From positions 14,262,001 to 14,326,000 of the forward strand of contig NW_024704742.1 in NCBI RefSeq assembly GCF_018977255.1: a stretch of DNA of 64,000 bases, in the 5' to 3' direction. The notes under the pieces are model-generated. The model was not told the origin of the DNA. It did no database searches and was given only the letters and a program-made list of their open reading frames with translations. Below, piece by piece: positions 1 to 64,000 of this stretch; position 1 is the stretch's first letter; the number at the start of each line of letters is the position of its first letter. The stretch is from Callorhinchus milii (Eukaryota). The translations under genes were made by a program, and so were the position numbers.

Positions 1-747
1 ATCACATACCATGTATGAGGTCCTCCTATAGCAAAATTGTTAGCTGTTTATAATGAAATGCTGAGTACTTATCTTCCATTTAGGTGTGCAGGACAATGGA
101 CTGTGTCTTGGAGATCAATGGGAACCTGTACTCTGGGTTATTAAGAACTTAATCTCTGTCTCTGCACTAACTGGTTCTTGGAATTGGACATTTTAAAGGT
201 GTTAACTTCAGTGCAACTACAAACCATCTGCCTCAAGATCACATTTTTCCGGCAAAGATTTAGACAGACTCACAATCTTTGTTAGATTATGCAGTCATAA
301 GAAAGCATTGAATAAGCAAAACCTAATTAGTCCATCAACTCCTCTCCCCAATCCATTGTATCCTATGTTGTGCTTCAGCCCCTAATCTTCCATGGCCTTC
401 AAAAAAAAAACCTTTGGAGACACTTCCCCTGTCTCCAAAAGAAAATTGAGCAAAAACTCCAGATCATTTATCCACCTCAGGATCTCCTCTATCTAACCCT
501 ATCTCTTTCCTCCAACAAAAAACAGATTTCCCATCCCTGCCTCTGCTCCACCACAGAAATTATAAGGTTTCATAGAGTACATGATCATCCTGATCTGTTT
601 CTATCATTTGCCAAGCGGATACTTGGCTTCCACCAATGTTGATAAAGTTGTGTTAAATCCATGGCCCAGTACTATCAGACCTCAAATCATGTCAAAGTCT
701 TACAGTCTTCAGTCCAGTGAGTGCCTAGAGGTGACACAAGCCCTGCA

Positions 748-1135
748 ACAACAACAACAACAACAAGATTCCATTTATAGAGCGCCTTTCACATCGGGAG
801 GACGTCCCAAGGCGCTGTACAGTTGGGTCAGGACCCGAGCAGGGGGAAATGGTCAGGGTGAGGGGAGGGAAGGGAGGGAGTGAGGAGGGGGGAAATGGTC
901 AGGGTGAGGGGAGGGAAGGGAGGGAGCGAGGAGGGGGTAGAGAGTCGAGACGGGAGCTGAAGGCACGGTCAAAGAGAAAGGTCTTGAGACCGGCCTTGAA
1001 GGAGGAGGCAAGGCGAAGGCACTGGGGGTTAGAGTTCCAGAGCCTAGGGCCTGAGAGGCTGAAGGCCCGGCCACCGATGGTAGGGCAGTTGGGGCGGGGG
1101 ATATGGAGCAGACCGGAGCCAGAGGAACGGACCCA
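748..1135 (-). mobile_element. L2-clade LINE 3' fragment with (TTG)n tail
   Basis: Minus ORF ...GGRAFSLSGPRLWNS...SFKAGLKTFLF is a typical L2 ORF2 end; (caa)n at about 747-766; a 45-bp purine-rich tandem duplication at about 841-930. Confidence 0.85.
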
Positions 1136-2106
1136 GGACGAAAGATCAACCAAACAACTCTGCTTCTAACTTGGTCACCTGAGGCAATTCAACGACTCAT
1201 GATGCACCAAGCTCATTGAAGACCCAAACTTTCGTAGTTGGCCATACACATGCAGTCTAAATCATATCTACCCCAATTTTAGGCCAACTCCCAAGGCATC
1301 ATAGCTGGGGTTCTGGTATATTCCCTGGGATTAAGTTTTCAAAACAGATTAAGATTGCATACATTTAGTCTGTCACACTGACCACACTTTTCCAGTTTTT
1401 ATTTAAGGAGTTGAACGTCACAGCATTGATTGCTTTTGTTGTGAATCTGTTCACAGGTGCATAGTCCACTAACTTTATTACAGCACAAGAGGTCAATTGG
1501 CCCATCAAGTTTAAACTGATAGTAGCTCAACCCATAAGACCTAAATTCTCTAATCGCAATTCCCTGCTCTTTTCCTGTACCCTTTTATCATAGTAGCGAA
1601 TGCAAGTTTCAGGTGAACATGGGTGTTTGTTGTAACTCAATGTGAGCTTGCTGCCTTTTTTTTGATGGAATTGTCCGTCAGTAACACATATCAGTCCGTT
1701 TCTGACATAATAAAATGTTCTATGCTACTAAGGGAAACTTCAGCAAAGATCTATTGTTACAATAAAACAATAGTGGGGAAGTTGGCACCAACACAGGCAC
1801 ATGAGCCAATGGCCTTGCTCTGTGCTGCAAACTTTCTATGATTCTAACTTTCTATCCATGTATTTTTCTAAATTACTGAATGATTTAATTAACACATTGA
1901 TAATATCTTGTTGGAATTCATCCATAAAAACATCTCAGGAAAATACGTAAGGGATTAGTATGTTCTTAGCAGCTGCAGAAGCAGATGGAATGGACAAAAT
2001 GATTCACGATTAAGCATCACTTTCAAAAAGATGGTTTATAAAGCACTTCAATATGTTCTTTTTTGTGAATAGTTCTAAAAGAATGTAAGTTAATTTTAAT
2101 ACTTAT

Positions 2107-2469
2107 GGAGCACTATAGAGTATTGGTTAGACCACTTGCCTCGTAAGCGAGAGTACCCAGGTTCGATTCTCGAGTACGGCAGAATCTTAGGCAAGTTTCT
2201 TTACTCCACACGCCTCTGTTTACCGAGCAGTAAGTAGGAATCCAGTTGTTAGTCGATTGGCAGATCACTTTCCAGGGGTAATAATTCTTCCCCCAAAAAT
2301 AATAGTAATAATTTGCTCACTCAATCCACGACACTGTTTGGGGGACAATTGGCTGCTGAGTTTCACCCACAAAATATACAGTCATTTCACTTCACAGTAT
2401 ATTCTATACTTTGAGATGTCTCAACATGACAAGGTACAATATCAAATGCAAGGGTTATTATTACTATTC
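2107..2469 (+). mobile_element. tRNA-derived SINE, longer and more diverged variant
   Basis: Degenerate A box, GGTTCGATTC B box, aattggctgc core remnant, and atcaaatgcaagg(tta)n tail; aligns with the copy at 24066. Confidence 0.8.
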
Positions 2470-2570
2470 TGAAATGCCCATTGGTTCTTTTTCTTCCAAT
2501 GTAATCCAATTTGTGAATTTGCTTTGAGGGAAATTTGTTCAAAATGTATTCCTTTATTTTCTTACATCAG

Positions 2571-2699
2571 GTACTCCCACGACAGACCTGTGGCCTCTTT
2601 ACACACACAATATTCTACAAAGAGTACCCCGGAGGCCCAAGAGAACTGGACAAAAGTATCAAGGGAGGAGAGCTGTTCCTTACTGTTCTCCTGAATCCA
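2571..2699 (+). CDS. NDST3: NDST3 internal coding exon, N-deacetylase domain ([43 protein letters not shown])
   Basis: Recognisable NDST peptide; acceptor cttacatcag| and donor CCA|gtaagt; 129 nt, phase 0-0. Earlier exons lie upstream of the window. Confidence 0.93.
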
Positions 2700-3589
2700 G
2701 TAAGTACAGAACAGAATCATTTCTTGTTGGAGACAGACAGAGAAAATAAAGAAGACAGATGGAATTTTGGGGGAGCAATATGAGAACATTTGTTGGACTC
2801 CCAAGAATTAATTTCTTATCTGTTCATTCGTATAGGGCAGTGTGTTCATGTGCTGTGCGTATGGTTTCAATTGGTTTTAGGTTGCGGTGAATTAAGAAAT
2901 AATGTATATGTTTGCAGCATCTTATCATGTCCACATGTTTCAAAATACTTCACAAGTAAGTACTGTCAAGCTTAGTGACTGTTTGTAGGCAAATATGGCA
3001 GCCATTTGCTCCCTCTAGATCCATAAGCAGCCACGAGTATTCTGAATGACAAATTTATCTGAAGGATTGTTAACCAGTCCACCAGAAGAAACTCCCTTCA
3101 CTTTTTGAAAAGTGATGTGGAATCTTAAATGTTTACTTGAACAGGCAGATACTGTAAGTTTTGAGAGTTTCCATGCCTATTGAGCACCCCTCTCTCATTC
3201 AACCTTTAATTCATGACAAGAAGGAAAACATTAACATGGTTTAAGTTGTGTTGCAAATTAATAGTGTTTGTGGGTAATATGATTGGTTGGATTGTCTCAG
3301 TCACTGCTCAAAGTGGTTTCATAGAAGAGTGGCCAATATGAGGAGAACCGGATGAAGGGAAAGTAAAGTAAAACTAAATTCATTTTGATCTCTACATGAG
3401 AAATACTGGTAATGCAGTTTCTTAGTCTATAATACAATGTAGAACATAATTGGTAAATTAATTTTGGAGATAAGTGAGAGCAAGCAGACATTAGGCATTC
3501 CTCCCTCTAGAGCAGCAAATAGACATTCAGAAGATGAAATAACCCAGGACACTCATACATCTCCAACTGGTTGGCTTTTCAGTGGCATG

Positions 3590-4160
3590 TTTTTTGATCA
3601 GCCAGGTGTTGACCAATTCAGAAGCCCATTAACGTGCTTAAGAGTATCCAAACCAGACTGAAAGTTCCATGTATGCCACATAGAAATTCCCTTGTCTGAA
3701 ATGGAACATTCACTCTCTGCCCAGAGGGACGAACCCTGCTTAACTAATTCCGGAGAATATTTAGCAAAAGTTGCCAAAAGCCTTTGGTGGGGAATCCAGT
3801 GTGCATTGGGTGCCATTGGAGTCTAACCAGCTAAACCTGTAAAACTTGCCATTGAGAGCACTCTCTGTAAGTTTCCTGCTCCTTGTCCAGCTAGAGCTTC
3901 AGCCTGCAAGGTTAACATGACTGAGTGTAATGAATCCCTGCTCTGGTCTGAAGACTGGTCTTCCTATGAATGCCCTTGAATACTGCGGTTTCTTCTAGTT
4001 TAGGAACTGGACCCACTGGGAGTGTCACAGAGGGCTGGTTCAATTCTGACATTTTATTGCCACGTATGTCACCTTGTAGCCAGTTTAGCTGTATGGAGAC
4101 TTCGCTTACCTCTCTGCGCACCACCATCAACCAAGGAGGATTGTCAGTGGCATAGGCAAA
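3590..4160 (-). mobile_element. Unclassified poly(A)-tailed LINE-like family, 3' fragment (copy 1)
   Basis: Aligns by eye with 7265-7785, 27854-28016 and 48720-49867; shared 3' end and A-tail. Confidence 0.7.
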
Positions 4161-5214
4161 GGCCTTGAAATGTCATCCTAGGAAAACTCTCATTCCGAGA
4201 GAAAACCAACTTCAAAATTAAAACTGAATTTAAGAATTTATCCAATTCTGAATGCCCTAAAATGCTATGTCAGAAGAATTAATATAGACCAAGGTGAAAT
4301 TTCTTCCCAAGAGCGAGTTAATGTGAAAGCACCACATAAGTTAAATATTGTGGATAAGCACATTAAAAAATAAATATAGATATTTCAATAGTATATTATT
4401 TATTGGTTCAAAAAGTATATTATCCATTAGTTCAAAAAGAGCAAATTGGCTCTGTTGAGTGGATAGAGTGGAAAGATTCCTATCTGATGTGGGTTAATCA
4501 TCAATATCCAAATGACCTCCTGCAGACGAAGTACATAGAAGGTCGCTAACATCCAATGTTGTGGTTGCTTAAATACTCAATCTGCACGAAATGAATTCAG
4601 TACTTTTAGCAACAAGTAGATGTCTGTACATAAGTCGTATTACAATGTTGCTATCTGGCTTGTTAGCATCACTAAACACTTCATTATCAATTAAAATAAG
4701 ACTATCCAACGATTCGCCTTGTCAGTGACACAACCTCTGGGGAATATCAATTTTAAGTCCTCCCTTCTAGATAAAACAAACATAGTATCTTGTACCTTCA
4801 GTGTTGGAAAGATAACACATTGGCCTAGTAAACAGAGTTTTAGGCAGTGCAATCTTTCCCATCTTGGCCACTTTCAGATTAGCCTTGAGACTGGCATGAA
4901 GCACCATCTTCCATGTAAATAAATAGAACTGTTCTGAAATGAATGTGACATTTGTTCTAACATATTCATTGGAGTTGGCTGGTGTTCCAATTATAGGCCT
5001 GTAAAAATCGGTCCTTTTTGAAGGGGAAATACTTTATTTAATTTACAGTGACTAAGAAAATGCAGGAATTAAGATGCTTAATCTGTGAACAGATGGCAAA
5101 ATATTTTCCTCTGAAATAATTCTTCTCCTAGATCATTTCCCTTATTCTACTACATTCATGTCTTTTCTTCCCTTTTAAAAACTGGCAACAGAAAATGCAT
5201 AGATTAAAGCAAAT

Positions 5215-7079
5215 ATATATTTTACAAATACATTAAGAGGAATAGGCTAGTGAGGATAAATGTAGGTCCACTTCAGTCAGAGACGGGAGAAGTTGTAATG
5301 GGGGACAAGGACATGGCAGAGTCCCTAAATGGGGACTTTGCATCTGTCTTCACCCTAGAAGACACAACAAGTTTGCCAACAATAGACATGCACCAAGGGG
5401 ATAAGGACAGGGAGCAACTTAGGGAAATTTTCATTAGTAGAGAATTGGTGCTAGGGAAACTGTTAGCACTAAAAAGTGACAAATTCCCTGATCCGGATGG
5501 CTTGCATCCCAGGGTTTTAAAAGAGGTAGTTTATGAGATAGTGGAGGCCTTGTGTCTGATCTTCCAAAATTCCTTGGATTCTGGAACAGTCCCCATGAAT
5601 TGGAAGATCGCAAATGTCACACCACTATTTAAAAAGGTGGAAAGGAAAAGATGGGGAACTATAGGCCAGTTAGTCTAACATCAGTGATTGGAAAAATTTT
5701 AGAATCATTGATTAAGGATGTGGTAGTGCGGTATTTAGGGGACACAATATAATTAGGCCAAGTCAACATGGCTTTACAAAAGGGAAGTCATGTTTGACAA
5801 ATCTCATAGAATTTTTTGAGGATATTTCCAGTAAACTAGATAACGGTGAATCAGTGGATGTGGGCTATTTGGACTTCCAGAAGGCATTCGATAAAGTGCC
5901 GCATAAAAGGTTAGTCCAAAAGATAGGGGCCCACGGAATTGGGGGGAACATATTAACGTGGATTGGTGAATGGTTAACGGGTAGGAAACAAAGAGTAGGG
6001 ATAAACGGGTCCTTTTCAGTGGAGTGCCACAAGGATCAGTCCTTGGGCCTCAGCTATTTACCATCTACATTAATGATCTAGATGAGGACATTGAAGTTAA
6101 TATATCTAAATTCGCGGATGACACAAAACTAAGGAAGAATTGTCAACACAGAGGATGACATTAAAAAAATGCAGCGCGACATAGATAGGTCAGGTGATTG
6201 GGCAGGTAGGTGGCAGATGAAGTATAATGTAGGGAAGTGCGAAGTCATCCACCTAGATAGCAAAAACATTAGAGCAGGTTATTTTTTAGAAGGGGAGAGA
6301 TTGGAATGTGTTAGCGTCCAGAGGGACTTGGGTGTCCTTGTACACCAATCACAGAAAGTTAGTCTGCAGGTGCAGCAGCAATTAGGAAGGCGAATGGTAT
6401 GTTAGCATTCATACCATTCATACCATGGTATGTTAGCATTCATACTCTTATACGGAAGAGTACGGAAGAGTACGGGAAGTCTTGCCTCAACTGTATAGGG
6501 CCCTGGTGAGAACACACCTGGAACACTGTGTGCAGTTTTGTCTCCTTATTTAAGGAAGGATGTACTTGCCTTGGAAGGGGTGCAGTGTAGATTTACTAGG
6601 TTTGTACCATGGATGAAGGGGATGAGTTATGAGGATAGGCTGACCAATTTGGGCCTATATTCTCTAGAATATAGAAGAATTAGAGGGGATTTTATAGAAA
6701 CCTATAAGATCATCAAAGGACATGATAGAGTAGATAGTGGGAGATTGTTTCCCCTGGTTGGAGAAACTAAAACCAGGGGTCACAACCTTAAAATCAGAGG
6801 CAGCCCTTTCGCACTGAGTTGAGGAAGAACTTCTTCACTCAAAGAGTGGTGAATGTTTGGAACTCGCTACCCCAAAGGGCTGTTGACGCTCAGTCCTTAA
6901 AATTATTCAAGACTGAGATAGATATATTTCTTATTGCAAAAGGGATTAAGGGATATGGGGATAAGGCAGGGTTATGGTATCAGCTGGAGTTAGATTAGAA
7001 GATCAGCCATGATTGAATGGCGGGGCAGGCTCGAAGGGCTGAATGGCCTACTCCTGCTCCTACATGTTATGTTATGTTA
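5215..7079 (+). mobile_element. CR1-clade LINE, 5'-truncated, frameshifted ORF2 (reverse transcriptase) plus 3' UTR
   Basis: Peptides PDGLHPRVLKE, WKIANVTPLFKK, YLDFQKAFDKVPH, FADD (6111-6122), LYSLEYRRIRGD; (TTATG)n tail. Confidence 0.95.
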
Positions 7080-7264
7080 AATACATGAAATACACCAAAA
7101 TGTAATCAAATCAACCTTGCACCAAATTTCAAGTCATTCCAATCATTCAAGCAGTGTCGAGTGAATAGGAACGTGTCCATAAACATTCACACAGTGAGAC
7201 TTAAATAGTCAGTGGAATCAAATCAATCCTCTTTGGCAGTCTCAATAATCTGGTTCCTAAGCCA

Positions 7265-7785
7265 GGCATGTTCCTATGTCTACAATATTCCAGGCCATTG
7301 CTGATGACAGCCCAGCTAGCCTGGCTCATTGGTATGACTTGGATGGGCAGACCAGTCACTGGGAACACGGATCCTTTCCAGTTCTATTCTGTTAACCCTG
7401 CAACCCAAAGCCGTACCGGGTTTGGATAGTCCTAGCTGGACAAGCAGTGGGAAGCTGCTAGTCCAGCTAGGACTATCCATAGCTATTAGGTATGGAGACG
7501 GACCTTTCTATGGCAAGCTGTACAATTTTAGCTGGTTAACCTCCAGCAGTACTCCAACACAAACTTTGGATCCCCAAGCCTTTGTTCTTGCCATTCTCTG
7601 AGTAATACTCTCTGAAATTACATAAGCAGGATGTGTACCTCCATGAGAGAATACACACTGCATTACAGACAGGGAGTTTCCATGAGGCATATTATACATG
7701 GAACTCTCAGTCTGGTTTGGATATTCTTAAGCATGGTGATGAGTTTCCGAGTGTGTCAGACACCCGCCTGACCAAAAAACAAAAA
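7265..7785 (+). mobile_element. Unclassified poly(A)-tailed LINE-like family, 3' fragment (copy 2)
   Basis: Reverse complement matches 48720-49440; ends ctgaccaaaaaacaaaaa. Confidence 0.7.
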
Positions 7786-10700
7786 TATTAAATAATGGGT
7801 TTACTAAAAATATATTTGTCCACTGGCATTGTCTTGTCATGTACAGTAGTGAAAATGAAACAGTTGTTTTTTCATTTCCTCACGGCTTAAGTATTTTTTC
7901 TCCAGTGTGTGCCTTCCTCGTGCAAGATAATGTGATTTCCAAGAAACATTTTTTATAGTCATCTTGTGATCCACTTGCCACATTCCTTTTACCTCTGTAA
8001 AAACTAGGTCTTCAACAAGCAACGCACAGATTGGGAAAAAAAACATATCTTTGTTAACGTTTTCTCTTTTATTTTTTATATTTCATCTAATTCTTTCTGA
8101 GATTCATATTTAACATGTGATGTACTGAAAATACATTAGAAAGACTCATAAGATGATTAATATCCCACTCAGGGCACTGACCACAGTTATCAAATCAGCC
8201 CACTCATGGGATATAAACCTCATGGGTCTTCATAACATATGCTCCAATTAAGCTTTCAAAGGTATGCTTTGTGAATTAATTATACTCTTGTGATGACAGA
8301 GAATTACTTTAATGTGTTTAAATTGATAATTATTTGAAGTATGCTGTGCTTAAAAAAAGGATGTGTCTGGCATATTGTTATCAGTACGCTGATGGTGAGG
8401 ATATTTTAATTGGTTGGATACTGTTGCTGAGCATGGATTATTAGATTTTTAGAGAGATCTATTTCTGTTGAAACTATTAGGTATAATGTAATGCCCTATT
8501 TATTTCAGAGGTTATGACTATAGAATATCCCTTGTAGCTCAATAAATTGGATTTGGGACCACGCTGCTGGCTTCTCTCAGTCCTTCACCCTTTCAAGGTA
8601 AATAAACTAAATGCTGTGGAGAGAAGTAAGTTGAAGCTCTGGGAGATAACAAACTCTGCTGGGGACACATTTGGCAATAATAATAATAATCCTTACATTT
8701 GGTATAATGCCTTTCACGTCAGGAGGACAGCCCAAAGTGTTTCACTGGATATACTGTGTGTGACTGTGTGTTTTGTTGGCAAATGCAGCAGACAGTTTGT
8801 GCCCAGCAATGCCAAGCAGGTCTGCAGTAATCTATGGCTCATTCCTCTACCATTAGAGATCTTCCTCATTGCTCTCATCTACATTGCCCCTCAGCCACAG
8901 CCCTTATGTGGTGGTGACCAGAATTGTATGCAGTACTCCAGGTGCAAGAGGTTGTATAGCTTGAATAGGACTTCTGTGGAAGTGATCTCAACTGGATTAT
9001 TAATGTAACCTAGCATCATGTTTAGCCTTGTGTTAAATTAAGCTTCAAATGTCCACTTTTAAATTTGAGATAAGGTGGCATTCCATGAACTGACACTAAC
9101 ATAAACACCAGCACAGACAGACTGGTTGAGCTGAATGGCCTGGTTCTGTGCTGTAACAATCAATGTAAATCAAATAAAAGTAAAATGATGCAATCCGCAG
9201 ATGACTTATTCAGAGCTGTTGAAGGCCTGTCCAATGGCTGCTGCAAGCTACCTTGGGCCCAGCCTTGTGCCCAGAGGTCAGGGTGTTCACCTGCAGCTAG
9301 CTATCCAGTGGGACCTTGCCAGGAGTAAACTATCTGACAATTGGATAGTTATTACACTGAGTGTCACATTTTACACCCAATGTATTTCCTAATATGCTTA
9401 GAAAGCTGATGATATGCCTGAGATAGCATTTTATTGTGTGTGTAAGCACAGAGAGAGAAAGATAAAAAGCTTAGACTAAATGAGTGGTGTAATCATAATG
9501 AAATCAGGCATTGATCACTCCTAGGATGACTGGTTCCAGGCTGGACAAGTGGGACAGCTTATCCATATGGAAACAGGCAATCATTCTGTTCAAACACTGG
9601 TTTTATTTCACAATCTGAAAACTTGTGGATTGGAGATTTGCTCTACAAGTGTCATTGCAAACCTTGAGAAAAGGTTGGGCCATTATTAGAAATCATTGCT
9701 TGGCACCACCCACCTTGACTAAATTACACCATTGATTAACTCATAGCTATTACAGTACTGAACTCATTCCCACCTATTGCAGCATTTGCAGCATTTAACC
9801 AAGTTGTGACACCCTCTGAATGTGAACAGTGCTATATATAAATGTAAATTGTAAAATGTAAATTTTATTGAACTCTTTCTCCAATATCAAATGCAAGGAT
9901 TATTATTATTACTATTATTCCAGCACTGAACGCACACCTGGATATTTCAACATTAAACTCACGCTCAGCTATGTTTGTATCCCATAGCAGTTTACTACTT
10001 TATACACTATTTAGTATATATCACAACAAAAGCCTTTATAACATATGAGAGATCAAACAATTGCATTAAACCAATGTGAAACCACACTGCAATATAACGT
10101 GCACTCCCACTCAAAATATTGGAGCAATTCATTCTATTTCATTGACTGGATTCATGGCTGGATGTAGTTGAGATCACACACCGCCCCCCCACCACTACCC
10201 ATCCAGAATTGATTAATTCTGACTTTGATCCAGCAGTGCACATGCTAAATAGTTCTAAATATAACTGAATGGAGAGGGTAAAGTCATGCAGCTTTCATAA
10301 CCTCAGTGGAAAAAAGCTGGCAGCATAGTGGAACTAGAGGCTGCATAATTGGCTAATAAATGAAATGGCGCCTCATTTACATGGTGGTAAGAGCAAGCTC
10401 CCTCAAGGTAGAAGAGGAGGCTGCCGAGTCACACAGTTGAAATCACATCTTAGGAGCACGAAGCAGAGAAAATCATATCCTAGACACGGAGTCATCATTA
10501 GTCAGTGGACTGCATGTTGAATTGCTTTCCGTGTGCTTGTTAGGTGCTGCCAATGTACTCTAAAGGCAACTATTGCGATTGTTTCTTTAATTAGACAGGC
10601 GTGTTTAGATTTTTTTAATGTAATGGCTTGAAGTTACCCTTGTGTGTGCTCAAGGGCAAGGAGTTATAGAGCCAAGTGCATACAACATAAAATTTTCTAA

Positions 10701-13331
10701 ACGTTTCAACTTGTATCATTTTGCGATCTAATTGTGTAGGTAAGCTGAATGATTGAATCAGAATTGGCACACATAAGACCCCAGATTGCCAGACGCAGGG
10801 ATAGTGCCAAGGCTTAGCACCAGTCAGCTTCTCATTGCCCGTCACTGGAGAGTTAAATCACTGATACATTCCTCAACTATTGATCCAATGAATTGAGCCA
10901 CATCCCATCAGTGGCAGAGCAGAGCAAGCAATTAGTCAACATTGACTGCAGAGTACAAGAGCAGCACCATCAACAAGTATTGTCAGTCCCCAGAGACCAG
11001 TGTAGGAAATGCATACATGCACTTGTACCCAAGCAACAGAGTTACCTGCTCTCCCAATGGACCTTATAAAAGAAAGAAGAGATCTTGGAAGGAGACTGAT
11101 AAATTGTTAACAGCTAACCCTTTACCTTTGGATCTACAAAGTGTTTTTAAAAAAAACAGGCAAGTTCCTGGAAATTAAAAGGATTCTGAGTTTACAGTAT
11201 GTCCCATAAGACATGTTGAGATGTCCTTCCAACAAGAAACATTTTATTTCATTTAACTGCACCTAAAGATGGAACGGGGTCAATGGAGGGTGATTCTCCA
11301 ACCAGTGAAGATTCAAAGCGGGGTAGGTGGGACCAAGGGAGGTTTGTAGTATGTATGCAGAATTTCGCAATAAAACCTACAGTCAATTCCCTTTACAATA
11401 TATTGTGTTAAGCACTCTGAGATACAACCCTGCGTGGAAGGCACTATATAAGTGCAAGTTGTTGTTGTCGATTTGAGACGTCTGGAAGGCATGATAAGGC
11501 ACTCTTATCAAATGCAAGGATTATTATTACTATATTATGTGGACCAATGAATGGTTTGGGGTTGAAAGGGTTAAAAGAAACAAATTGTCTTCCATCCCTT
11601 ATTTCCTTTACGTAATGTAAGAACATAGGAAATTGATGATAATTATCATTGGTGATAATTATCTCACAACATATTTGTTTCATCCCATTGCTCCAGATGC
11701 ATCAGAATTGACCTGAAGATCAGTGCATCCAGATCATGAGTATAACTGGGAGTGGGATATTGGAATGCTCTATTTGGATCCACCATGTGCTCACTCAGGT
11801 CCCACAGCACTGTAATACATTCCACATTGAAATAAATCACTGAGGTAACCCATTTTGTAATACATGGATATGACATATGGTGTAGATGGTAAAGAAAGCC
11901 ATTTGTTCCTGCCAGCTCCGGAAACTAATTAAACCAAAACAGATGTTGTAAGTTCTCTGAGCAATCGCAATTACAGGAAATTTAAAAGTAGTCGAGAATG
12001 GAATAGCTTCCATTGTGCAAAAGATTAAAAATGAATCGAGAATGGAGTTGGCCACATGAGACGGATGTATTCTCCAGTGAAATAATAATGCTTTCTTCAA
12101 AAGCAATGCAGGAGGATTATTTGTCTTGTGTGTTTTGCTGCACCTTGTAGAACACAGTAATATATTAATTATTCATCAATCATGGTCTTCATTAAACAAG
12201 AGTCGATACAATGTGAGAACACTTCGAGCACAGTGAGAATCTCTCCAGCATAGATAATAGATTGTAGCACTGTTTCCAATTAAAGCCAAGGCTGGAAGGA
12301 GGTGTCGGGTGTAACACCAACAGCGCTGCAATAAATTGTTGTTCAGCACTTCCTGGTGCTCGAGTGTTGTGTTTATTTCAAGAGATACATGATTTCATTT
12401 CTTCTTTCTTGCAGTTCACAGATAACACAAAGCTGAAACGGATAACTGAACAAATGGTGCATTACATCTGTTCTTTCAAAATGTTAATGACCTGTACCTA
12501 ATGAATGCTGCAGGTGTGAGCAAATTTCAAAGGTCTGCCTTGTATGTCTAAGACATACTAAATTGCACCACCAGCTCTAACAACTTTTAAAAACAGAAAC
12601 AGCTAATATTTGTGCTTTGAGCATCTGCCAAGCAATGATTGAGCAGAACGCCAAAATTGGCACTTTTTGTGACTGATTGAATGTGCTGTAGAGTGGGAAG
12701 TATAAATCTGGCTCCCTGCTTCATATCACTATACTTCCAGGAGTGAAGCAGCTTAACATATTATCAAACAGTCAAAATCCTGTTTAGTCTATGAGCAATA
12801 TCGGCTTAAGTAATGGTTGGGGAAGAAATTGTCTCCAGGCCCTACATGTGGTAGTTAAGGTTAGACGATGGTTTCTCACTGTGTGTCATATTTTTGCTGG
12901 TTGAAATACTCTGCCAAGGGCAGAGAAAGTATCAATAATTGCTGTGGAATGTGCATTCAAACATGGCTGCTGAAAACTCAGAGCAGTGTTTTACTGCTGA
13001 GTGCAATGTAACAGCAGAGTGCCAGTGCTGTGTGGAACACGCAAACTACAGCAGAGAGCTGTTAGAGTATAAAGTGCATAGGTGTCTCCAAGTAAGGTAA
13101 ATATTCACTAATTACTGGTGGACTGCTCAAAAATGAAAGCTCAATTCCATCATTTTCCCCCAAAATTCAAGTCTTCGATGGAGTTTGACTTTAATCAATA
13201 ATTGTCAAGAAAAAGTAAAACAAAAATTATGTTTTGATTTTCTCTTTAAGCACGCGAGACCAAGGTCAGTAAATCTGCCAGCAAGTGGAGAATCACTACT
13301 AGAATCTGTGACCCTTCATTCTAATCTTCAT

Positions 13332-13620
13332 ATTAATAATAATCCTCGCATTTGATATAGCATAAAACCACATTGAAACATCTCACGGGATTTACTGTAA
13401 AGTGAAGTATAGTAACCCATAAAGTAGGCAAACGCAGCAGTCGATTTGCAAAAAGCAATGTCTCAAAAACAGCCAAGGAGTGAATGACCAATTTCATTTG
13501 GGGAATTATTGGCCAGGACATCACTTATCGTTTCAAGTAGTGCCATGGGATCTTTAACATCCACTTGAACAGGCAGATGTTCTGGGACCTCAGTTTAACA
13601 CTTCACCTGAAGGACAATTG
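13332..13620 (-). mobile_element. Deu-core-type SINE, diverged
   Basis: gccatgggatctttaacatccacttgaacaggcaga core block, recurring at about 3110, 16830, 19300, 46370 and 51225; (tta) tail. Confidence 0.7.
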
Positions 13621-16329
13621 GGACAATCTTTTCAGATTCTAAAAATTAATGCAACTAAAACTTTTTCTGTAATGCTTGACTTACTAACAATATTATGTTC
13701 TGTGTGCACTCTTTTGACATATTAATTAAAAAATTTAGATCATCCTTCAGTAGAGCTAGCCATTCTTCCATTTAGTGAAGCAACCATTACTGCACTTCAT
13801 TTAATTACCTCAATGTTGTGATTCATACGTGCACAAGAGATGGCATGAACTTCCATTGACACTGAAGTGCACAAATAAATCAGATTATTCAACCAAAATT
13901 AAACTATAGGTTAATATTGCCCAAGGGCATTCTGTTCAAGATTTAATATGGGTTGGCACCTGTGACAGTTTAACACTATGTTGACCTTGCTATTATAATA
14001 AATACAATTTTCATTTAGAAATGAATTGGGAGGACTTTGGGAGGACGTCTCAAAGTGATTAACAATCCTGGCTTGGCACCCAAGCTGGGGGTGGTAGCTA
14101 AGGAGTGTAGTGAGAGAAAAATTGACAAAGTGCAGTCACAAAGGACTTTGGGATAGAGTTTCAGAGAGTGGGGGAAGAATGTTTGAAAGCTCATATATCA
14201 TAGGCTCATATTGTGGTTTATAGGTGAGGACAAAAAGAGTCTTGGCTGTAATGCACACACACCCACAGAGTGAATAGCCAGTGAAAACTTATTGTCTAAG
14301 CTCATCCTTGAAGAACAGTCACTTGGGTGAGAATAGCAGGTGGTTATTTGTAGCTGTGAAACCATATTACGAGCACCAGTTACCACCTTCAGCGGTAGAG
14401 AAGGATAAATTTGAACAAAAAAAGTTTTCCTTTCTTGTGAGGAACTCAAGCTGGTTTCACAACTGTTGACTGATACAGTACACTACAATTTACATTTATA
14501 TAGCATCTTTCATGTTGGGAAAGTGTTACAAGGGGGTTCACACCACGAATGGGGCCTTGGTTTAACGTCTAATCTGAAGGATGGCAGCTCCAACAATACA
14601 ACACATCCCCAGCACTGCATTGGAGTGTTAACTTAGAATGTGTGATTTCAAACCCCGAAGTGTAATGCTACTAACTGAGCCAGGCTGACACCCAAAACAC
14701 CATGCTTCACCATCCTGGGACTAATATTGCACCAGAATAATACATTGTTTGAGCTAGTTGATCTCCAGTTGAGGTAAATGCTTGTTTAAATAGTTATTTT
14801 ACTGGTAAAAAGCTGAATGTAATAAATCAACTGAACAATGAAGAAGCTCATACTATTGTCAGCAGCTTGGGGACTTTCCTAATTAAGCTTTAGCCCTGGA
14901 AGATAAAGGTACTATTGGTGTGTGTGGTAACTAAATGTTGTGCATCCTTATAACTTGATATAAGGATCCACAAATACATTCCACAAATCCAGTCACTGCA
15001 CTGGAAGCATCTTCAGACATGATAAGGTCATATATCAAATATACAGTCAATTCACTTTACAGTCTATTCTGTAAAGCACTTTGAGATGTCGAGAAGATGT
15101 GAAAAGTGCTGTATCAAATGCAAGGATTATTATTATTATATCAAATGCAAAGCTAATTGTAAGACCCATATAGCTGATAGAAGAAATTTTATGGAACTCT
15201 ATAAATTAAGGGGATTATTCCAGTTCTAAAATGCAACTGGTAGTGTACCATAGCCACTCTACAGTGGTTCAGTCAGTACCAGAGGCAAATTGAAAATGCT
15301 TGTAAAATCAGTGTGTTCTCTTTCAAGCATTTCTAATCACAATCCAGGGTTATGTGAAGGGATCGTGTTTCTTCAAATTCCACATGTTAGCATCAATTTG
15401 ACATCTTGTTGTCTAAGATGGGGCGGAAGTAAACAGAAAGTCATTAAACCTATGATGGATAACTTGTCATCATTAACAAGAGATTCTTATGGTAGAAAAA
15501 AATCTCTTTCCGCATTCTGTTCATGTCATCTATTATGTCAAACTCTTGAAGGCTATTCAGAGTTAAGCCTTATGTGCTGTGGTACAAAATAATAGCAAAT
15601 GTGCCAAGTGTCATGTTGCCTTGTAGCATGGTGGTATATAGTGAAAGATTGTCAAATGCCTAAAAGCAGTAATTGCCTAGCTCCATGATACAGACAGCAG
15701 ACTAAATACATGGAAGCAAACATGCTTTTGTCATTAATAGTTAAAAAAAATTCATAGAAAATGGCTTGACAAGTTGACAGATTGACAGATACAACTGCTC
15801 TAATGTGATGTAAGAAATTATGGTAGATTCTCTAGTTCTTTCAAATCCCATCTTTTAATTTAATTTACGACCAATTTTAGTTTTGTTGTACTCCATCCTC
15901 ATCGAGAAAGACAGTTATGTTGTGACCCACAGGACCAGGTATTGAGTTCACAAGATTATAAGGAAGGTTTGGATGAAGAAGGCCCTTTGGCCTATTTGAT
16001 CTCATCCTTCCTGAATATTCACCCTACTGTCCTTTCATTGCAGCATCAAGCTGTTTTTTAATTAGTTCAGAGGCCTGCCATCAACGATTCATCTTGGTAA
16101 TCTGTTCTAACTTTTAATTACCCTCTCTATGTAAAGAAATACTTCTTAATATCTGTCTATAATTTCCTTTTCAAAACCTGAACCTGAAGCTTTTGCCTAT
16201 GTTGGATTCAGTTTAGAATTCTGTGCTAATACAACTCAAAGTCTAGGCAGGTGTAAGCTGTGGATTGGCAATTTACAATTATGTTACACTTTTCACTGTT
16301 GGCTGGGCACCCAAGGGGAGGCAGAGCCA

Positions 16330-17300
16330 AAGAAGGTGGGGAGGGAATAGACAACCTAAAGTGCAATTAAGTAGGTCTTGAAGCAGGCTAAGAACCTGTG
16401 GAGGGAGAGAGAGACTCCGAGTTGGATTGCCAAAGCGTCAAGCCAGAATGGTGAAAGCCTACTCACCAATGGTGGGGAAGACAGGGCGGAGGACATGAAG
16501 CAGGCCAGTGTCCACTGAACAAATGCAGCAGTCGGGTCAGTAGAGTTGCAGAGGCAGCGTGGGGTGAGGTTGTGGAGAAGTTTAAACGTGGGAACAAGAA
16601 ACTTGAACTTGCCTGCTGAGGGAACGGGAGCTAGTGGAGCCAGACAAGGATAATAATGATAACAGTGCTTCACAAGGTATATTGTAAAGTGGAGTAACTT
16701 TGTGTTTTGTGGATGAATGCGGCAGCTAATTTGCACTAGCAATGTGCTGTAGACATGAAGTGAATGACAAACTTTACTTGGGTTGGCTAGGGCACCAGGA
16801 AAAACTCCCTTCTCTTTTTGAATAGTCCCATGGGATCTTTAACTTCCAACTGAATAGGCAGATGGGGCCACAGTTTAATGACTCATTTGAAGGACGGCAC
16901 CTCCAACAATAGAGATGCACCTTCAGCACACCCCCAGTACTGCACTGGATGGAGGTGATAGGCTCGTGGAGCCTGTTGTGGGAGAGGACACAGGCTGCAG
17001 ATTCCAATATAGTCCGCAGCTTGTGTAGGAAAGAACTGGGGAGTCTGGTGAGCAGGAAATTGCTACAGTCAAGCTTGAACATTATGAAATCATAATTGAA
17101 GATCTCGGCAGTTGGGGAGAGGTAATGGTAGAGGTGGGCAATGTTAAGGAGGTTAAGGATAGCTTTATTGTGTTTCAAAGAGAGATAGGAGTCAAACAAG
17201 ACACCGTAGTTCCACGCCAGTTCCGCGAGGTGAAGCGCAGATATGCAGGTTGGTGGTGTCATCACTTGAGGCGGAAGGGGATGATGGGAGCCAAGCAGGA
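16330..17300 (-). mobile_element. Diverged L2 fragment with a nested Deu-type SINE (about 16648-16950)
   Basis: L2 peptides (GVLFDSYLSL, KLDCSNFLL, KFKFLVPTFK, FLACFKTYL) interrupted by SINE core sequence. Confidence 0.75.
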
Positions 17301-19067
17301 GAGCCTTAGGTTTTTGTATGAATGAAATTGGAGCTCATCTAAGGTGTGATGAGGTGGTGCTAAGACTGCCCAGAATTATTTCACTTAGAATCCTTAGTGA
17401 TCAGAGTGACTGACCTTTGCTGCATCAGTCTGGACTACAATTAAATCTTAGGCCCTGAAGGTGAAAACTTATGAAGCTACCCATAGAACTATTGAAATGT
17501 ACAGCACAGAAAAAGCCACTTGGACCACTGGACCTGTAGTGCTTCTGTTAATGAGCTGTCTATTCAATCCTATTCCCACACCTCTTTATGTTTCTCTGTT
17601 TGGGATATTTATCTCACAGTCACTCTTCATTCATACAGTTGTATTATGAGGGTGCACAATATATTATAAATCATTGTTCCAATCATACAAAAATAGCAGT
17701 ATACAATCAAATGAAAATAATGTGTATGGTGACATGATGCACATGACCTGATATAACAATCTTTGTGTATGTGATAAAGATGGTCACATAATTCTAAATA
17801 GGATGAAGAAGAGTTTGAAGACCTAGTCTTTACAGTGTAGTAAATGTTAGAAATAACAAACTTTTACCACCAAATGATGGTGCAATATCAATGTACTTTT
17901 AAAAGAAGTATGCAAAATAATCATTTTGTTAAAAGACTGGGGGAATTTTTCTATCAAGCTTGCTGACAATGCAGAGATACCCATTAAATTAGGACATTGC
18001 TGTATGGTATCAGTTTGCATATCAATACAGTGCATTGAGATCATACAATGTGCTTAAGGGTACTTAATAGTGGCAGAAAGGAGCATTGTCACCAGAATGA
18101 CACTGCACAAGATGAATTATGTGAGGCTTGTGAACGTAACATTGTAGAGTGCCTTGGGAAGGAGCTGAAGTATACTGGAGCTGCAGATAACAGAATACCA
18201 CAGTCACAGATCTGTAGGTGGAATTAGGAATTTGCCTTAGATGAAAAGTAGCTTTTAGAAGAAATAGATTTTACAGGAAAACATTAAATGACCGAAATGT
18301 CATATTAACCACTGTCATACGTAAGTTGTGGATAGGAATCTTTTATTGACTGCTTAATTCCATTTGGGTGGGTGGGAGGGGTATACAAATACAGTAATAT
18401 GAGAAAAAGACCCACACAAACAATGACATATAATCTCTTTTTGCAAAAATGGCGCAATAGCTTCAGAAATTATTTCAGCTACTCAATAGTATAATCTGAA
18501 ATATCCTGAAGAATATTTCTTGATTAGCATAAATTTTACATGAAACACTTTATTATATCTTTCGCCTGCAGAAGTACCGTTGCAGGCAATACAAAGATAT
18601 AAAACTAAAAAAAACTTGAAAGATAGAAATAATTAAGGAATGTGTTTTGAGGGGACCCAGAAGAAGTTTTTAAATAGATCTCGACATGGCCTTTTACTGA
18701 AATTTATATTAATTCCTAAAGTGGGGATTTTGCCAATTGTAGCATTTTTTAATTGAAATTTGCAACAGAGCTAAACTGTTGTTATTTCACTGTAATGCAA
18801 ATGATTCTGGCACTGGTACAATTTTAGAGTAATGTCTTGCAATATTGAACAGGGTTTCTGCATATGTATGGGTAAGAATAGTGGCATGTTATGGAAGAAT
18901 TCAATGATTTCATCTGATGGTGTTTTTCAGACCATGATAAATTAAGTAATATAATAATCTTTACATTTCACATTAGGAGGACGTCTCAAAGTTCTTCACA
19001 GGATATATTGAAAAGTGTAATGACTGTATTTTGTTAGGCAAACACAGCAGCCGATTTCATCACAGGA

Positions 19068-19460
19068 ATAATAGTAATAATTCTTGCATTTGATAGTGTT
19101 GTATCACATTGCCTCCTCAAAGTACTTAACAAAATTACTGTGAATTGTGCAGTGGCTGCATATTTGTAGATGAACATGGCAGCCAATTTACGCACAGCAG
19201 CAGTGTCTCACAAACAACCATTGTGAGTGAATAATTTTATCTGAGGGATTGTTGGCCAGGTCACCAGTAGAAAGTCCCTTCTCTTTTTAAGCAGTATCAT
19301 GAGATCTTTAACATCCATTTGAAGAGGCAGACAGGACCTTAATTTAACATCTGAAGTGTGGCACCTCTGACAATGCAATGTTCCTCTCACATTGAATTGG
19401 AATGTCAACTTAGACTATGAGCTCGAACATGGGGTTTCAACCCACAACCTCTGGCTCAAC
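19068..19460 (-). mobile_element. Deu-core-type SINE
   Basis: ggcagccaattt and gatctttaacatcc core blocks, tRNA-like head remnant near 19430-19457, taataat tail. Confidence 0.7.
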
Positions 19461-21764
19461 AACAAAAACAATAATAACAACAAATAACAGTGGTCAGTAA
19501 AAAATATATCCTTAGCTTCAAGACAGCGTTTACGTTGCTGCCACTGACCCTGATAATTTAGGAGGCAACAAATCTCCCTCATACATATACGTAGACTTTT
19601 AGATGGAGCCTCTGGAGTCATTTAGCTAGCAGGTCAGGTTTGCAAGTGTCTAATGTCCAATTTTGTTTTATCTTAAATGTTGTCCTCTTGTTATAAAAAG
19701 ACCACATTCAAGAAAATGCCCACTTTTACGAAAATGCACGAGCAAGATACTACTCGCATGAAGAGCACTATATAAATGCAACTTGGTGTTACATAACCAT
19801 ACAATGTTCAAAGGTGTATGGCTGTTAGAAAACACAAATAAAATACAATAATTGGCCCACCTCCCGCTCCCCACAGTCACAGTAGCCTGCCAGCACTTGC
19901 TGTCCAGGTTTACGGATGAAAATTAGCTCCTGGGTGAGGCAATGGGGGGGGTCACATCTGAGACATTATCTCAACAAGAGGCAGCATGTTCAGAGATGGA
20001 AGGACTAAATTTGGAAAGGGGACAGTAATTCTTCCATCTAATATAGCACCTTTCACTTCAGGAGAACCTCTCAAAGCACTTCACAGGATATACAATAAAG
20101 CGTAAAGACAAACAAAGGATGGTGTTTACTTTTGAAATCGTGGCAATCTCTTTTTGTAATGCTTTACTTAATGTGGGTATTAAATCTTCCTGAGCTTTGA
20201 TGATTGTATCACAATTATATGTGTTTTTTTTTGCCCAAGACATAATCAAGCAAAGCCAATTTTTTGGGTGGATAAGTCTCCACGGTGAGGAGATAAACAG
20301 CAGTCTTCCTGCCTAGCAGCTGCTGTGACAAATTATTATTGAAGCGGAATGTAGCTGAGGATATTTGAAGGAAACAGTGGTCCAGTCTGTGTCACACACA
20401 CCTCACTGACCCTCCAACCTTGTCACATTGGACATTATAGTTAAATGGTCTTGTTGTTATGTGCCCTGTCTACTATCCCCAGGGTTCTACCATCAGCTCT
20501 TTTCAAGCAGGCTGAACAGTGCTTTTTGTATTGCAGGTGATGGTAGAATTGAAGTTCCTGTCTCTAATGACTCGGCAGCTGCAGGCAACTAACCATGAAC
20601 TGGATGGAGCACGCAGGGGCTATGCTTTCCTTTCATAAATGCCACTTTGTCATTGTTGCTCAGTGTTGGTATTTCCCTCATCAAGCTCTGTATTTATTTC
20701 CTCTTCGGTGAAGTGTATTCACTGTACACGGCTACTGTGATCTGAGTCTCTCTCACCCCTACACACTGCCTTTTGCTCTGTCCTTTAACATTCACACACA
20801 CTGTCTATTTTCTCTGTTTTTTTCTCTCCTTCTGTCTATCCCTTTTGCCTTGCTACATGTTCTCTTTTTCTCTCTGCCGCCCTGTCACTGTGCCATTCCC
20901 TTTGTCTTCTCAAAATGCACACCCATTTGATGTTATAATCTGAAACCTTGTTCTGTTGCTTTTAGTTGTCTGGATCAGATGGGAGACAAATGTAAATACT
21001 GTAGCACCATTAAGCAGTGAATGACTAAATAATGATGAGCTGCTTAACAGGCAACATTTATGTTATTCACCCCTGTATGATTATAGGGCTTATAAAATAT
21101 ACAGTCACTAAACCTGAAATCCTGTGAAGAACTTTGTACATCTTCCTGATATGAAATGCCAGAATTTTTATTTTAACATTAATGTCCAGGTTATCTACAC
21201 AGATACTAAACTAAGGCAAGGTATCAGTATAAATAAGTGGTACCCTGTGAGTTGAGAAGTATATTTGTGTGCATGCCTTTATTAACAGCAATGAAATTGT
21301 GCTTTTTTTTAGCATGGTTCAGTCATCGCTAATAAATGTCTAATCATGTGGTCTTCATCCATGCAGCACAACTGGCTCAGTGCGAGTGTGCTGCTTATCT
21401 GAAATAGAGATATTCTCCTCGGGCATCGTCCAAACATTCATAAGGCTGCAAAATTATGCTGCAGAATTTAATGCAATGCAGGAGATCGCTTTAAAACAGA
21501 CACTGATATGAGATTGTTTCCTTCTGTAATAATTATTTAACTCTTTTACTCCCTCTGCACCATAAGCCTTTCCTGAGAACAACTTCAGCACAGGAGATGG
21601 TGGGAGAATGGGGAAGTGGGAGAGCATCCTGAGTTCATCTGTCAATTAGATTTCTCTCTTTCATGGAAAAGATTGCACTCCACTGCAATTGGGATTATTA
21701 TGCATGGGTAATCCAGCTCGATCCCTATGTCCTGTTCTGTGACAGAGTTATGACAAGTCAATAA

Positions 21765-21907
21765 TTAGGTGCCAGCCTGGCTCAATTGGCAGCACTCTCA
21801 CCTCTTGAGTCACACGTTTGTGGATTCTATACTCCACTTCAGGACTCTGAACTCACAATCTAGGCTGACACTTCATTGTAGTACTGGGGTTGTGTTGTGC
21901 CTCCCAA

Positions 21908-21938
<31 letters not shown>

Positions 21939-22130
21939 GAAATGTGTTGTTTTGTGGAGGCATCATCCTTTGGATGAAACACTAACATTGAGATACTGAC
22001 TTCCTGTTCAGGTGGATGTGTGTGTAAAAAAACAAATACAACAAAAAAAGACATGGCACTATTGTGAAATATTGCTGTGTGCAAAATTGGCTGCCATGTT
22101 TGTCTACAAAATATGCAGTCACTGCACCAA
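21765..22130 (+). mobile_element. Deu-core-type SINE with an internal (TG)n(TA)n microsatellite
   Basis: tggctcaattggcagcactctc head; ttgctgtgtgcaaaattggctgcc core. Confidence 0.7.
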
Positions 22131-22317
22131 GCAGTAAATTTGCTATTTTCAATTGAATGCTGCCAATAATGTGTTATAATCCCCTGGGAAGAAATTTCTC
22201 CAGTTCTAGATTTACTTTACTAATGTAACGTTTCAGAGCGGCAGGAGGTGACAAATTGTCAAATTCAGGTTTAAATTGAATAAATTTAGACCCAGGTGGG
22301 GTTTCCACCCAAAATTG

Positions 22318-23830
22318 TTAAATGTCTGACAGACATTCTGTCAGCACAGCAGTGGTCCTGGAGTCAACGGTGGAGGCAGAGAGGTACAGTTGAGAGTCAT
22401 CCGCGTACATGTGTAAGTTGACCCCATGTCTGCGGATGGTGTCACCAAGAGGGAGACGTTGAAGAGGAGGGGACCAAGGACAGAGCCCTGAGGAATGCTG
22501 CACAAGACGGTGCTGGAGCTCGAGGAAAAAACTTTGTGGAGATAAAGTGGAGGTGGTTTGAGAGGTATGATCTGAACCAATCAAGGACAGAACCGTAAAG
22601 GTTGAGTTGAGAGGAGAGGTGGTCGATGAGGATAGAGTGATCAATGGTGTCGAAGGCAGCAGCGAGGTTGAGGAGGCAGAGGGACCCCTGGTCGCAAGTG
22701 GACAGAATGTCATTTGTCACTTTGACCAGGGCTGTTTCCGTGCTGTGGGCGGGACAGAAACCCGATTAGAGGTGTTCATGAAGGAAGTGGCGGGAGAGGA
22801 AGGAATGAAGCTGGGAAGCAATGACTCATTCCAGAACCTTGGAGAGGAAAGGAAGGTTGGAGATGGGGCAGTAGTTTGAGAGCAGGAATAGGTCCAGGGA
22901 GGGTTTCTTGAAGGATAGGAGTGATGATGGCCATTTTGAAAGGGGTGGGAACAGTACCAGTGGACAGGGAGAGGTTTACGAAGACCATGAGTAGAGAGGC
23001 AAGGAGGTGGAACTGGGAGGTAAGGAGAGGGATGGGGTTGAGGGAGAAATTCGTCAGTTTCATGTGGGTTATAGTGGTGATTAGATAGGAGGGGGAGACA
23101 GGTTGGAAGGTGTGGAGGGAGGAATGGATAGGGGCTGGGGTGGGAGGTGGAGATGGCGAGGAGGTAGTAGACGGAAGGGCAGAGGCAGCTGAGCAGATCT
23201 CCTTGACTTTGGATTCGAGGAAGTCCAGAATCTCCTCACAGTTCACATTGGAGGTGAGGATGGGCGAGGCATGAGAGGATGGCGGAGGAGCTGGTAGGTG
23301 ATGGAGAAGAGGAGCCTGGGGTTGTCCTTGGCCTCCAAGATTGTCGTTGAGTAGAACGATGATTTAGCGGAGGCGTGGGCAGAGCGATAAGATTTGATAA
23401 GGTCCAGCCAAATCTGCTGATGGATCGTTAAGTTCGATTTAAGCCATATGTGTTCAATGGCACGCACCTGTACTTCAAGGAAGCGGAGGTGGCTGGTACC
23501 ATGGTGACTTCCGTAAGTAGGAGACATTTCGGGAAGTGAGGGGAGCAAGGGAATCGAGAGTGGAGGAGAGTGAGCTGTAGAGAAGATTCACCGAGGAGGA
23601 TAGGTCATTGCGGTAGGAAGCCCAGAGGGGAAGGAATTCAGATGACTCCAAGGTAGCCGGGAGGGGGGGGAGATTTTTTTCTAGGGGCGGTATGAGATGG
23701 AGGTGGATTGGGTGATAGTGGGGAGATTGATTGAGGAGTTAAGGGAGATGAAGTACTGGTCCGAGATTACTTTTATCGATGATGGTGAGGTCCAAGATGG
23801 TGAGGCCCCGAGTGATCACCATGTTGAGGT
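22318..23830 (-). mobile_element. L2-clade LINE ORF2 fragment (end of endonuclease through RT), disrupted
   Basis: [44 protein letters not shown] and MYADDSQLY across frameshifted minus ORFs. Confidence 0.92.
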
Positions 23831-24065
23831 ATACTGTAAAGTGGATTGACTGTATTAATGTGATCACATAGAATTTGTTATGAAATGACCCACACTTAGT
23901 CCGTATAAATAAAAATCATGTTCCAGTCAAAAACATTGATTGATGGTCAATATTTTCTTACATGTGGGCCATTTGCTTACAAAAATATAGTCACTACACT
24001 TTGCAGTAAATCCTGTGAAGTGCTTTGAGATTTATTATCTCAAATACAAGGATTATGTACTTTAC

Positions 24066-24398
24066 GGAGTCCTGTAGCTCAGTGGTTAGAGCACTCGCTT
24101 TGCAAGTGAGAGACCTGAGTTCAATTCCAGGCAGAGGGCGAAACCCTGGGCAAGTTTCCTTACTCCACACAGAGTCTAATAATAATCCCTCCAAAACAAA
24201 ACAATAATAAATTGGTCATTTTCAATCTACGACTGTTTGTGGGACATTGCTGTGCGCAATTGGCTGCCGCGTTCGCCCACAAATATACAGTCAATTCTCT
24301 TTACAGTGTGTTCTGTGAAGCGCTTTGGGACGTCCTCCCGACGTGAAAAGCGCTATATCAAATGCAAGGATTATTATTATTATTTATTATTATTATTA
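24066..24398 (+). mobile_element. Young full-length tRNA(Ala-like)-derived SINE with Deu 3' core and L2-like tail
   Basis: A box TAGCTCAGTGG, tttgcaa anticodon-loop-like segment, B box GAGTTCAATTC, ttgctgtgcgcaattggctgccgcg core, (TTA)n tail; CpGs retained. Confidence 0.92.
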
Positions 24399-25762
24399 GG
24401 ACTTTCGTGAACTACACTTTCTTGTCTGGTATGGTATTATCTCAGATAGATAACATGCTGCCAAGACTCTGCAGCTTTTAGAGTTGAATGTATTATGCAA
24501 ATCAGCAGAATCCCCGCAGAAAGTTTAAACAGAGTTGTTCAATCGTGATTGCAGAGAAAAACACTCTGCTTTCTCCAGCATGAGAAGGCAATCTTCACTT
24601 ATACAATGAGAACTAAGAACACAGTTTGAACCCTGCATTCAGGCATTTTGTAAATCTTCGTGAGGTATGTATTTAAAATCTAACCATTAAGGGCTTTTCT
24701 ATTCCATTAAAGATGTAAAATATTTGTTGAATATACACTTATTGCATAGCAGTGAGTTGCTTGTTACGCTGCACTATATTTATTTTCATGCAGTTTGGTA
24801 GGATTGGTATTTGAGTATAGATAGCATCATCCAGTGGTTCAGTGCAGCTGCACAGCTTTCCCTTCTTCTTATAGTTCTCTTCCCCAATGCTGGCAGAGGA
24901 CCAAATCTAAACTATACATAGGGCAGCAAAAGGAGCCTGTTATCTAAAACAACCTTGTATGATAAAAGCAAGGCCAGATTATTTATGTCTGACATTTTAT
25001 TGCGTTTTAATAGCACAAAGAGCTAAGTGAATAAACTAAGGCATTGGCAAGCTTCCAGTCACACATCTCTGCCTTCACATTATCCCTGAAGAATGTCTCA
25101 TCTTGTGACTAACCTGCTGTTAACCACTTTATTAAATCAGCGTCTAACCAGTTACATTTTTGGGTTATGGTTAATACAAATAGTCGTATTCAATAATCTA
25201 TTGCTATAATTGTGGCTTTAGTCAACACAGCAGTAAAGCGAGGTGATCATATTGTTTTTTTCTTCACTGAATTGAGTGAGTGTTGTTGTCTCATGAGTCA
25301 TGGCAGATGAATTAATTGGACTTTGGTGGTGGATTGCTTGTCAGTAAATTTACTGACTTTAGCTGCTGTGCACTCGGAATGCTCCCATTATAAGTAAAGG
25401 GTACCAAAGGCCATTAAATTTACTAACAAGCGAAGAATAATAAATACTGCATGAATTGACCATGCAAGATCAGTAAATTTACTGAGAATGGGAGAATAAT
25501 TCAATAACTCCCCTGGATGCTATTTGAGATTATATCATGATAAATATCCTGGTGATTTGTTTTCCACTGACGTTACTAAGTACTTGACAAACTGATCGAT
25601 CCATGGAAATGAGCAAGACACGTGCAAGCTCTGCTTTTGTCAACCTTCCCACTTCTGGTTGATAAACTAACCACTTTTAATACTTTCATATGCAAAACCC
25701 CAAAGAGAGGCTGGTTGCATAATTAGTCTGTAACCTGTATATTTTGTTTCTTCTTATTCCAG

Positions 25763-25945
25763 ATCAGTATCTTCATGACACATTTATCCAACTATGGAAA
25801 TGATAGACTGGGGCTCTATACGTTTGTGAATTTGGCCAATTTTGTTCACTGCTGGACGAACCTGAAGCTTCAGACACTACCCCCTGTTCAGCTGGCTCAG
25901 AAGTACTTTGAGCTCTTTCCTGAACAAAAAGAGCCACTCTGGCAG
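25763..25945 (+). CDS. NDST3: NDST3 coding exon ([21 protein letters not shown]...[10 protein letters not shown])
   Basis: ttcttattccag| acceptor and CAG|gtacga donor; 183 nt, in frame with the previous exon; conserved [13 protein letters not shown] motif. Confidence 0.95.
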
Positions 25946-27853
25946 GTACGACTGTAATATCTCTTTAGACTGGAAGAGCACTCATGCTTGAGAAGTATTG
26001 TGTTGGTGAGAGCAAATAAGGCTAGCACATCTCCGAAACAGAAAGTGTGTATGTGGGGGAGGGGGGCTGGGGGGAAGTTGTCAGTCTTTGTCCGGTAATT
26101 CTGACAAATATTTTGTTTTTTGCCTTTGAGGTCCTAAAACTACTGCATTTCAGTGGTGGAGAAGTGAGGCAGGAAAGTTGCATTTGCAGCTCTGAGTCTA
26201 GGAAATCCAGCCAAAATGGGAGGGATTGAAATTCCTCTTATGGCGATGTACAATTTAACGGGATTTTCATTCTTCAACCTTTGTTACCATTTCTCCAGTT
26301 TTCAAACATCACAAATTTAAGACATTACATCTCTTTTTGCAAATATTGTGGATTAGACCCTCATATCTTGCAGAACAATTACTTTAAGTTGTGCCAAAAC
26401 AGCTATTGAAATAACTGCATTGTAAAAATCAATAATAATAATAATGCTTGTGTTTATGTCAGGAAATCTCTCAAAGCGCTTCTAGGATTTCAATGTAAAG
26501 TGTAGTGACTATGGATTTTGGCTTAGTTGTACTAAGACAACATTGTTAAAGCCACTACCTAGATGGCAAGATAAATGTCTCACCTTACATTTTGTCATGT
26601 CAGAAAGGCTGATTGTCCCCTCATCAGTAAATTTACTGACCGCCCTTGGTGCCTACCTTGAGCTTTTAATGGTATTTTCCATTATCAGCACAAGTCGCAA
26701 AGGTCGGTAAATTCATACTGTTACCAAATCATTCAAAATTTCTGTCAGATTAGCAAGAGGCTTGGAAAAATCAAAGATTATTTGATTTCTCTATGCATTG
26801 TAGATACGTTACAGTTTTGTTGGTTGAACATAATCCCAAAGAGGATTAGCAGAGATAAAGAGAAAACCAAGAATCCAGCCCGAGCACTTCAGGCCTAATG
26901 AATTGGCATCCCTGAAATGCTAACTTTTCATTTGTTTTCAGACTACTTTCTGTTTTTATTCCAAAGCAAGATACTCAAACCTTGAGTATTTAGTTATAAG
27001 ATCCTCTTTCATGTGCAACCGTGAAAGGCGCTATACAAATATAATTTTGTTGTTGTTATTGTAAATCACTAAAGGTTGGAACATGAAACTCTAGCCGAGG
27101 CAAATTCATACAGGAATCCCAATTGAAACTATAGCCCAGCACTATCGCTAACCACAACGTCCCAGCCAGGGAATGGTGAACATTGTTTTGTGGAGGGGGA
27201 AGAAAACAGAATAAAAGAAATGTTTAACAATTATAATTTGTGGCAGGGAAACATGAAAAAGATGACATAAATAATGCAATCAATTCAAGAAGTTTGTTTT
27301 GGTAGTGTACCTCTTATGCTGGTGTGTTTTTTTCCTATCCTGTTTCAGCTCTCATTGCCTTGCTCGTTCCCCACACCTTTAAATATTTTTTTCTTGGTTA
27401 TTTATCAAATTCCTTTTAAGTTATTTTAATGTTTGGATTAGGCTACGACAACTATTATCCCAAACATTCCACATTCCAGAAAAGCTCTGTAAAAGATGCA
27501 ACTTCTGACCTTCAACTGCTGGTGACAATCTGAAATTGATGCCCTTTTCGTAACTGACTTGCTGATCACTGAAAATGCTCTCTTCTCTATTTATCCTGTC
27601 AAAATAATTCAATGTTTTGAAAACCTTTATTAGTTCTGTCTTTAAAGTTCCCAGCTCAGGCGAAAACAATCCTGATGCAATTCGCTCGATACATTACCAC
27701 ACATGCCACCGGTTCTGACCTGCATCTTGCTGATCAATAGTACAATATGTTGGTTCATTACACCGCCACTTGGTCACTCCATAAAAGCCATAACTGCCCA
27801 TGGAATACTGACCTCCAAGAACATTTCCTATTTGGACTTCATATCTAATTGAC

Positions 27854-28016
27854 TTTTTTGGTGTCAATTGGGTGTGACACATTGCAGAAACCAATCACCA
27901 ATGCTTAAGAGTATACAAACCAAACTGAGGTCCATGCATCCCACGTGGAAATTCCCATTTACTGGATTGAAATATCAACTTGCTCCCTGGAGGAACTCAT
28001 CCCGTTTACCTAATTC
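27854..28016 (-). mobile_element. Unclassified LINE-like family, extreme 3' fragment (copy 3) abutting an NDST3 acceptor
   Basis: tgcttaagagtatacaaaccaaactgag, tggaaattccc and ctccctggagg...acctaatt blocks shared with copies 1, 2 and 4. Confidence 0.65.
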
Positions 28017-28043
28017 ACATCCAATCCCTTTCTTCCCTGACAG

Positions 28044-28140
28044 AATCCATGTGATGACAAGCGACACAAGGACATCTGGTCTAAAGAAAAAACCTGTGAT
28101 CGTTTGCCAAAATTTCTGGTCATTGGACCTCAAAAAACTG
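28044..28140 (+). CDS. NDST3: NDST3 coding exon ([33 protein letters not shown]), start of the sulfotransferase domain
   Basis: ccctgacag| acceptor and G|gtgaga donor; 97 nt; first half of the 5'-phosphosulfate-binding loop GPQKTGTT. Confidence 0.95.
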
Positions 28141-31100
28141 GTGAGATTATTTTGTGCTGGTGAATTAAGATTGTAGTCAAATTAATACACTAGGATTGTG
28201 ATTGAGGTTTACAGAGAACCTGAAGAAGGTTGCACAAATGATTCCTGGTCCCTCTTGTTCTCAACCAATGCAGCACTGGACCTCAGTAGTCATGATTTAA
28301 GTAAATGAGATGTGGTTATATCTAAGACATAATGAGACATGTGGTCTAGATTTATTCTGTAGCATTCTAGAGTGTCCAGAATCTGGCAAATTGTTAAATC
28401 CAGTCTTAACTTTCAAATTGGTTTCATATAGTTCTTAAAAGAACTGAATATAAATTAACTTAAAAATCAAAGCTAATATTTAATAATTTAACAAATTATG
28501 GTCATTTTAAAATGCCAAAGAAATAAAGTAGAATTAATTCCTGATGGTTATTGGGACACAATGAGATATAGTTCTGAGATACGATGACATGTGTTCGTCT
28601 GGACAAGGTGAAGCATACCTGTCTGGGATGCCGTGACAAGTGTTCTGTCGACATGGTGACACATGTTCTGGGTGTCTATTAGATGTGCTTCTGTTTTGTT
28701 AGTGCAGTGCAGTGCTGGACACACTTTTTTGGTCCAAATACATTTTTGGTTGATCCAAATACATTTTTCTTCATTGAAATTTGCTTCATACATGGCCACG
28801 TCATGGGTATATCGCAACTCAGTATCTACTGGAAACAAGGTATTGATTTGGTGTGAACTTGCCTGGACTGGTGCAGATGTTTGTACTCCATGTACAAACT
28901 AGTTGTTTTTTTATAATGATATTTGGTTATTATTAAGATTCTGAGAGTAAGATTTAAAGTTCAGTTCTTGGGAGTTTCACATTAGATTCAAGCAGAGAAA
29001 GTGAAGAGAATATTGATGCAAAAACTATGATCTATTTTACTTGTCACATTTGTCTTTAGCATACTTTGTAAATATTGAACTGTGTCTAGCATTTATTAAA
29101 AGTGTCAGTGACAGAATATCAATACTGCAGTGACTTTATTACAATGATGGATCGCCATATTTGGACACCAACCAACAATGCTTTGAATGTCAAGTGCTAA
29201 CAGAGCATTTGAACATATGATTGGATGAAAAGCACCATTGTGTCTTTTCTAAAACAGTAATCTGGCCAATGCACTCTACAGCCATTGTGGTGGATGAATT
29301 TAGCTAACTTAACATCAATGGATCTAAATTGTAAGATGAGTGAACAGAAAATCCCAGTTGTGTTTCAGGAAGATTCTTTGAAACTCTGCTCGGGGGCTAA
29401 TCTCAGCATTGATTTCCACGAAGTGGAGTTCCAGAGAGTCGTCCCCAACACATCCAGGGTTTGATATTTACTATTTACTAAAACCATTTGCAAACAATAA
29501 TATTTCTTTACTTTACAAAGGTGCATAGGAACTAGAATAGAACTGCTTTATTGCATAATATTCTGTGCTGTAACTCCTATGATTCTGTTTACATCTTTGT
29601 GGTAAAGTCTCTGGGATAGAAAAAGCATAGAGTAATTTCAGTCCCCAATTAGGATCTGCAGATTTAGGCCAAATGATGAATTATTGTTAAAATTGATGAC
29701 TGGTCACAATAGTGTTCTATTCCCCACCACTGGCGTCTTTCACCATGATCAGCTGAACATGGGCCCAAATAATACAAAATAGTGTCATATCATAAGTTTA
29801 AATTCACAACTGTCTGCAAAATATACAGCCTAAAACGTGTTGAAATCTGATGTTGCTCACAGACTCACAAAAATTAAATTTCAGTGGGTACTGGGACTTA
29901 ATTGAAGGCTAGTAGAAAACGTGTGGTTAATTTGTTATTGATTCTTGTAAACATTTAATCTAAGGTTTGCACTGTGCAGTTATCTCAGTTCTTCCCTGTT
30001 ATCTGTTGAATAAATAGGAGCTTCATATAAATTGCCCAACTAATTCTGTTTCTATAGGATTAATGATTAATTCTGAATGGTAGGCACCAGATATATTGTT
30101 TTGCGATTCTAAACTTCAATTGTCGGGCAGTGTATCCCAGGTGCCTATTTCCAATTTACTATAACTTTATCCAGCAGCTCAATATTTGGTCATATCAGCG
30201 AGCTTTAAAATAACCTAGATGACAACTTAGAAACTGGAGGGAAGGGAATTCCCCCTGGATATATTTGTGTAGCATTTCAGAACATCCAGGATATAGAAAA
30301 TTCTTAATTTTAATTCCTACTTTCTACATGTCCTTTTATGAACTATTCAATAACTCTTGAGTACCCTGGTATTTTAAGGAAACAAACTGAGGTGGAAATT
30401 CTTGCCCCCCCCCCGCTTTCATTAAGATCTTGCATTTATTTATTGCAAGCATTTACTTGAAGGACTATCTGTCATGCTGATGAAGATGAACCTTTACCAG
30501 AAAATACAGTCAGTTTCTGTTCAGCGAATAACTTGTTATCCATAACAGTTGATTCACTTTGCAGCAGCACACATCAAAACATTTAAGCTTGTTGTCTGTT
30601 ACACAATGAGTGGCAATTGGTTAATTTAACAGTTAACAAGAAGCCAGGGAGATTGTGACCCTCTACCCCTGACTGTAGTTAATAACAGTGAATTCAATAT
30701 GCGTTGATAGAAATGTTTTAAGATTTTCAATTTCTTTTTATCAGCATCACCTGTTGATTGCCTTGAGTATATCACACACTTTGGGATCTCTGAGTTTGGT
30801 AATTCACCTTTCATCAACGTGGACTACTCCATTGCCTTTGACAGAGTCTATCACATCACACTCCTCTGAGATTGCTCTTTCTGGCTGTGATAATTCACTC
30901 TGTGACTATTTTTTTCAACAATTTACTGATTCCCAGGGTTCTGTTTTCTCTCCCACTTTGTTCCTCCTCCACTGATGACCACCTCCACTTATAATCCTAC
31001 TTTATGCACTCCTTTACTGATGATTTCACTCTACACTTCTTGACTTATTTTGTTTTCCCTGCCCCTCCTTTCAACCGTGGTGCTCTCTGTTCCTTGAACT

Positions 31101-31451
31101 TTCACCTAGGTTTGCAATAAAAAGAATCAAGTATTCAACTAAGTGGTGTGAATTAGATTAACAATGCCAGCTGTGGCTGAATTAGTAAGTGTGTACTTTA
31201 GAAAATGCATGGGAATTATTCCATGTGGATGTATCAAGCATGTGGTGTAACTGGTGACAACATAGTTATGCTAATGTTCAGTAATTATTTTAATTGAATA
31301 ATTTATTATTGCGCAAAGCAGTGTTTTTGTAGTACTTGCCCGCAGTGAATGAATTTCTTGCAAACAAAAAGATAACTGAGGAAATGCCCTGGATGGTGAG
31401 GGTGACATTTTTATGCAAATACATTGACAAGTTTATAATTTCTTTTCTCAG

Positions 31452-31575
31452 GAACCACGGCTTTGTACTTATTCCTAATAATGCATCCGGCCATCACCAG
31501 TAATTTCCCCAGTCCAAAGACCTTTGAAGAAGTGCAGTTCTTCAATGGAAACACTTATCACAAGGGAATTGACTG
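31452..31575 (+). CDS. NDST3: NDST3 coding exon ([42 protein letters not shown])
   Basis: ttttctcag| acceptor and TG|gtaaga donor; 124 nt; phases match neighbours; FEEVQFF motif. Confidence 0.95.
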
Positions 31576-32767
31576 GTAAGATAAGGCATGCAACAATGGC
31601 TTTTCTTTAACAAAGAACGTCTTTATTAGACTTAGGAACACATTGTTTATAATCTGCTGAGATATTAATTTCCTGCTTTCAAGGCAAATGAATTTTATTT
31701 AGGATGTTACTGATGCTTGAATGGTTCTGTGAATTCCAAAGATTTTTAATTTATTTTCCACAGGTATATTAAAATGTAACCTCAAGTACTCAAATAATTA
31801 GGAACCTGGGTAGACGACACATTGTTGAGCTAATTGCCATGAAGCAATTGCGCGTAGATTTTTTGATTTGCAGTTCAGCCAAGATCAAGCTAACTGTTTC
31901 TCTAACACAGACTAGCTGGTCCAATGACGGCACACACATTCATCTTGAGGGCCAACCATTGTGACAGAACTGAGAGTGTCATTCCCATGTCCAGTATTTA
32001 GTTGCTGAATTTTATCGGTTATCAAATGGCCTAACTGACCGTGATTAATCAATCATGTGATAATTATCACCGGTGATAATAAATACATCACATTAGCATT
32101 ATTTAGTTCTATCATTTCCATCCATTTCTGGCCTTTCATTTCTAGGTACGGGTGGGATGAAAATCTACTCTTATTCGTTGACAGCTTCACATGTGAAATA
32201 AGCTAGATCTGTAATAAGCCAATTCCCAGTGAGTGCAGCACATCACTCATTTTAATTTCCCACTAAATTGGCAATCTCAAATCAGAGAGGCTGATGATGG
32301 AAATTATTCCCTGATGCAAAGAGAGTATCCTTCTGAGGTTAGAAATATTTTCGTGGAGCAGGACATAAATAACTCGGTACCTTTCCTGTCTGTATATGAT
32401 GTGGGAGTGCTTGGCTATGATGCTTAAAATTCCACCTAGTCTTAGCCTGTAAGACTATTTTGTTTTCAAAAATGTAAGATCGCCACTCAAAATTGTGAAA
32501 CATTCTTAAATTTAATCTTAATTTGGAAGATATGGAAAATTGATTTTCAAATTAAGACTGAATGTAAAACATTTCCACATTCTGTAAGGTCTTACATAAG
32601 GCATATTGAGACAAAACAGATTAATATCATGTCCACTGGTATCAAGAATGCAAAAGTATTGCTTTCCATTTAACCAGTACTAACTTCTCTTCTTTACACA
32701 GAGGAGCACAACATCAAAAAAGAGGAAAAGCCCAGGACAATCTACCAAAATATAATACTTTGTTTGT

Positions 32768-33078
32768 GGTGCTTCTGTAGCTCAGTGGTTAGAGCATTCT
32801 CTTTGCAAGCGAGAGACCTGAGTTCAATTCCAGGCAGGGCGAAACCTTGGGCAAGTTTCCTTACTCCATTCGCCTAATAATAATCCCTCCAAAAACAATA
32901 ATAAATTGGTCATTTTCAATCTACGACTGTTTGTGGGACATTGCTGTGCGCAATTGGCTGCCGCGTTCGCCCACAAATATACAGTCAATTCACTTTACAG
33001 TGTGTTCTGTGAAGCGCTTTGGGATGTCCTCCCGACGTGAAAAGCGCTATATCAAATGCAAGGATTATTATTATTATT
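32768..33078 (+). mobile_element. Young tRNA-derived SINE (same family as 24066)
   Basis: Nearly identical to 24066-24398 over most of its length. Confidence 0.92.
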
Positions 33079-33892
33079 CTCCAGCAATGTTTTGAAGAAA
33101 ATGGTCAAAACATAGTTTATATAGAAATATACCAGGACTCAACGTTTGAAAAATACTATACAACACTTGCACACCTTAATTGCTTCATTCATAAAAAGTC
33201 TATTCCATCAAATTCAAAATGTTAGTGTTGAATGTTGTTTCACTGTGTCGCATAGATAGACTGGTACAGAGAGAAAGATGACTTAGAATTGTATGTATTT
33301 CATCCTTTGCCAACAGGAAAACAGGAATAGAAGGAAGCAATTCAGCCCATCCCAACACTTTATTAGATCTTGACAATATTTTTAATCCCAATGCCCCAAT
33401 CTTTCACAGTACCCCTTAACGCCTCTAATATCCAACTATCTGTCTATCTCTTTTAGAAATCATGATTGATCCCACCTGTACAACTTTCTAGAGCAGAGCA
33501 TTCCACATCTCCCCACCCCACTGTGTGAAGAAATACTTTGTGATCTCAGTTCTAGCCCTGTTTGTTTCCGATTTTAAGGTTTTTGCTGCCCTTGTAATTT
33601 AGGTTTCCCTTTGCCACTTTACCTAAGGTTAGTAATCTGCTAGCCTGCCTTGGGCGGTGAACCAATTAAAGCACCAATAAGGCAGTGCCTGGCCTCCATT
33701 GAACTTGTCACAAAGCTAGAGTATAGCCAAACTCAATAAGCCCAGAAATGGAGACATAAGCCAATGTCCAAATAATAATGATTGGGCATTGTATTGCTAC
33801 TCCAGTGCATGACGCACTGCCCTACTGATCTCAGATTATCAATGTTTACTGAAGTAAGGGAAACGTACATATGTCACTTTTCTTGTTTGTAG

Positions 33893-34067
33893 GTACATGA
33901 ATTTCTTCCCTGCCCCTTCTAATGTGACTACGGACTTTTTGTTTGAGAAAAGCGCAAACTACTTTCACTCAGAGGATGCTCCAAAGCGGGCAGATGCTCT
34001 CTTACCAAAGGCAAAAATAATCACCATTCTCATCAACCCGTCAGACCGGGCCTACTCCTGGTACCAG
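33893..34067 (+). CDS. NDST3: NDST3 coding exon ([11 protein letters not shown]...FEKSANYF...[14 protein letters not shown])
   Basis: ttgtttgtag| acceptor and CAG|gtaagc donor; 175 nt; 3'-phosphate-binding motif [11 protein letters not shown]. Confidence 0.95.
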
Positions 34068-34392
34068 GTAAGCCTGGGCCTTGTGCTTGCTGAAGCCTCT
34101 TTGAACTTTCACTCTCAAAGTAAAACAACAACAAATGACATTGTTATAGCGTCTTTCACAATGGGAGGACGTCCCAAGGTGCTTCTGCCCCAAAGAGATG
34201 CGTTTCAGAATGGCTGATGCTGTATTTCGATGTGGAAGCGTATTTCAGAGGGATGAAATCTAATTATTTTCAGTAACTAGTTGAATGGGGGGGAGGGGAA
34301 AAGGGAAGGAGTATTTCTCAATCCCTATTATGTAGGTCATGTCACTACTTGGCGGACACGTTCCAATGTGTTGATGCTCCTCCCATCCACAG

Positions 34393-34563
34393 CACCAGAG
34401 AGCCCATGAGGACCATGCTGCTCTTAAGTACAGCTTTTACGAGGTGATCACAGCGGGTCGCCATGCCATGCCCGAGCTGCGGACTCTTCACAATCGTTGT
34501 CTGGTACCCGGATGGTACGCGACTCATATCGATCGATGGCTGGCATACTACCCCTCTGGCCAG
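34393..34563 (+). CDS. NDST3: NDST3 coding exon ([19 protein letters not shown]...[23 protein letters not shown])
   Basis: cccatccacag| acceptor and CAG|gtaagc donor; 171 nt open frame translated by hand. Confidence 0.95.
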
Positions 34564-35546
34564 GTAAGCACTCACACAAAGTGATGCATGCCTGTTTTGC
34601 AAGATCACAAGTGAGTTTTGGGGATTGGAAGTGAGTTCTGCCTCATTCCATGTCATGCATGCAGAATACCCAGTTTACTGGCCTCCCATCAAAGTATTTG
34701 CTGTTTTGTTTATGCTTTCCAAAAATCCATGGAATGCAAAATGTGCGGCGATGTGATAATTATCAGTGGTGTCACTTCATGGTATTCAGTTTAACTCTGT
34801 TTGAGTCAGGCCAATGCAATATGGCTCGTAACCATAGTGGCAACAGCCAAAAGCTTCAGGCTGACATCAGGAGGAGTTGGGGGAGGGGGTGGGGGAGTTT
34901 GATGTTCACATCTATGGCTAAATTCTAGGTGTCGACTACAGTTATTTCTGTTTGTGTCAAGTGAAAAGTATTCCTTTTCTTCACTCCAAAATGAATTGTG
35001 ACTTGTGTGTCCATCACAGCCAGAAACCTACTGTTGACAGCCATCTGGGCAAAGCTGAGAGAGTAGATGCTGATTCTAGCCCACGTCACTCCCAGTGTTC
35101 ACTGACTGTTCAGCACTGATGGCAAATGTAATCTGATACCAGCTGGAAATTCAGTTCAAGTCTCAGGCACCTGCAATAATGTCTCGTCTCCCCATCTGTT
35201 GCAAGTGTGAAACCAAAACCTAAATTATTAGAGGGCAGTCCTATTATAAAATACCCCACTGAAGCATGAGTCAGTTTATGAGGTGCTTGTGAGCCTATGG
35301 TTAATGGAAGTACTGCTTTGGATTTCAGACAGTCTGTGCCAGAACCTGTAAGTAAGCAAGCAAGCAGGGACCATTTATTATGAACCCAAATACCATGCTA
35401 TAGCTGGATTGCCTTGTATACTGCAAACTGAATAGCTACATTATTGTGGACACTTTTGATTTAAACCTGCGTGTGTGTGAGCAGTGATCAACTATCTTTG
35501 AGACCGTGCATTAACTTTGACGTTACCTAACTGAAACTCCGTTCAG

Positions 35547-35656
35547 TTACTTATTATAGACGGCCATAAGCTGAGGACGGATCCTGCTGCTGTAATGGAT
35601 GAGGTTCAGAAATTTCTTGGAGTTTCCCAGTACTACAATTACTCTCAGGCACTGAC
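35547..35656 (+). CDS. NDST3: NDST3 coding exon ([37 protein letters not shown])
   Basis: ccgttcag| acceptor and AC|gtaagt donor; 110 nt. Confidence 0.94.
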
Positions 35657-36856
35657 GTAAGTTTATTCTTTCTTATACCATAAACAACACTACAATGGGT
35701 ATTTATTAAATACCAGAAATGTCTTGCAGTCTTAGCCTTAAGATTATAAAGCTGCAGAAGCTGAACAAATAGAAAATGTTCAAAATTTGACAAAACATAA
35801 TATTAAGGTTAATATCTTGAGGAATGTTGGTCTCAGGACACCATGATATCTCACATTACAGAATAGCAAAAATGTATACAATGTGAAGAAGCAATGCTAT
35901 TAAAGGAAATTAAATTATTGTGTGCACACCTAACAGTCATTTTACTCTTGTACAATTTGTACAGTTAAGCTCAGCTGGTAGCATTGTTGACTTTGGGAAA
36001 AAGGTTTGAAATTGTAGAAATTTCTTAAGTTCAGTGCTGGTTAAGAAATCAGTTAAAGTTTTTAAAAAAAAATTCTATAATTCTGGGGAAAGTTGTGTGA
36101 AAGTGGTCTTACAGGCTTGAATTAGGTGGAATTTCAGGCCTCTTATGTAGGACCGAGGTATTTTGTTGAGGGAAAGTGGAGGGAGCTTTATTTTGTATCT
36201 AACTGGGTCAATACTTGATCTAGGAATTCCTGATCTAGGCACTGGGTTCATAAAATAGTAAAGTGTTCAACTTCTCATCACAAATATACCACGTGTTGTT
36301 TAAATTTGAGGAAAATAATACGAAATACAAAGGAGTATAAAGAAAGCATGTTGATAAAGAAAGCATTTACATTGATTTGTGAAGAAATACAACTGTGGGA
36401 ACAGAGGTGGTAAAACCCACAGAAAAGGCTCATTCCCTTAGTAATGCTGGTATTTTCAGGCATTGTGTTCATTCTGATCTATAAGCTAAAATAGTTTGCA
36501 GCTTTTTGACTGCTAGACTGTTTACTTCACCCTAAATAACAATCAAGATGGCTTTAAGTGTTGGAACTATCCGTCATAATGATGAGATTAAACTCAATTG
36601 CTTTCCATCTATGTACCTTAATGCATTTATTGATAAGGTACTTCCAAAAGAAGCTTGCTCAATGATTTTTCCTATGAACAAATGTGAAAAGTGAGGGATA
36701 TTGTTTTCAGATGGCAATTTGTGTAATTTCATATGTTAGACGAGACCTGTGTGTCTCATAGCTAATAGATTGGTGTAAGTGAAATCCCTGCAAAGGCTGA
36801 TATGTCTTATAAGTATTAGTAGCAAATGGCTGAGGGGGATGTTTTGTGAATTTCAG

Positions 36857-36959
36857 ATTTGATCCACAAAAAGGTTTCTGGTGCCAGTTGCTTGAAGGAG
36901 GGAAGACAAAGTGCCTCGGAAAGAGCAAAGGCAGAAAATACCCAGCAATGGATATGGAG
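36857..36959 (+). CDS. NDST3: NDST3 coding exon ([35 protein letters not shown])
   Basis: tttcag| acceptor and GAG|gtattt donor; 103 nt; conserved disulfide loop and KSKGRKY motif. Confidence 0.95.
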
Positions 36960-37310
36960 GTATTTTGTCTTAATTGTATCGATTAGTTTAATCTAAATGT
37001 GTACATACCGCAATGCCAATTTAAGTCAGAGCATATCATGTTGCTTTGGTGGACAGTATCAATCCTTTGAAAATTATAATAATAATTCTTACATTTGATA
37101 TAGCACCTTTCACATCGGGAGGATATCTGAAATCATTTCACAGGATAAAAGTTTTGTGACTGTATTTTGTAGGCAAATTTATCTTACAGCTTTAAAATTC
37201 AGTTTTTATCATATCTGTTCATTAAAGAGAGATAATCTTGAAACATGTTTTCATACCAAGGACAGTTCATGTGCATCAAATGTAAATGTTTGCCTACAAA
37301 TACACAGTTA

Positions 37311-38042
37311 CAGTAGAAACCCAGTTTGCGGTCACCTCGGTAATCCAGCCACCTCACAATTGCGGGCACATTTTCACAGTCTCTTTCATTATCAGTGTTA
37401 AAAGATAGTCTGTCTGCTTCAGTAAACCGGGCACCTCACTATTCAAGACAACAGACATTGATTGCGGCCACTACCGTGCCTTCCTCCACTTCAAACATGG
37501 TACAAACAAAACACTTCATCCAGCCCTAACCTGTACAGTACACAGTGCACTAGACCTCGGGCTTCTCGCGCTGTTTTCTCAACCCTGCTAATGTGGCTGG
37601 AGTGGATCGCCGAAGCGGCGTGAGTGGAAAATCGACTTTGTCCAGTGCCCGCGGCCTAACCTGAGCTCCTGCAGCCACTTCTTGGTAAGTGCTGTAAACA
37701 TGCCACTACGGAAGGAGTTATACTTATGTGAGAGAGTGGATTTAATCAAAAACAGTGAGGCCAAAAGTCATAATTAGTTAGCTGTGATCTATGGCATTGG
37801 CAGAACAAGTTGGATGCATTCTCAAAAGGAAGGCTGAATACATGACAGCTTTTGTTTTAAATGTGACAGTGCCTTTATTTTAATGAGATTGCAAAGTATG
37901 GTTGTTGAATGTTTATCACCCTGCCCATTACCAATGCCCTTAACATTACACCAGTGACCTGAATCACCTCATCTGTTTCAGTAATCAGGTCACCTTACTT
38001 TTGCCCAGTCACTTGAGTGACCGGATTAGTGAGGTTTTACTG
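37311..38042 (+). mobile_element. Internally deleted pogo/Tigger-type DNA transposon
   Basis: TA|CAGTAGAAACC left end and GAGGTTTTACTG right end; decayed N-terminal HTH coding remnant (ERVDLIK...LAVIYGIGRT...ILKRKAE) at about 37725-37850. Confidence 0.75.
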
Positions 38043-38227
38043 CACTGTATTTTACAGAAAACACTGTGAAGCTCTGACATGTTTTAATGTCATACGGTGC
38101 TATATCAAATGCAAGGATTATTATTATAATCACATCGCTGGGAGTGGTTGGCACATAAAATGCTACATTGATCATCCAAGGTTTACTAGGGTTTAAAATT
38201 CCACCCATCCACCCAGGTTGAGATTTA

Positions 38228-38407
38228 TTAATAATAATAATTGTTGCATTTGATATAGCGCTTTTCACATCTTCTCAACGTCTCAAAGTGCTTCACAGAA
38301 TAGACTGTAAAGTGAATTGACCATATATTGTGGACGAAATGCAACCAATTGCACGCAGCAGTGTCCCACAAACAGTCGTGGATTGAAGATGAACAATTTA
38401 TTATTGT
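38228..38407 (-). mobile_element. 3' half of the tRNA-derived SINE family
   Basis: Reverse complement of the 24200-24390 segment. Confidence 0.85.
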
Positions 38408-38872
38408 ATAAACATAGCATTTAAGAGCCAGCAGAATTTGGCAAATTCATAAATACAATCTTGATTTTGAAGGCGGTTGTCCAAGTTATTTTAAGAATTA
38501 CTGAAAAACCGACTTCAGAGTTTCGCCCACAAAATACATGGTCAATCTACTTTACGCTATATCCTGTGAAGCGTTTTGAGATGTCCCAATGGCACTATAT
38601 CAAATGCAACGATCAGTAATTTTATGATGTTTATTATTATGATTGAATTAAACAATTTGCCAAATTCTGAACTGTCTGAAATGCTAAGAAAAAAGAGTAA
38701 GTTTAGGTCTGGGTGGAATTACTCTCCAGCTGTTCGTCAGAAAAAAAAGGTTACATAAAATGAAATGCAAACCAATTTGACTGAAATTCTTCAGTGACTG
38801 AGTCTCTGAACTCAAAGATCAGAAAAGACTCTGGTCTTTGAGTTCAGGTTTGAATCCAATGACTGCAAATAT

Positions 38873-39123
38873 CGACCTGGGTTAGATTCCCGGCAGGGTG
38901 AAACCTAGGGCAAGTTTCCTTACTCCACTCGCCTGATAATAATCCCTCAAAAAAAAAAAAAATTGGTCATTTCAATCCACGACTGTTTGTGGGACATTGC
39001 TGTGCGCAATTGGCTGTCGCATTTCGCCCACAAATACAGTCAATTCACTTTACAGTCTATTCTGTGAAGCGCTTTGAGTTGTCTGGAAGACGTGAAAATA
39101 TCAAAGCAAGGATTATTATTATA
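38873..39123 (+). mobile_element. 5'-truncated copy of the tRNA-derived SINE
   Basis: gggcaagtttccttactccac through aaggattattatt. Confidence 0.85.
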
Positions 39124-39875
39124 AATATATTGTCTCTATCAATTGCCACTGTTACAAGTCTTAAAATAAAGTTCCACAACTTCTTATTTTCCGATACGGC
39201 TATTTAAATAAAGTAAACTACACAAACCAAGCAATGGACAGTGGACATTTCTTTTAAACAAATGTATTCTTTTGCCTCCTATCTTAACTTGAGGTGGTCA
39301 CAAATCATTTGTAGCATGTCCACGGTGCTTCTCTGTGTGAAAAATGAATGATTCTGCTTATCCCAGCCCAGCTTCCCTAGCAAAAGTTCATAAATCTTTG
39401 TTTTGCGCTCTGGCTGCCTCTGTCTCAAACTCAGAAGTTCTGTGCTGAGTTAGAAAGTGAGGAGCTTCAATTGGCTTTAGTGCCCCAAGGATGGAATCTC
39501 AGCTGAGCTTCTATTCCCAGTCACTACACAGAGACCATTGCTTGTGGTGCATATGTTACATAAAGCGATACAACATTGAAACAGGCCATTGGTCCAACTA
39601 GTCAGCGCTGGTGTTTATACAGTACTCAAGCCAAGTCCAAATGTGGATGGAAGGGATCGGGGGTCAACAATGAATAGCTTGCTAACACTCACTGCCTAAC
39701 ATTCACTGTAAATAACATAACTAATGATCACTTAAGCAAGGTTAACCTCCACCTCGCAACCCAGGTGAAGGAAAGAAGCATCAAACAAATTCAAGGAGGG
39801 AAGGAATTGAAAAACATTGATGGGAAAAAATTCTCTTTGTTTACATCTTTTCTCATTGTTTCTCTCTCCTTGTAG

Positions 39876-39998
39876 TCCAGAACATTCCTATCAAGATACT
39901 ACAAGGACCACAATATTGAACTGTCAAAGCTGCTGTACAGACTGGGTCTGCCGTTACCGTCCTGGCTGAGAGAAGAGCTCCAGAAAGTGATGAGATAA
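39876..39998 (+). CDS. NDST3: NDST3 last coding exon ([40 protein letters not shown])
   Basis: Long polypyrimidine tract plus tgtag| acceptor; TAA at 39996-39998. The C-terminus is of the NDST3/4 type; NDST3 is chosen because of adjacency to PRSS12. Confidence 0.93.
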
Positions 39999-41986
39999 TT
40001 CTCGTTGGAAAACTGGGAATGAATTCCAATTTTCTCAAATCAATGCCGACAAACAGTCCCCCCAAACTAGGAGTGGCCTCCATAAAAAGGACTTTCAATT
40101 ATACCTCTACAAACAGAACGCATTCTTTAATCTCTCCATGTGCAGGCATGTGGTTTCTAAAACTGACAGCACACAAAGAATGGGGGGGTGGGTGGGTGGG
40201 GGAGTGGGGGTCAATCGCCTCTGTTTGGGCTATATGGTTGTATACTTAACGGGTGATATTTAGTCAGGGTTCAGTTTCGGGCCCCCATCTGAACATTGTA
40301 TGACTTATTGCAGAGAGAGAAAAATGTCATTTTTTTTTGTAATTGGACCCAGGGCAGCGCTGGTTTGCTGTATGGTTTCCAGAGTGAAAAAAAATTGCAC
40401 TATGTTAGTTTTACTGTCATTCATTACAATTATTCAAACTTAAAAAAAACTCAGCATTATTAACTTGCGGTTTAAAGTCAGAACATTAGGTTTTGGTTAT
40501 TGAATCAAGACAAACTGGTTACAAACTGCCCATTGCATCATTCATCCACAAAACATTAACCCTTTTCTGCTGTCCAGGCTATCAAGTACTTACTATGTGG
40601 ATGTATACAGAAGAACACAGGCACAGGAATAATCTGCAGCACTTATAAAACAGTCAGAAGTGTCACACATACGATTGGTGGTAACTGGCAACACTCTGAT
40701 GTATCAGAGGGAAGCACAACTGATCAGACTGATCAAGTTTAAAGGTTCATTTCCTGTCCAGTGAGTGTGTGTGGATGTACTTATAAATGCAACATTTTTA
40801 CCGAAGTAAATCTCAACAATGTACACAAAATAAGAGCAGTCTTGAAGCATCAGCCTGAAGATGTCTCTGTTAATGCCAGTAAGGCATGTTGAATCTTCAG
40901 TAATGTGTTTTCAGAACCACCTGGTTCTCAGTTACAAAACCTATAACTGTATTGACTGGTTATGAGTGTATATAATGTATATAGCAAGGATTATGTGACT
41001 TGCTGGGTCCATTCATTAATGCCTTGATGGCATGCTTTCCTATGAAACTCAACAGCATAGAGTTGTTCCACGAAAGAGAACAGAAGTTGTTAAGTGCTGA
41101 GTATTGTAGACAATATAAGTGAAATGTGTGGTCAAATGCAGGCTAGAGTTTTGAACTGGACACAAATGCCTCAGGCACTTAACGAAAGACAAACGCATAT
41201 CTCATTTTATGCAGGGGTTGAAGCAGCAACTTTAGACTATTGTATGGTGATCTTGGCAGCTTTGATGAACAATTACCTCCATCCTGTTAGTACTATTATT
41301 TCATAAACATGCTCATTGATTCATCTTTGTCTAAACCTTAATCCAAAACTGCTTCATCTGAGGATGGAGATGAAGCTATCACATTTATCTTTGTTTGTCC
41401 TTTCCTCCCATCCCCTCATATTTCTTGATATTATTTGTAAAGAGTAGCTTTGAGCTTTGTATAGATCAATGTGAGATTCTGCAGACTACTACTGAAGGAT
41501 AAGGAAGTGGCATCTAGCCACATACACGCACTAACCTTACATATGCAGTAAGTAATCTAACAGTGGCCGCACAACAATATCTCCTCAAACCTTGAAATCC
41601 TGACGTACAAGAATTTTCTCTAGAGGTTGCTTAAACGTTAAGCCTCAACGTTGGCACATACTTTAATTTTGACCACAGTGAGATGACAGTCCTACAGCAA
41701 ATAGATGCAATTGTGTACCTTATCAATATAAGGTATTGAATAGAGTGGCTCTCTAGTTTTCTATGTGGTATTTTATTGCTGGTTCCATCAATATACTCAA
41801 TTTGTTGTCACAGACACAGTGGATAATCTACAATCCTCACTAAGTAGTCAGGTGTATATTATGAATTTTAGGCACTGACTCCATATGTTATAATGTGTTT
41901 GTTTTCTTCAAGTATGTATATATTTGATGAACAGGAGATGTAAATCATTAATTTGTTATAACTCCTGCTTAGGAAGGTGCATATTC

Positions 41987-42078
41987 AATAAATGGTAACT
42001 TAATTTGGTCAGCATAAAGTCATAAAAAGCAATGTTAAATAGTAAGGAGAGACATTCATAATAAAAAAATTTAATAAA
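41987..42078 (+). promoter_or_regulatory. Candidate proximal polyadenylation signal cluster for NDST3
   Basis: AATAAA at 41987, 42060 and 42073, about 2 kb after the stop codon. Confidence 0.45.
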
Positions 42079-45000
42079 ACCTTTTTCAGTTCATGTATAT
42101 GAAATCTGTTCTGACATTAACAGATCAAAGAGCTATCTGCTATATACAAAATTATTTTAGGATACAACAGGGTCTATTTTATGGCATTCCCAAACCAGAT
42201 TTGTTGTGTTAATTCCAGCTTCCAGTTTGCAATGTCCAGTTACATAGAATGATAAAGCTAGGAAACAGGCCATTCCCACCAATTAATTAATGTCAGTGTT
42301 TATATGCCACATGAGTCCTTACCCCCATTCCTGTGTCACAACTGCACAATTCATGGCCAGCGAGCATTGAATCCCAAGTCGACAAATTCCAAATATAATC
42401 TCAGTGAGTAAAACAATGGCCATTCCCCAGAAGGTGGAAATAACAACAAATACAGTTTGTAAATGTCACAAATTGGACCCCAGAGTGGATTTCAATGAAT
42501 TTAGAGGTGCTATTTATTTCATTTCTTGCACTGTCTTTATGGCAGGTTTTGCCTTAGGAACACATAAACCGTCTGGTTTTATAAAAGTACAAATTTTGCT
42601 TTGATGTTATCTTAACTATTATTTTATCTCTGGTAAAATCTTGTGCTATACCAGATTTGGTTACAAAGAGGCACTTAAAGTGTCGGCACACTATTTTATA
42701 TTTTCCAAGTTGGACCATGTTAATGATGTTTCAAAATATGGTCACTGACCTAGCACTATAACAAGATCATTCTAGATTTTCTAACTTAAAGGCTTCCTTT
42801 GTGGTCAAATTTGTCCTGGTGTTTGCAAAGTTAGGCCAGATTCCCGCTTCTAGATCACTTCAGCACTCTTTACCTGTAATGTGTGAGTGTGGCAGGTAGG
42901 TGAGGAGAGGTCAGCCTTGGTGTGATGCTCTCTCTGAGTCAAATGGTTTCCCAATACTCACTGCAAAGGCTCACACACATGGAAAATGACTAATGTAAAG
43001 AAACCAAAGCCCACAAGAGCTGCACCTCAGCATAAGGAGGCTGAGACATATGCCAAAGGAGGAACAGAGCATAAAGCCATATGTCAATGGGGAGAAAAAA
43101 TAAAAATTATTGGACACACTAAAACATAATAAATATCCTCCTGAAGTCGAAAGAAACAGTGACCACTATCTAATTTAAACATTTAAAAATAGATTTTACT
43201 TTAAACTATAAAATAGGAGATATCTCCAGCAAATTCACATCCCACCTCCCAAGCCCCCCTTACAACAACAACAAGATTCCATTTATAAAAATAGTGAAAC
43301 GCTGACTTTGACATGTTATCAGTGCCAGAAGTCACTTTATGAAGTATGATAGTGCAGTCTAAACCTGGATATTTCAATATTTCAGTCAGGATTCCTTAAT
43401 AACATAACCGGAAGCACATAACACTGAACTGCAGGAACGCCGCCCTGAGGTGATTTACTTTTGGAGTTCCTGCAAGTCAGAGTGACGTGTTACTTACTGT
43501 TATCTAAAGGGGTCCTCACTGGGATTCCCTAGTCATGAAATGCTGTATGAAATCACTGTGTTTTGAACACCCACACTCGCCTGTATCACTGAGTATTGTG
43601 GCACAAATGGGGGGCGGCGTTCTTGAGTAAAAGCAGAGGGTTGACACACTCTGAGATTGCACTGCTCCTCGTACAAGCATTAAATAAGGCTCAAGAAATA
43701 TGGCAGTGCAGGACAATTATAGACTGAAATCACAGTCTTAGCAACTTGGGACTATACTTATGTTAACTTTATATTAACGTTCGATGCTATCCATAAGATA
43801 AGCCTACCTTAGGAACCAACAATGCATATTTCATTCATCCAATTTTTTTAGAGTTCTACTTTTAAGTGTTTGGTATTAATTTATTGTGTCATTCACATTG
43901 AATGAAATTAAAAGCTGGAGATTTTTTTCTCGAGATCTGAAAATTGCCGAATTGTAGTTTCCCTGACTCAAAATTGCATGAATCAGCTAGGATAGTTTGG
44001 TTAGAGTTTAGTTATATACCCCATTTCTTTTCAAACAGCTTCACTCAGCATTAATAGATTTCTGTGAGTACATATAGCAAGTTACTAAGCTGGTTATTCA
44101 CCACAAAAAATAATGGAGAGGTCAATTTTGAAATTGAACTTTTTGTGCACAAAGAGCATTATGCTTATATCTCTGAACCTCTGGCTTTTCCCTCTCCCCC
44201 CCAAAAAAGCAGGACTATTCTCTACAATTGTGCTTGATTATCTTTTAGGTTAAGCGAGTAATTATTCAGAGCTCTCCCCCAGGAGACAAGGTGAGCAGGT
44301 GAAGTTAGTCTTTTTTTGGTTAATGGGAGGAGCAATGTAATGGTCCAAGTGCTCTTTTCCTATTCCTAGTGATACAAATATATGATGTTCTTAAACACGG
44401 CGTTGATGTACAAATTATGGGGGATATCTTGGCAGATGACGTAAAGCATACATGTATATCAAAGCACCTAACTAAATTCAGTTATAAAAAACATAATCCA
44501 TTGGAATAATTTTCAAAAGGTTCTCAAGAAATATTCTGGTGATTGTTTCAGTATTTATGTAATTGAGCAGAGGACACGAGTCAAGGTCTCCGACAATGGA
44601 GCTTTGAAGTGCACAGGAAATGAATGTACAGCCAGACACTCTGCACCAGAGAAAAACCTGACCTTTTCCCCCATGTAATGTGGGACATTTGAGAGGTTGC
44701 GCACTGCCTCATTAATAACCTGTTTGTTCAGACCATAACAGTAAGCATATATTGGATGTGACTGTGTTGTTCAATTGATTCACATGAATAATGACATTAG
44801 TGAAAATGCATTGCTCAGTGCTATCACCGCAAAATATTTGAGTTTTTCATGACTAATTTCCCAGCAGCTAGCGTTTTTATCAATGCAACAAATCTGGCTC
44901 CTGTGGTATGTGGCAGTTTCAAAATTGCTGGTGGGTATTGAAGAATAACAGAATGTCTGTTCAGTCGGACATCTTCTTGATAATGGTGACAAATCAGTGT

Positions 45001-46439
45001 CAAACTGTGCTGTATTATGGTGCATCAAAGTAAAGTTTGCATATATACATTATCCAATGCCACAAACTTTAACATTAATCTCAGTAGCTTTGCCAGCCAT
45101 TTTTGTTACTGGTCATATCAAATCAGTGAGATTGGACAATGGTAGAACTATGAAGTGGTGTTCAAGTAGTGATCGGAAGTGTTCAATATAAGCAGTGAGC
45201 ATGAAGGGATAGTGGGAGCTTTTGCTCAGTTAAAGTGGCTTGGCACGCCAGTCACACTTTGGCATGTGGAATAGATGCAGGGGTTGAAACAATTCAAAAA
45301 GCTCTACCTAACCACAACCATTTTCAGCCCCATTTTATTGGGTATACAACCTTCTGCAAAACAAATGGAATTTGTCTTCATCTGACCCTGAATTCAGGTT
45401 GGAGTGTTATCATTTATTTCCATACATGTACATTTTTTTGTCCCTATTTGGCTGTTTCTTTGCTGCACACCACCTCGTTACAACAACAACTTGCATTTAT
45501 ACAGCCCCTTTCACGCAGGGTGAAGTGAATGAGGTTAGAATAAAGCTCTTAAATAAATTGATATTTTATCCAGCCTTTGACAGCTCCGGATATATTTTCT
45601 ATTGCTGTCATTTAGCGTCACTGAAATTGTTTAAGTAAAAACGTGGAATTTTATATGAACAGGTCAATTATTAGTTGTTATATTTTCAGAGTTTGAAATG
45701 ACACTCCAAATTTCAAAATTTACCACTCCATTATTTGTTGTGTTTTCTTGAAATGTGCTGAAGTTCTATTTTAAACTGTATCATCAGTGTACTTTAAAGG
45801 CAGTAAACATAAACTCTCTGATATACACAAAAAGTGTTGTGTATAAAAAATGTGTGTTTGCAGTTGTGCGTGGCGTGTGCTGGAGGAATTGAGATCAAAT
45901 CAAAATGTACTTTTTTGAGACTCAGTGTAATACAAATTGGGGTGTATGTACATCTACATGTAGACGATCTGCAAAGTCAGTTCTGGTAAACCATTGGTTT
46001 GTGTACTACAGTTTAATAACCTGCATTTAGTTTGATGATTAACTGCCTGTGTAAAATAAATAAATCAACTGTTTCATTTGTGTAATTGCTCCCTAATTAT
46101 GTTTTAATCTCCATTGAAATGTTTGGCACTGAGCATTTTGTGGGGGCGGCAATGGAGTTCAAGCAGAGTGGCCTGTTATGTACTTCATAATCTAGGACTT
46201 TTGTCCAATGACAGATAATGTGTTCAGTTGGTAGCACTCTCACTCTCACCTTTGGGTCAGAAGGCTTTGATTTCACTGTGCAGTGCTGGGAGAGCACTGC
46301 AATGTTGAAGCGGTCATTCTTCAGATGAGACAACAATCCAAGGTTGAATCTGCTAGTTCAGGTGGATGTTAAAGATTCCATGGCGTTATTTGTAAAGAGA
46401 AAGGAGTCTCTCCCAGTACCTTGATCAACAATCCTCCAG

Positions 46440-47070
46440 ATAATTGATCCTTCATTTCACTCGCCTCCGACCGTACCTTACCCCTGACGAAGCCAAAACA
46501 TTCGCTCATGCTTCCTCACCTCCAGACTCAATTTCTCAAATGCCATCTTTGTCAGTCTCCCCAGCTCCACCATGCACATGATCCAGCTGATCCAAAACTC
46601 CGTCGCTGACATACTCAATTGCACTAAACTCTGTATCCCCATCACACCAGTTCTAGCCAGGCTCCGCTGGCTCCTTATCGCCGAATAGATCTATTTCAAG
46701 ATCCTCACACTTGTTTTCAAATCCCTTCATGCCCTGACACCTACCCACTTCTCCTATCTGCTTACACTCCCAACCCACAACCCACTTCCTCCGCTTGACT
46801 GGTTCCGGCATCCTGCATGTCCCTCGTGCCCTCCACTCCACCACCTGTGGCCGTACTTTCTGAGACGATGCCCCAAAACTCTGGAACATTCTTCCTCTAT
46901 CCTTCTGCCTTGACCCTTCCTTCCCCATCTTCAGATCGTGCTGAAGACTTTCCTATTCGACCGTGATTGCGGTCACCTCCACCTCCCCTTGGCTCGGGGT
47001 CATGCTTCGCCAAGCGTTCTGGGACGCTACCCTGCATGAGGGGCGCTATATAAATGTAAGTTGTTTTGCA
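46440..47070 (+). mobile_element. L2-clade LINE 3' fragment, preceded by a Deu-type SINE 5' part (about 46220-46440)
   Basis: Decayed L2 motifs (TSRL, IQNS, PITPVL, F-K-I-L, PKLWNILP, LKTFLF) and the gcgctatataaatgtaagttgtt tail. Confidence 0.8.
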
Positions 47071-48719
47071 AATTGATTTCCTTGTTCACCTACAATTACA
47101 TAGTTACAACACTTTACAAAAAATAGCTGTGAATCACTGAATGTTTCAATGTTTAGGCACTTTATCAAAATGTAAATAACGTAAGTATAAATTTTATGTA
47201 AATAATGTATCCATTAATGGATATGTGCCATGTGTGAACCATGTGTAAATCATGTGTAAGTTCATGTGTGCAGAGGGAATTACAGTTGCCTGTAATTATA
47301 TAATTAACAATCAATATAAAGGATTGGTTGGTAATTACATAATTAAGGGCACCTATAATTCCCTCTGTGTTTATGTATTTACACATGTATTTATACATGG
47401 TTTACAAATGGCATATAATAGTCCTCAATGTTAGGGACTGGAAAGTTACCAATTTTGGTTTCCGAGTAACCCAGTTCTCCGATTGACAACAAATTAACAT
47501 TCCTTACAATCTCAACATTAATAGCCCACTTAACAGCTCAGCTGTAAACTGGTGTTATCAGTGTAGCCACACTCTGATCTACCCTGATCCTGGGGAGATT
47601 GCTGATCATAGCCCCCCAAAAATTCAACCCTTGAAACATTTTAAGTAAAAATTGAAGATACCAAAATAAACCTCAGCTAAGATTAAGATAATTCTCTGAA
47701 AATACATCTTGATGGGATGTGAGGACAATCTGGCTTGGATAACCTGTGACCCGATTGATCTTTGGCTAATCTGGCTGGCTCGTGAGTGATCTCCATCCCT
47801 ACCATTTTCTCTTAGCCTCATGTGCATGCTTCCCAAAGCTCAGCACTCAGTCATAGGTGACAATCCCCTGGAATAAGGGCTTCTCCACCAGTTTAGAGTA
47901 TATGTTGTACGTCAACACAATTTTACTTTTAAGTAGCACCTTTTGCTTTGGGGGGATGTCTCATAGCACTTACCAGAGCTGACTGGGAACCCAAGCTGGG
48001 AGTGGGAAAGAGCAGTGGGATGAGGAAGGAGGGAAGGAAAGGTGTTTAAAACACAGTTGAAAAGAAAGGTCTTATGATGGGCTTTAAATATGGGAAGGTA
48101 GGTCTGGCGAGATGGAGGGAATTGAAGAAAAGCTTAACCACCGATGGTTGGATTAATGGGGGAAATGAAGTAGCTGATGTTACTCACTATTACACCAAAT
48201 CTCCAAGATCGTTTGTAGGATTAAGTAGGGAATTCAAGCTCCAAGATTGCAAATACAGCTAAGTAACCTGATTATCTATCTCTTTGATCATGATTTTGGC
48301 CACCTAAATAACACAATTACCCAATGCTGCATATTTAAAGGAGATGCCATAAACAGCATTGCATTTGGATTAGTTAAGATCCTAGACTTTGTAATACAAG
48401 GACCTTCATCTGAATAAAGAAAGTATTCGAATTTGTGAAAATTTGAAAAAAAAGATTTGCTACAAAAGGAACATATTAGATATTACATGAAATTATATAG
48501 TAAGTTATATAGGAAGGGAAAAGGCTATTCGGTCCATCTAGTCCATGACCCCATTGATCTTGTCCACCCCTCCTAATCTCCTCTCCATTCCCTCTACTCT
48601 CATATGTCAAATCAGTGACAGCAAGTTATGAGTACAACTTGATCCCTGCCAATATAGAGAATCAATAAGCTGATCATTTCTGGGACTAGATTACAATACA
48701 ACCTTGAAGATTGCATCAA

Positions 48720-49867
48720 TTTTTTTTTGGTCAGCTAGATGTCTAACACATGCGGAGATCCAGCACCTTGCTTAAGAGTACCCAAACCAAGCTGAGATTT
48801 CCATGCATTTTTCTATTTCCACCCAGCGAGTTGTTCGGCTTGGGAACGCGTTACCTTAAAGGGTAGTGGAAGCCAATTCAATAACAACTTTTAAGAGAGA
48901 AGTAGATGGGTATTTGGGGAGGATAGGATTGTAGGGCAATGGAGAGAAAGTGGGCCAGTGGGATTGAGTTGGATTGCTCTTTTCGGAGCTGGTGCAGACA
49001 CGATAGGCCGAATGGCCTCTTTCTGTGCTGTATGATTCTATGATTCTATCCCACCTGCACATGGAAATTCCAGGGATAGATTGGTGGAAAGGAATGTGCA
49101 CTCTCTCCCTGGAGGGATGCATCCTGCTGACCTAATTCTGGAAAGTATTAAACACAGGTTGGCAAGAACCAAGGCTTGGGGACCTTAGAGTGTGGGTTGG
49201 ATACTTCTAGAGTCTGACCAGCTAAAACCGCATAGCTTGCCATTGATATCGATGTCTGGCAAGCTTTCCTGCTGCTTGTCCAGGTAGGATCCCACTAGGT
49301 CTTTGGCTTAAAGGGTTAACAGGAGCTGAATGGGATGATTCCTTGCCCCCAGAGACTGGTCTGCCCTTCCACCTCCTGCTGATGAGCCAGGCTGGGCTGT
49401 GCTGTCATCAGCAGTACAATGGAATACTGCAGACCCGCCTGGCCCAGGAACCAGACTACCAAGACTGCCACAGAAGGGTGGGTCGATTCCGGCATTTCGT
49501 TGCCAAGCATTTCACCTTGGAGCCAGTTCAGCTTCTAGGAGATCTCGCTTACCTCCCCCCCAAGGAGAATAGTGTCTAGTTGATTGTTCGACATCTGACA
49601 AGCGCGGGTTTGAGCCCTCATTAGGTGGATGGTAGGTACCAGGAACACCCTGTGACCTTCCAGGTGGTGGGCAACACATCTCAACATGAAATGCCTGAGA
49701 GCATTGCCACCAACTTCCTGTCCGCAGCTCGGACACACATCCATTCCTATTGAGCGATGGTTCCATCAACTGGAGATGTGGAGTTTAAGCAACAGCTGCT
49801 TGCGTTTCTGCAAACCAGTCAAGGCGGATTCCAGGTGCTTGATGTATTTAACATCTCCATGCTGAAG
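48720..49867 (-). mobile_element. Unclassified LINE-like family, longest copy (copy 4), with CCHC zinc knuckle
   Basis: Minus frame ...QLLLKLHISS*WNHRSIGMDVCPSCGQEVGGNALRHFMLRC...LDTILLGG; poly(A) tail appears as a T-run at 48720-48728. Confidence 0.7.
48812..49050 (+). mobile_element. CR1 3' end nested in copy 4 of the unclassified LINE
   Basis: ggccgaatggcctctttctgtgctgta followed by a (TGATTCTA)n tail; host sequence resumes on both sides. Confidence 0.8.
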
Positions 49868-51385
49868 TTAATACTGAACACAATTTAAATTTGCAGATAT
49901 ACATCTGTGAATTAAATCTCCCTTAATTTCATATCTATCTCTGATTTTTAAAATAAATCCCTCTTCAATAGAATTGTGCAGAAAATTGCTTTTTGCAGCG
50001 ATGTCAGAACAAAAAGGTGCTAAAGACCTCAGGTTAATCTTTCCAGTTAAATGTGCCTGTTTGAGGGATGGTGTGGCCTTATAGCACACAGCAGCATCAC
50101 AGAGCAGTCAAATACACATTTGCATCTGTCATTTGCCACATGGGGAGGATTTAATCTCAGCTGCTTTCTGATAGGAAAGAAGGGAGTCTGATGCTGTGTT
50201 GATAATGCTGAAGGCATACAGCAATGTGTAACAAGAAGATTTATGCTGGATTTATGCTATCTGCTCCATAACCCTTTCAATTTGGCTTGAGAGCACACAA
50301 TTTTGTCAATCTATATTGGAGAACACCAAACACCAAAAGAGAACACCAAAATCATGTGATTTTAAAACTGTTGAGGAGGTTTCATTGAAATGGTTTCTTT
50401 AATATGCTAAATGTGCTCCTTTCAAATTTCCTGAGATGGACACCAAACAGCTTTGAGTGGACCACAGGGGAAGTGCATTCAGTGCATTTCCTAGCTTTTT
50501 GCATTGATACACTTTGGGTGTGAATCACATTGCTCCTGAGATCACCTTCTTCCCCAGGTGTGATTCACATTGTCATTCACAACATCTGAGGTCCCATTTA
50601 TAACCTTGAAAGCAAATGGTAGCCCAAATCATGATGATTCGCCTCCAAATATGCAATACAAATACAGCATTTTCTTATGTAAACCCAAGCACCACAGCAC
50701 ATAATAGTAATAATCATATCATTGGAAAAGTTCAGTGAAAATGCTGCTGTTGTTACTTTCAAAACCAACATCGAATTTATCAAAAAATGCACTATAAAAA
50801 AAATTGCATGGCCAATTTATTACTGCAAGGCAACTGGAATTGATAAAGAATGTTACAGCGGAGAACCTACCTTCAATTGTCAATGAGGAATTTCTACAGC
50901 TATATTTTGAATGCCCCCAGAACGGATTTGCACTAGTGTTGCAACAAGTTTCATTTGATAATAATAATGATATCATTTGATATAGCGCCTTTTCATCTTC
51001 GAGACGCCTCAAAGTGCTTCACAGAAGCGTTGATACAGCACATGTAACATTGAAATGAATTAAAATGCTTTCCAGTAATTACTGTCATGTCTAGTGACTG
51101 TGTACTTGTAGGCAGACAGCATATTTGCACACGGCAATGTCCCACAAACAGCCATAAATTAAATAATTTATTTATTTGGAGGTTGGTTTCCAGGGATTGT
51201 TAACTTCTCTTTTTGAATAATGTTGTGGGATCTTAACATCCACCGGAACAGATAGATGGAACCTTTGACAATCCCCAGGACTTCATTGAAGTATCAACCT
51301 AGACTGTGAGCTCAAAGTCGCTTTCCACAATAATTCATGCAGTCAGGCATATGCATCATTCTGCATCACACTTGCATGGTTGCAT

Positions 51386-51699
51386 GGAGTCCTGTAGCGC
51401 TTTGCAAGTGAGAGACCTGAGTTCAATTCCAGGCAGAGGGCGAAACCTTGGGCAAGTTTCCTTACTCCACACGCCTAATAATAATCCCTCCAAAACCAAA
51501 AACAATAATAAAATTGGTCATTTTCAATCTACGACCGTTTGTGGGACATTGCTGTGCGCAATTGGCTGCCGCATTCGTCCACAAATATACAGTCAATTCA
51601 CTTTTCAGTATATTCTGTGAAGCGCTTTGGGACGTCTAGAAGACATGAAAAGCGCTATGTCAAATGCAAGGATTATTATATTATCGTTATTATTATTAT
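51386..51699 (+). mobile_element. tRNA-derived SINE with an 18-bp deletion removing most of the A box
   Basis: cctgtagc^gctttgcaag versus cctgtagctcagtggttagagcactcgctttgcaag at 24071. Confidence 0.9.
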
Positions 51700-53004
51700 G
51701 GTTGCATTGGTGCACCGGCACTCAAAGGATTAGAGGGAAAATTGAAGTGCTACTAAGTACAGGCCAACATAACCCTGCAACAGCTGTCTACGCAGTAAAG
51801 TGCTGAATAACAGAAGTGTTACCATTCTGCTGCCCTAGTGAACATGGAACAACCATAACCAACAAACCGTCTGTAGTGAAATGATCTTCCAATATCATTT
51901 CTTAACAGATATCTTTACAGTATAATTTCTTAACAAAATTCCTTTGGAAGAAAGCTGAGTTCTAAAAAGAAGATTCTTGGTAACCAGCAATAAGTCACAA
52001 CAAATTGAGAGAATACTGCTCCGAGACAATTTACTTCCAGACTAAGGGTCTTACAGCACTTCTTATTATAGCCCCAGCTGCCTCTGTTTAGAAGATGAAT
52101 GATGTGCAGATTGCTACAGCCTTTCCTCTCAGTTTGAGGAGATGCTTTATAGGTTCCATGTCAATAAAATGCATTTGATAAATTAATACGAACAATATAG
52201 TAGTTGTTCAGCTGGTAAGAAGCTCTTGCTCCTGGGCAAGTGTTTCATCATGTACATCAAAGAAGCTAAACATAGAGGAAAGAAAAACAAACTGTAAAGC
52301 CTCACGAACTAAGTGTTACCAATTTTTTCCTCCAGTGATGTTTTGACCTCACAAGATCATAAAATCACAAGATTAGTTAGGATGAAGAAGGCCCTTTGGC
52401 CTATCTGAGTTCATCACTATAGAATACTCACCCTCCTCTCCTCCCATCACAACATCAAGCTGCTTTTTAAATGAGTTCAGTGACTTGGCCGGAGTTTCTC
52501 TTCCTAGCTATCCATTCCAGTTGTTAATTATCCTCAGGGTAAAGAAAATCTTCTTGGTGTCTGTCCTGACTTTGCCTTTTGCAACTCTAAACCTACATCT
52601 TCTTGTTCAACTCTCTCGGTGTTTCCCAAAGTGTTGGTTTACCTTTTCAATCCCATTTAACATTTTACATACTGCTATGGATTTGCATCATTCTCTGTTT
52701 ATTCTAAAGGCCTACATTTTTTGTGGCCTCATTCTTAAAAACACTAATTGACTTAAAATTTAAGATGGTTCAGAAATTTAGCAAAAGTTTCCCAAAAATG
52801 ACTGTCAATGGCCGTGGCTATCTTTGTAGGCAATTTGCACACAGCCAGGTCACATAAACAGCCATGCGATGAGTGAGCAATTAATTTGGAAAATTGTTGG
52901 ACAGAACCTCTGGGAGAAACACCCATCTCCTTTCAAATTGTGTTATGGGATCCTGATCAGCGTTACTGACTCCTATGGTCACCAATGTTCAGTCAGATAA
53001 TACA

Positions 53005-54090
53005 TTAGAATATACAGCACAGAATCAGGCCATTCAGCCCAACTGGTCTATGCTCCACATGAGCCTCCTTCTGCCCTTCCTCAACTAAGCCTTCAAGCAT
53101 AATCTTCTATTCCTTTCTCCCTCATGTACCTATCTAGCTTCCCCTTAAATACATCTAAGTTATTCGCCTCAACTACTCCTTGTGGCAACAAATTCCACAT
53201 TCCCACCACTCTCTGGGTAAAGAAGTTTCTTCTGATTTCCCTATTTGATTTATTGGTGACAATTTTATATTGATGGCTCCTGGTTTTGGTCTTCCCGACA
53301 AGTGGAAACATCTTCTCTATGTCTACCCTATCAAAACCTTTCATCATTTTAAAGACCTCTATTAGGTCATCCCTCACCCTTCTCATTTCAAGAGAAGAGT
53401 CCAAGCTTGTTCAGCCTTTCCTGATGAGTATAACCTTGCAGTTCCAGTATCATCTTTGTAAATGTCCTTTGCACCTTCTCCAGTGCTTCTATATCCTTTC
53501 TATAATATGGGGACCAGAACTGCTCACAGTACTAAGTGTGGTCTAACCAAGGTTCTGTAGAGGTTTACCATAACATCCCTGCTTTTCATTTCTATCCCTC
53601 TAGAAATGAACCCCAACGCTGGTTTGCAATTTTTATGGCCTTATTAACCTGAGTTGCTACTTTTAGTGAATTGTGTATGTGTACCTCTAGATCCCTTTGC
53701 TCCTCTACCACATTTAGGTTTCTATTTTCCAGGCAGTATGTGACTTCCTTATTCCTCCTAACAAAATGTGCCCCTCACACTTTTCTATATTGAAATGCAT
53801 TTGCCAATTAAATGCCCACTCAGCAAGTTCATTAATGTCTTGTAATTTGTAGCAGTCCCCCTCAATATTATCTACACTATGGTGTTGCCCGCAAATTTTT
53901 AAATTGTACTTTTGATCCCCGAGTCCAAATCATTAACGCAAATTGTGAACGACAGTGGTCCCAATACCGATCCTTTGTGGAACACCCTCTGCCAGACTGA
54001 ATAGCTACCCTTTCCATCTACTCTCTGCTTACTGTCTTGTAGCCAGTTTGCTATTCATTCTGCTACTTTTCCCCTGACTCCATATGCTCT
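53005..54090 (-). mobile_element. CR1-clade LINE 3' fragment
   Basis: Minus ORF SLEMRRVRDDLIEVFKMMKGFDRVD...RNFFTQRVVGMWNLLP; CR1 3' UTR. Confidence 0.92.
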
Positions 54091-55427
54091 ATAATAATAT
54101 AATTCTGTGTCTAAATATCTTGTTCAGGAATTTAAGAGGAAGATATGTATTTTGAATATATACCCAGACACAGTACTCATTGAAAATTACTGGGCTTGAT
54201 GTTACTGGGCGATCATGGTATTTTTGCTTGTGCCATTGTAAGGGATTTTAATTTGGTTGACAGTAGAATCTAATATTCCAATTCCATTCCTAACATCACA
54301 AAAACAACACATTTACTTTTTTTTTAAAAGAAAATAATAGATTGGAAGAGGCACTTACATCTCTGCCAGATTATCCAGAAGACACGATGCTAAATATATT
54401 CAATGCTGTTTTTTAGACGTGTATTCACACAGTGAAATATATCTGGTACTTTCAGTTACATTTGGCCACATGCCCAGCAATAATATTGAGGGCAAAGCAA
54501 GAATGGTTGAACATGTGTCACCACAATCATTTACTAAGGATCTTTTTTATTAAAAAAAAGTAAGTTGGAAAAACAATATTTTGAATAGAATCTTATTTTT
54601 AGATGTTGAGATACATTAGCTAGTATTAACTGGTAATGTGATAAAAAATTCTTTAGACATTTTGCATTGTCAACATTCAATGACTCGGGTTAGCAATTCC
54701 CAATGGCAATGAATTTTAAGGCTGCTTTTTTCAAGAGGGTTTAAAAGGGAATATATTTAATTTTATATCAGAGCAAATTCAAGTTTAATAATCACTAATT
54801 GGGAGATGACTTACACCATAATTAAAAAATAATTAAAATAACCTCTTGTCTATGACTACAGTTTGTGTGAAGTGCTAAGAGTTAGTATTAATGCAAAGGA
54901 GTAGTAGAGATCAATAAAGTAAAACAACAAGCACGTAAATCATTCACACCCACTTTATTCCACTCAAATGAACTGATATTCCATTGAGGATGCTTGGTTT
55001 CCTCTAATCTGACTCTGTCTGTGCATTCAGTGACCCATGAGACAGAATAGCTGGTGCTGGAGTTTAATCCAGTGTGATTTTCATCCCCGAACGTGTGTTG
55101 AAATTGCTGAATAAAACATCTGCTGCATAACAGTTCAGAAAGTGTATGTGGGCTGTCGATCTGTTCAAAACCGAGCAATCATTTACAGTTAAAGGTTTAT
55201 TTTTAATTTCCCAGAATGAATTACTTAACAACATGTAAAGTGCTCAGCAGAGTGTCTCATTGCCTAACATTCACAGCCCACATGGTAGAGTCGACGCTTA
55301 CATATTCTGTTCGAAATTTGTACTTTTTAGCAACTCACAACAATCTGTACTAAGATGAGCAAATGTTAATTATTTTCCGGAAAAAAAAACAAGTTCTGGC
55401 TATAAAATTCCAAAGTCTCATTAATTA

Positions 55428-55525
55428 GGAGCAGGAAAACTTGCCCAACATTTCACTGTGCCGGGAATCCAACCCGAGACTCTCGTTTGCGAGGCAAGCG
55501 CTCTAACCACTGAGCTCCAGGACTA
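55428..55525 (-). mobile_element. Isolated tRNA-derived SINE head
   Basis: gctctaaccactgagctccaggac is the reverse complement of the SINE A-box region. Confidence 0.8.
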
Positions 55526-58500
55526 CAGGAATGATTTGGATACTGAGGGCGTGCAAGGCTTATTATTATTTGCCGGAGGGCTGTGTCGCGACCTCCTGCT
55601 CTGCTTCCCGCTCTATCCTGTGACAGGAGAGGGCAGGAAGTCAAAATGCAGCCCTCCAATAGACGAGAGGCATCTGTGACATATCTAACCATGTGCGCCC
55701 AAATCCTGCTGAGCACTGGCACCAGTCACACTGCCTCCTTGTGTCCCGGGAGAGCCTATGCCTAACTCATCACTGCGGATGACTTAGGAGGAGTTTACTG
55801 TTTACAATTACCACACTTCACAATACTTTGATGACATGCTAAGGTGCTTTATCAAATATAAGCATTTCGATTCAGTTGCTGGGCTCAGGAGGGTAGTATA
55901 TCACACAGTACAGGGAGTGAGACCTGTGTTACTAATGTTTGGTACGTGTGATGTATTGTTGGGTTTCTGATTTTACTTGGTAAAAAAATTCAAATTTTAA
56001 GTAACAAATTCCCATTGTAATACATCATTTTTATATTTTCTATTATGCCTTGAACTACAAAGAGTCAACTTCTGAGTCATAAAGTTGCCACGAATATCAC
56101 TTCCTACATATTTGCGCTATGTGTAGGGTGTGTGATGCTTATATGTTGAGGTGGTGCCTGTGCACACTCACTGTGCAGGAAGTGATGTTCCTGGCAACCT
56201 TATAACATAGAAATTGGCCATTTTTGTAGCTACAAACATCTTTTAACAAAAGCAACAAGGTATAATAAACATCGATGTTCATCTAAATTTGAAAAACAAA
56301 GCTCAAAATCAGGCAAGTCTATCTGTGGGCAAGAATGGATTTGGCTTTGTTTCCAGCTCACTGTTCTCACTGTGTAAAAGCAGTGTCGGAGAAGCTGAGG
56401 GATATTTCACAATGTCATTTGAATTTTTAATTGGTAAAGCGAGCATTACAACTTGAAGGTTCCCATATGTATCTGTGACTGCAGTGACATATTGTGGCGC
56501 TTGTGTGTTAACAACTTGGCAAACAGACTGTTTTTTTCCCCGTTTTCTGTGATACAAATCTTTAAAAAGTTACACATCCTGTTGACAGCTGTGGGCCTGT
56601 GCTGCATTGCCAGATGGATCATTTGCTGGTGGTGTGGAGATGATAGCTGACAGATGAAGACAGCACCGTCTTGTCAGCTGAGGGTGGGAGTCAGAGGTGA
56701 AAAGATTGTGAAATCAAATCACAATGCTGGAAGGAAGTCTCTGCTCTTCACAAGCTGTGTAATAAATCAAGAACTTGCATTTTAGTAGCTCCTTACATGG
56801 CAAAAAAAATCTCAAAGCACTTTACAGTAATTATTGGCAAGTGCAATGACTGTTTAAGTGCTCCAAGACGCTACTCGCTTGAAGGGCACTATATAAATGC
56901 AGGTTGTTGTTTTGGGTAGACTATCACTACACAATACAACAACAACTTGCATTTATATAGTGTGCTTCACGTGGGGTAGCATCCCGGAACAATAATCAAA
57001 ATCATACTAACAGCCATGGGCTGTTTCACGTCCAGCTGAACAGAGGAATGAAGCATGTTTTAATATCTCATTCTAAAGAATGACACATTCGCTATATAAA
57101 CCTCCTCCAGGCCAATCCTTAGACAATGAGCCCATGTTCCAACATGGAGCTTGAACTTACAATCTTTTGATCTAGACAGAGATTGCGTTGGAGTTTTGAA
57201 AAATAGGTGCCATGTATGTAATTCGTACATCCTAAATGATCATACATAATATGGAACAATCAACTCACATGTTTTATTTGGGCTCTCCCCCAAGATCTCT
57301 CAATCAGAACTCAATGAAACATGCCGTTTGATTGGTCTGTGATATGCATGATCATCTGAGACAGTCAGATACATGAGAAGATAAAAAACTTTGACTGAGA
57401 AGCGTTGAATTTTTTGTAATTGCATAATTTATTTACATAGTGGAATTTAACATTCCTAATAATATTCTTTTCATTTTGTATAGCATCTCTCATGTTGGAA
57501 GGATGTCTCAAAGTACTTCAGTGGATATGCTGTAAAGTCTATCAATTGTGTTGTAGGCGAATTTTGCTATACTTCTTAAAGGGAATTTGTAACAAGGAAT
57601 CCGAGTCACACAAATGCAGACTCTTTCTGGTAACTGGAAATATGTCATTCCAAGCCACAGGAACGTCAACTCTGACTCAACCTACTTACGAAATAGAGAA
57701 CCCACAGGTCGATAGATTTTGATGGGATTCCTTACTAAGAATTAAAAGAATTAGACTCCGCTATTCCATAACTGTGCAACATTTCGTGAGCAAAATGGGT
57801 ATAATTTGATGGGCAAATGAAACCAATTATTTGTAACAAGCAGATTTCAGAAATCTCTTGACAATTGCGAGAAAATAATTGAGAGCATCTGCACTATCAA
57901 ATTCAGTTGGCTAAAGTTTGAGGAATTCTTGGTGCTTAGAGTTGTATTGTTAAATTGAAATTGTAGGGACAGGATCTGTCTGTAGGAATTGTCTGCATTC
58001 ATTACATATTTCTTTCTTCTGTGAAACAAGTTGAAAATGACAAAGACCTAAAAGAAAGAGCCAGAAAATGACATGATCTAACCTGGAGGTAACATGTAAG
58101 ACCACAATCAATTTATATTAATCAGTATCATGGTGGTAATAGTATATTTCAGGAGAATTGAGACCTCTCACGAAGTAAAAACAGAAAATGCTGGAAACGC
58201 ACAGAAAATGCTGGAAATGCACATCATATCAATCAGTTTCTGAAAGAGAAAGATAGGTTAACATTTTGGATCTGACCCTTCATCAGAAGGTCATACCTGA
58301 AGCGTCACTCCGTCTTTTAGATGCTGACTGCTCCTTTGTATATAAGAAAAGCAAAAGAGCAGCAGTGTGATATTTTCACAGCAATCTCGGCCTTCACTGC
58401 CTTGTTTTACTTCTGGTCTGATCTCCGCTGATATCTGTCATTGCTAGTTTGGACTCCAATATCCTCGGTTCACTTTCAAGCTCTTCATTCTTCACAGCTT

Positions 58501-59695
58501 CACCTAAACATAGCTCTGTGAGCTTCTGACACCTTACTGCCCTACCTACTCCCGCCACTCAGCAAACACCAGCCTGTTTCATGTCCCCTATACAATCTGC
58601 CCCTTCCCTTAAGCCCATCCCATCCCCTCAGGTTCGTTAGCCGTGTGAGGCGCTTTGAGACTTTCAACCATGTGAAAGATGCTATGTAAACGTAAATTGT
58701 TTTTGCTATTGTCGTGTCACAGAAAGCAAATAAGCATTACAGTGACAACCAAGGTAAATTGATCAGCAACCACTGGACTATAAGATGTGTTTAACCACAG
58801 AGGTTGATGAATTTACTGGCCCTGAACAATCCCCTCAAGTATCTGCTTGAATATCATGTTGAAGTTCACTTTACAGTGTTTACAAGCAGTGTTTACAAAC
58901 CAGATTCCATGCACTAATTGTAATGTGAATATCAAACACCATCCAGTTTCTAAAATCCGGTCTAGGAAAAGGCTAGAGAACAAAATGCTACATCCCACAC
59001 TTTTCTGTTTTGCTCTTGGGCTCTTCATCATACTTTTCTGGCTTTCAGAAATATCAATTCATCATTATATGAGCATCGCAGATCAACGGTTCTTGATATT
59101 GGCAGAGGGAAGTCTCAATTAGCTCATCAAATTAGAGCAAGATTAAGCTATATGTCAGAGCTGTTTTATTTTTAATAATGTATTTGAAACAATTTAGCAC
59201 ACAAGGTGCCACCTGTGCTTGTCTTATCTTGGTCTCCTTTGCATGATATTTATTCTACTAATTACAGTTGGTGCACAAGGGTTGCTAATTAATAAGCACA
59301 GGGAAAGAAAATTAAAATTCAGAGTTCATGAAGTTAAGGAGCTTTCTTTGAATCAAATTCAGTGTTGTGAATGTGACAGAAATTGTATGCTGCAACTTTC
59401 CGACAGACTGTTCGAGTCTTAAATAAATAAACCAGGCTTAAATGGTTGTCCAAGGCACTGGACAGATTGGTAGACCTGTCTGATGGTTAAGAATTGCTGT
59501 GTTCAATCCTTGGGAGCTGTCAGATGAAAATGATCATCTCCATTCCTAAGTGTAGAAAATGGATGTGTGTTTTCTCTTTGGCTGAATTGCTTTTTCTGCT
59601 TGGACTGACTAAGATTTTTTGTACTCCAAACTTTATTCCGCGTGAAGGGTGCTATATGAATACAAGTTGTTGCTGTTGTGGAAATACGTTAATAC

Positions 59696-59888
59696 GTTAA
59701 CTCTGGTGATAGATAAAACTAACATTGGTAATAAGTTTATCCTGGCGTTAGTCAAAATTAACAATGGTTAACTCTGTTCTTATTCAAAACTAACACTGGT
59801 AATAAGTCAACACCAGTGATAGTCAAACCTAACATTGGTAATATGTTAACCCCATTGACAGACAAAACTAATACTGGTAATAAGTTAC
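59696..59888. repeat. Degenerate minisatellite, about 39-bp unit, about 5 copies
   Basis: Recurring aaaactaacaytggtaataagtt core. Confidence 0.8.
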
Positions 59889-61454
59889 CCTTTGAAAGAG
59901 CAATCTATCCAATCCTTTACCCCATGCTTTATGTATTTTTTGTAATAACATTTAACAACAGAGAATAATATCACATGTTTTCATTAGGATAGTACCCCTT
60001 AGTACCCCGTTGGCTTCTAAAAAATATAAAAGTTCATAGTCTTTTTCCTCATTTCTCCTGTCCAAGAAACTTGACCTGCTAACAGATATCACTCAGGGTA
60101 AAAACTGTGAAAGGATCCAATTACAGTTCTAATTCACTACTACATAAATCCCTTATTTCACACACCCATGCAACAACAAAATGACATCTATATAGCGTCT
60201 TTCACGTTGGGAGGATGTCACAGGGCACTGGACGTCAAACGCCAAAGTACATTTTTCAGCCTAAGAGCCATATAGGGGTCCTAATTACAGTAGAAAAAGT
60301 CTGAGAAGCTCCTTTCAAACAAGTCAGGGATTGTTGAGAGGAGACAATTTTTAAAAAAAAGGTTTGGACAAAATGCCAGCCAATACTACTATCAAATTGT
60401 GATCATAGCCATTTCGATGCTTTCAGTCTGTTCATGAGCTGTGAAAGGCTGAAACTTCTGGCTAAAGATTACAAAGCAAAACATGTTCACAAAATGGTCC
60501 TTTGCTAGCCTTGACGACAGAATTTGAGGAAGAGTCATTCAAACCAGAAATAATAACCAAAATAATGAAGCGAGAGGTTTGGAGAGGTTTGCTTTGTGTA
60601 CAGAAGGTTGTTATCATGTGGATTCATATATCCAGAAATTTGATAAAGGCAGAATCCATATTAACTTTTAAAATGGATAAATATCTGACTGGAAAAAATA
60701 TAAAGGGGTATTGGAAAAATATAAGAGAATGGGTCTAAACAGATAGCTCTTTCAGACAAATAGCAAAGGCACAATGAGCTGAATGGCCTCCCGTACTCTA
60801 AATTGCTGTAGTTCTAATTCGCAATTGATGGAGCAACATCTGTTTTGTGAATGCTTAATTTTCAACCTCATTACTTACTTTAACCATCGGCCCCTTGAGA
60901 ACTACAGTGCATTGTATAGAATATATATTTTTGGCCTGCATGTGCACTGGAAAATCTGGTTCAATGAAAAGCATTAGTTTGCATTCTGAACTATAATCTG
61001 TCTCAAAGCCTTGACTGCCACCTGTCTGGAACACATGGTATACTAGTTAAAAAAAATCTTCATTGTTTTCTCCATGTTTATACTGTGGCTTTCCAAAGAG
61101 CCTAAATCTCAGTGGTACAGGTATACCTTTCATTATTATGTAGCTTCATACTTTCTCCTATATAATGCCTCAATTGGACCTAAAGTAATGCTAAGGATGC
61201 CAGGACTCAAAATGTTATCTGACACTGTAATGTATTGCTGGAGGTGCCATCTTCAGATCAAACTTAAAATCAAGATCCTAATGCAGTTTCGGTTCAACGA
61301 CCCTTCAGGTCCACGACCTGTTCTGCTAGGTGAACGGGAGTGGGAGTAAGGAAACCTACGCAATGTTTTTCCCTGCCAAGAATCAAACCCATATCACTGC
61401 TGTTTGTGTGGTTATTGTTGGCACAGATTAATTGCTGGGTTTGACATAACAATT

Positions 61455-62025
61455 ATTAAGACCATAAGACCATAAGACATAGGAGCCATTTGGCCTCTCG
61501 AGCCTGCCCCGCCATCTAATAAGATTATGGCTGATCTTCTAACCTAATTCCATTTACCTGCCCTATCCCAATATCCCTTAATCCCTCTATCCTTTGGAAA
61601 TCTATCAATATGTTCAAGGACTGAGCATCTACAGCCTTCTGGGGTAGAGAATTCCACAAATTCACTACCCTCTGAGTGAAGAAATGTTTCCTCAACTCAG
61701 TTCCTTAATCATGAGACTGTGACCCCTAGTTTTAGATTCTTCAACCAGGGGAAACAGTCTTCCGGCATCTATACCCTGTCAGGACCTTTAAAAATCTTAT
61801 AGGTTTCTATATCATCACCTCTAATTCTTCTATATTCTAGAGAATATAGGCCTAGTTTACTCAACCTCTCCTCATAGGCCAACCCCCTCTTCCCAGAAGC
61901 CAACCTAGTGAATCTACGCTGCACCCCCTCTAAGGCGAGTATGTCCTTTCTTAAATAAGGAGACCAAAACTGCACACAATATTCTTGGTACGGTCTCACA
62001 CAACCGCAGCAAGACTTCCCTGTTT
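61455..62025 (-). mobile_element. CR1-clade LINE 3' fragment with (TCTTATGG)n tail
   Basis: Minus ORF RPYQEYCVQFWSPYLRKDILALEGVQRRFTRL; related to the 5215-7079 element. Confidence 0.92.
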
Positions 62026-62289
62026 TGAACAGTCACTTCAAAACAATTAATTATGACGCACTACAAGACGTTTTGATGTAATAAAATAATAAAGCTACGG
62101 GTTTTATTCTTGGCAGGGCAAAACGTTGCGTAGGTTTCCTTACTCCACACTCCCCTGTTCACCCAGCAGAACAGGTCATGGACCCAAAGGGTCATTGAAC
62201 CGAAACGTTGACTCACTTTCCTTTCTCCATAGATGCTGCCTGACCTGTTGAGTGTTCCCAGCAGCTTCTGTTTTTCTTCAAGATTATTG

Positions 62290-62695
62290 CTCTCATCTTT
62301 AATTCCCTCCACGGCCTCACCCCATGCTGCTTCTATGATCTCCTACAACCTGATCGCCCCTGCTGCTCCCTTCACTCAGTAAACACCAGCCATGAAACAT
62401 GTCTTCTGGTCTATGCTTTATATCTACATATATATTTATATGGTCTATGGTTTATGCTTGGCTTTCAGCCAATCTGCACTGCTCTCTGGAATTCCATCCC
62501 TGAGTCACTCCAACTTGTTCCCTCCTCCCCATGTTCAAAGCCTGTCTCAAGACTTACCTCCTTGACTGAGCTTTTGGTCATCTTTTCCTTCTCTATCCTG
62601 TTCAGTTCCCACCCCCAGCTCGGTTACCCAGCGTGAAGGACTTTGAGACGCCGTCCTGATGTGAAAGGAGGTATATAAATGCAAAATGTATTGTA
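62290..62695 (+). mobile_element. Diverged L2 3' fragment
   Basis: ALWNSIPESL peptide remnant and the gtgaaagg...tatataaatgcaa tail. Confidence 0.7.
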
Positions 62696-62732
62696 AATCA
62701 GGGAGGAACAGAATATTCAGACAAAAAAGAGT

Positions 62733-62738
62733 TTTATT
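62733..62738 (-). promoter_or_regulatory. Candidate PRSS12 polyadenylation signal
   Basis: tttatt on + (AATAAA on -), about 1 kb past the stop, just before repeat-dense sequence begins. Confidence 0.55.
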
Positions 62739-63736
62739 TAAAAGCTCATATATATTCAATGAGCAATACCTTATTTTGTTGCCACGATACAGCACTACTG
62801 TTTAAGAACAAGTTAATACAACTATTCAAGTAATCAACAAAATCCAAGGGCAGGCAAGTAACATTTTTGACTGAACTTTCTGGTTCACGCTGGTTTCCAG
62901 CTATTGTCCTGAGACTTGTGCTCCTTGTTAAAGTTGGGCCCAACGGAGAAATCAACCTTATGAGTTAGTGCAATTTGTTCAGTTAGTTTAGACAGGAATA
63001 CTTTCAGGTTTAATCAGTCATGCGTTAATAGCATTCCAGTAAATACTGCACCAATTTGCTTTGTTAAAAGTAATCTGAAATACTGGACCCTTCTTGGAAG
63101 CTGCAAAATTTCTTGCTTATTCTGCTCCCAGGAGTGCAATGGTAAGTGTCTCAAGACAGTTTTCTCTCTATTGCACAAACTACGGTTGCCCTGATATAGT
63201 AACCATAGTAAACGTTGTGCTGATTGCAACGTTTAGTCCCTGGCCTGGCCTGGCTTGCAGCTCTAACAGATTTTCTCCACCGTGGGGCGCTGTTGAGTAG
63301 CAACGATTACTAGAAAATATCAATAAGTACCATTGTTTTTAACCGTATATAAGCAGTTCAGGAACGGACCAGACAAACAGGTTGGGGGGGGGGGGGTAGA
63401 GGGTTCCTATACATTTTATGTTTTACAATATAATGGATAAAACACTGAAACCTGCACATACATTTGTCAACCTTTTCTCTAAGGACTGTTAGCAGTCTCA
63501 CCAGTCCAGTTGTTGATTACTATGAATGATTAACATGGAAGGATCATATTGAGCCTTGCCGTACAGTTTGTGTTGGTCCCTGAATGCTGTAAGTGCTGCT
63601 GTAATGCATAATAAATGTCATGAAGTCAGTCGGGATCACTCCATTAAAGGGCTGAGCCGGTGGTGATCGGGGAATGTCATGCTCAGTCAATGGCCAGCAC
63701 CAATCCCAAATGTTGGTATTCTCCGAGTACAGTGGG

Positions 63737-64000
63737 TTACAGTTTAGTCACACGTTTAATCCATGGTACAAAGGCAGAGACTCTGGTGTAGACACCCGGA
63801 GTGTCCTTCACCCCACACCCATGCCCCCAGGAGGTCACGCCAAACACGACCCAGTGTCCTCCCGGCCTCTCGCACATCAGCGGCCCACCACTGTCACCTT
63901 GGCAACTGTCTACTCGCTTGTGATCCAGCAGATTTCCCGCACAGAGCATCCTCCCTGTGAATCTATTCTTGTAGCGGTCCTCACACAGCCGTTTGGGTAG
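63737..64000 (-). CDS. PRSS12: Neurotrypsin last coding exon, partial ([24 protein letters not shown]...[13 protein letters not shown]...[10 protein letters not shown])
   Basis: Trypsin-family catalytic serine motif GDSGGP with the S1 Asp (DSCQG); C-terminus matches neurotrypsin; frame is open to the window edge. Confidence 0.95.

Follow-up and report, generated by a model that had tools for sequence, protein, structure and literature searches.

An inverted pair of SINE/Penelope-type mosaics at a single locus of Callorhinchus milii

Introduction

Near the end of a 64,000-nucleotide stretch of the Callorhinchus milii genome (RefSeq assembly GCF_018977255.1, contig NW_024704742.1, positions 14,262,001 to 14,326,000 of the forward strand; hereafter the window, whose own coordinates are used throughout), two similar sequences face each other in inverted orientation. 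Each joins part of a tRNA-derived SINE to a segment that resembles the end of a Penelope-like element (PLE). Is this a new family of mobile elements, a ribozyme-bearing hybrid, or an accident of one place in the genome? We conclude, with a probability of roughly 0.9, that the locus is a dead, locus-specific mosaic, neither a mobile family nor a ribozyme, and that each arm consists of a 71-bp SINE piece followed by a 5'-truncated PLE-type terminal unit.

Results

The two arms (61286-61393 and 62096-62206) lie 702 bp apart and are identical in 99 of the 111 columns of a gapped alignment (89.2%); the mismatches are 7 transitions and 2 transversions, and 3 columns hold gaps. A repeat search recovers the same pair as two blocks, 61286-61338/62154-62206 (89% complementary) and 61343-61393/62096-62146 (92%). 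In the whole-genome search the partner arm is found with an E value of 6.8e-32, so the pairing is not due to chance. The first-pass annotation had described an inverted pair of about 105 bp whose arms both start at GGGTT; both statements hold, and 3 further bases (TAY) before GGGTT are common to the two arms. Each arm is composed of an internal SINE piece, a short mosaic and the front of an abundant repeat unit of about 92-130 nt (Table 1). The orientation is head-to-head, as in normal pairs of this unit. On the 61286 side the left arm ends exactly past GAAAC and lacks the 3' end of the unit, and a long or short form is not scorable there. Since the arms are about as alike (89%) as the unit and its genomic relatives (90-95%), the duplication is roughly as old as the insertion.

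Table 1. Components of the locus in window coordinates
Feature	Coordinates	Strand	Description
Left flank, fragment of older repeat family R1	61220..61279	+	3 other genomic copies, 80-86%, run on past the local stop
Left arm, outer end	61286..61305	-	Reverse complement of AAGGGTCGTTGAACCGAAAC, which in the PLE-type unit covers the bulged A, helix II and GAAAC
Left arm, junction mosaic	61306..61322	-	Reverse complement of AACA and of a helix-II segment present in an extra copy, GGTCGTGGACCTG; 13/15 bases match a normal copy
Left arm, SINE piece	61323..61393	-	Runs backward from CAGCAG (SINE position 124) to the B box GGGTT (position 54), then the 3 bases common to both arms
Middle of much older SINE-like remnant O	61394..61452	+	Score 17 vs shuffle maximum 15 against SINE positions 216-286; collinear with L075
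LINE-like element, 5'-truncated 3' fragment	61453..62021	-	Ends in ACCATAAG-type short repeats; inserted into remnant O
3' part of remnant O, A/T-rich end	62022..62095	+	Borderline score, 15 vs shuffle maximum 15; collinear with L075
Right arm, SINE piece	62096..62169	+	TAC, then SINE positions 54-124, from the B box GGGTT as far as CAGCAG; A box absent
Right arm, junction mosaic	62167..62188	+	CAGAACA (overlapping the last CAG of the SINE), then an extra tandem helix-II copy, GGTCATGGACCCAAA, at 62174-62188
Right arm, PLE-type terminal unit, short form	62187..62278	+	Bulged A (AAGGGTCATTGAACCGAAACGTTGAC...) to ...CTTCTGTTTTTCTT; no CUGAYGA box; 90-95% identity to genomic copies; 3' limit uncertain by 2-3 bases
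Right flank, 5'-cut copy of old repeat family R2	62277..62391	+	72-81% identity; 3 other copies extend upstream of TTCAAGATT

A DNA transposon of the foldback or miniature type, with terminal inverted repeats some 110 bp long, could likewise account for inverted arms around 702 bp. We find this hardly credible. The 70-nt junction query described below finds the structure to be unique in the genome, there is no target duplication at the outer arm ends (left GCA/GTTTCGG, right CCGAAAC/GTTGAC), the right arm passes without a break into the PLE-type unit, and the interior consists of unrelated old repeats.

The SINE family that supplied the heads of the arms is abundant and tRNA-derived, with at least 296 genomic candidates. 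Against a consensus formed as the majority of 23 genomic copies, the right arm (62099-62169) corresponds to positions 54-124 at 88.7% identity and the left arm (61398-61323) to positions 46-124 at 82.3%, which bears out the early reading of the heads as a piece of the local tRNA-SINE from the B box onward. The first 53 SINE bases are absent and the arms start with the B box at position 54, so that both are without an A box. Past ...CAGCAG, 26 of 28 ordinary SINE copies run on into TAAGTAGG-like sequence, and both local arms diverge from it. The rest of the SINE (positions 125-376) was not found beyond the PLE-type unit at this locus.

The 17-bp "linker" at the junction proved not to be random filler: it consists of CAGAACA and, after it, helix II copied one extra time. 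In the right arm this copy matches a normal one at 14 of 15 bases, a score reached by none of 2000 shuffles. CAGAACA is the reverse complement of TGTTCTG, the usual 5' end of the PLE-type unit, and the arrangement ...TCAGAAC-A/G-GGTCATGGACC... also occurs at the centres of head-to-head pairs at three other loci (L087, L088 and L089).

Does the junction occur anywhere else? A 70-nt query across it yielded 2 candidates in the 0.99-Gb genome, and both are the local arms. A 190-nt query, for which 40 of 1709 candidates were scored, gave 54 matches, and only those at the 2 local places cover head and junction together; with a 95-nt head query all 38 non-local matches stop at or before query position 76. 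A 20-nt junction pattern, allowing up to 2 mismatches, has 17 sites genome-wide (1 for the control), 15 of them non-local; no SINE lies upstream of the pattern at any of the 10 non-local sites examined. The first-pass annotation had proposed a count of independent copies and had listed occurrence at this locus only as the first outcome that would speak against its reading, and this is the outcome that we obtained. Among the copies read, the PLE-type unit had a SINE piece at its 5' end in two cases, this locus and L008, which is too few to speak of an excess.

These results bear on the idea, put forward from the window alone, that the arms are a hybrid SINE whose 3' module has been swapped. If so, a retrotransposing element that combines the head of a tRNA-SINE with a 3' module of Penelope type would be present here in two copies. 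The right arm does end at the normal short 3' end of the unit family, and SINE-like elements with hammerheads are known elsewhere, for example Sm-alpha of Schistosoma (Ferbeyre et al. 1998, cited in PMC4209133). Nevertheless, the junction was found only in the two local arms, which are inverted neighbours rather than dispersed copies. Both arms begin at the B box, so that half of the polymerase III promoter, the part with the A box, is lost; the 3' end of the unit is missing from the left arm, and there is no target-site duplication. We therefore regard a hybrid SINE as very improbable. In Sm-alpha and the non-LTR retrozymes, too, a hammerhead motif is paired with a non-autonomous retroelement of short length; unlike them, the chimera is not a multi-copy element and occurs once, and whereas retrozymes are tandem, the units discussed next were never in direct tandem in 28 loci. 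Non-LTR retrozymes are reported from the one cartilaginous fish sampled, according to a preprint (bioRxiv 10.64898/2026.07.22.740005).

The nature of the tail becomes clear from its relatives. Normal copies of the unit share the motif CTGAYG-A-A-GGGTC-RTG-GACCC-GAAAC-GTT, a minimal hammerhead (CUGAYGA-A-GGGUC..GACCC-GAAAC-GUU) with a bulged or unpaired base after A9, a G10.1-C11.1 pair, a 5-bp helix II and GAAA, followed by a palindromic C15.2-G16.2, no loop 3 and a short helix I (AGUU/GACU). We collected 42 unit copies in 28 loci (4 partial); 20 of the copies have an intact box, 26 an intact GAAAC and 16 both. The units vary in 5' truncation, and one that begins at CTGATGA (locus L017) has an exact 10-bp target duplication. 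Head-to-head, 5'-truncated partners were detected by script in 11 of the 28 loci, or 12 counting L023. In all 11 pairs only one arm carries a 34-nt tail extension, giving two alternative 3' ends 34 nt apart; among units scored as solo, 9 were long and 11 short, and one of each makes up the L023 pair. No direct tandem units were found in the 28 loci, where all are solo or head-to-head.

Endonuclease-positive PLE insertion units are described by Craig et al. 2021 (PMC8557442) and Frangieh et al. 2024 (PMC11167929) as having a pseudo-LTR with a hammerhead and, next to it, an inverted copy truncated at its 5' end, together with a tail of 30-40 bp on one end. The normal units resemble them in their variable 5' truncation, target duplications, head-to-head partners and one-arm extension. 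Their core features, and their occurrence mostly singly or as opposite-strand pairs, likewise agree with the minimal hammerheads of metazoan PLE pseudo-LTRs, by the criteria set out in Cervera & de la Pena 2014 (PMC4209133). Judged by predicted structure, these copies document that an abundant short unit of the C. milii genome carries all the signatures of PLE ends, namely a minimal hammerhead, an inverted partner and a one-sided 34-nt tail. The early description of the tail as Penelope-like and hammerhead-like was thus right as to kind, normal family copies having the published hallmarks, but the CUGANGA box that it named is absent from the local arms. A likeness to 58175-58334, suggested at the same time, was confirmed on the minus strand, where 58160-58292 aligns with the whole normal unit (score 34 vs a shuffle maximum of 19) despite being missed by BLAST at E<=1e-3; the plus-strand half is borderline (17 vs 18).

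We found no autonomous PLE that carries the unit, and walking upstream of it added no more than about 190-250 bp, all further repeat sequence. A genome-wide search for GIY-YIG domains gave 2 matches among 118 candidates, in related ORF remnants (L078 and L079), the second of which also has a weak RVT_1 match below the cut-off. The PLE-type unit is not present within the 4.5-kb loci of either.

Could the local copies themselves be hammerhead ribozymes, active or merely degenerate? The right arm keeps GAAAC, helix II and the GUU site. However, both arms lack the C3-A9 box (CUGAYGA). It had been called degenerate because it was looked for in the wrong place: the true box lies directly upstream of AAGGGTC and has been replaced in both arms, and the stretch taken for it (ctgacctgttgag) is downstream of GAAAC, in the region that normal copies have beyond the cleavage site. 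On the sequence as it stands, neither local arm is predicted to be able to form a hammerhead core. The covariance check that had been suggested gave no Rfam hammerhead match in the window at the gathering score, nor in 61000-62600 at E<=10. The same models found nothing in 15 normal loci (E<=1) or in a 151-nt normal copy (E<=10), so Rfam is no judge of this motif class. By the account in PMC4209133, motifs that have no helix III can be expected to escape these models; the paper also describes the published minimal hammerheads as cleaving poorly and only as dimers. The case here differs from those ribozymes in that the local arms lack the CUGAYGA box and the Rfam models are silent even on normal copies. 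Taken together, we give next to no credence to ribozymes at this locus, whether active or degenerate.

The spacer and the flanks are patchworks of older repeats. Apart from itself, 61394..61452 has one match in the genome, at L075, and 62022..62095 occurs at a single place. A young SINE as the source of the spacer was ruled out, given its weak similarity to the consensus, its uniqueness and its collinearity with the old element L075. The LINE-like fragment that splits remnant O belongs to an abundant family (4184 first-look candidates); 39 scored full-length matches other than itself are 84-87% identical, and 11 of 11 copies examined extend past the equivalent of 62021. On the left, six bases (61280-61285) lie between R1 and the arm, and no further part of R1 turned up between 58000 and the end of the window. 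TCAAGAT appears at both outer ends, but a target-site duplication of about 15 bp was rejected there, the motif being native to the two different flank repeat families. Comparison of the flanks with other R1 and R2 copies gave no target-site duplication around the block.

Discussion

How did a SINE piece come to sit at the front of two inverted PLE-type units? We think it somewhat probable that a single PLE-type insertion at the A/T-rich end of remnant O gave rise to the block, with the LINE-like fragment splitting the spacer later. The sequence shows how the arms are built, that the junction is unique, that the unit family bears its hallmarks and that the box is missing; the following order of events and template jumps we infer. 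Reverse transcription would have begun at the short 3' start site of the unit and proceeded toward the hammerhead, where slippage may have caused the helix-II hairpin to be copied again. A short strand flip, like those at the centres of ordinary head-to-head pairs, would then have produced CAGAACA, and would have been followed either by a jump onto SINE RNA through CAG microhomology or by joining to a resident SINE end. Resolution of the double-strand cut could have created the usual inverted partial partner; because that partner would have been templated by the already chimeric strand, the junction would be common to both arms. Later, the LINE-like fragment would have inserted into the spacer, and the outer part of the left arm would have been deleted along with the 3' part of R1.

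The extra helix-II copy and the CAGAACA flip, read as products of reverse transcription, argue for such a single PLE-type event, as do the uniqueness of the junction, the PLE hallmarks of the unit family and the similar ages of duplication and insertion. In addition, about 40% of the units have a partner, and thus a PLE-made partner is far likelier beforehand than an unrelated 111-bp inverted duplication at exactly this point.

Several features of the locus count against a single event. None of the 11-12 ordinary pairs examined repeats non-PLE sequence in both arms, and a target-site duplication flanking the block is missing. A PLE-made partner should possess the 3' end of the unit, which the left arm lacks, and a later deletion has to be assumed. 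The spacer (61394-61452 and 62022-62095) looks old and resident, and simple snap-back or dual priming puts no such DNA there. The absence from our searches of an autonomous PLE with this unit, and the failure of the Rfam hammerhead models to score anything, count in the same direction. In these respects the locus is also unlike known PLE insertion units: SINE sequence, which is foreign to PLEs, is present in both arms, the 3' end is missing on the left, the spacer resembles old resident DNA, and our searches linked no RT or GIY-YIG reading frame to the unit.

Alternatively, a solo PLE unit might have inserted in or beside a resident 5'-truncated SINE, and an unrelated DNA-level rearrangement might have followed. 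A template switch during replication, or repair of a double-strand break with templated synthesis, would much later have copied about 111 bp over the junction, inverted, to a place 136 bp upstream, and parts of O and R1 would have been deleted. Such a history suits a locus that is a patchwork of cut repeats (R1 at 61279, O without its 5' part, R2 at 62277), a spacer of unique old DNA and a block without target-site duplication, and the 3 bases (TAY) that the arms share beyond SINE homology look as if copied from a finished right-hand context. However, we saw no microhomology, by eye, at either end of the left arm; the duplication must have hit by chance the 5' part of a unit that has inverted partners in about 40% of its insertions; and extra deletions are needed to explain why SINE positions 125-376 do not resume beyond the unit. 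We consider this history unlikely, but deserving of more weight than a hybrid SINE, a DNA transposon or a ribozyme.

Template switching by the reverse transcriptases of retroelements is known to generate chimeric retrocopies, such as the U6/L1 chimeras of mammals. Tentatively, and only as one possibility within a single PLE-type insertion, the junction may be the fossil of a Penelope-type reverse transcriptase that ran off the 5' end of its own RNA, recopied the hairpin, made a 7-nt strand flip and jumped by CAG microhomology onto SINE RNA before the inverted partner was formed. As in U6/L1 chimeras, a transcript in the same orientation is joined to the 5' end of a retroelement at a short CAG microhomology. 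Unlike in those chimeras, the enzyme would be of the PLE type, the second piece is internal (SINE positions 54-124) and does not reach the 5' end of the RNA, and the template switch itself is part of our reconstruction. Judged by titles and abstracts, none of the 7 papers that a search on Penelope-like elements, SINEs and template switching listed deals with chimeras of this kind.

The locus is ordinary and carries little weight in itself: it is a decayed one-off mosaic amid repeat-rich DNA. Its analysis removes a tempting false lead, the supposed new family of SINE/Penelope hybrids. If the jump onto SINE RNA did take place, it would show PLE machinery building chimeric retrocopies with cellular or SINE RNAs and would suggest a possible birth route for SINE-like elements that bear hammerheads.

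Two minor observations concern the arms and their relatives. R1 is cut at the same point as the left arm, which fits a later deletion and is no proof of it. In ordinary head-to-head pairs filler can be found, for example at L028, in single copy only. Lastly, the PLE signatures of the unit agree with the two sites at which reverse transcription of an Anolis element has been seen to start in vitro.

The arms and their SINE piece

The local inverted pair is a one-off mosaic, in which an internal piece of a SINE (the head) is joined to an abundant short PLE-type terminal repeat (the unit, or tail). The two arms are 702 bp apart and align, with gaps, as a single pair of 111 columns with 99 matches, 7 transitions, 2 transversions and 3 gap columns. 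An inverted-repeat search of the window gives two pairs of sub-arms (61286-61338/62154-62206 at 89% and 61343-61393/62096-62146 at 92%), and when the 991.5-Mb assembly that contains the window is searched, the partner arm comes up at E 6.8e-32, which confirms the inverted repeat claimed in the first-pass annotation.

Coordinates of the features discussed (L-coordinates without a contig are internal to the locus)
Feature	Position	Strand	Remarks
Left arm	61286-61393	minus	
Right arm	62096-62206	plus	
SINE piece, left arm	61398-61323		SINE positions 46-124, 82.3% (consensus alignment)
SINE piece, right arm	62099-62169		SINE positions 54-124, 88.7% (consensus alignment)
Unit, right arm	62187-62278/85		sharp limits, 90-95% identical to relatives
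LINE-like 3' fragment	61453-62021	minus	5'-truncated; abundant family, at least 4184 candidates
Old SINE-like remnant O	61394-61452 + 62022-62095		split by the LINE-like fragment
Deletion-bearing SINE copies	38874-39122; 51398-51684		without consensus positions 110-173
Diverged long-form unit copy	58160-58292	minus	intact TTCTGATGAAGGGTC; duplicated GAAAATGCTGGAAA stretch
Solo short unit	L017 1491-1616		starts exactly at CTGATGA
Head-to-head pair loci	L003, L007, L009, L010, L013, L015, L018, L019, L024, L025, L028 (+ L023)		
GIY-YIG match L078	G000:C1:120031400-120035900	minus	broken reading frame
GIY-YIG match L079	G000:C12:9525900-9530400	minus	broken frame; weak RVT_1 match below cut-off
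Pair centre L089	G000:C2:62728361-62728660		
Unit beside SINE pieces	L008 1340-1780		

A 95-nt head query gave at least 296 first-look candidates; among the best 40 scored, the 38 non-local matches are 84-91% identical and none reaches outside query positions 3-76. Three SINE copies within the window have a head that Rfam annotates as tRNA, and a majority consensus made from 23 copies maps onto these three sites. The relatives of the head are copies of a tRNA-derived SINE. The placement on the consensus shows that each arm contains an internal SINE piece that starts at the B box (GGGTT), ends at ...CAGCAG and lacks the A-box half. TAAGTAGG-like sequence follows CAGCAG in 26 of 28 ordinary SINE copies, the remaining two having internal deletions; the local arms have no such continuation.

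The segment around CTGTTCACCCAGCAG, which had been described as missing from some local SINEs, is indeed missing from two window copies and is common genome-wide. These two copies represent a deletion subfamily, which is why the first-pass annotation had a single local copy with this central segment.

The unit and its hammerhead motif

The true start of the unit is about 9 bases upstream of 62187. A 190-nt tail query, which also contained head sequence, gave 1709 first-look candidates, and we read 42 copies (4 partial) in 28 loci. Normal copies have the form (G)TTCTGAYG-A-A-GGGTC-RTG-GACCC-GAAAC-GTT-GACTCAC... Read as a hammerhead, this supplies the CUGAYGA box, a single unpaired A, a helix II of 5 bp opening with G10.1-C11.1, then GAAA, a C15.2-G16.2 palindrome that lacks loop 3, and U16.1 and U17; helix I is 4 bp (AGUU/GACU) in normal copies with upstream sequence present. 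Of the 42 copies, 20 keep the box intact, 26 keep GAAAC and 16 keep both. Normal copies thus share the features that Cervera and de la Pena list for minimal hammerheads in PLE pseudo-LTRs: a base separating positions 9 and 10.1, conservation of G10.1-C11.1, a palindromic 15.2-16.2, a short helix I and mostly single motifs (PMC4209133). The same paper describes some opposite-strand pairs, spaced by 100-700 bp.

Rfam hammerhead models gave no match in the window; scans with a cut-off of E<=10 on 61000-62600 and on one 151-nt normal copy, and of E<=1 on 15 normal loci, were likewise empty. These models do not see the minimal-hammerhead class of the unit. Because they are blind to it, the putative hammerhead is identified by descriptor features and not by covariance-model score.

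The CUGAYGA box, thought at first to be degenerate here, is absent from both local arms, and the motif that had been taken for it, ctgacctgttgag, lies within the part after the cleavage site in normal copies. Neither arm is predicted to be able to form a hammerhead core, and we saw no evidence of any function for either arm.

A second arrangement lies at 58160-58345, where the diverged minus-strand copy stands head to head with a plus-strand half of weak, borderline similarity. The resemblance noted earlier between this region and the tail therefore stands for the minus-strand copy and is borderline only for the other half.

The unit as an insertion

The unit is a discrete insertion: the clean solo copy in L017 has the 10-bp target duplication TGAAAGTATT on both sides, without a mismatch. 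The 5' ends of many solo copies cluster within a few bases of the CTGATGA start. Unit 5' ends are variable, some copies reaching 35 to ~250 bp further upstream, and the sequence they reach into is also of high copy number (2095 candidates). The 3' end comes in two forms, ...CTTCTGTTTTTGTT and one 34 nt longer, in which the extension opens with TCAGATTTCCAGCATCTGCAG. Head-to-head pairs occur in 11 of the 28 loci, or 12 if L023 is counted. The 34-nt extension is on exactly one arm in all 11 pairs found by script, and L023 is alike; solo copies, by the script, number 20, of which 9 are long and 11 short, L023 contributing one of each.

The one-arm-only extension fits the "tail at one end only" published for PLEs (PMC8557442), and suggests that within a pair the two start sites of reverse transcription are used in an asymmetric way. 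The two 3' ends match the paired start sites of an Anolis PLE, which in vitro has two adjacent internal reverse-transcription start sites and an endonuclease that cuts both strands of A/T-rich DNA (PMC11167929). Only 2 of 118 candidates genome-wide are GIY-YIG matches (L078 and L079). Their frames are related (88-92% identical), the unit is absent from both 4.5-kb loci, and the two are probably what is left of an autonomous element from a different Penelope-like family. This search thus gave no link between the unit and an autonomous element.

The junction

The order at the junction is SINE ...CCCAGCAG, then AACA, GGTCATGGACCCAAA and AAGGGTCATTGAACCGAAAC... GGTCATGGACCCAAA duplicates the helix-II segment, 14 of its 15 bases agreeing with a normal copy, a score reached by none of 2000 shuffles. 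A 20-nt junction word, allowing up to 2 mismatches, has 17 sites versus 1 for the control. Ten of the 15 non-local sites were fetched, and none has SINE sequence upstream: five are one unrelated repeat family, one is an unrelated single sequence, and the other four each mark the centre of a head-to-head PLE pair. Three of these centres (L087, L088 and L089) read ...TCAGAAC-A/G-GGTCATGGACC..., the TCAGAAC motif being the usual 5' end of the unit reverse-complemented, with helix II of the opposite arm directly after it. Because these centres share the motif, we take the local CAGAACA-GGTCATGGACC to be a PLE-type pair-centre signature. In L089, several short inverted and direct helix-II hairpin pieces precede the full unit, which suggests repeated strand switching at this hairpin.

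A 70-nt junction query of the genome gave two candidates, the two local arms, and no other place crosses the junction among the candidates scored with the 190-nt and 95-nt queries. The genome search scored the best candidates and skipped very common words, so this uniqueness is strong evidence and not an exhaustive census. The first-pass annotation was largely right in its description of a SINE head fused to a hammerhead-like tail; its proposal of a SINE with a swapped 3' module does not survive. A hybrid SINE that retrotransposes would need an A box, target duplications and dispersed copies that share the junction; we looked for all three and found none. In these searches the join is confined to this locus, the outcome that the annotation had itself set against its proposal.

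Origin of the mosaic

We favour an origin of the pair in a single PLE-type insertion, at a probability of roughly 60%, because the unit family makes an inverted partner in ~40% of insertions, because the junction bears PLE-typical marks of slippage and strand flipping, and because the divergence between the arms (89% alike) is about that between the unit and its relatives. The main rival, in which a solo unit inserted and an unrelated DNA-level event then made the inverted duplication, seems to us less likely. The single event is weakened, however, in that none of the ordinary pairs examined repeats non-PLE sequence in both arms, and in that the left arm stops at GAAAC without a 3' end, which obliges us to postulate a later deletion. 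The older repeat R1 of the left flank stops at 61279, and its being cut at the same point fits such a deletion; we did not find its continuation between 58000 and the window end. On the right, the old repeat R2 starts at 62277 with its 5' side cut. The heptamer TCAAGAT adjoins both outer ends of the pair. We rejected it as a target duplication, since each of the two flank repeat families carries the heptamer in its own right; there is thus no target duplication at the pair.

The single event is also weakened by old, resident-looking DNA between the arms. These 702 bp are not part of the repeat. All 11 copies examined of the LINE-like family run on past the local break. The local fragment has a short ACCATAAG-type repeat as its 3' terminus, as in CR1- or L2-like LINEs. 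The arms were ~136 bp apart before this insertion. Remnant O, which the fragment splits, is essentially unique in the genome and collinear with one other old copy, L075; its similarity to SINE positions 216-286 is weak (score 17 versus a shuffle maximum of 15), and its right half is borderline (15 versus 15).

The SINE piece could have been copied from SINE RNA by a template jump, as its being cut at both ends, with the remainder absent beyond the unit, would indicate; SINEs are dense here, however, and among the units read only L008 otherwise has a 5' SINE piece. Alternatively, the piece could be the resident upstream end of the target, joined through CAG microhomology; CAGAACA and the last CAG of the SINE overlap by 3 bases. 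In L008, the unit 5' end adjoins SINE positions 1-19 in the same orientation, and the reverse complement of a SINE head lies just downstream. This locus is thus a second case of a unit surrounded by SINE fragments, and may reflect chance in SINE-dense DNA.
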